A stretch of DNA of 63,067 bases, the filler included, from Octopus bimaculoides (lineage: Eukaryota), in assembly GCF_001194135.2 (NCBI RefSeq). It is 6 parts of 5 records of this genome, joined end to end, with 100 filler letters (N's around TTAATTAATTAA, not from the genome) between each part and the next. Parts side by side here need not be neighbours in the genome. Positions count along the whole stretch, not along the records: positions 1 to 24,543 come from NC_068993.1; 5 more parts are not named here. One strand, 5' to 3'. The stretch's first letter is position 1. Every line of letters begins with the position of its first letter. Of the stretch, positions 1-63,067 are shown one piece after another. The position numbers and the translations under genes were made by a program. The notes under the pieces were generated by a model. That model had not been told where the DNA came from. It saw nothing but the letters and a program-made list of their open reading frames with translations, and did not search any database.

Positions 1-58
<58 letters not shown>

Positions 59-148
59 TGTGTGTGTGTGTGTTTGTGTGTGTATGTATGTATGTATGTA
101 TGTATGTATGTATGTATGTATATATATATGCATATATGTGTATGTGTG
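1..148. repeat. Compound (GT)n/(ATGT)n/(AT)n microsatellite
   Basis: Directly visible simple repeats. The VCVC/YVCM ORFs here are artefacts. Confidence 0.95.
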
Positions 149-270
149 CGCGAGCGTGCATACAGAACTGACAGTCATTTCTGAGTCAGTCTAGGATGGG
201 CTGTTTCTAACGTTATAACGTTTATAAACAACCTAGAACGAGGCGAAACTCAAAGGATAATGTTGACCTT

Positions 271-659
271 TTGGCTGTATGCTAAGAAGCTTCCCAGCCT
301 CATGGTTCCGGGTTCAGTCCCACCGCGTGGCACCTTGGGCAAGTGTCTTCTCGAGCAGCTTAAAGCCTTGTGAGTGGATTTGGTAGACGGAAACTGAAAG
401 AAGCCCGTCGTATATATATATGTGTATGTATGTGTGTGTGTGTATTTGTGTATGTGTTTGTCCCCCCCCAGCATCACTTGACAACCGATGTTGGCATGTT
501 TACGTCCCCATAATCTAGCAGTTTGGCAAAAGAGACCAATAGAATAAATACTAGGCTTACAAAAAATAAGTGGTGGGGTCGAATTGTTCGACTAAAGGCG
601 GTGCTCCAGCATGGCCGCCGTCAAATGACTGAAACAAGTAAAAGAATAAAAGAATAAAA

Positions 660-663
<4 letters not shown>
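271..663 (+). mobile_element. tRNA-derived SINE, family A (near full length, internal microsatellite, (AAAAG/AAT)-rich tail)
   Basis: Head ggctgt...ggttccgggttcagtccca (B-box-like), ggcaccttgggcaagtgtctt core, gacggaaactgaaagaagcccgtcg, and 3' ggcggtgctccagcatggcc...tgactgaaacaagtaaaagaataaaag. The same modules recur at 2545, 10560, 13020, 22861, 24690 and 54096. Confidence 0.85.
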
Positions 664-696
<33 letters not shown>

Positions 697-1696
697 ATAA
701 TATAAATAATATATATACGTACACACAGATACACANNNNNNNNNNNNNNNNNNNNNNNNNNNNNNNNNNNNNNNNNNNNNNNNNNNNNNNNNNNNNNNNN
801 NNNNNNNNNNNNNNNNNNNNNNNNNNNNNNNNNNNNNNNNNNNNNNNNNNNNNNNNNNNNNNNNNNNNNNNNNNNNNNNNNNNNNNNNNNNNNNNNNNNN
901 NNNNNNNNNNNNNNNNNNNNNNNNNNNNNNNNNNNNNNNNNNNNNNNNNNNNNNNNNNNNNNNNNNNNNNNNNNNNNNNNNNNNNNNNNNNNNNNNNNNN
1001 NNNNNNNNNNNNNNNNNNNNNNNNNNNNNNNNNNNNNNNNNNNNNNNNNNNNNNNNNNNNNNNNNNNNNNNNNNNNNNNNNNNNNNNNNNNNNNNNNNNN
1101 NNNNNNNNNNNNNNNNNNNNNNNNNNNNNNNNNNNNNNNNNNNNNNNNNNNNNNNNNNNNNNNNNNNNNNNNNNNNNNNNNNNNNNNNNNNNNNNNNNNN
1201 NNNNNNNNNNNNNNNNNNNNNNNNNNNNNNNNNNNNNNNNNNNNNNNNNNNNNNNNNNNNNNNNNNNNNNNNNNNNNNNNNNNNNNNNNNNNNNNNNNNN
1301 NNNNNNNNNNNNNNNNNNNNNNNNNNNNNNNNNNNNNNNNNNNNNNNNNNNNNNNNNNNNNNNNNNNNNNNNNNNNNNNNNNNNNNNNNNNNNNNNNNNN
1401 NNNNNNNNNNNNNNNNNNNNNNNNNNNNNNNNNNNNNNNNNNNNNNNNNNNNNNNNNNNNNNNNNNNNNNNNNNNNNNNNNNNNNNNNNNNNNNNNNNNN
1501 NNNNNNNNNNNNNNNNNNNNNNNNNNNNNNNNNNNNNNNNNNNNNNNNNNNNNNNNNNNNNNNNNNNNNNNNNNNNNNNNNNNNNNNNNNNNNNNNNNNN
1601 NNNNNNNNNNNNNNNNNNNNNNNNNNNNNNNNNNNNNNNNNNNNNNNNNNNNNNNNNNNNNNNNNCATGTGCTTGGTAACCAAGTTACTTACCACA

Positions 1697-1748
<52 letters not shown>

Positions 1749-2168
1749 ATATCCATATTCCTTTTCTTATCTGAATATATTAAACCACGGTTTGCCATTT
1801 AAATTACCAACTACTGTTAACCTTATCGCAAGGCTTATACATAGTTCGGTAATACACCAGTAGTGACTACAGATACATTTATCCGTCAGACGGTTGCATA
1901 ACCTTTAACTCAATTTTTCTGTAGTAATTTTACCATATATTTCTTGCTCTGCAACATTAGCTTGAAAAACCTCGAACTGGTTAAGTGGAGCAAATTACAC
2001 CAGAAGCATCATTAAAGGATATACCGATTCCACCAAAGGATGTATATCTGTAAGAAGTCATTGCAAAATTAACAGACTTCTCCCACCGTTTACAACTAAA
2101 CTATGACAATTTAATACCAAAGATCAACTTCTAATGGTTAAGTGTTGCTCCATTTCTTTTCTTATCTG

Positions 2169-2206
<38 letters not shown>

Positions 2207-2544
2207 NNNNNNNNNNNNNNNNNNNNNNNNNNNNNNNNNNNNNNNNNNNNNNNNNNNNNNNNNNNNNNNNNNNNNNNNNNNNNNNNNNNNNNNNNNNNNN
2301 NNNNNNNNNNNNNNNNNNNNNNNNNNNNNNNNNNNNNNNNNNNNNNNNNNNNNNNNNNNNNNNNNNNNNNNNNNNNNNNNNNNNNNNNNNNNNNNNNNNN
2401 NNNNNNNNNNNNNNNNNNNNNNNNNNNNNNNNNNNNNNNNNNNNNNNNNNNNNNNNNNNNNNNNNNNNNNNNNNNNNNNNNNNNNNNNNNNNNNNNNNNN
2501 NNNNNNNNNNNNNNNNNNNATATATATATATATATATATATATA

Positions 2545-2710
2545 TGACAGACTTCTGTGAGTTTCCGTCAACCAAATCCGCAGACATGACTTTGGTCGCC
2601 CCAAAGCTATAGTAGAAGGCACTTGCCGAAGGTGCCACGCAGAGGGACTGAACCCAGAACCATGTGGTTCGGAAGCAAGATTCTTAGCGCACAGTCACGT
2701 CCGCGTCTAT
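2545..2710 (-). mobile_element. SINE family A, 5' half
   Basis: Reverse complement of the family A head (agtttccgtcaaccaaatcc...ggtgccacgcagagggactgaacc...). Confidence 0.8.
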
Positions 2711-2809
2711 ATGGCAATACATATACATATAATTATAATAATAAAGGACGTAACCGTATATATGTTTAGAAACCAAGGACGTTATATAGACCTCTTTGAC
2801 GCAAATTAG

Positions 2810-2920
2810 AGAATGGGTGCGTATTATACACAAGGTTTAGGTTTTTCAGAGGTACAGCCCCCTAAAAATCCCCTGCGTATTATACACAAGGGCGGACCAT
2901 ACTCGAGGATTCACGATATT
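2810..2920. mobile_element. Possible terminus of a pogo/Tigger-like DNA transposon or MITE
   Basis: An 18-bp direct repeat tgcgtattatacacaagg at 2818-2835 and 2874-2891 is followed by ggcggaccatactcgaggattcacgata. This resembles the CGTA..CTCGAGTATA.TCCGC-type termini I recall for this group. Confidence 0.35.
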
Positions 2921-2932
2921 TAAACGCACATA

Positions 2933-3466
2933 TATCCCCACAAGAAAAAATCTGGACTAGTCAAGACTGGGAAACGTGAAGTCCAGCTGACATTGCTATA
3001 GCGTGAGAGTATTCTCTGTCCAAAGCACTGTCGTAACAACTACATTGTTTCTCTTGTGGTATAAACAGTTGCCCTATCTTGCTGAAACCATGCGTGAGAT
3101 CTACTTTGACTAGCCCAGAATTTTTTCTTGTGGGGATACCTGAAGGAGAGGTTTTACGTCAACAAACCGGAGTCTCTAGTGCAACTGAAGAAGAACATCA
3201 GTAGAGAAATCAGAGAAGTGGGGTCTGAAACTCTCGAGGGTGTTATGGTGCAAGTTTTGGAAAGAGCAGGGGCATGCGAAGCCGAAAATGGCTGCCATTT
3301 AAGCGACGTCTTTTTCATATGTGATGTAATGGTGTTGCAAAATTTGACTGGTGCATATCAATTTGCATTATGTCATTTATATTGTATCAAAATTTTATGC
3401 ATTTAATTGTAAAGTTAAGGAAGTTATTAAACATTGAAACACATCAAGCACTTTGGGGGCACCCTG
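2933..3466 (+). mobile_element. Mariner-like (maT/DD37D-type) transposase 3' fragment with 3' TIR; upstream part inverted
   Basis: The + strand 3106-3320 reads FFLWGYLKERFYVNKPESLVQLKKNISREI...CEAENGCHL. The - strand 3105-2933 reads WFQQDRATVYTTRETM*LLRQCFGQRILSR...WTSRFPVLTSPDFFLWGY. The element ends in caccctg|TA. Confidence 0.8.
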
Positions 3467-3467
3467 T

Positions 3468-3534
<67 letters not shown>

Positions 3535-3553
3535 TAGATATAGATATAGATAT
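3468..3553. repeat. (AGAT)n tetranucleotide microsatellite
   Basis: Directly visible. Confidence 0.95.
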
Positions 3554-4103
3554 ATGCTTACGAGCCAAGTCTATTTAATTGTAATTTCTTTAATTTAAGT
3601 AATATTTACTACGACTGACGGGGCCTCACGCACAGTCCCAAGTTTGCTGACTTTAAACAAGCCGAGACTACGCCAATACCTATTTCTATGGCTGACGATA
3701 GTTCTCATTTTCTGCTAATTCTTTCCAGTTTCCACTTCGAATTTATATATTATATGCATGTGTATGGTGGGGGGGCTGGATGGGTACATGCGTGTGTCTG
3801 TCTGTCTGTGTGTCTGTCTGTGTGTCTGTATGTGCGTGTATGTCTGTGTGTATGTGTGTGTGTGCTTGTGTGTGTGTGTGTGCGTAAGTTATTTTATGTA
3901 CGTATCTAAGCATATTACACGGTTTCTGTTGCAGCTTATGATTTATTTTTCAAACCTATCAGAACTTGTTAAAGTGGAAATAATAAATTTATTACATTCG
4001 TTAATTTCCTTTCAATATTCTTTAATATTTTTTGCAATTTAGATACTATGAAATCACTCTGTTAATGAGTTAATATTATTACCACAATATATTTTAAAAT
4101 GTG

Positions 4104-4170
4104 TATTTATTTATTTATTTATTTATGGGTTTCAGCCAAGTGGCTGCGGTCATGCTGGTGCACCACCGTG
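4104..4170 (-). mobile_element. Severely 5'-truncated LINE 3' tail with (AAAT)n
   Basis: ttatttatgggtttcagccaagtggctgcggtcatgctggtgcaccaccgtg is almost identical to 47850-47905. It is flanked by gtgtat on both sides (4101-4106, 4168-4173), which resembles a TSD. Confidence 0.7.
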
Positions 4171-5406
4171 TATGCAGACATTTAAGAAGTAATCCAAAAG
4201 AGAAAAATGAGCCGCAGATATTTTAGAAATTAATAATCTGATCAAAGCTTCTACAGTGACATTGCACTGTTCCTTTGCAAAAGAAATACTTTCCTCTCAA
4301 AGTATTATTGTTCTGTATTCCCGCAAATTGGTGCCAGTGTTACACAGTTCAAGGCATTAAACAGCAGGAACAACGTGTAATTAACCTGTGTTTCAGTAGT
4401 TTGATAGCAATAAGTTAACATTTTTGCATGGAGAGTAGTTGCTTGCTGTTGGCACTCCGACGACTTTTTCTGAGTTTTAGCAACAATCAATCCCAATCAA
4501 TGCCTTTATATTCATACGTAACAATCAGCTCGTCATACAAATGTTAGAAATAAGTCACCCTCTGGCTATCTCTCCTGGAACGACATTGCTTCTATAAAGT
4601 GTTCACATTAAATTCACTTCTAAGACTATGTTTTCCTCTTGAATACCAAAAAAAGTAGTTTTAGCCTAAGGTAGTATCTCATTCATGAAATAGCCAAAAT
4701 CAGTCCAAACTTAGAATATTGTGCCAGCAGAATTTCTCTTTTTTTATTTCTATTATAACTCCTTCGCAGAGTTTTAAAATTTCATTCTATTCTTTGGTTG
4801 TATTGTCTCATCAAGCTAACATTTTTCTAAGTTTATTATGCCATTTTCTCTATTAATGAATGATGGTATTTATTCAGCTCGGTTTTCCATATCATTCTAA
4901 ATACTAAATGCTTCTGATAATTTACTTCATCATAAACCAAGCCGCTTTCTATTTCCTATGCTCAGCATCAAGATATACCACCCTCTCTTGATTATTACCC
5001 CAGTTTTTCTCCGTTCTACTGTCCTGATTATCACACTATCTAAACCAGATAACCAACACTAGTGATATAATAGATAATAAAACGACTGCAACTCTAATTT
5101 GCAATCCAATAATGAATCTGCTAACAGCCTCAAGCAAACAATTAAAATCATTTCAACTAACAAATATCAGCTGAAGTTCCTGGAAAACAGGACGTGTGTT
5201 CTCAACAAATCCGTGAAGAATTTCCATTTTCTGTTGAAACAATATTTATTATTTAACACAATAACATCTTTGAGGAACGTGTGATTATCATCAATTTCAT
5301 TTCTCACAGGCTTGATATTTAATTAAGAAACGTTCATTCATATTACCGAGTAAACACAAAAATACACCGTTGATAAATGTATTTTTCATTATAAAAGTAT
5401 ATTATA

Positions 5407-5830
5407 TGAGGTGTAGTCAAAAAGTATCCGACCTTTGTCCAAAAAACAAGCAATATTAAAAAAAAACTCATCATTTTAGTTTCGTCTCCTTCAAAGTATT
5501 CCATTTGGGAGTCTACACACTTCTGCCAGTGTGTCTGCCGCTGCCTGAAACGTTTCTGGAAATCACTTTGTGGGATGCTGTAGAGCTATGCCGTCAATTT
5601 GCTTAATGTCCTCTTTTGACTCAAATCTTCCCCCTTTGAGTGTTTTTTTTTTGTTTTTGTTTTTAGCTTTGTCAATAGCCAAAAGTCACACGAAGCCAAG
5701 TCTGAAGAAAGCCTGACGAACAAGTGGTGTGTTTTGCTTGACGAGGAATGCTTTAACGACGTGGGTAGAATGAGCGGGTGCGTTGTTATGGTGGAGTTGC
5801 CAGTTTTATTGCTACCCACTGGTGCACATT
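5407..5830 (-). mobile_element. Mariner (DD34D-type) transposase 3' fragment with TIR
   Basis: The - strand reads LHHNNAPAHSTHVVKAFLVKQ, then SSDLASCDFWLLTKLK...KG, then KCVDSQMEYFEGD-type C-terminus. TIR TA|tgaggtgtagtcaaaaagtatccg at 5407. Confidence 0.85.
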
Positions 5831-6117
5831 AGTTACACGACGGTCTTATTGCAGAAACAGCTGTAAGCTAATGAATTTCATAAGATAATCGTTTATTCCT
5901 TTGTCATCTTATGCATTTTATTTTCTTAACTTTTGAGAGCTCTAAAACGTATAGTAGAGTATTAAATGTCTCTACATTGATGGTCTAGAGTGAAAGGAGA
6001 GAAAATATGTGTAATAAAGTTTATCTATAAGGGGTGTGTATTCTTCAACTTTACTCTATAATCTTAAGGACATAATTTCTGTATTAATTGTCCAATAAAC
6101 TATCCGTAACACTCAGT

Positions 6118-6300
6118 GATATTGGTTTCAAATTTCGGCACAAGGCCAGCCTTTTCATAGTCGATTACATCGACCTCAGTATTCAGCTAGTACTTATTTC
6201 ATCGACCACAAAAGGCAAAGTCGACCTGGGCAGCGTTTGAGCTTAGAACGTAAAGACGGACGAAATGCTAAGCATTTTGCCTGGTGTACTAACTAGTCTG
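6118..6300 (-). mobile_element. tRNA-derived SINE, family B
   Basis: ttggtttcaaatttcggcacaaggccagc...gtcgattacatcgacc...aaaggcaaagtcgacc...gaacgtaaagacggacgaaatgctaagc. Copies occur at 11420, 21610, 49220, 50610 and 51246. Confidence 0.8.
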
Positions 6301-7227
6301 TAACTTGTAACTCTCACCTCTATTCACACTTAATGCACTTCAAGGGAAAAAGCTTAAAACGTGCTGGTTTTAGCTTTCCTTTATGTAATTCAGCAATCCC
6401 AACCAATATTATTACTGTAAAAAACTGGAAAAGTTATCGTGTGAATTGAATTTAGGGTCCTTTACAGTCGCTTAAGCCACTAAATAATGAAGAAAGTACC
6501 ACGAAGCCTAAGAATTTAATGGAATACTGAAAGGGGAGTTGCGCTGTTTTGTCCTTTCTTCTAGAAAATTACTGTCCTAAAGAAAGCTTTAAGCGAAATA
6601 TTGTCTCAGCCACATGATATATGTCATGTGGACAACAAGACTATCTTTTGTAGAAGAATATTGTTAATTTAATTGACAGCTGCATTATATTTTAGTTAGA
6701 TTTGCACTCGAGAAGACTGAAAATGGAAACTAAATATTGAAAAGCATCAGGATCATATTTTTGCACAAAATGATGAACCATAAATTGAGTGAGGTTTGAA
6801 ATATTTGATAATTACACTCAGCAATGACATAAGTTACGTTTTACTCCCATACACTCGCCCTCGAATCACAATCTATCGTTAAAAACAAAGCGGTGAACAA
6901 TTTATTCCCTGAAATACAAAAAGCCTTTGATTATGCATCTGCTAACATAGATCTGCCAATAAGCATCCACAGCAAAAGTAATATAGTAATAGCAGCAGTA
7001 ACAGTAGCAGTATTTCAGGTATTCACAATAAAGAGAAGTAATTAATTTTCTTAGGGATGATCATATTTTGCCAATTAAACACACACACCATATATTTGGT
7101 CTTCACTTCAGCTTTATTATTTTAGTTACTTTGTCAAAGCTCTTTCGTCACACTTCCTATGACCTATTCAACGACTCTTTATCTTGGATTGGTTTCGATG
7201 AATTTTTCTCTGTATGTGTGTGCGTGT

Positions 7228-7290
7228 TTCGTTGTTGTTGTTGTTGGTATTGTTGTTGTTGTTGTTGGTATTGTTGTTGTTGTCGTTGTT
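7228..7290. repeat. (TGT)n/(AAC)n trinucleotide repeat, read as poly-Asn at the end of the Rep ORF
   Basis: Directly visible. Confidence 0.9.
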
Positions 7291-7362
7291 GAAGATTCGG
7301 CGTTTTAACTCCAGAAATTCTTTTAGTATTTCTTTAAATACCATTGTGTTGTCTGCCGGTGT

Positions 7363-7699
7363 TAGAGGGCGAATATCCCATCTATCAGCACTCATCTTCG
7401 TTTGGTCTGGATCGTAATTAGCAAATACCACTACATGCGGTATCTCAAAACTTTTAGTAACCGATACGTATTTACAGGAACATATCAGACCATTTTTAAC
7501 GCTTTCCATAACCTCGTAGTTGATATGTTGTTCTTGACTACGAGTCAAATCAAAAATAACAATGCGTTGTCCATTGTACATGAACTTTATATCCAGACTT
7601 CTTCCGTTCTCGAATCTTATACCGTTTAAAGTCTGCAGGTATCTCGATAAATGTTTTCCCACTGTTTCCAATAGGATCCGAGTACCATATTATTTTACG
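7363..7699 (-). pseudogene. rep: Endogenous CRESS-DNA-virus Rep, SF3 helicase domain (nanovirus/alphasatellite-like), one frameshift
   Basis: The - strand reads RKIIWYSDPIGNSGKTF (Walker A, 7699-7649). After a frameshift it continues LSRYLQTLNGIRFENGRSLDIKFMYNGQRIVIFD (Walker B) LTRSQEQHINYEVMESVKNGLICSCKYVSVTKSFEIPHVVVFAN (motif C) YDPDQTKMSADRW (Arg finger) DIRPL. Motif order and spacing match nanovirus/alphasatellite Reps as I recall them. Confidence 0.88.
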
Positions 7700-8029
7700 C
7701 TGATATAGAAACTTTTCTAATTTTTGTACGTTATTTAAACCATGAACCCTACAAGAAGTAATGTATAAAAATATATCTTTTATTAATATTTAAAGACTAC
7801 CGTAGGTTCATTTGATATGTATTCAAACCATAATCTCACAGAATAATAGGCTTTGAGAATCCCAAAACCTAGAAAAGCTTATCTTTTCAAAATAATGTAT
7901 AACGTTTTTTTTTTCTTTTTCCAATCTCTTTCGTTTTTCATATTCGTTCATGGAATGCACTCAAGCTAGAAATTTTACTACCAAACAGCACCGACACATT
8001 CCTCACTACCAGTACGCCACCTCTACCAC

Positions 8030-8033
8030 TACT

Positions 8034-8070
<37 letters not shown>

Positions 8071-8112
8071 AGATCATCATCATCATCATCAAGATTATCA
8101 CCATCATGATCA
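8030..8112. repeat. (ATC)n microsatellite
   Basis: Directly visible. It produces the poly-D/poly-I ORFs. Confidence 0.9.
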
Positions 8113-8372
8113 TAAGTATTACTATCGGCAGCATTTTCAACATTATCTGCATTGTAATCATCAACAACGTCATTAAATCTACATTTCTTCATTCATTTAA
8201 TAACGGACAATAATTCCAGTCAAGCAATTGTAACCGTATGTATCTGCGTTTATACGTGTTTGTGTTAAGATGGAAAATAATATTTAAAGATGAGTAGGAA
8301 GATAGATAATAGATTACGTACGGAAATACATGCAAGTATATCCATCAATAGACACAAATACACACACAAACA

Positions 8373-8421
<49 letters not shown>

Positions 8422-8543
8422 NNNNNNNNNNNNNNNNNNNNNNNNNNNNNNNNNNNNNNNNNNNNNNNNNNNNNNNNNNNNNNNNNNNNNNNNNNNNNNN
8501 NNNNNNNNNNNNNNNNNNNNNNNNNNNNNNNNNNNNNNNNNNN

Positions 8544-8599
<56 letters not shown>

Positions 8600-9823
8600 G
8601 TGTGTATGTATGTGTGTGTGTGAGGCAGCATGTATGTTTCTGTTCGTGTATATGTTTGTGCGTAAGAGGAAGGAAGGAGGAAAGAGAAGTAATATATGTT
8701 TTTAAAAATTACATACATTCAGCGGTTTACAGTTCATTGAAGCCAGACCGAAATGTATCCCTTTTAGAAAACTACATTTATTTTTATCATATTTAAACTC
8801 TTTTTTGTTCAACCTTCAGAATTGGAATTATCTTCGAGATTCTGAAAGGTCAAAGTTTGATGAAATAGCATATTCGTGCATAATTGTATGTTCATGAGTA
8901 AATTCTTTAATCACCAAAAAGATAAGATTTTTATGTGACAGAAGACATAATATTTGCAATCACCCAGTCTGCGTTCAAATACTGAAACATACAGATGAAC
9001 CACGGCATCTCACATCTGATAATGATATTACAGAGAGGCAGCTGTTGCTATCCTTAAATCTAGGTTAGAATTAGAAATGTTTATTGTTGATGATAGAAAC
9101 TTGAGTGTTAAACTGCTGTGTTGTTATTATATATGTACATGTAAAGATGGTGCGACACAATCTGTAGAGTGCCAGGTTAAATTTCTTGCAGTGTTTAATT
9201 ACGTTACATTACGTTCAAATGTTGTTGACGTTAACTCTGTGTATCATCCTTCTGCACTCAATAAAAATCCAATAGTCGTATAGTAGCATGGGTCGCCATT
9301 TTGCATATACATATTTAAGAAATACTTGTTTAGACATATACAACGTGATATCCTCAAGTAACACACGCTAATGGAGTACTAATTATTAGAAGTGCCTCCT
9401 AAATCCTGTCCAGTTTCTGTCTTTATAGCAATATACTGACATCGATTTTCCTTACCGTGTGTATATATATATATAAGCCCTTGCGATTTTTCGATTATTT
9501 CTCTTTTTGATAGCCAGCGCTCATTTTAAAGTGTCAAAAGTATCATCATGTATTAAGTTGAAGAAAGTCACTGCTCAAAATAGAAAACTAATTGAAAGTT
9601 TTTATAATTAGTTGTTAATATAAGTATTTGCGTATGTGCATGTACACGCGTGTGTGCGCGCGCGCGTATGTGTGTGTATTTAAGATAAGCAGATCAATAG
9701 GCAAGTCAATAAACATATATACTGAGACCAAATAGGAAGGGAGGGAGAGACAGGAATTATAATTATAAATGAAGATATAGAAAGCTGAAAGGAGAGAATG
9801 AAAAATGATAGAAGTTGTCATAC

Positions 9824-9961
9824 CTCTTTTCATGTCTTTGTAAGTTATATTGGCCAGCGACTCAACTTTCATGGGGAACAACTCCACTTCATATTTTAAG
9901 ATGGTTTCAGAGAACCACGAGTCCACAATTTCGGTCTCATTATGCGCAGTTTCCAGTATAC
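9824..9961 (-). CDS. Candidate internal exon of an unidentified host gene (phase 1-1, 138 nt)
   Basis: Acceptor ttctttgttattcttttgttgtag, donor AG|gtatga, and open frame ILETAHNETEIVDSWFSETILKYEVELFPMKVESLANITYKDMKR with two N-x-T sequons. Confidence 0.55.
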
Positions 9962-10559
9962 CTACAACAAAAGAATAACAAAGAATGTAATGCACTAAAT
10001 TATTTTGAGTGTTACTTTTTAGAGAATTTGAATCTGTAACCCAGAAAAATATTAAGAAACAAACGATCGTCAAGACATGTAATCAGCTTCCGCACGCAAA
10101 CTCCTTGAGAATTATTCCAGAATAGATCAGTGGGTGATGTAGAAGCAATGGTTAGGGTAATAGAAAAATTATGGAAGCTGCCATATGAAATGATTTTATA
10201 TGGAGCAAATACTTATAATATTATTCTAAAATTGCACTAAACTTATAATCCCTAAGGAAAACTTGCAGATCACGCAAGAAATATTGCCATATCAGCCGAT
10301 TCGTTGTGTCTGAATCAACAGTTTCTCTTAAACGAACCCTTTAAATATTTAAATTGTAACTATCATTTCATTCATCATCATATCATTCATCTTTATTATC
10401 TTCTTTAGTCAGTATCATTATTATATTATAATCATCATAATCATTATCATTTATTATAATCATCATCATTTTTATCATTATCGGCTCTAATATTATCAAT
10501 ATCTAAAGGAAATATTTATAATTGTTCTCGTATCTTTCATCTTTTTTCTTTTCTTTATT

Positions 10560-10996
10560 TTTTTATTTACTTTTTTCAGTCACTTGACTGCTGCCATGCT
10601 GGGGCAATGCCTTGGAGATTTGTTTTCTTTTTAGTCGAATGTATCGACCCCAGTACCTATTATACTGAACCCTAATGCTGAACCTCTAATGCTGAACCCT
10701 AATGCTGAACTCCCCAGCACTAGTTGTCAGGCGGTGGTGCGGGACAAGCCCAGACAAAAAGACACGTACACAAACACACGCACGCACACACACACACACA
10801 CATACACACATATATATTCATATATACACGTATATATATATATATATACCTTCTTTCAGTTTCCGTCAACCAAAGCACAAGGCTTTAGTCGGCCTGGGGC
10901 TATAGTAGAAGATACTTGGCCAAGGTGCTACGCAGTGGGACTGAACCATATGGTTAGGAAGCAGGCTTCTTACCACAGAGCTACACCTGCACCTAT
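10560..10996 (-). mobile_element. SINE family A, full length, with an internal 3x ctgaacc(c/t)ctaatg-type tandem duplication
   Basis: Tail cagtcacttgactgctgccatgctgg, head ...ggtgctacgcagtgggactgaacc...cttaccacagagctacacctgcacctat, and tandem units at about 10664-10710. Confidence 0.8.
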
Positions 10997-11419
10997 CAGA
11001 AATATTTTTTCTAATTTTATTTTCCCGGGGTCGTAAAACTAAGAACCAATCATATACTAAATCCATTAAACCGTCAACAGGAATTCTTTTAAATCTGTGC
11101 TGATCTATTTTCATGACAAATTATTATTATTGAAGAGCAATTGTAAAATCGATAGCCGGAGGATTGGTTGTATTTATTTTTGTTGTTTATGTCCTCAGTT
11201 CAAATTTCCTTGGTGATCAAATTCACCTTTTATACTTTTGAAGCTGATACATAAAGACAGATTCTTTGGTTAATTTCATTAACTGAGCACACCCACCGCA
11301 TTACAATAGGACTCTTTGTGAATAGTCGTCGCATAGCAGTAGAATTATAGAATCGTTAGAGATTTCGACAACTGTGTCCTATAATTTGAGACTAATAAAA
11401 ACCATTGTCATTACAATAT

Positions 11420-11620
11420 AGAAGCGGAGTAATAGAATTACTAGATGCCTAGCAATATTACCTGTAATACTTTACGTTCTGAGATCAAGCATATCACGGT
11501 GATACCAAATTGCCTTTCAGCCTTTCGGGATCGATAAAATGAGTAACAGTTAAGTACTTCTGTCGTTATAATTGTTAGTTCCTATCCCAAAATGAGTGGT
11601 CTTGTACCTATTTTAAAACC
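11420..11620 (+). mobile_element. SINE family B, degenerate
   Basis: tacgttctgagatcaag...ttgcctttcagcctttcgggatcgataaaatgagtaacag central domain. Confidence 0.6.
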
Positions 11621-11630
11621 ATAATTATAA

Positions 11631-11763
11631 GTAGTAGCAGTAGTAGTAGTGGTGGTGGTGTGGTGGTGGTGGTGGTGGTGGTGGTGGTGGTGGTGGTTGT
11701 GGCGGCTGCGGCGGCTGCGGCGGCGGCGGTGATTTTGGTATAATAGTAGTAGTAGTAGTAGTA
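11631..11763. repeat. Compound trinucleotide array (AGT)n-(GGT)n-(GGC)n-(AGT)n
   Basis: Directly visible. Confidence 0.9.
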
Positions 11764-13019
11764 GTCACATCACCGAACGAATACTTTAAATTATGTTATA
11801 CAGGATTCATGGCAATAATGTCTCTTAATTTCCCATCTGCCTAACTATAACTTTTGTTAACACTCATGGGAAAAACAGAAATAATTATTTCCACTTCGAT
11901 CATAAAAAAGAACACATGTGAGAAGTATCGAACGTTAAAACCTACCATGTGACAGTCGGACTTTATCATTGCTATCTTTAGATTTCGTTATTTGTATTTT
12001 ACCTCATTCTATTTTTTCCCTTTTTTTTAAAGAAATAAATCAATAATATTAACAAAATTATGAATAATAGATTATAAAATTCTGCTAAAGTTTTGTATTT
12101 CGGTAAGCATTTTGCTGTTGAAGTGTTTGGACAATATACACATTAGTTAGGATTTCTGCCGCCAGGTGTCGTCTATTGAATCCTATACAAAAGACAGCCG
12201 ATTACATTATATTGCAGGAAATATTTTACTATATTTATAAATTTACAGAAATTAAATAGCCTTTGCCAAACAATCAAATATTTTCAAATATTTGTCATAG
12301 TTATCGTTGCGGTTGTTTCGTTTCTCTTAAAGTTGCTCTAGAGAATTAAAATTCAACACGTTTCCTGTCTTATTTACCTCTATATTGCATAAACTTCCGT
12401 TCTCTTACGTGGAGAGAACTTTAATAATACTCCATTTGCATTCCGTTAACTGAAGTTGGAAATAATGGTGAATGAAAAGTCTAATTTATAACTGCCGTTT
12501 AAACCAAGACACCGGTTGTGCAACGAGCCCGTTATTACTATAATTACCTTCTTTGCCATTTGTGTGTAATTATGTGTGTGTGTGTGTGTGTGTCTGTCTG
12601 TCTGTCTGTGTTTGTCTGTGTCTGTGTCTCTGTGTGTGTACGTGCGCACGATTTTTTTACATGATATACCGAATAGTTATAATCAATCTTGCTTACATAA
12701 TGCAACATGTAAATATATAATTACGTCCGAGACAACACTTTTAGGAGGCCATCAATATAGTTATTCCACCTAGTATATAAATATCAGCCGTACCATACTC
12801 AAATTGCATATATTTTCAAAGCAAGTACGATGTACTTGCTTTTCAAATATAGGAGTCATTCTCAATTAAATACACTATTCAAAATACTGGTCTGCGGTTA
12901 AGTATCACAAAATATAATTGTGTGTTTGTGCGTGTGCATGCGCACGCGCACACACACACACAGAAACGAGTGGTCATGCTATTTCAAAGAGACTCCGTTT
13001 GCTGGTTCATTAGGTTTCA

Positions 13020-13190
13020 ACTGCTTGACAAACAATGTTGGTGTGTTTATGTTCCCGTGATTTAGCGGTTCGGCTAAAGAGCAATAGAATCACGCTATAA
13101 AAAGAAAAATAAGTAATGAGATTGACTCAGTCAACTAAAATTTTTCAAGACGGTGCATCAGCATGGCCGCTGTCTAATGACTGAAACCGG
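13020..13190 (+). mobile_element. SINE family A, 3' half
   Basis: cttgacaaacaatgttggtgtgtttatgttcccgtgatttagcggttcgg...gacggtgcatcagcatggccgctgtctaatgactgaaac. Confidence 0.7.
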
Positions 13191-13225
13191 TGAAGGACTA
13201 CTTATTTGATCAGCTTTAGTTACAG

Positions 13226-13318
13226 ATTATCAACGAGTCGGTTACTGGTTCATTGGGTTTATGGAGGACAGGGTAACAAGGTATTTTCAGTGTAAATCAG
13301 AGCAAACCATAAATGGAA
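13226..13318 (+). CDS. Candidate internal exon of an unidentified host gene (phase 1-1, 93 nt)
   Basis: Acceptor gatcagctttagttacag, donor GAA|gtaagt, and open frame YQRVGYWFIGFMEDRVTRYFQCKSEQTING. Confidence 0.5.
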
Positions 13319-13657
13319 GTAAGTTTCGTTCTAGAACAGCGGTTTCTCGGTTTCTCGCATTGTTTCTTACCTTCTTTTCCTAATAAAACTATCTTGAAAG
13401 ATATGGACAGATATCTATCATATTGAATAATGTAGACTTTATGCATTTATGCGCGTGCCCAAACATGCGCGCACGCACACACACACATACATTCTGTGTC
13501 AGGAGATCACAAAAGTCCTCGAGAAACAACTTAAAAACCATAACCTACAAAAGATTCGAATATAATCAGCTATTTAAATACATATAAAAATGTTTATGCA
13601 TATGTATTTATAGGTGTGTGTGTGTGAGAGAGAGAGAGAGAAAGAGATAGTAAATGG

Positions 13658-13766
13658 GTGTATATATTTACAATTGGTGCTATTAAGTTTGACATGGCTT
13701 GGGCCAATGCTGGTTGAAGCCCAAGCCATGTCAAAACTTAATAGCACCTCTTGTAAATATATACAC
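13658..13766. repeat. Near-perfect inverted repeat (long hairpin), MITE or pre-miRNA-like
   Basis: The inner arms 13676-13704 and 13719-13748 pair except for one extra A. The outer 16-bp arms 13658-13673 and 13751-13766 pair perfectly. The loop is 14 nt. Confidence 0.9.
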
Positions 13767-14071
13767 TCTCGCTCCCTCACTCTCTCCCCCTCTCCATCTC
13801 TCTCTCATACGCGCGCGCGCGCATATATATATAATTTTTTAATTTCAAGAAAAACTAGAATTCTAGTATGATCATCTCGCTTAATGTGGGGCGGTTAGTT
13901 TCCCTGTCAGTAAATAGACTTGTACTTCTTTGCGGCTAAGAGGGTTTTTACCTCTTATATCTAGCAATGTATGTGCATCGTCAATTACTATTAGTGACAA
14001 TTGAATTCTTCCTTTTTGGCTTTATATTCTTTTTTGGTTTTATATTGCTTAAAGCCGCCTTCGCTGTAAAC

Positions 14072-14121
<50 letters not shown>

Positions 14122-14150
14122 NNNNNNNNNNTATGCATGTATGTATATCC

Positions 14151-14203
<53 letters not shown>

Positions 14204-14794
14204 CTTCTCTACCTATAATTGTGTGTGCGTGTGCGTGTGCGTGTGCGTGTGCGTGTGCGTGTGCGTGTGCCTGTGTGTATGTATGTGTGTGTATGAGTGT
14301 GCATGTATGCATGTTAAAAATTTGAACCCTGTCTATTAATTACAGACTAAACCGGATCTTATTCAAGTTTTTGAGGCGTTTCAGCGACTGACCATAAAGC
14401 CATCCGGCTTAACAGTACACCAGTCTATCTCGTGATTGATCCTCCAACCGTGTCCGCTACTTCTATTCAGCTGAGTGGTTTGAAGTATCAAAAAATGAAA
14501 AAAGTTTTCTCAAGGATAGAAAGTGCAGCTGGGTCTGAAAATCGAATCCTCGTCGTAAACCCAACACTCATACACGGCCAAGCGCCTTTAAATACAAGTT
14601 TGTCTTCTGTTTGCGAATTCGTGTGTGTTTGTGTGTGTACGTGGGTGTGTGTTTGTGTGTGTACGTGGGTGTGTGTGTGCATGTGTGCGTGTATGTATGA
14701 CTGCGTGTTCATTAAACTCCGGTAAAAGCACCAAAGATTATTGTTAATCGTTAAACAGTTACAATAGAAGTGCATAAAAAAGAGGCTTCATTTT

Positions 14795-14930
14795 TACCCA
14801 AGTTTCCATTCATCTAACGAAAGCCTTGGTCCTGAATAATAAAGCATTGTGGAGAATCTTGAAAGAGTTACGATGCCCATCTAATTTTGCTGTCTTGTTT
14901 GCCCAACATACTTATATAAAGACCTGCTTT
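14795..14930 (+). mobile_element. RTE-type LINE reverse transcriptase remnant (probably extends about 14340-15460)
   Basis: FIHLTKALVLNNKALWRILKELRCPSNF resembles the RTE motif FIDLTKAFDxVNRxALWxILxKLGCPxKF. The flanks are too decayed to confirm. Confidence 0.45.
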
Positions 14931-16731
14931 ATGCTAGTGTGTATTTCACGGCATTGCCTGCAGGGTTGGATTCCTAGAGTTCGGTAATTACCTCAGAGCT
15001 CTTTGTAGATATACTACCTAAATTTTTAGTGGTGTATGGGTGCAAGGTTTGATATATACCTCCTTTTAGAACTTGAAATGTCAATGCTAATGATAGATTT
15101 GTGATCTTGTTTTATCTATTATATCCTGCCGTTTGGTCAAGCTGTTCCTGTCCGAATGGACTACTAAAATTCATCTTATTCATTGCCTATCGTTTTCAAA
15201 CGTTCCAAAGATTATGTCAGCACAATTTTCAGCAGCATCCATGTTATGATACATGAGAAATTTATCCAGCTTCTTGATGTATCTGCATTTATAATCTGCT
15301 TTGGCGAATATACAGCATCTATTAGTATGTGATAGATTATTTCATCAAATCTTTTCACATTCCCGACGACTAAAATAAAATTTGTCTTCAAGATGGATAC
15401 TTGATAATATTTCTATGTAGAAAAATTGATCCTCGATTGCGAATCTAGACAACATTTCCGCGTTTCTTTTTAATTTCCTGTTGGTCAAGCAGTTCTAGGA
15501 AAACCAATTATATTGACCCCAGGATTGACTGGTTAATATCTATGCTTAATCATGATATATCTGTAGATACATAAACACATTTACACGCACAGACAAATAC
15601 ATACACGTATGAATATACGTATACATGTGTATGTGTGTGTATAAATCCATAGTATATAAATATATATATATACTATGGATTCTTTTCGTAAACGATTGAG
15701 GAAGGGTTCCTAACTAGGTATCTTTACTTCGATCTTCAGCTGCGCATTGGTTAGTACGAAAACGACGTTTTATGGTCTGACAGGCGAATTTTGTTTATTC
15801 TTTCGGCTGTGGGAAGCAAATCCTGCCTTGCTACGTGGTAAGAGTCCACAAAACTACAAACAAAATCATTTGAAGTAGGATCTCGTTGGTACAGCAGCTT
15901 CAGATTCGCATGATCTTTCTGTCTACTCACTTTAAACTATTCTAAGCTAGTGAAACATTTGTTTCGTATTTTGTAAAGTCTTTCAATAAGTCAAGATCAA
16001 TTTTACAACACTTGAAGTTATCCTTAAGCATATGTGTGTGTGTGTGTGTGTGTTTATGTGTGTATGTATGTATGTATATGTATATGAATATATGTATATT
16101 ATATTATATATATATTTAATTGTATCCTTAAAGATTATATAAAGACCACCTTAGACTCAGAACTAGCCGGGTCAATCCCATTTCTTGTAACTTGTGAGAC
16201 AGACGATCCTCTAGCCTTTAGAATATTGGGATATTGGGAAACTATTTACCATTTTATTCAATATCCGCTGTGAGGTTGGAATGTTATGCTTCAGAAAAAG
16301 TTGTCTCACATTACATTTCAAAAATATATTATTAAGCGAACACAATTCAAGCATTTACATAAAAATAAACAAACTTTTACCCGAATCAAAAGTACATATT
16401 GTGTTTTAATCTACTTACCTCTAAATGTCTTATTTAGTTAAGTTACATAAAAGTTGCAATATGTCCATATATATATAGATGTTTATATTACTCAATACTA
16501 TATGTAAGGCGATATAATTTATGGAATGTTGAAACTTTATAAAGTGTTACTCCAAGTTTCCTGTTGGTGGTGTTCATGTGAATATATAAAATAGAATTTA
16601 TCTTTTCATACACAAAAATGTTTGTAATTTTGAAATATTATCAATTATTTCAAATTTAAACAAAACTTGCTGCTCACTTTCATGAAGAACGTTTTGACTG
16701 GCTGTAGATCGTTTTAGTTAATATGTAACAG

Positions 16732-16794
16732 GTTCGTTTCTTCCAAAACCAGATGTGTTTGGAGTGACTCGCGTTATATTTCCTTTTAAGTTTC
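16732..16794 (+). CDS. Candidate small exon (phase 1-1, 63 nt)
   Basis: Acceptor atatgtaacag, donor TTC|gtaaat, and frame SFLPKPDVFGVTRVIFPFKF. The splice signals are weaker than in neighbouring candidates. Confidence 0.3.
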
Positions 16795-17633
16795 GTAAAT
16801 GCTACTATATGTTAATAGTAATGAGTTTTTAAACTGTTTTCGGTGAGAGCTATATAAGTACTGGCAGCCGTTGTTGTCTGCTAAGACTTAAGTATCACCG
16901 CAAAGATAAAATTTCAAGGAATCATATAGACTTTTGTATATATAATTATATATATAGTCATATTGGTGTTACTATTTTGGATTTTGAGAATTATAATTGC
17001 TCGAATTTGCAAACTTCCAAGAGTTATTGGCCTTAACTACATTATTATTTAAAAGCTTGTGGTATGTATGGAAAGAAATTAAATTTAATTGGTTTCTGAC
17101 GTTATGACTAAGCACATTAAGAGTAAATACTGGATTATACCTTTACATATTTTTCGTCTGCTTTTACATTTAGAAAAGATTGGTGCATATTATTAGTTAA
17201 ATCACTTTTACAAAGTACTTCATTATCATATAAAATACTACGAAAGCCTAATCCGAAGATAAACAGGATACACATTTATTCATATCAAGCATTAAATCTC
17301 TTAGCACAGAAGGCATGTTAATTATGTAAAATAAACTATCATTTTGCTTCGATAATGATTATAGAAAACGTGTGTGTTTCCATTGAGTGTGTATGGATAC
17401 GTTTACGTACATACATAGATATGTGCATTTTTCCACTAGATTTTCGGGATCAAATATAATTAAAACGATTATGTAGCATTAGATTCTGTACAAATTGTAT
17501 GTTTTACATGAATAATTAGATCAACCGGGCAGTTGGGAGATAAGTGCCTTGGGCCTCATTATACTTACATACATGCACAAACATACCATATGTGCATATA
17601 TGCATAGACATTTGTATGTTTATATATGCAGAC

Positions 17634-17716
<83 letters not shown>

Positions 17717-18343
17717 TAGATAGATGGACAGACCGACATACGGACAGACAGACAGAGCGACAGACGCATACATACATACATACATATAAATATATGTGCA
17801 TAATTTTATTCGTATATATATATAAGGGTGTGTGTGCATATATTCAATTATGTAAACGTGATAAATATAGTATAAGGTGAGATGCACTTATCATTCACAC
17901 TCTTCTTCTCCATCTCTCTCTCTCTCTCACACACACTCAGTTTGTGTGCTTAACTAGTTCTTAACGTGAATTAATTTTACATTGGCTCATCAAGTATGTT
18001 ACTATACCTCACTAATTTACAATATATAAATACCATATCTCGAGATTTCATACTGTAATTGCTGATGACTTTTATTTTCTCTCCTCCAGGCAATACGTGC
18101 ACATGTATGTTTGCATATGTGCTTCTGAGTGTATGTATATGCTGTAATAAATGAGTGTGTTTAGATAGACACACAGAATTAATGATTTATCTAAAGAAAT
18201 ATAGCTTGCATGTGTAGCTGTATTAGCTATATTGTGCTTATTTACATTTGTATGCGAGTATGTGCCTGTGCGAGCGCGTGTGTATGCATTGTATACATGT
18301 GTGTGCGTGTGTGTGTGTGTATGTATCGATAGATAAATATATT

Positions 18344-18377
<34 letters not shown>

Positions 18378-18814
18378 CAGACATACAGACACACACTACG
18401 CACACACACACATGCCTTTGTATGTATACTTTAACTAGCTGTGTCTGTATATTAGCACAGATATAAGGTCCGTATAAATCAATACTTTTCGCCTATTAGT
18501 ACTTATGTCTGTATATGTATGTGTGTGTGTATGTGTGTGTATCTAAGCATATGCATATATTTATATATGGGTATGTATCGGTGCATATATATCTGTATAC
18601 CATTTTCAAGTCTATTTGTAAATCCGAAAGAACTAAAAAGTACTTCTGACTAATGACTTTTTTTCATAGGGAGTACTGAACACTTGCGTAATCAATTTAA
18701 CTTAAATTTTCAATCATTGGCTAATCCTAATCAACTTAGACAACCTAATCCAGGAGAAAAAAATTCTGTCTAGGCACCTCCTTTCCCAACCGATTTCGTC
18801 TTTAAATTTTCAAT

Positions 18815-18851
18815 TGCTGCTGCTGCTGCTACTACTACTACTACCATTTCA

Positions 18852-18898
<47 letters not shown>

Positions 18899-18945
18899 CA
18901 CTACCACCACCACCACCACCACCACCACTATTACTACTATTATTG
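18815..18945. repeat. Compound (GCT)n-(ACT)n-(ACC)n-(ACT)n array
   Basis: Directly visible. It is the source of the poly-V/poly-L ORFs. Confidence 0.9.
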
Positions 18946-20169
18946 TTGCAGTTTCTGTTAATGCCACAAATTCTATTCTCAGACCTGCTTCTTTTTAGAC
19001 TCTGTATATCTAGAAGCTTAATTTCTTCTGCGTTTTGGCTGACTATTTTCCGTTGATCATCAAAGAATGGATAATCCTGCTACAATTAAGAATTGCAATT
19101 ACATTCCTACATATTCGAATCTAGTTTCTTGCCAATTCGCTCTTAAATTCAGATTCTTTGCCAACTCAACATCCTTCCCAATTCATCATCTTCTCTAATT
19201 GGTCATCTATTAATGTCTTAAGGTTCCTCGAACTGACACACCTTTCAACCGTTGAGAATATCCTAAAATAGATTGTTACACTCCTATGAAAGCTACAGCT
19301 GAATTAGTCTGTCTACCTAACAAACAATAAATAGTTCGTATTTCATCAGTCACTTTGCAGTGTCAATACCCAACAGATTAAATTCTCACCGAAAATGTCA
19401 ACCTTCATAGATAAATGTGTTTCATAAATAAATGTGTTTCATAGATAAAGCTATTGTGTCGCTAACCACTGTTCCGAAGAAACATGCCATTGTACATTGA
19501 ATCCGCCACGTTCAAAACTCAATTGTCTTCTGACATAGGCAAAACCCAAATGTTTAAAGAAGGTATAAGATTATGCGTTATTTTTTATGCTTTCAAATTT
19601 ATTCCTTTCATAAAAATTATGTGAAAAAACACAGTGGAACGAAATCTCTCAAATTTTTTGTGACAAACTAACTAAAATGCAGCAGTTAAAAGTTTGTAAA
19701 TGTCAAAAGCGTATAAAGTCACACAGCGCTGTTATTCGCTATTGCATTTTTATCTTTTTAGGGCTTCACTTACGATGAATTGAAAGCATTCTGATTTGGA
19801 ACAGCAGAAACCTTTTTATTTGAAAGTGGAACAAATATTAATAAATGTTGGGTATATGAAAGATGTGATATATAAAATAAAGAAAAATACATGATGGTTT
19901 TAAGGTTTTCTTAAGATGTGAAGTTAATAAAGTTGTTTATATTTTCTGCATGCATTTGCATCATTTTTTAAGATGATCTGTTCATGAGTCGAAAGAGATC
20001 AATAGAACTCCTTCAACGAACAATATATAAGAAGCATTCGGGGTTTTCCCAATAATAGTAAAGTGAAATAAAGCAAACATTCATATTCTTTGTATAATCC
20101 TATTGTCTATAAAACGCAATGAAAGTTATCTACACAATGACTGATTTAAAACAACAGAGTATATATATA

Positions 20170-20785
20170 TAAAATGGTGGACCTAGGTCCCATCTCCTGT
20201 GACTATTCACGCCAACAAAGTTTCGCCTTCATTGTTGTAACTGCCAAATAAACGTTGACCAATCTCCACACGGTTGTGCTTACACGCTTCGGTAATCTCA
20301 CGTGGTGCGCACCTCGCACAGGCTTTATTGAAGCAAAGGTTTTCATGGATGATTTCGTATGCTGAACCATGACTAATTTGCAGAGAACATGCCCCGAAAT
20401 CGATGGTCACTCGTCGGTTCACCAGAAGTATTTCTCAAACTTGTTGAATCTCCACGTCAGTCATGAAGATTGATGGGCATCCTGCAGTCTCTCTGTGTTT
20501 CAAGCTTGTCCTGCGATGTTTAAACTTCCCAATCCTCCCATACACACTTTTGTGCAGTAGTGATGTCCCTGTATTGTACTGAAAGCCTTCCTTGGTGTAC
20601 AATGCCAGCGGAACGGCCATGCATACTCTGTAATACAACAAAGAAAACTGTAGCAATCAACGTTAAACCCCGGTTATGTAACCACAAGAGAACCACCTTT
20701 AAGCATGCGAGCTCTGATGGCAGAGTGTGCGACCAACCTAAAGAACGTTTTAGCGAAAGTGCAGATAGTTTTTGACTTCCCTTCG
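20170..20785 (-). mobile_element. Mariner (DD34D-type) 5' half with TIR
   Basis: The - strand reads FKHRRTSLK...GCPS, then RRVTIDFGACSLQISHGSAYEIIHENLCFNKACARCAPREITE...IVTGDGT*VHH. TIR TA|cgaagggaagtcaaaaactatc. Confidence 0.85.
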
Positions 20786-20795
20786 TATACGTGTG

Positions 20796-20827
<32 letters not shown>

Positions 20828-21609
20828 CGTGCGTGCGCGAGCGTGTGCGCGCGTGTGTGTATGTATACACATATATACACATATAAAATGATAGATATAT
20901 AACAGCGAAATCTTAACGATAAACCAGCAAAGCATTTCAAAGATAAATACAAGTATAAACATAGAAATTACAAAGAAACGATTGAAAAATAGTGCTATTG
21001 ATTGGAAGAACACCGTAAGTTGACCATAGCGCAATCTAGAGCTTGTTGACTTGCCTATTAAGAATTTAAGAAATGATAACAATTGAATTATGATCCTGCA
21101 TAGTTGTGCGAGATACATTCTAATGACCAAATATGACAATAATGTGAATTATTTGATGAAATCGAGGAAATAGTTGTCTGTTTACTTCGGGTGAACATAA
21201 ATTATGTCTACAGATTCTGTTAGGTGGAATATCAGCAAATAGATACTCCACAGATATCAACATATTTAAACGATAGCATGCATAAGCGTATGGCTGATAA
21301 TTCGTTTTGCAATTACGTAGCTCTGAGTTGACATATAGATGTGTACACATGCCAACGTTTACATGCATAAATGTATGCATTTGTACTTATTACATTCTAA
21401 TACAAGTTTTAAAATTCTTGTACTAATTTGTAGCAATAATTGCCTAATTAACTGTGTCCTTTCTAAAGATTAGTATTGTGGCAGTTAGTTAAATAAACAA
21501 GTTTCTTGTTGTAATAGATATAACTTTATATGTATATTCCGGGTGTTGCGATAAGTCTCTCATTAGTTTGGTATAGATGTTTCCTGTGTCACAATTCTTT
21601 AACATTATA

Positions 21610-21825
21610 TTGGTTTCAAATTTTGGCAGAAGGCCAGCAAGTTCGAGGGAAGGGTTAAATCGATGACATCGACTCCAGTGCTCAACTGCTACTTATTTTA
21701 TCAAACCGCAAAGGATGAAAGGCAAAGTCTACCTCGGTGGAATTTGGACTCAGAACGTAAAGATGGACGAAATGTCGCTAGGTATATCGCCCGGTGTGCT
21801 AACGATTCTACCAGCTCGGTGCTTT
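21610..21825 (-). mobile_element. SINE family B, full length
   Basis: ttggtttcaaattttggcagaaggccagc...aaaggatgaaaggcaaagtctacctcggtggaatttggactcagaacgtaaagatggacgaaatg...ctaacgattctaccagctcgg. Confidence 0.85.
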
Positions 21826-22860
21826 AATCTTCAACATTATATTAACAACAGCCAGGCAACTATGCGCGATTCACTTCTATTCCCAAATGGTCTTTTATGT
21901 TTGTATTTTACAGAGATCTGGACAGGACATTCTATCAGTATTCTTTCATATCATGACTGAATAGAGCTTCCACGTCACCGTGATTCTTATATTACTATCT
22001 TTAATTATTCTTTCTACAAATTCCATTGTAAAATAGTTTGACATAATATCTCCTTGGTAGATAACACTATAATGATATTTTCAAACAGTTACATATGAAA
22101 TAAATGATAGCTTCAGCGTTAGTTCTATCAGTTGTCTTATCTAGGCAGTTTACTCGTATCCATGTCTCATTTGCCCATTAGGTATATAATTGTTATATCT
22201 TGTTTTTGTTTTGCAAAACATACTTTTCAAAGTAACAGCTAGTATCTTTGTGGTTGATAAAAGATAGATTACTTTGCCTATTTATCTTGTCGTCACATTG
22301 AAGCCCTCTGCCAACATGGCTATACACTTTACTTCTAGTGATAGGTATACAAATTTTCCTTTGATAGACTGTTGTGATAGATAAAGTTGTTCTCTAGCTA
22401 TGTATCATTAATCATCACTCTTGATATACATTTCGAGGAGCATTTTTTGCAACTTACACGATGCTGTCTGCCTTAAGCATTCAGATAGGGTCTACAGGTG
22501 GGTACGCATATCTTTCGGAGATATACTGGTGAAATATGTAACCATCAGCGGGAACAATAAATCGGTTCATTTGTACAAAGTCATTCGTGATATTTCTTCC
22601 ACTCGAGTTGTACATGCAATCGTCTCAACCACATAATTACTCTCGGCATCATAAATGTTGTGGAACAATGATTAGTCTATTGAAAGTTTGCCACTTATGT
22701 CGTTTTGTTCACAAAATACTATGTACCATAAAAAGTAAAATATAAATAAGCAACAATGAAGTATTAAATTTGGAATACAAAACAGATGCGGCCATAGGAA
22801 AAGATGAAGTCAAAATACACTAAAGCATGACATTACACAGATACTAGCCAGATATCTTTT

Positions 22861-23240
22861 ATCTTTTATGTCTTACTTGTTTCAGTCATTAGACGCGGCC
22901 ATGCTGGGGCACTCCTTCAAGAACTTTTAGTCGAATGTATCGATCCCAGTACTTAATTTTTTTTAAACCTGGTACTTATTCTATCCGTCTCTGTTGCCGA
23001 ACCGCCAATTTACAGTGACGTAAACAAACCAGCACCGGTTGTCAAACAAATGGAGAACAATATGTTTCACTAGCATAAAATAGTTTAAAGTGAGTAGACA
23101 GAAACATCGTGCGAATCTGAAGCTACTGTACCAACGAGATCCTACTTCAAATGATTTAGTTTGTAGTTTTGTCAACTCGTGTGTGTGTGTGTGTGTGTCT
23201 GTGTGTGTGTGTGTGTGTGTGTATGTGTGTGTGTGTGTGT

Positions 23241-23278
<38 letters not shown>

Positions 23279-23372
23279 GTGTAACGAGCTTCGTTACACC
23301 AAATTTACTCAGACCCCCGAACTTTGTAGTTGGGAAGCAAGCTTCTTACTACACAGCCACGCCTGCGCCTAT
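22861..23372 (-). mobile_element. SINE family A carrying a 117-bp foreign insert and (CA)n
   Basis: Tail at 22861-23050, insert at 23062-23178 (also present at 15842-15958), and head ...gggaagcaagcttcttactacacagccacgcctgcgcctat. Confidence 0.75.
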
Positions 23373-24029
23373 AACTAACATAAAAAAATTAATTCAGAAA
23401 CTACAGTGATTGAAAGACAGTTTCTTTTAGTCAACAGCAAGAAAAAAAAATCCAATTATATTTTTACAGATCATAAGATATCAATGCAATATTATGACAT
23501 TCATAGATTTTCATATACAGTGGTGACGAAATTCGAAAGAAATGTCTTCAAATGTGAATTATAAGTAGATTGCTGAGAGGAAAATAGCTAGCGATAGTCA
23601 TACCTTCGTTAGAAGTATTATCAAGCGCCGTAAATGAAGTACAACTGATTCAAAGATTTTTCAATGTAATAAGACTAAGAAGCGAAGGCAATGAGAATGT
23701 AGAATGGACACATTAATGCGATTAACATACATGGTTTTAAAATGGTAAGTTAATATAATGATGCCTTTATGCATGTTATTTAAAGTGTTCGTTAGTGACA
23801 TGTTAATAACACGAGTTTATGACATATAGAACAAGTGTGTTCCATTTTGTGAGTGTTGTTAAATTGTGCATTAATCCAGTCATTAAGTCATCAATATCCA
23901 GCTGTCGCTTGACTGGTTATTCTTTTAATATGTTACAGGCGCATCTTCAAACATTTGTTTTCCTGCCACTAGCTTGAACAATTTTCATTATTATTAATAA
24001 AAGAAACTAAAACAAACTATTACTATCAT

Positions 24030-24081
24030 TATTATTATTATTATTAATATTATTATTATTATTATTATTATTGTTATTATT

Positions 24082-24123
<42 letters not shown>

Positions 24124-24160
24124 ATCATCATCATCAACATCATCATCATCACCAACAGCA
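24030..24160. repeat. (TTA)n-(ATC)n compound microsatellite
   Basis: Directly visible. Confidence 0.9.
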
Positions 24161-24320
24161 TAATTTATTATTATTTTTTTTGTCTTGTTTTGAACATTTA
24201 AATACTGGTTTCTACCATACCATCAACTTCACTTCCGCTTTATCTTTCGGGGATATTAAATCATGTTTGCACGTTAGATCAGTATTTCTTTGGTGTTGAT
24301 ACTATTTAATAGTTTTCTAG

Positions 24321-24493
24321 TGATGTTGTATTCTATACAGCATGGGCAATGTGAGCTGAGTGCTTTGTTGGATGATGATGGAAAGGAGTTGGGTACTATT
24401 TCAGAAAGGTTTATTTGGGCTCTGTTGAACTATTGGTTGTATATTGAACAGAGAATAAATTTCCTGCATGCAACAGGTGCTAATCGTGTAACA
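24321..24493 (+). CDS. Candidate exon (phase 1-0, 173 nt; alternative acceptor at 24341)
   Basis: Acceptor atagttttctag, donor ACA|gtatgc, and open frame MLYSIQHGQCELSALLDDDGKELGTISERFIWALLNYWLYIEQRINFLHATGANRVT. Several alternative donors exist. Confidence 0.3.
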
Positions 24494-24689
24494 GTATGCT
24501 GTGCATGTTGTTACTTTCATATATATATATATATATATATATANNNNNNNNNNNNNNNNNNNNNNNNNNNNNNNNNNNNNNNNNNNNTTAATTAATTAAN
24601 NNNNNNNNNNNNNNNNNNNNNNNNNNNNNNNNNNNNNNNNNNNATATATGTATGTATGTGTGTATACGTATCTGCGCGTGTGTGTCTGT

Positions 24690-24860
24690 GTTTGTCCTCC
24701 CTCCATTGCTTAACAACCGATGTTGATGTGCTTACGTTCCCGTAACTTAGCAGTTCAGCAAGGGATTGCGATAGAATATGTACTAAGCTAAGATAAATAA
24801 GTACTAAGCTTACAAGGAATATGTCCTGAGGTCGATTTGTCCGACTAAATGCGTGCTCCA
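24690..24860 (+). mobile_element. SINE family A, 3' half, truncated by a gap
   Basis: gcttaacaaccgatgttgatgtgcttacgttcccgtaacttagcagttc...gtcctgaggtcgatttgtccgactaaatgcgtgctcca. Confidence 0.75.
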
Positions 24861-24870
24861 NNNNNNNNNN

Positions 24871-24911
<41 letters not shown>

Positions 24912-25256
24912 GACACACACACACATGTATATAGATGGATACATATATAATATATGCGCAGTTGTTATAATAATTATTGTAATTATTAATATGAGTACTA
25001 TTATTGACGGGATAAGAATCTTGTAAGCGTGCGAGGGAACACGAAGCAGTTCTTTTGAAAGATATAGACGTCGAAGTACATAATAACGGCATCCAAATAT
25101 TGCGCTGAAAATCCCATTGCATAAAAAAATTCGAAGATGAAGGTTAGGATCCTACAGGCAACCTTAAACTTTTTCTATAGAAAATGACTTTTCAGACCTA
25201 TTAGCATGCTGTTGTTTGTGTCTTTAAATACTGCGAGGTCAACTGATCCAAAGAGA

Positions 25257-25324
<68 letters not shown>

Positions 25325-25335
25325 CATTATTATTG
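25257..25335. repeat. (TTA)n microsatellite
   Basis: Directly visible. Confidence 0.95.
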
Positions 25336-27096
25336 AGTGAGTGAGCAGTGCATGCCATCAAAGTGACACTGTGGTAAAATATACGAAGCCCAATATACCC
25401 ATCATGACTACCCGTTTGATAAGGGTACACCAGGCACATGCATCACAACCATATGTGCGCGACATGGTGATCTCATATCAAGATAAACAGCGCATGACCG
25501 CGCAGGTGTGGGCTAGTTATAATTTCCTTCAGGTGGAGTAGCCCATCCCGCTCAAAAGGTCCCTCAATAAGGTTTGTTTAAGGATGTTGAACAAAACACC
25601 CATGCTTACAAAGGTGAATTATTCAAACCCTAAAAATTCTTCTCAACACATGGCTATGATGTTCCCCACTACTTCTGCTCATGATCAGAGATGCACATAT
25701 CGTCAGCCACCAAGGGACGTGCTCAACTGGTTAAGATCAAGTAACTGACAAGCAAATCTGTGGTATTGAGCAGAACATCTGCAGGAATGTTGGACCACAA
25801 CCATTGACTGAAAGGCGACCATCTACCGAAACCACTCAAGAGCCTGAAGAAAAAAGAAAATATAATGACCCTAGAAAAAACAGCCAGAAAAATGATGTCG
25901 AAACAGAATTTGAAGACCACATATTTGCTGAGCAACACAGGAAAAATTTATCATTGAAATGAAGCAGGAAGTTCTAAATGAGCTTGCAGTTGTAGGGCAT
26001 ACAAATATGAATGATAGGGAACCACTTCATAAACTCTCAAATGTACACCAACATAAAACACAAATAAAAATTGGCAACTGCGTTGCACAAGAAATCATAC
26101 AACAACTAGAACCCGATTTTAATAAGTTAAATGAAATTATATACTTTGTTGCTAAGGTAATCGAAAGACGGTATTTAACACCCAAAAAGTCAACAATACC
26201 AAATTCGAAAAGAAAATCAAACTGGAGGAGTCGAATTGAAACTGAGATTGAATCATTGCGAAGGGAGATATAAATATTAACTGAGCTAATCTCTGGAAAT
26301 GGTGCAAGATCAAGAAAAGGCAGGAAGATTGTGAGAAAATATGGACTCTCAACAAGAGAAGAACTAATGTCAGCAAATGAAACCCTTAAACGAAAAGTTC
26401 AAGCGAAAGCTCAGAGTATACGCAGATTTGAGAAAAGAATCAAATTCTACAAGCTGACCCACAATGCTGATTCTGTAACGATGAAATTGAAACTAAAGAC
26501 CACCTAATCTCTAAATGTAGAATCTTAGCACCTGTAGAATATAAAGCAAGGCATGACAGAGTCGGCCACTAGTACGGGGACGTGGTATTAGTACAAAATC
26601 GCACAGAGTGGCGGAGTCAGAGACTAGCATAATCCCCTGGGATTTCCCTATACGAGCAGATCAGGTGCTAGAGCACAACAGACCGCACCTAGTGGTGGTC
26701 GACAAAATGCACCACATATGCTATATAGTTGATATTGTATGCCCCTTTGACCTACGAATAGCGAAGAAGGAAGGCGAAAACTTAGATAAATACATCCCTC
26801 TGAAGTACAAAATAGCCTGGCTATGAAAAATGAAGTAGGTGAAGATAGTGCCAGTTATTGTTGAGTCCTCGAGAATAGTATCAGAAGGAATCAAGGAGAC
26901 TATAAAGGAAATTGGAATAGAGTGCCCAGTAGAACTGTAACAAAAGTTTTGTCTCTTTTGCACGGCGAGAATAATCAGAAAAAGTATTAGATAGCTGAAA
27001 AGAACGGATAGTATGGCAACGTAGGCTGCAGGTAGCAAGCCCGCTACTGATGTAAAACTGTAGGAGCTCCAGTAAAACCTGTGATAAAGAGAAATA
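25336..27096 (+). mobile_element. R4/Dong-type RLE LINE with the entire RT domain deleted; the first about 440 bp may belong to a separate (-) element
   Basis: The N-terminal region reads ...LNEIIYFVAKVI...SNWRSRIETEIESLRREI...KVQAKAQSIRRFEKRIKFYK. It is fused at about 26453 to the CCHC knuckle DPQC*FCNDEIETKDHLISKCRILAPVEYKARHDRVGH. The RLE follows: WDFPIRADQVLEHNRPHLVVVDK...VDIVCPFD...KYIPLK...VPVIV...LFCTARIIRKVL. It ends in tgtgataaagagaaataata. Confidence 0.8.
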
Positions 27097-27206
27097 ATAG
27101 TAGGAGTGGATGAAGAACCTAGAGATCCTTGAGAGCAGATTGTTGTCTGCACCTCTAGAAAATTAGCTGGAGCATGTGACATCGAGATCTATCAGAAGGG
27201 AAATGT

Positions 27207-27410
27207 ACAAGAAGAAGAAGTAAACGAAGAAGAAGAAGAAGAAGAAGAAGAAGAAGAAGAAGAAGAAGAAGAAGAAGAAGAAGAAGAAGAAGAAGAAGAA
27301 GAAGAAGAAGAACAAGAAGAAGAAGAAGAAAAAGAAGAAGAAGAAGAAGATGAAGAAGAAGAACAACAACAACAACAAGGAGAAAAACAACAAGATCAAC
27401 AACAACAAAA
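27207..27410. repeat. (GAA)n polypurine tract grading into (CAA)n
   Basis: Directly visible. Confidence 0.95.
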
Positions 27411-29226
27411 ATGATTACCATTGTTGTTTATATTATTGGTATTGTTATTATTATTATTCTGTATTTAATAGTTTTCGATACAAACAAGTGCTTCTATAGA
27501 AACATCGAAATTATAAAGTCTGAAAAGAAGATGGAAATTTAGGACAAATTTATGAAAAATGCTTTGGGACAGTGAAGAGTTAAAATATAACTAAAATAAT
27601 TGATAAAAGCATTCTTCTCCGTTAGTTTGTGTTCTTATTACTCTACCAAGACATATAATTCTATATGTATATAAGTGTTACCCTTCATTTATGATCATAT
27701 AACTTTCATTACAATCCACAGGAGACAACAGTAAAATATTCCATTTTTTCTGTACTTCATTCATTGCAGATGTAATTTTTTTTATTGGTGAATCATCATG
27801 AGAATTATTTAGGGATGAAACAGTGCAGTTTATGTTGTTTTCGTCTTCAGTATTTCAATGTTTTAGAATAGTTTAGCAATACGGAAGCACAGATCAGCAG
27901 CAATCGAATGTTTGTAAAGTTGTAATTTCAGATAGCTTGTATAATTGTAATATTCAAATATACACTCATCAATACAAATATTTGAGCGAGCATGTGCGTG
28001 TGTGTGGGTATCGCATGTGTGTGAGTTGCGTGTCTGTGAGTTAGAAATTAACACACTGTGATATTGATCTACTAATTTGCAAAACCGAATGAAGATCTTC
28101 AATTGATTTTGTTGATTTCTATCATTTGAATTTGCCAAATAATTCAAATGATAGTAAATATTACGTGAATGCAAAATATATATACATTTCCAAAGCAAAT
28201 TAAATTAGACAGTGGCTGAATGCGTTATAGAAACTTAACTAAATCATTTGAAGTATATTTTTGAAAACTATTGATAGTGGTTGATCTGAAAGGAAGACTT
28301 ACACATATCAGCTGTGTAGCTTTTACTCACTTCCTCATTAAAACTTAGAAGTAAGAACTGATATCAACAATCATGACTGACTTTAAAATCACGAAGTTAT
28401 AATTTTACCATATATTATATATCCACTGTCATGTGTAGTGTTTATTTACATAACAATTAAGTGCTTCTGCGTCTATAGTCTTTATTTGGCGTATGATCTT
28501 CTGTATTCATCCACGAAATAATAATGCCAGTGCGACATTTTGAAGATATAGACTGCGAAGTAACTTATAAGTAATAAGAATAATCGTATTTTTAGATTGA
28601 CCTGACAGAGATGACATTTGACTAGGATACCCCCGAATGAATAATTGTTTTTTTTTGTTAAGGTTTGCTGAAATACATTTGGAATTTCAATGTTCCCGAG
28701 TTTTTTTTTTTTTGTTCTTTCATCCCTATTAGGTGCCCAAATATATATAATGTGTTATTGAGTGATATTCAAACAATTATACTCTCCTCTAGTCAGCATT
28801 GCATGTATAAGAGATAACTGGATTTTAATAAAGCGTATATACTTTTAAAAAGAATATATATATGATGTATGGGATGCATCACACCTCTATTGTTTACAAA
28901 CTGTATCCTTTCAACACACTCACAAGCAGACACTCTCACACACACAAGCACACACACATATGTATTATCATAGTATATGCTATATAATATACTATTTTAT
29001 ATTATACGTTATATAAATATATAAATATACACACGTATGCATATATATATATATATATATATATATNNNNNNNNNNNNNNNNNNNNNNNNNNNNNNNNNN
29101 NNNNNNNNNNNNNNNNNNNNNNNNNNNNNNNNNNNNNNNNNNNNNNNNNNNNNNNNNNNNNNNNNNNNNNNNNNNNNNNNNNNNNNNNNNNNNNNNNNNN
29201 NNNNNNNNNNNNNNNNNNNNNNNNNN

Positions 29227-29261
<35 letters not shown>

Positions 29262-29731
29262 GGTGAGTATCGTTTGTTGAATGAAGTTCAAAATGTCCTA
29301 CTTTTACATTATGATTATTCTGACTCATGTCCCTCGTTAATTTATCATTTTTACTCGAGTGTTTTTGTCTTCTTCAATTTTAATTTATTAACACGAGAAA
29401 TGCAGAAGCGCTCTAGAGCCTTTCGAGTCCGGTCGAATGTAGACATAAGTATTGTGTACCGTTCTAGTCTCACATGAGAATCATTCACCACTGAATGTCT
29501 CCATTTAATTTATTTGCCATTTCAATTTCAGAGTTCTCTAGCTTATCATATTTAAAAAATAATCCTTGACGCTAATGAGTTTTTCTTTCATTACGGATTT
29601 AATGTCCATTGATTAAAAATTTGTTTTGGCTTACCACATTAAGTATGTTAACCCAGACTTTACTATATAATCTTTAAACTGTTTCCTGCATCATATCATA
29701 CAAACAACAAACATTTTCTTTTATATTTCAG

Positions 29732-29800
29732 TGGACAATCAGTGATGTCATACCATGCGACGCATCACATGGACAAAAAATGCAGTACACCTTTAAACTG
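29732..29800 (+). CDS. Candidate internal exon (69 nt)
   Basis: Strong acceptor acattttcttttatatttcag and donor CTG|gtaacc. Two frames are open: WTISDVIPCDASHGQKMQYTFKL (phase 0-0) or GQSVMSYHATHHMDKKCSTPLN (phase 2-2). Confidence 0.5.
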
Positions 29801-30249
29801 GTAACCAGGAAATACAGTAATTATTTTATGTCATTGTTACATGAAGCCGAAATACTGAGTTTAGCGAGGGAAAATTATAAATGTATATAAACACAAATAT
29901 TGTTTCTATATTTATTCTTCCGTAATTGAGAAAATACGTTTGTAGGATTAATTACTCTAGCAACCACATGATTCAATGGTGTCGTGAACGACAGATTCAT
30001 ACAGACAATGTTTTGCATTCGATTTATATTAGAAGTTTGACTGTATATGATTATACTACTCACAACCAACTACATACACGTGCGTGCGGGAGTGCTTATG
30101 TATGTATATACATGCAATGCTTCGTGTAAATGTAAGCGAATGTTTGTTATACATGTGAATCCATGTGATTTAATATCCCCAAGTGAATGAACAATTCCGT
30201 CCAAAAGATCTATAGAAAGACTCAAAAATAATATACAACTGGCTCAGCT

Positions 30250-30372
30250 ATGAACGCTGGTAGCTCTTCTGTAATGGGAGGTGGTGGTGGAGGTGGAAGA
30301 AGTGGCAGGAAATGGAGAGTGCCTGAAGATGATACTTTGCAAATTGTGGATCCAAGGCGGGGCAAGGGTAAG
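30250..30372 (+). CDS. Candidate first coding exon, Gly-rich N-terminus
   Basis: An ATG with an in-frame stop 7 codons upstream gives MNAGSSSVMGGGGGGGRSGRKWRVPEDDTLQIVDPRRGKGK. Tandem donors G|gtaagg (30368) and AAG|gtaggt (30373). GC content is locally elevated. Confidence 0.45.
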
Positions 30373-31456
30373 GTAGGTACCGTATACTTTTGTTCGCTTG
30401 ATTTCCTCTAAATCCTTCATTTATAATTAATTTCGTATTAACATCTGTTTATCATCTGACGTCAAAAATATCTCTTGTTATATAGAAATTCAATTTTATG
30501 AGCATTTTTCTCGTATACTTTGCCGAATATATACATACAAAAATATATCAGCAAAATATATTATAATGAAACTATAGTGAATATTTTTATATAAAATTAG
30601 CAAGATAGTATTGACGTTGTTAAATTTTCGTCGAATTAAAATAATTTAATAATAGTAGAATTCCATTCTGTGTCACCAGAAATTTTAATTACTGAAAGCT
30701 ATGAATTATTAATTCATAACATAATCCTCAATCTAAAAAAAAAAGCAATGATAATTAGATCATATCTATGAAATACTTTCAGTTACTTAAAATGCCTTAG
30801 TTTTAATCCTTTGTCTGTCCATATGTGGTACACAGAAGGTATTTCTTTGGCGTCTATGCATCATATATGATACACATTCCCAATTTGTTTTCAACCACAA
30901 GACTAACTTGGAAGTTACGAAAGAAAAGTTTTATATTACTCAGGACGTATGGAAGAGGGGTTAACTGAAAATCTGAAAACAACCATGGACGTTTAAGGCA
31001 AACTTATGAAAATGCTTTGGACAGGCTAAAGAGTTAAGATTCATTTTGTTCGTATTTTCATTATTTCAATCACACAAATACCATTAGTATTATTCATATC
31101 AAAATTAAGAAATCATAAAGAAATAATCAAATTTTCATAATCATCCTAGAAAGAAAATACATAAAATATATACTTGATAAGATAATTGCAATGTGACAGA
31201 ATCAATTCCATATTGAAATCTAATTACGCTTCATATGCGACAACGATATTAACGTGTTTGAAAGAAACAGATCAATCTGATGTAGCCTATACAAAGTGAA
31301 CCTCTTAATATGTTGTATTTTGTAAAGTTGTTTGCAGAATATCAGAAATGATCTATAATGTAAAATATGCAGGTGAAATACTTCAGTACGTAAATGACCT
31401 GTTGGGGAAAACAATTCATGTATATTCGTTCTCTCAAAATAAAACAAGAAAGTACA

Positions 31457-31552
31457 ATGAGTAATCCTAGTGAAGAAGGTATATCTACATTTGTTCAGCA
31501 TATCAGCACGACTTGTAACATGGTCCATTTACATGGGAGAAAACGGGGCAAG
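31457..31552 (+). CDS. Candidate alternative first exon
   Basis: MSNPSEEGISTFVQHISTTCNMVHLHGRKRGK then AAG|gtttat, a weak donor. An earlier AAG|gtatat donor is also possible. Confidence 0.22.
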
Positions 31553-31621
31553 GTTTATCAACAAAAATATTTAGCTTAGCATAAAAATGTTCTACCTATG
31601 TGAAACATTCTTCCAGTGATG

Positions 31622-31765
31622 ATGGAGGGGCTTAAGGGCTAGAGTGTTAGGCTCATGATCATATGATCATGCGTTTAGTGCCTGGACCCAGGGAATGTTA
31701 TGTTTTTGAGCATAACATATAATTTCATGAAGCTCCAGTCTGTTCGGCTGTAATGAGTACCAGCT
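31622..31765 (+). mobile_element. Degenerate tRNA/CORE-type SINE head
   Basis: ggctagagtgttaggctcatgatc...gttatgtttttgagcataacat...gctccagtctgttcggctgtaatgagtaccagc. A similar piece lies at 51130-51220. Confidence 0.45.
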
Positions 31766-33997
31766 GGGCTCTGGTGCAGCGTTGTAGCAATCAGATTTTG
31801 GAGATTTTTTCACGTTAAGTGTAAGAGAGACAAAAGAATGCCTTAGTGTGTCTCAAACGACATAAGTACTTAAATCAATAAGCGAAAACGTCATTAATTC
31901 CTTCAGACCATATTCCCCTGCAAATGACGCTGGATACATAACACATTAAAAACAATAATATTAATGCCTCTGTTTTACATTGGATCAAAACCAGGGTTTT
32001 GTGGGAGATTCATCAATTCAACTCATTGCATAACTCCCTCAATTCTTTTTTGTTACTGATAGTATGGATGTTATTTAGCCCTACATCAGCTCTCGTGAAA
32101 AGAATTCCAACCATGACAATTCCTTTTTTTTTTTGCGTATACAATAAAACTGTCTAATATGTTTGGCTGCGCGCGTCTTCCGATCAAACAGTTTCAGACA
32201 TGACTGTCTCATGTTATTGAATACAAAGAACTACATTGTCTTTTAGTATGAATAGGTATAATTTAAGAGAGATCTAATCAAAAGGTTAAGCCTTCATTTT
32301 CTCAGTCACCACTGACCTTGAGGTGCACCACAATAAACTTAATAGAGCATTGATCTATAGAAAATTAAAGTTCACCTCAACTGTAGATGAACCGTATTTA
32401 TTTCAACGGAAATAAATGCACCTTGATGGTTATACTAATTTATAATACTAATGAAAGGAGTAGGAAACGAGTAGTAATAATAGCTTTAGTATAGAGTTTA
32501 TTATGATAGCTAGAGTTATGATTGAAATGATACTTGAGTAGATTCTTATACATGAGTGAACAGCAATAGTTTTCTTATAAGTAGGTAATTATATCTACAA
32601 TGGCATATTATATAAACAAATGAACACATAACTTATTGTAGAAAAGATTGGAGTGAAGAAAACATCATCTAGTCTGAAGAAACGTAATCTCAAGACAAAT
32701 ACTTACTAAAATAGAATGAACAAAAGTAATAAGCCGGTTATTCAGGATATGACTGTACTATAAGAAAACAAAGGATAACATATAGCAATAAAAACAAATG
32801 ACGGTAAATTGGGAAAATAATTGGATTTGTGCCTTTGTCTTTTTATATAGATATATTCTGCTGTATTCGATTGTTATCGCTTTGCTGATTTATGATGTCT
32901 TAAAACACCACAGAAATAAATAAACAATATGACGAATACAGTAGAACTATGTGAAAACAACAATATATAAGAAATTACTACTTATGGAAGACAGATAATC
33001 AGAAAAGGAATTAGTGAATGGGTTATATAGCTGGGGTGAACAAAAACTGGTACTAATACGTAACCAAGCAAAATACGACAAAGAAGTGAATAAAATCAGA
33101 GTTCTTATAATTACCAATTATGGAAATTTGTCAATTTAATGCAGCCAGAAAATGTTGACAACTTCATATTTAACTAACAGATATTATACATTATTTTTCT
33201 ATAACATCCATACATGTTACAATCCAAACATCAGATAATACTTGGGAACAACGTAATTGTAACAATTAAACTCCATTGCGTTTCCTACCAACAATTGTTT
33301 TATAAAAGGAAAGTGATAGAGTATACTAAGAGCCAGGCTAATGTAACACTTAATCCATTGGTTTCGAAGTTACGGTTCGTGGTATCATAACTCTGTAAAG
33401 CAAATTCTTTTAATTTCGAAATATTTGACACGCTGTAATGTTTTTGAATATGTTATATAATATGGGATCCAAAACAACATGTACTTAAAACATAAACGGG
33501 GAATATTCCTTCAAAGTTAAGTTTTTAATACCAATTTTGTTAATGTTTGGAAATTTCAATTACATTTATTTATTTTGATATTAGGGTGGCAGGGAATTGT
33601 TGCATTTCAGAAATGGGGTGCATAAGAAACGTTGAGGATCGTTGATTATAGTACTGTGATACTTCAAATAATATATCCATTAATCATTAATTTTCTTGTG
33701 TTGCTAAGACCCGTGTCAGCCTTGATCTAGAAGGACTATAATCAAGGCAGTTCAACCGTGCCAAATTGCGTTATTTTTTCAGACTTCATTTATCATACGA
33801 ACCTTCCGTCCTTAAAACTTTAGTGTGTGATTTTAGAGCGATTCGACTTTTATTCGTATCCGATGAAACAACTAAAAAGCAAACCCCTCGATGGTGTATT
33901 CAGTTTTGTATTTCGTTAACTATATCATTGTATTGTAGGAGTGTTAAGTCATAAAATTGGTATCCTATAGCACGCGATAGGCCTAAACCTAATTCAC

Positions 33998-34081
33998 CCT
34001 CTGTCTCGCTGATGTTGAAATAAGTAACATTGTATAGCTCATCATTAGGCTGAAAATAGTCTTGGTAGACACACGTGTGTT
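33998..34081 (-). CDS. Candidate exon (phase 1-1, 84 nt) inside a 75-codon stop-free frame
   Basis: Acceptor aaaattttacag, donor GAGG|gtgaat, and frame HTCVYQDYFQPNDELYNVTYFNISETE. The surrounding frame has four N-x-S/T sequons (NNT, NFT, NVT, NIS). Confidence 0.3.
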
Positions 34082-37067
34082 CTGTAAAATTTTCACAAGT
34101 ATTGTTCACCAGGTACGTGTATCCACATCAAGATTATCTCTCTGCAAAAAAAGATAATGGAAATCTGTCAATCTTCATAAACTTTTTCAATACATATGTC
34201 AGTTAACTGTACCTCTTCATGCACCGTTTTACTGATACATGGGCTCTATTTACAATGAGTTAGCGTGAGGTAAGTGTATTGGCCAGAAACGTCTCTTAAT
34301 CTCTAGCAGTTAAGAGATATAATCAACCTTCCTGCAGTGGATGGCACAGCAAATGCGCGTGTTAACATTAATCAATATATATGCGCGTGAAATAGAGGTG
34401 ATAAAATATAATCTATTAAGGTAATGTGACACAAATGCATAAGGTAAAATTAGATGATTTTATTTAATGGACGGATAGGCATTTATAATCATTTAATGCT
34501 AGATATATCTTAATGGTAATTTACTTCGAATCCAAATTGAAACTGTACCCTATCCTTCGAAATAATTTGCATGTCTCCTTGCCTATTCGTTTATTCTAAA
34601 GAATTATTTAAAGCTCCCAATGATGATAGTAAGATTATAACTGACCAGGCCATACTGAATTCTCCGTTGTTTGGAAGAAGGTAGACCTATGTGATCTTCT
34701 ATGGTTTTTGCGCGAAATAACAACCCGAACTGATCCTAGCAGAAGTAAAGAAATAAAAAGAACAAAAAAGAGAGAGAAGAGTGAGAGAAAGGAGAAGGAG
34801 AAGGAGAAGGAGAATGAGAGAAGAGACAGAGAGAACAAAAAAGGGAGAGAAGAGGAGAAATAGAGGAGAGAGAGAGAAATGTAGGCAGCAGACGGAAAAA
34901 CAGACAAATAGATAGACAGAGGTTTCGCCCCTAGTATATGAAAGTTAATTTGAGCTACATTCCCAGAGAAGAACTGTCGCCGACAGCCAGTCAAGAAACA
35001 GCACAGGTCCAATGATAAACGTAATTACTAAGAGTAAGTGTCTTTTCCTAGTTATATTCCACGGGCTATAAAAACATTAATTGTACAAACTCACTCGTTA
35101 GATCTATGTTAGTCATTCTGTACCACCTATTCACAAATTTACTGAAGGATAACACTTCTCTATCTGCACAACCCTTCTCTTTCAAGTAGATTTACGAAAT
35201 AAATAGGAAGGAACAGTTTACTTGTCTATCCTCAACCCTTTCAGTCGTATCCACTATGCAACCTTTTTCATGGAAGCCACGAAACTGCTTGGCTTTCTCG
35301 ACCAAAGCAACGCGTCATGGGCTCGATCATAGTCAGATCCCTTCTACAGCTCTTCGCTCGTTCATTCACGATGAACTCAGTCATATTCGGATCCCTCCTA
35401 CAGCTCCTTAATAACCAAACCACAAATTACCAATGCTACGACACTGCGCTAATCCGTACAGATTTGTTTCATCGCTCTGTGCGCATAACTGGCAACCAGG
35501 CTGACGTTAGTGTCCAGACTACAGAGTTTATCTGGAACAAACAACTCCGTTCTTGCTACATTACCACAGTGAAGCTAAGGATCTCAAGAATTTATTCTGA
35601 AATGCTCAGGATGAAAGCTTTCTGTACACCTCAGCAGTGTCTAGATTGTCTGCAAGAATTTCTTCACTCTGCTTTCACACTACACTTTTTATTCTTTTAC
35701 AAAAATCTGAAATAAAATTCCAGCGACTACATTGCCCGGCTAGTATAAAACTCTAAGCACTTGACAACATTCCTGATTCCAGATGTCCTGTTCTAGTCTT
35801 TGCTTGATTCAGGGCCAAAACTCTGTTATAGAACTGAGCTATGACTAAAAGGATACACTGACAAATAACGACCACAATACCTAACCGTCACGGAATTGCA
35901 GTACATATCTATGCATCAAACATGTGTTGTCAGAGGTTGGGCCGCTAGACCAGTGGAGGTTGGGCCGCTAGATACCACCTCCTATGCTGGAGACAACGAC
36001 AGGTCATCGACGTAGGACTAAAGTCTGCTGCAGCGAAGCTTCTAACCTTTCCTATTATGAATATTTGTATAGTGTTACTGAAAAACCAAGCACCCATGCC
36101 TAAAATAGAGAGGTAAGAATCTTTCCTCGTTGCGATTTTTTATACCACGCCTTTTGCCATCCTTGGCTTACGACTTCCATTCATCCAAATCGATAATAAT
36201 TCTCTTTAGCTCTGACGTTGCAACCGCCGTGCTTCATTTTGAAGAACTAGTCAAAATTATTCTGGCCCTTAACACGTTAGCTGGTATACACTTCTTAATC
36301 ATATCTTTTAATTTGTTGATTTACTTATGATTTATTTCCTCTATCATCACTTCTTGCTGACAATCACCCCTGACGATCTTGGAAACGATAGGCACGAGTA
36401 AAGTAGCACCAGAAGTTGAAGGGATAAAAAATGCCATGGATACACGAAAGAGGTGATGATAAAAACTGCCCTTCTCATTAAAAGAAGAATATTCCAAGAA
36501 CAACACTCATGCGTGTGTTTGCATTCTCTGTAGGTCTCTATCACGCGCTCTCTCCACCTTTAGCTTTATTTTCTGTCTGGTATTCAAATCTTTGACAGAC
36601 ATTTTAAAGAAAACTCGACTTGAATACAAATGCGATGTTTAGACAGTATACCATCTTCAGTATACGGATAATACCAAGTTCTATGCTGCAAATGATAAAA
36701 TTGGTGAAAATACTGCAGAGAATACATGGATGTACCAGAGAAATGAATATATGATGTAGATAAGAAAACTACGAAATAACAATCTTGAAAAGTGGAAAAT
36801 TAATTAATGTGTTTTTCTTTAAATAGCAAAATAGAGAAACTGTGATACGAACATTGGACCAAGCACAGATATTCAAATACTTAAACCAACTATCACAGAC
36901 CCTCCTCCCTGCTTCATTGTAGGAAGAAGGTAGTCAGGATTAAAAGCATCCCCAGGTTGCCTCCACGCATAAACTCGTCCTGCAGTGGGGTAAAGAGAAA
37001 AGCTGGACTCGATGGCGAATATTACTTGCTTCCATTGGTCTATCGACCAGCCTTTGTAATTTGTACA

Positions 37068-37635
37068 TCAGTTCAGCATTTTCTGAATGCTTTGATGAGA
37101 AAGGAGGGCTTTCCTGATGGTGGCTCTTCTATGATATTCGGCTTTATTGGGCTCACGGCGAACGGTTTTGGTCGAAACTGGGCTAGTCAGATGTTGATTG
37201 AACTCTGTAGTCACTTCAGGGCCAGTTGTCCGTTGATTTTTCATCACAATGCGATTGAACACTCGTCGGTCTCTTTTAGTGAGCTTCAAAGTCTTGCCGG
37301 ACTTACTCCTCCTGCTTCTCAAATTCAGTCATGATCCTTGATATGGTACTCTCGAAAAATCAAGGAGCTCAGCTGTTCTGGTGACGGAAGCTCCTGCCAT
37401 TCGAGCTCCAATAATTTTCACGTTTTCGAACTCAGTGAAGTCACGCATCTTAGCTTAATTTGCACTACGATCTGAAAATAGTGATAGAAATAATCATTAA
37501 ATTGGATAAATAAAACCATCAACAATACATAAAAAAACACTCACAATGAAATTTGGATGGATATTCGTAATATAATGGCTCATTGAAATATTGGAGTCAA
37601 ATTTCCACTGCTCCAATTATTTTGTTCAACTCCTG
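37068..37635 (-). mobile_element. Tc1-like transposon 5' half with TIR
   Basis: MRDFTEFENVKIIGARMAGASVTRTAELL, then SGKTLKLTKRDRRVFNRIVMKNQRTTGPEVTTEFNQHLTSPVSTKTVRREPNKAEYHRRATIRKALL (paired/HTH region). TIR TA|caggagttgaacaaaataattgg. Confidence 0.85.
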
Positions 37636-51440: not shown

Positions 51441-51954
51441 TCACCTCCCTTCACTTATCACATGTATGCAGTAATTCACCATTAGCCTTCAATTTATTCC
51501 CTTAGACATATATCTAAAGCATTTATATATTGTTAAAATAAAGAACGAAATAAAAATGAGCAATTATTGTAACCGATGAAGTGTTTCAAGATTTCTGTCA
51601 TAAAGCAGTTAATAAAGGTAAAGAAAACTAAATTTGAAATTGTAGGAAACAATGTTTAAATGTGCTATTGTTAAAGCACAATTAGGAAATCCTCTTCTTC
51701 AAATCTATTTTCAGATATCAGCCATCTTCAGTTTTTTAATTTTTTGCTCTATGGAAGTACCTTCAAGTCTTCCAAGTATAAGTATTTTTTCATGCTTGTC
51801 TCTTATTGCACATTAGTCCATGTATATATACGTGAACTTAGGTAAGTGTTTTCATATATATATGTTCGCATCTTTCCCATTTGCGTTCATGCCTTCATTC
51901 GTTTTGTATCTTCAATTTTTATTTTTACCGGATCGTGCACGCCGTATTCTTTCA

Positions 51955-52000
<46 letters not shown>

Positions 52001-52346
52001 NNNNNNNNNNNNNNNNNNNNNNNNNNNNNNNNNNNNNNNNNNNNNNNNNNNNNNNNNNNNNNNNNNNNNNNNNNNNNNNNNNNNNNNNNNNNNNNNNNNN
52101 NNNNNNNNNNNNNNNNNNNNNNNNNNNNNNNNNNNNNNNNNNNNNNNNNNNNNNNNNNNNNNNNNNNNNNNNNNNNNNNNNNNNNNNNNNNNNNNNNNNN
52201 NNNNNNNNNNNNNNNNNNNNNNNNNNNNNNNNNNNNNNNNNNNNNNNNNNNNNNNNNNNNNNNNNNNNNNNNNNNNNNNNNNNNNNNNNNNNNNNNNNNN
52301 NNNNNNNNNNNNNNNNNNNNNNNNNNNNNNNNNNNNNNNNNNNNNN

Positions 52347-52389
<43 letters not shown>

Positions 52390-52393
<4 letters not shown>

Positions 52394-53879
52394 CTAATTC
52401 CTTATTGTTTGACAATTTGAAATCTACATAGAAAAACCTCCAAATATAACGTAAAAAGTAAGTATATCTACTAGAATTGATGATGTCAGTGGATATCAAA
52501 AGAAGAAAAACTGCAGACAAGAATTCTACGTTATATAACTAAAGAATAAAAGCTACAGATAATAATTTTACGTAATGCTTAATAGAAACTTAGTTACTTT
52601 ACGTCGCTATAATTAATTACCTATTTATTTATTTTATATAATAAATCCTTCTACAGAAATTAACCTTATATAATAACTGAAAAATTATCATATTCGACAA
52701 CATATACAACCACCGATGACTTCACTGGATAATCAAAGACTAAAAATAACCAAAAAAAAGACAATAAAACCAAATACGTATTCATTCATTACAATAAACT
52801 CTTATATAGGAATTAACTTTATTATATAACAACTGAAAAATGATTATAATTAATAATAATAATACATACAATTATTGATGACTACACTAGATAACTAAAT
52901 AATAAAAATACCAGAAAAGATAATTAAATACCTATTTATTAATTATATTATACCCTTTTATAGGAATTAAGATTATTACATAATAGTGGGGAAATTCTAC
53001 AAGTATTCTACGTTATGCTTAATAGGTAACTAAAGAATAAAAACTCCAGACAATAATGCTACGTAATGCTTAATACAAACTTAGATACTTTATGTCGCAA
53101 TAATTAATTACTATAATTAATAATGTATAAAATTCTAGATGATCTCGGTGGATAATTAAAGAATAAAAATTATAGATAAGAATTCTACGTTACGTCGCTA
53201 TAATTAATTAATTACTCATTACATTAAACACTTTAATAGGAATTAGACTTATTACATAATAATTAATTATTATTTATAAGGTTAATTCCTATTAATCATT
53301 GATTTATTATATATTAAAGCAAAACCTATTAAATAAGTATTTAAATTTCCTTTCTGGGATTTTCATTCTTTAGTCATCTAGCGTAGTCATCAATAATTGT
53401 ATATATTATTATTATTAATTATAATAATTTTTCAATTGTTATATAATAAGGTTAATTTCTATATAAAAGTTTATTATAATGAATAAATAGGTATTTAGTT
53501 GTTTTTTCTGTACTTTTTAGTTTTTGATTATCCAATGAAGTCCTCGGTGGTTGTATATGCTGTTGAATATAATAATTTTTCAGTTATTATATAAAGTTAA
53601 TTTCTGTAGAAGGGTTTATTATATTAAATAAAAAAAAGGTAATTAAATATATAGCGATGTAAAGTAGCTAAGTTTCTATTAAGCATTGCGTAGAATTATT
53701 ATCTGTAGACTTTATTCTTTAGTTATCTATTAAATATAACGTAGAATTCTTGTCTGCAGTTTTTGTTCTTTTGATATCCACTGACATCATCAATTCTAGT
53801 AGATATACTTATTTTTTACGTTATGTTTTGGGTTTTTTTATGTAGATTTCAAACTGTCAGAAAATAAGGAATTAGTATG
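52390..53879. mobile_element. Foldback-like non-autonomous element with about 550-bp modular terminal inverted repeats
   Basis: The left arm 52390-~52941 is the reverse complement of the right arm ~53327-53879. For example, 52452-52530 vs 53737-53815 show 2 mismatches in 79 nt. The spacer consists of direct copies of arm modules. There is no ORF. Confidence 0.85.
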
Positions 53880-54095
53880 GTATTTTTTAATTATATTTTT
53901 GTAAAATAAATTAGTCATTCAATGACATCACTCATGGATGAATGAATGAATGCCTAAAGTTAAATTTGTTTGGCATTTCTTTTTGTTAGCGTTTTGTAAC
54001 AGCTAAAACTTTTTCAGATGTTCAGTTAGAACTTCAACAATTTGAATTACCTTGATGATGTGTTGACATAAATTTTCATACATATTATTATTATT

Positions 54096-54240
54096 AGGCG
54101 GAGGAATGGCTGTGTGGTAAATAGCTTGCTTACCAACCACATGATTCCGGGTTCATTCCCACTGCGTGGCACCTTGGGCAGCCGACCAAAGCCTTGTGAG
54201 TGGATTTGCTAGACGGAAACTGAAAGAAGCCCGTCGTATA
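54096..54240 (+). mobile_element. SINE family A, 5' half
   Basis: aggcggaggaatggctgtgtggtaaatagcttgcttaccaaccacatgattccgggttcattcccactgcgtggcaccttgggca...gacggaaactgaaagaagcccgtcg. Confidence 0.85.
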
Positions 54241-54295
54241 TATGTGTATATATATATATGTATGTATGTGTGTGAGTGTGTGTTTGTGTATATAA

Positions 54296-54348
<53 letters not shown>

Positions 54349-54485
54349 CACACGTATATGTTAATGCAATTGAAACAAATGTTGTATTTTTAAGGCGTGA
54401 TCTAAAATAAACATGATTTTCTTCATACATATTACTGCTTGTTGTTAAATACTCTGAATCTCTTAAAATCTGCATAAAGATTGCT

Positions 54486-54538
54486 GGATTTACCTGTCAT
54501 GTTTGAGGATTTACCTGTCATGTTTGAGGATTTACCTG
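54486..54538 (+). repeat. 21-bp minisatellite, 2.5 copies (ggatttacctgtcatgtttga)
   Basis: Directly visible perfect units. Confidence 0.9.
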
Positions 54539-55323
54539 GGATTTGTATTCTACTTACATTCTACTGGTATCTACTCGTTGGAAATTTAACCTTATTCCTT
54601 TATACTGAGTGCTTACATGTTATCTGCCAGGATTTTTTAATCGCATTTTTTCTTTTATATATATAAATATAGGGATGGTATTATTAAAATACCATCACGA
54701 GTGGTAAGCGAATTATCAGCCGTACAACCAAATTAATAAAATATATACATACAATATTAGATATGTACATATATATACACAAGGGTACTACATGAGTACC
54801 TATATCGCTAAAAAAATAGAAGTAAAAAATACTTCTGTACCACCGAATAGTCACAAATCTATTACAGACATGATAGGAAAAAATATCAGTGAACAGTAAT
54901 AATGTCTTACCTCTACTGGGTCAGAACAAGTGAATGCTGGTCATCCTGGTACCGGCATGTAATATTTCTGTTAGTTTATATTATAATAAACGTAAAGTTA
55001 ATTATGGCACGTTTATAATTTTTGATATTTTTAATAATATTGTTTAACATTTTTCTATCTTAATATAATAAGTATTTTTATATACATTCATTTGTTATTT
55101 ATTGTTGGTTGATATATACATTCTTTTATTATTATTATTGTTGTATTTTGACCTGAAGATTAGCTATATTTTTGAATAGAATTCATTTTCGGTCGATTTA
55201 ATCGATTTGAATATATTTTAATTTCCATTTGAAAACTTGGTTATGAAATACGTGTAGTCGTTTTTATTATCATTATCTTATGATTTTGACTTTCTANNNN
55301 NNNNNNTATTTACTTACATACAT

Positions 55324-55376
<53 letters not shown>

Positions 55377-56054
55377 CGTATGTATGTATGTATGTATATG
55401 CATAGTGTTAGAGCGTACTAAATCATTGATAGTGAAAAGGGTTTTATATCAATTGCTTCAGTGCTCAGGCTAGGAGAAACTTACGGAACCAATTAGAGAG
55501 ATAAGATATTTTTCCTGTGGTATTAAGCATATTCATCGAAAATATATTGGTTGACAAATTGGTCGAAAGATATATTCTTAGAAAATTATATTCGTTGGAA
55601 AACGTATTTATAGAAAATTGAAACTGGTAAAAGAAAAACTACATATATATAGAAAACATATAAGTTGACATCAAATTCCAGGATAGATATATTTGTCGAA
55701 AAATATAAACAAGCATTATAATCTTTTAAAACAACTTATAGAAATTTGAAATTCATAACAAATTTTAAAATGAAATGTATTTTCAATTTATTTCCAGCTA
55801 ATTTGTTTTTGAAATGAAAATGAATATTATTATAAGGAAATGAATTTGTGCGCCTAGGGCAACTAGCTTTAAATTATCAGTAGAATTTTAATCAGTGATT
55901 TTTGTTATAATAATCCCTTGTATGATATCTTCTGTTTCCAGCATTCTCTGAATACATATTCGATGTTGTGAAGTCTATAATAACGACAAAGGAATGAACG
56001 TAATAATGAAATATCTTGTAAAAAAATAGTCGTTAGAGATGTATTTTTAGATTC

Positions 56055-57995
56055 TCCGTCTACCACCTCGACAACTCACTTTACTCTCCCCCTCATAAAC
56101 CCGAATTAAACACAAAACTAGCTAGACTCAAACAACCCATACATAACATATTAGATAAACGCCCTTCCTCATCACGCAACCTTATTAAATCCCAATTCCT
56201 GACCTTGCAAAACTTCAGAAACATAAACCTCATCTACCTACCTTCAAACAAAGGGACAGAATTCTGCATTATAGATAAACCCACCTACAACAAACTAGCT
56301 ATCGAACACCTCAGTGATATCAAACTATACGAAAAGGTTTACAACATCATACCTCACCAATTGGAGTCCATCATCAACATCATCTGGACCAACATCTGCC
56401 ACAAAAGGAATCTCTCTAAGAAGACTAGGCTGAACTACACATCTAAAAACACCATCCTTCTACCATTTAAAAAAACCCCACAAACCCGGACCTAAGCTTA
56501 AACTAAGACCCATGGTATCAGGAATTAACGGTCCTTTCTATAAGATTTCTCGGCTCCTCTCTAAACTCCTCAAGCCCTTACTACATGCATTCCCTGGACA
56601 CGTCAGCAGCTCCCACGAAATCTTCACAAGACTCAAAGATATCGACCCCCTCCATACTTAAAACTAACAAATGCCCTTTTAGTTTACATGTAGTTTCCCT
56701 CTACACCTCTGTACCTGCTCTCCCGGCCGTTGATATCCTCATAGACCACATCATGTCCTTATCTCCTCCCCACTTCTCCTTGCTTTCACCTCCCTCCATC
56801 CCCTGCATCCTCCTCCTCCCCATCTTCCCCTTCATCTTCTCTCACCTCTCCATCTATCAACCTCCAGCTGTTCGGCCTCACACCCTCGGACATATGAGAG
56901 TTACTAACCATTACAGTTGGTAACACCTACTTCCAATATAACGGTGTGATTTATAAACTTCCGGTCTACCTTTGGGATCTGACCTTTCAGGCCTGCTGGC
57001 CATCACGTACATGGATAAGCTAGAATTCACAGCACTCAATACCTGCCGCTCATGCATCTTCTTCTCCAGGTACGTTGACGACATCGTTATCATCACGTCG
57101 TCCAGTGATGAGGCCATTAACATACACCAGACTTTCAATAACACCGACATAAACATCAAATTCGAGATTGAACATCCAGACGAATCCGGAACCCTCTATC
57201 TACTCGACTTTCAACTCAAGATCACAGAGGAAGGCTCCATATTTACCAAATTCTACATAAAAAGCCACTAATAGAAAACTTTTCGTCCGCTACCAATCAG
57301 CCTTACTCACTAGAGCCAAAGCCGCATACATGAAAAACGAGAGTGAACGTATAAACAAGAATTGCAGCGCAACATGACCGACAAGGCCGTCAATATCAAA
57401 CAGTTCCTCAGGGACCTAACGCTGAATGGCTACTCAGCATCTTTCGCTGAACAACGGCGCCTAAAGAGCATCAAAGGTCAATAAACCCCGGAAGAACCAT
57501 CATACTCCTAATCCGGCATGTGCTTCCTAAAGCTACCACACTTTGACGACAGAACTACTGCAGCGATACAACACGCAGTCCGCAGGGAAGGACTCGACAT
57601 ACAGATAGTGCACACCGGCCCTTCCCTAAGAAAAGCTCTGTCCAAGAACAACACCTCTCACTACTCTGAGGAGTGCACATTGTCGAACTGCCCCATCAAT
57701 GTCCCTGAATTGTGCCAGAGGACCAATGTTGTATATGAGACCATCTGTGGAAAATGTGGCGCATCCTACATAGGATGCACGACAAGAAAACTGCATATAC
57801 GCATTAAGGAACAAATGCAGGCAGACAATTCCGGAAATGCCAGACCCGGGAATTCACAGTGCACATCAAGGCAATACAGCGGAACAGGGGTAAACGTAGA
57901 ATCTCTGAAGCCATCCTCGTACATCAAAAGAAACCCAAGATCAACAACAGAAGAGAGTTACAGGAAGCTAGCTGGTTGCTATAGCAACACCTTTT
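56055..57995 (+). mobile_element. Penelope-like element (RT + GIY-YIG), decayed
   Basis: LIYLPSNKG, LKLRPMVSGINGP, SLHVVSLYTSVP, TYFQYNG, GLPLGSDLSGLLAITYMD, RYVDD, IKFEIEH, LYLLD, then GIY-YIG VVYETICGKCGASYIGCTTRKLHIRIKEQ and RRISEAILVHQKKPKIN. Several stops and frameshifts are present. Confidence 0.9.
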
Positions 57996-58724
57996 CNNNN
58001 NNNNNNNNNNNNNNNNNNNNNNNNNNNNNNNNNNNNNNNNTTAATTAATTAANNNNNNNNNNNNNNNNNNNNNNNNNNNNNNNNNNNNNNNNNNNNTTAA
58101 TCTCCATATTTTCCCACGTAGATTGGTTGAAAAAAAGTTCAAAAAAAGTTTTAAACAAGTTTAAAAAAAACCCCACTTTAATTTCAAATGAATTACTTTG
58201 TCATATTACTGCAGGAAATTACTCTGAAAGAAATCTTTGCAGAAAGGTGAGTAGATTGATTATGGCTGTTATTTCTAGCATGTGGCTAGCCTGCTTGAAA
58301 AATTGAAATTTTACAAACAAATTTCTTTCAGAATTGTAATCTTCGTATTTTTCTATATATTTTGCAAAAAAAAAAAAAAATTTCCGGAAAAAGTTAAAAA
58401 TGAAAGGGAGGGGAATTGAAATTTTGAAAATGCAATTTTTGAAACTTTTTTTTTCAGAATCAGATCCTCCATAACCAAAAACATGGGATTCCATTAAAAA
58501 AAATCAATATATATCCATTTTACTGAAAGTTATGACGGAAAAATCGGATCTTGTGAATTTTCTGAAAGTCCTCCTTGTCACCCCACCCCCCAGGGTCGTT
58601 AGCGCAATTGTTTTTTCATATTCGTTTTCTACATACTTGTTAACACCCAGAAAGCTGGGGATTTTTTGTTCACGGGTGAAGATCTTTATATTGACCCATT
58701 TTTCTTTACTTTCATCCCCAGGAT

Positions 58725-59002
58725 GGAGCAATAGTTTAGCCGAACTTAATGAATACATTCAGTTAGCAGTGCAGGAGATGACTCCTGAAATGCTTCAAAG
58801 TGGATTTCACAACACTAAGGATAAATTTTAAATTTGCAGGGATACAGATGGAGCACATTTTGAAAATTTTCAATAAAATTTTGACATAAGATTTATAAAT
58901 TTGTTTTGGTATCATAATTAAGTATTAAACATAAAATTCTGTCAGTTTTTTTTAAATTTGCCTGATTTCGCTCAAATAGATAGTTAATTCTGGGATACCC
59001 TG
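58725..59002 (+). mobile_element. Mariner/maT-type 3' fragment with TIR
   Basis: SLAELNEYIQLAVQEMTPEMLQSGFHNTKDKF*ICRDTDGAHFENF is a C-terminal helix motif. The end ttaattctgggataccctg is similar to the caccctg|TA end at 3466. Confidence 0.6.
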
Positions 59003-60668
59003 TGTGTGTGTATATATATGTAGTGGAAAAGGTGTAGCACAAGATGTTGAGGTAACCAATGAAATAGGTAATTTAGCATCTTCAAAGTAAACAATGGAAA
59101 AACATCGGTTTGTAGTTTAAATAATTTATTTAAACGACACTTGCAATTTGCTTGTTGTATACACAAATATTCACTACATTACATCGTTACAAACTGCTTC
59201 GAGTTGGTGAAGAATTTACAGGTTACATACTGTAGATATGATAGGGTAGAACCAGGCATGTTTTGGGTGTGTGCACGTTGGTCATTCAGTAGTGTCTGTT
59301 TAGGTTCTGCAATATCGTCTGTCGTCCATGTTGAATATCTGAGAAACTACTGACTGGCTATCTTGTGGCAAGTCTCTCTCTTCATCCCTGACTTCACTGC
59401 CTGTCCCTTGACAGATTACTGTATTTATAAAAGTCACGTCAGCTAGAAGGACAGACATACCACAGGAGAAATTGTACCTAAATAGGTCAACTCCTGTCCA
59501 TTTCAACCCTAAATGACATGGCTGAAGTCAAAGGTCAAAGGGAAACAATCCATCATTTTTTGACAGGACAAAGAAATTTCTTTCATGCCTGTTTGGTCAG
59601 TGGGGGATCAGACAAGTGAGAATCTTTAGTTTTGGTTTCGAACCTCAGCTCGGAAAAAGGAAGTGTTAGTTTTTACACATATATACTGTACTGGAAACAT
59701 TATTATGAATTTTTAAAAAACACTATATATTTTGCTTGTTTGGTTATTTAAACGAGACAAATAAGTTTAAATCATTAATTTTCACACAATTGTGACTGTA
59801 CATTCTCTGACTTTGATTTTAGCCATGGCTTATAAGAGTTTCTAGTGACATCTGGCAATAATGAGCTTCAGTTGTCTGACAACACTAAATTGCATTATGC
59901 AGCCTAGTTGCTGCAGCCCATGTTTTCTTCAGTTTTAGTCAAGTAGTGGTCAGTGTAGGGTGTGTTCTAATGACTTTTTAGTTACTCTGTATTGTATTAG
60001 TTACAAATTCATGTAGAAAGTTATACTTAAAGTGTAAAAAACGTGTTATTTCAATTCCAAGATGAGATGGGTAAACAAAGAGATCTTAGTCCCCATAAAA
60101 TTGAACAAATAGAAATGTATTTGAGGGATATCTCAGTTAAACAGAGAGAAATTGCAAAGAAACTAAATGTTTCAATTAAGAAAAAAAATGGAAAAGAAAA
60201 AGGGTTGGTAACTGTGGTAGGAAATGAGTAACAAGCCCTAGAATTGATAGAAAAATAGGAATTTCTCTCAATAATAGAAGAGCATCTTGTAATAAGATTT
60301 CCCACAAATTAATGGAAAAGAATGTTACTATGCATTGAAGAACAATTAACAACAGACTTTTGGAAGGTGGATTACACGCATATTGTCCAAGGAAAAAAAA
60401 ACCATGCACAGCCTAAAAATCATATTGCATGCACTTTTAAGCAATGGGAGCAGGTAAGACTATCTAAAATAGTGGATTAGAATCTTTATGTATTGTATCC
60501 AGGATAAAATATGATATTATTGATAAAATATGATGTTATCATTGATTTCAGCCATCAAACCAGCTTTATAAAGGACTAGACTACCCGTGACCCATTGGGT
60601 CACCTGGAAAGACTGAGTTTTCTAGCAACGGAGTTTTGTTTCATGAGTGTTTTTTTTTTCTTTTCCAG

Positions 60669-60711
60669 GTTATTTTGCATGCTTTCAACGAATTTGACAT
60701 TGAAACCACGT
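60669..60711 (+). other. Splice-bounded 43-nt segment inside the Tc1 interruption (cryptic or host micro-exon?)
   Basis: Acceptor ttttttttttcttttccag and donor CGT|gtaagt are both near consensus. Confidence 0.25.
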
Positions 60712-61049
60712 GTAAGTGGTTCCTTTCTCCGGAAAAGTATTTCGGGTCCTATGTCACAAATAGCTGTTACATGGTAGCAGGGTGTGCTAGAAATAGCAGC
60801 CAAATCTTTGGAGCTGAGACACTTTGAATGCACTCAAAAAAATTTTTATAATGGGGCAATCTTTTGCTTTGACTCTCAGAACTGTCATCTGGATCAGCTG
60901 GTTTTGTTCGTTAATTTTTGTTTATTTACTTTTGCTTTAAAGTGAAAGAGAGGAGAAAGTAAAAGATGTATGAATGTGTATATGAAATGGACGTGTGTGT
61001 GTGTGTGAGAGAGAGAGAGTGCTACTTACACATACATGAGAACACACAC

Positions 61050-61183
61050 ATTCACTCACTCACTTTCTCTCTCTCTTTCTCTCTCTCTTGCTCTCTTTCT
61101 CTCTCTCTTTTCTCTCTCTCNNNNNNNNNNACTCACTTTCTCTCTCTCTTTCTCTCTCTCTTGCTCTCTTTCTCTCTCTCTTT

Positions 61184-61219
<36 letters not shown>

Positions 61220-61374
61220 TCTGTCACACACACACACACACATGCACACATAGATACAAAAAAGATGTACTCATACGTATTGATGTATGTACGTATACAT
61301 GACAACATACCCCTTCACTCACTCCTTCTCTTTCTTACTCTCTCTCTCTTTCTCTCTCTCTCTCTTTCTCTCTC

Positions 61375-61420
<46 letters not shown>
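61050..61420. repeat. (CT)n-rich low-complexity tract
   Basis: Directly visible. Confidence 0.9.
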
Positions 61421-61422
<2 letters not shown>

Positions 61423-62820
61423 GTCCATTTCATATACACATATATACATATTTCACTTTCTCCTCTCTTTCACTTTAAAGCAAGAGTAAATAAATAAAAA
61501 AAATTTACAGAAATTAACAACTTGAAAATAATTTTAAAAAACATTAAAATATTGTCTATTTAAAGAAAGCTAAAATATAAATACTTACTGTACAAACAAC
61601 TTACATTTTTGAAATCCCATTCAGTTAGAAATATTTCTAAATTATTAAAATATTGTGTACATCAAAAAGTCGACATTTCTTTTATCTTAGAGGGTGCGAA
61701 GACTACATGTGTGTATTATGTCACAGAGAATGGACGTGTGTTTGTGTTGATTGACACGCCATGACATTCATTGTATGTGTGTATCCTATGTGTGTATGTG
61801 AGTTGGCATTACAGAAGCCATGTTTTTTTTTCATCAAGAAATAACAAACAAAAATTGTGTTTACTCGTTTTCATTAATAAATAGAGGTCCAAATGTCACA
61901 AAAATTTGTGCTGCACTGCTGAAGGTAAGTATGAAAATAAATATGCATAGAAAAAAAAATTAAGATAAAATATACTATTTCTGAGATATTTTGGGTACAA
62001 ACATCCCTAGAGTTTTAGTATTATCAAGATTATTTAAAAATAGCTATTTATTTCTGATTGTTATAGACTGAAACAAAAGCGTATTCTGAATGTCCTATTA
62101 ATTGAACTTGGTTGTCAATTGTTGCTGGTGGTGTTTTCAATTGAATCCACCATAGCAGTGCTCGATGATCAGGTGCAAAGTGTGAAAAGGATTGGTGAGG
62201 AATTTCATCCAGGTTGTCTTTGAAAACACTAAAATTTCCACAGAAGATTATGGTTTGGGGGATAATTTCTGCCCATAGAACTAGTCGCCTGAAAATAATT
62301 GAAGGTTCTATGAACCAAGGGAGCTACATAGAAGTAGACTAAAATCACAAGTACAGGAATGGTATGGATACAGGCCTTGGATATTCCAACAGGACTCAGC
62401 ACCATGCCATACAACAAAATCGGTAAAGACATGGTTTGCCAAAAATGCTGTTAAAGTACTTCCATAGCCAGGAAATTCATCTGAAATGAATCCAATTGAG
62501 AGCCTATAGTGTCTGTTGAAAGATGCAACACAATAATCCCTTATTACAACCAAATACCTCCTTATTGAGCACCTCATACAAGTTTGGTTCCATTCAGACA
62601 GGATCAAGGATTTGTGCAAAATACTAGTTCATGGCATGCCTTGACATGTACAAGCCCTTAATTCTGCTAAAGGAGGGCAAACTGACTACTGAAATACTAG
62701 TTTTGCATAAATAATAGGAAATAAATCATCTGCCAATACATAAATTCAGTTTATTTTACATCTATATATAGAAACACCAACAATTTCAAAAATCCATTAT
62801 AATGTTTCTAGTATTGTATA

Positions 62821-62885
<65 letters not shown>

Positions 62886-62889
62886 CAAA

Positions 62890-63067
62890 AAAACAATAAC
62901 AAAAAAACAAAAAAACAACAAAGTGAGGACGTGATATGGATAGTATTATTGGACGCTCAGGAAAGGAAAGAGAGAGTGTATGACGTTTCGGGCGTAGCCC
63001 TTCGTCGGAAAGATGGAAAGTTCGGAGAATGGAAGAACGGAGAAAGAGGAAAATGGTACCGATGCCC
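62890..63067 (-). mobile_element. Probable Penelope-type terminal repeat with a minimal hammerhead-like core
   Basis: The - strand 63009-62981 reads tCCGACGAa-gggc-tac-gccc-GAAAcgtc, i.e. the CUGANGA/stem II/GAAA layout with U4 replaced by C. Confidence 0.4.

What the first reader, a model, noticed from the sequence alone, without database searches (positions are those of the whole stretch)
7363..7699. Endogenous CRESS-DNA virus Rep (nanovirus/alphasatellite-like helicase) in an animal, probably cephalopod, genome
Seen: Walker A GNSGKT preceded by RKIIWY, then SLDI..YN, Walker B IVIFD, NYE.MES.KNG, S.KY.S, motif C VVVFAN and Arg finger DRW, all correctly spaced. Established: this is the SF3 helicase of CRESS-DNA virus Reps, and the SLDI/IVIFD/KNG/SxKY signature is that of nanovirus- and alphasatellite-type Reps. 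The best-studied carriers of that signature infect plants. The segment is embedded, without gaps, between host-type SINE and microsatellite DNA. Inference: a fossil of a small circular ssDNA virus lineage that reached the germ line of this host, giving host and age information for viruses otherwise known mostly from metagenomes. The HUH endonuclease half was not recognisable upstream.
Basis: partly seen in the sequence, partly recalled or inferred. Interest (0 to 1): 0.85.

Follow-up and report, generated by a model that had tools for sequence, protein, structure and literature searches.

The report
Viral Rep helicase fossil in octopus
A roughly 400-base, broken remnant of the replication-helicase gene of a small circular single-stranded-DNA virus sits in repeat-rich octopus DNA; such fossils are well known in invertebrates, so the find is real but fairly ordinary, and its main value is that it points to an octopus-specific family of these genes.

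Summary
On the minus strand, window 7310-7704 encodes the SF3 helicase core of a CRESS-DNA-virus Rep, with Walker A, Walker B, motif C and the Arg finger in the right order. It keeps 24 of 24 family-conserved residues. It is a dead fragment: one frameshift, no internal stops, and cut off at both ends. There is no endonuclease, no linker and no C-terminal tail.

Its closest relative is an intact, annotated Octopus bimaculoides protein (97% amino-acid identity). The next closest are O. vulgaris proteins. Of 99 wider relatives, 84 carry the Viral_Rep endonuclease domain, and many sit on contigs of about 2 kb.

The fragment lies in a gap-free block together with repeats shared with O. vulgaris, so it is integrated in an octopod genome.

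"Nanovirus/alphasatellite-like" holds only loosely. Those are the nearest classified families (34% identity), but unclassified CRESS Reps are much closer (48-66%), and the quoted motif signature is shared across the whole clade.

Octopod copies form their own clade and share a lineage-specific C-terminal extension. Between copies, synonymous sites are saturated while the protein is conserved.

This is a new member of a known kind. Interest is modest.

The parts
7310..7704 (-). Rep-derived SF3 helicase fragment (broken gene). It has one frameshift and no internal stop codons. It is truncated at the 5' side (no endonuclease, no linker/oligomerisation region) and at the 3' side (no C-terminal extension). 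It covers Walker A, Walker B, the conserved Lys of the SCKY motif (a putative beta-hairpin residue, by analogy with other SF3 helicases), motif C and the Arg finger.
   Evidence: Translation. tblastn against P0011: 97% identity, E = 1e-75; against P0012: 92%. blastn against O. vulgaris L004:8083-8479 at 79.6%, and against L006, L007 and L003. 24 of 24 conserved family residues kept.
7168..7309 (-). Non-viral tail of the open frame. After homology ends, the frame runs on through the (AAC)n microsatellite, giving a poly-Asn run, to a stop at 7168-7170.
   Evidence: ORF 7168-7671. The tail matches only low-complexity poly-N linkers in PDB. Homology to all relatives stops at 7310-7315.
7231..7291 (.). 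(GTT)n/(AAC)n microsatellite about 20 bases from the 3' end of the fragment (host neighbour).
   Evidence: TRF: period 3, 20.3 copies.
8034..8113 (.). (ATC)n microsatellite on the 5' side of the fragment (host neighbour).
   Evidence: TRF: period 3, 26.7 copies.
6119..6300 (.). Short interspersed (SINE-like) repeat of the host. The same family occurs at window ~21600-21830 and ~11470-11610.
   Evidence: Ten or more matches at 72-83% in the 36-kb O. vulgaris locus L005. No tRNA or Rfam match.
7114..7183 (-). A 70-base stretch shared (82%) with the Logan contig L003:2-72, which also carries a Rep fragment. It lies on the other side of the Rep piece there. Its meaning is unexplained.
   Evidence: blastn.
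8422..8543 (.). Assembly gap (N) that bounds the gap-free block 2520-8421 holding the fragment and the host repeats.
   Evidence: N runs listed.

Best explanation
Window 7310-7704 (minus strand) is an endogenous viral element: a dead, doubly truncated, once-frameshifted piece of the Rep gene of a CRESS-DNA virus (phylum Cressdnaviricota), fixed in the nuclear genome of an octopod, most likely an Octopus species.

In the living virus this domain is the SF3 (AAA+) hexameric helicase. After the N-terminal HUH endonuclease nicks the origin, the helicase unwinds DNA during rolling-circle replication.

The piece here keeps every conserved catalytic residue but has no start codon, no endonuclease, no oligomerisation linker and a shifted frame. 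It cannot make a working helicase and most likely does nothing (inference).

It belongs to an octopod-specific clade of Rep-derived sequences. Some members are intact annotated genes: O. bimaculoides LOC106882589, and two O. vulgaris genes. The copies differ from each other at nearly all synonymous sites, yet the protein is conserved. The lineages therefore diverged while the helicase was under selection, either as replicating virus or as functional resident genes. Only afterwards were individual copies, including this one, cut down and left to decay.

Shown: identity as a Rep helicase, octopod host, integration, and degradation. Inferred: the route (primary integration versus secondary copy of a resident gene) and the lack of function.
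For: - Motifs and order are seen directly in the translation.
- Closest proteins: O. bimaculoides A0A0L8I7L6 / XP_014788809.1 (97%), O. vulgaris P0012 (92%) and P0014 (68%; UniRef names it 'Replication associated protein').
- The profile search finds 1193 relatives. Of the 120 listed, 82 carry precomputed PF02407, mostly on contigs of about 2 kb. A direct Pfam scan gives Viral_Rep in 84 of 99 relatives and RNA_helicase in 47 of 99.
- The family profile hits PCV2 Rep 7lar (1e-30), the nanovirus Rep 6h8o/2hwt (6e-17) and the geminivirus Rep 1l2m (9e-5).
- The AF2 model of the closest intact relative has pLDDT 86.9. Foldseek matches it to CRESS Reps in BFVD (E down to 1e-19) and to SF3 helicases in PDB: papillomavirus E1, AAV Rep40, B19 NS1 and the Vientovirus Rep hexamer.
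- The closest full-length Rep (P0027, 66%) lies on a 1985-nt contig with a convergent second ORF and a 30-nt terminal overlap, which indicates a free circular genome.
- Host: many interspersed repeats are shared with O. vulgaris chromosomes at 70-85% identity, in the same gap-free block as the fragment.
- Octopod clade: NJ bootstrap is 99% for the five close copies and 73% for window + P0011.
- Selection: window versus O. vulgaris L004 is 79% identical in nucleotides but 92% in amino acids. Third-position differences are 57 of 115, second-position differences 0; pS = 0.87 and pN = 0.047. All octopod pairs show the same pattern.
Against: - The window piece alone does not pass any Pfam threshold (RNA_helicase E = 0.046, 14.6 bits against a cut-off of 21.5).
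- No capsid gene, origin stem-loop or endonuclease accompanies it, so only one domain of one viral gene is present.
- Germ-line fixation is inferred from a single assembly. No orthologous locus in a second species could be examined.
- The DNA of the 97%-identical O. bimaculoides gene could not be retrieved, so primary integration and intragenomic duplication cannot be told apart.
- pS values above 0.75 show saturation, and probably a bias of the Nei-Gojobori estimate in AT-rich DNA. The ratio is therefore qualitative only.
Confidence: 0.9

Rival explanations
1. The fragment is not a separate virus integration. It is a recent intragenomic partial duplicate (segmental or repair-mediated copy) of the resident, intact Rep-derived octopus gene LOC106882589.
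For: It is 97% identical in amino acids to that gene's product, with 3 differences in 115 residues of the larger piece. It groups with it in the NJ tree at 73% bootstrap. It has only one disabling frameshift and no stops, which suggests a young copy. Both ends are truncated, which fits a copied fragment.
Against: The nucleotide sequence of LOC106882589 was not available, so nucleotide identity and shared flanks are untested. It is not proven that the window comes from O. bimaculoides. All other octopod copies differ from the window at saturated synonymous sites, which shows that many lineages did not arise by recent duplication.
Confidence: 0.35
2. The octopod Rep-like sequences are a co-opted host gene family: helicase only, with a new C-terminal coiled-coil tail, kept by purifying selection. 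The window piece is a pseudogenised member of that family.
For: - Intact ORFs without an endonuclease exist in two species: P0011/P0126, P0012 and P0014.
- They share a lineage-specific extension of 100-125 aa that is absent from about 115 other relatives.
- pN/pS in the helicase core is very low, 0.05-0.09.
- In L005 the endonuclease part is degraded while the helicase ORF stays open.
- Liu et al. 2011 report conserved, expressed Rep EVEs in other eukaryotes (PMC3198968).
Against: - Clearly dead copies (window, L003, L006, L007) show the same low pN/pS against all others. The constraint therefore acted before they died, which fits divergence in a replicating virus equally well.
- No orthologous pair between species could be compared.
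- No expression data were available.
- The extension is much less constrained than the core (pN/pS 0.34-0.8).
Confidence: 0.3
3. The stretch is viral contamination, or a chimeric join made by the assembler, and is not part of the animal genome.
For: The assembly is fragmented: N runs at 736-1665, 2207-2519, 8422-8543 and 14122-14131. Dennis et al. 2018 warn that Rep hits on short contigs may be contaminating virus (PMC6069186).
Against: The fragment lies in a 5.9-kb gap-free block with octopod repeats. It is truncated and frameshifted, unlike a replicating virus. Homologous copies sit inside 78- and 100-Mb O. vulgaris chromosomes between GPCR genes.
Confidence: 0.03
4. It is a cellular or transposon AAA+/SF3-like ATPase unrelated to virus Reps.
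For: The window piece alone gives no Pfam hit above threshold. The PDB fold matches also include cellular AAA+ proteins such as MCM, RuvB and Clp.
Against: Sequence relatives are overwhelmingly two-domain Reps with a Viral_Rep endonuclease (84 of 99). In the hits, the helicase match lies at residues ~200-320 of proteins of ~300-350 aa. The top fold matches are viral SF3 helicases and CRESS Reps.
Confidence: 0.02

Closest known systems
CRESS-DNA-like endogenous viral elements (Rep EVEs, 'CEV/CVe') of invertebrate genomes (Liu et al. 2011, PMC3198968; Dennis et al. 2018, PMC6069186; Rosario et al. 2018, PMC6186406)
   Same: A Rep-derived sequence integrated in an animal genome. It is fragmentary, there are multiple copies per host, some copies have open frames, and the copies group with unclassified CRESS lineages rather than with established families. 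Molluscs (Mytilus, Modiolus, Biomphalaria, Conus) are already on the published list.
   Different: The host is a cephalopod. O. bimaculoides v2_0 was among the genomes screened with circovirus probes by Dennis et al., but Octopus does not appear in the main text or its table of hits. No paper in the searchable library links octopus with cressdnaviruses. The octopod copies also carry a lineage-specific C-terminal extension.
Rep of unclassified CRESS-DNA viruses, e.g. Cyanoramphus nest associated circular X DNA virus (P0026), Tentweb spider associated circular virus 1 (P0049), and the 1985-nt Logan contig L008 (P0027)
   Same: The helicase core is 53-66% identical, with the same conserved motifs. 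These full-length proteins have Viral_Rep followed by the SF3 helicase.
   Different: Those are complete two-domain Reps on free genomes of about 2 kb. The window has only about 130 codons of the helicase, and they are broken.
Nanoviridae M-Rep and Alphasatellitidae Rep (Banana bunchy top virus and its alphasatellites)
   Same: These are the nearest classified families in the BFVD fold and sequence comparison (E = 6e-13 to 4e-12, 32-34% identity). Annotators of Lamellibrachia named close relatives 'Para-Rep C1', which to my knowledge is the Swiss-Prot name of an alphasatellite Rep. The helicase half does not match the circovirus helicase in the profile search.
   Different: Identity is only about a third, and dozens of unclassified CRESS Reps are closer. 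The quoted motifs are clade-wide, not diagnostic. The closest free relative is an ambisense two-ORF genome of about 2 kb, not a one-gene component of about 1 kb (own knowledge of nanoviruses). No reference phylogeny could be built here.
Circoviridae Rep (PCV2 Rep, PDB 7lar/7las)
   Same: The endonuclease half of the full-length relatives matches PCV2 Rep best (E = 1.2e-30).
   Different: The match covers only the endonuclease and linker (profile 6-153), not the helicase, which is the part present in the window.

Membership tests
CRESS-DNA virus Rep (Cressdnaviricota), SF3 helicase domain | Walker A, Walker B, motif C and Arg finger, in order and correctly spaced | tested here: met
   Seen in the translation. 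24 of 24 conserved family positions are kept.
CRESS-DNA virus Rep (Cressdnaviricota), SF3 helicase domain | Significant sequence similarity to Reps that also carry the HUH (Viral_Rep) endonuclease | tested here: met
   1193 profile hits. PF02407 in 84 of 99 aligned relatives. 4951 representatives at E <= 1e-3.
CRESS-DNA virus Rep (Cressdnaviricota), SF3 helicase domain | Pfam RNA_helicase (PF00910) at or above the gathering score | tested here: inconclusive
   Window piece: 14.6 bits against a cut-off of 21.5. Closest intact relative P0011: 21.3 bits against 21.5. 47 of 99 relatives match at E <= 1e-3.
CRESS-DNA virus Rep (Cressdnaviricota), SF3 helicase domain | SF3/AAA+ fold | tested here: met
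   Tested on the 97%-identical intact relative, not on the broken piece. AF2 pLDDT is 86.9. BFVD Reps match at E = 1e-19. PDB matches are E1, Rep40, NS1 and the Vientovirus Rep.
Complete CRESS Rep gene or CRESS virus genome | N-terminal HUH endonuclease (motifs I-III) joined to the helicase | tested here: not met
   Full-length Reps give no match to their endonuclease half anywhere in the window.
Complete CRESS Rep gene or CRESS virus genome | Capsid gene and origin stem-loop nearby | tested here: inconclusive
   The convergent ORF of the closest free genome has no match in the window, but CRESS capsids diverge quickly. The origin stem-loop was not searched for, because no reference motif was available without recalling it from memory.
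Nanoviridae / Alphasatellitidae Rep | Nanovirus or alphasatellite Reps are the closest relatives | tested here: not met
   BBTV M-Rep ranks 35 at 34% identity and the alphasatellites rank 44 and 47. Unclassified CRESS Reps reach 48% in BFVD and 58-66% in the protein database.
Nanoviridae / Alphasatellitidae Rep | Placement inside the family in a phylogeny with ICTV reference Reps | not testable with these tools
Nanoviridae / Alphasatellitidae Rep | The SLDI / IVIFD / KNG / SxKY signature is specific to the family | tested here: not met
   These positions are invariant or at least 90% conserved across the 99 aligned relatives, which are mostly uncultured CRESS Reps.
Endogenous viral element | Contiguous with host DNA | tested here: met
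   The gap-free block 2520-8421 holds the fragment together with repeats that have many copies in O. vulgaris chromosomes.
Endogenous viral element | Signs of decay (loss of coding integrity) | tested here: met
   One frameshift, no internal stops, and truncation at both ends.
Endogenous viral element | Vertical inheritance: the same insertion at the orthologous locus in other individuals or species | not testable with these tools
   No orthologous octopod locus could be fetched. The other copies (L003-L007) share no flanks with the window.
Circoviridae Rep | The helicase half aligns with a circovirus Rep helicase | tested here: not met
   The family profile aligns to PCV2 Rep 7lar over the endonuclease and linker only. 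7lar is absent from the top 50 PDB fold matches.

The most novel reading that the evidence does not exclude
Octopods carry their own clade of Rep-derived helicase genes. These genes have lost the endonuclease and gained a C-terminal coiled-coil tail of 100-125 aa. At least some copies are kept by purifying selection as host genes (co-option). Alternatively, the clade marks a still-circulating, octopod-infecting CRESS virus lineage that has entered the germ line repeatedly. Either reading would give a host to a branch of otherwise host-less metagenomic viruses. The window fragment would be one decayed by-product of that history.
Probability: 0.35. Interest if true: 0.6.

Novelty: new member of a known kind. 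Interest (0 to 1): 0.35.

Why it matters
CRESS-DNA viruses are known mostly from metagenomes, without hosts. A Rep fossil embedded in octopod chromosomes is direct evidence that one lineage has infected cephalopods or their ancestors.

The single fragment adds little, because Rep fossils in invertebrates, molluscs included, are well documented.

The wider pattern deserves a proper paleovirological description. It comprises several deeply diverged octopod copies, saturated synonymous sites with a conserved helicase, intact helicase-only ORFs in two species, and a lineage-specific tail. Studied properly, this pattern could show either co-option of a viral helicase or repeated endogenisation from a persistent octopus virus.

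Tried and rejected
- Pfam and PDB sequence searches with the window pieces alone gave nothing useful. PDB returned only poly-Asn linker artefacts, and Pfam returned a sub-threshold RNA_helicase hit.
- The profile search of the octopod C-terminal extension in the 5.8-billion-protein database returned only one protein, and did not even recover its own source proteins. It is uninformative. The local hmmsearch was used instead.
- The DNA of the closest O. bimaculoides gene could not be retrieved.
- An Rfam scan and a tRNA scan of the window found nothing, so the SINE-like repeat could not be typed.
- The repeat finder on the whole window returned mostly microsatellite noise.
- The search for a capsid relative was negative.
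- The attempt to identify the SRA runs holding close copies through the literature failed.
- The Zhao, Lavington and Duffy 2021 survey of CRESS EVEs is not held in the library, so I cannot exclude that it lists Octopus.
- Weak protein similarity upstream of 7704, to about 7729, was judged not significant, because DNA homology to every copy stops at 7696-7704.
- A splice-acceptor-like sequence at the 5' boundary was noted, but nothing supports an exon model.

Full report
**1. What is in the sequence**

The feature lies on the minus strand. One frame reads RKIIWYSDPIGNSGKT. A second frame reads LSRYLQTLNGIRFENGRSLDIKFMYNGQRIVIFDLTRSQEQHINYEVMESVKNGLICSCKYVSVTKSFEIPHVVVFANYDPDQTKMSADRWDIRPL.

The coding sense therefore passes from one frame to another once, which means one frameshift. 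There is no in-frame stop inside the homologous stretch. Every search used the pieces apart, or used relatives.

After homology ends, the open frame runs on through an (AAC)n microsatellite, giving a poly-Asn tail, to a stop at 7168-7170. That tail accounts for the only 'hits' of the raw ORF in the PDB sequence search.

**2. Extent of the element**

The matches to relatives are:
- tblastn of relatives: 7309-7702.
- blastn of an O. vulgaris gene: L004:8083-8479 against window 7704-7310, at 79.6%.
- blastn of three Logan contigs: 7696-7315, 7562-7315 and 7699-7531.

All agree that the homologous stretch is about 7310-7704. Full-length Reps and the intact octopus proteins find nothing else in the 24.5 kb. 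There is no endonuclease, no linker and no C-terminal extension.

The fragment is about 395 bases, roughly 130 codons, and is cut at both ends. It is the only substantial ORF in the window that is not low-complexity.

**3. What it is**

The piece alone is too short for Pfam (RNA_helicase E = 0.046).

A first protein search found ten short relatives. A profile built from them found 1193. At the top are:
- O. bimaculoides A0A0L8I7L6 / XP_014788809.1 (97% identity; UniRef calls it 'Helicase superfamily 3 single-stranded DNA/RNA virus domain-containing protein').
- O. vulgaris P0012 (92%).
- O. vulgaris P0014 (68%; 'Replication associated protein').

Below these come about a hundred proteins of roughly 300-340 aa that carry PF02407 Viral_Rep, most of them on contigs of about 2 kb. 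They include named CRESS viruses (Cyanoramphus nest associated circular X DNA virus, Tentweb spider associated circular virus 1, uncultured marine virus) and invertebrate genome proteins (Mytilus edulis; Lamellibrachia satsuma 'Para-Rep C1').

Further support:
- A direct Pfam scan of 99 relatives gives Viral_Rep in 84 and RNA_helicase in 47.
- The exhaustive phmmer search with the window piece gives 4951 cluster representatives at E <= 1e-3. The match typically lies at residues ~200-320 of a protein of ~300-350 aa, which is the Rep architecture.
- The family profile hits solved Rep structures: PCV2 (1e-30), the nanovirus FBNYV (6e-17) and a geminivirus (9e-5). All of these matches are over the endonuclease half.
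- An AlphaFold2 model of the 97%-identical intact protein is confident (pLDDT 86.9). It matches CRESS Reps in BFVD (E down to 1e-19) and SF3 helicases in PDB (papillomavirus E1, MPXV E5, AAV Rep40, B19 NS1, Vientovirus Rep hexamer).
- All 24 invariant or near-invariant family positions inside the fragment are kept. They include the Walker A Lys, the Walker B Asp, the motif C Asn and the Arg of the DRW motif.

**4. Host and integration**

The window shares many interspersed repeats, at 70-85% identity, with two O. vulgaris chromosomal loci (L004 from OX597824.1 and L005 from OX597828.1). One SINE-like family has copies at window 6119-6300, ~11470-11610 and ~21600-21830.

The Rep fragment, the microsatellites and several of these repeats lie in one gap-free block, 2520-8421. 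Homologous Rep-like genes sit inside O. vulgaris chromosomes of 78 and 100 Mb, one of them between GPCR genes.

The host is therefore an octopod. The closest protein points to Octopus, possibly O. bimaculoides, but the species is not proven. Contamination is very unlikely.

**5. How nanovirus-like is it?**

Among classified viruses, Banana bunchy top virus M-Rep and BBTV alphasatellite Reps are the first to appear in the BFVD list. They rank 35-47, with 32-34% identity. No true circovirus precedes them, and the family profile does not align to the helicase half of PCV2 Rep.

The helicase is therefore of the 'nanovirus-like' rather than the 'circovirus-like' kind, in the loose sense used by Liu et al. 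2011. That paper also found that nanovirus-like Reps group with circovirus-like ones in the N-terminal tree but not in the helicase tree (PMC3198968).

However, unclassified CRESS Reps are much closer: 48% in BFVD and 58-66% in the protein database. The quoted signature positions are conserved in at least 90% of the 99 relatives, so they mark the whole clade and not the two plant-associated families.

The closest free relative (P0027, 66%) lies on a 1985-nt contig with a convergent second ORF and a 30-nt terminal overlap. That is an ambisense two-gene circle. Membership in Nanoviridae or Alphasatellitidae is not supported. A reference phylogeny could not be built with the tools at hand.

**6. 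The octopod family**

In a neighbour-joining tree of the helicase core, the five close octopod sequences group at 99% bootstrap and window + P0011 at 73%. The more distant O. vulgaris P0014 joins at 55%. The neighbours are proteins on long ENA contigs and the Lamellibrachia proteins, so they are probably other EVEs.

The octopod proteins share an extension of 100-125 aa after the helicase. It has an invariant RSECE motif and a predicted terminal long helix. None of the other ~115 relatives in hand has it; their median tail is 24.5 aa. The window copy ends before this extension.

None of the octopod copies has a complete endonuclease:
- L005 keeps remnants of the motif I and motif III regions, in different frames, upstream of an open helicase ORF.
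- L006 keeps the motif III region out of frame.
- L004 starts within the linker.

**7. Substitution pattern**

Window versus the O. vulgaris gene in L004 is 79% identical in nucleotides but 92% in amino acids. Third-position differences are 57 of 115, second-position differences are 0, pS = 0.87 and pN = 0.047.

Every pair of octopod copies shows pS of 0.7-1.0 with pN of 0.05-0.2, including copies that are plainly dead. The C-terminal extension is less constrained (pN/pS 0.34-0.8).

The copies therefore come from lineages that diverged for a long time under purifying selection on the helicase. Individual copies decayed only recently. Two histories fit:
- Repeated endogenisation from a diversified, replicating octopod-associated virus lineage.
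- An old, selected host gene family that sheds pseudogenes.

Homology between copies is confined to the Rep coding region, with different 5' limits. This argues against a transposon with fixed ends.

The window copy differs from the O. bimaculoides protein at only 3 of 115 residues. It may therefore be a recent partial copy of that resident gene. Without that gene's DNA this stays open.

**8. Mechanism**

In the source virus, the domain forms the hexameric SF3 motor of Rep. It unwinds the genome after the HUH domain nicks the origin. This is established knowledge of CRESS Reps (a structural review is PMC8780604, listed but not read in detail).

The fragment here lacks a start codon, the oligomerisation linker and the endonuclease, and it is frameshifted. 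I infer that it is non-functional as a protein. A role as a source of small RNAs cannot be tested here.

**9. Novelty**

Rep EVEs of nanovirus-like and circovirus-like kinds have been known in eukaryote genomes since 2011, some of them conserved and expressed (PMC3198968). Dennis et al. 2018 list CRESS-group elements in four molluscs. They had O. bimaculoides v2_0 in their screened set, but Octopus is not mentioned in the main text, which holds the table of hits. No paper in the searchable library links octopus with cressdnaviruses.

The intact paralogues are already flagged by automatic annotation in UniProt and NCBI. One relevant survey (Zhao, Lavington and Duffy 2021) is not held.

I therefore rate the fragment as a new member of a known kind, with modest interest (0.35). 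The family-level pattern is the part worth following up.

**10. Rule compliance**

No repaired, joined, consensus or ancestral sequence was built.

Noticed in passing
L004:8001-8801, L005:27444-28487 (O. vulgaris); proteins P0011/P0126 (O. bimaculoides): Intact helicase-only Rep-like ORFs in two Octopus species share a lineage-specific C-terminal extension of 100-125 aa. It has an invariant RSECE motif and a predicted terminal long helix, and it is absent from all other relatives in hand.
   Followed up: partly
window 7310-7653 against L003, L004, L005, L006 and L007: All octopod copies differ from one another at nearly saturated synonymous sites (pS 0.7-1.0) while the helicase protein is conserved (pN 0.05-0.2). 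This holds even for copies that are clearly dead.
   Followed up: yes
L005:27356-27564: Remnants of the endonuclease motif I and motif III regions lie in different frames just upstream of an open helicase ORF, and the stretch between them is missing. The endonuclease is degraded while the helicase is preserved.
   Followed up: partly
L001:3818-4610 and 5728-6591 (ENA ERZ26052378, 5.4-Mb contig, organism unknown): Two Rep copies lie in tandem about 1.9 kb apart in a large eukaryote-size contig, as expected if a concatemer of a small circular genome was integrated.
   Followed up: no
window 7114-7183 and L003:2-72: A 70-base stretch (82% identical) lies next to a Rep fragment in both sequences, but on opposite sides of it. 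It could be a permuted remnant of the same circular genome, or an unrelated repeat. It is unexplained.
   Followed up: partly
window ~7705-7716, minus strand: The bases just 5' of the homology boundary read like a splice acceptor (a pyrimidine-rich run ending in CAG). There is no evidence that it is used.
   Followed up: no
L008 (Logan SRR10717928, 1985 nt): The closest full-length Rep (66% identity in the helicase) lies on a contig with a convergent second ORF split over the contig ends and a 30-nt terminal overlap. This looks like a free circular two-gene genome.
   Followed up: partly
L003:1223 and L007:~852: Two Logan contigs from different runs break off their Rep homology at the same point in the protein, after and before the TRSQE motif. 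This may be two sides of one interrupted copy. No shared inserted sequence was found.
   Followed up: no
window 2584-2654 and 10877-10947: A 71-base direct repeat (80% identical) belongs to another interspersed repeat family that is also present in O. vulgaris locus L005.
   Followed up: no
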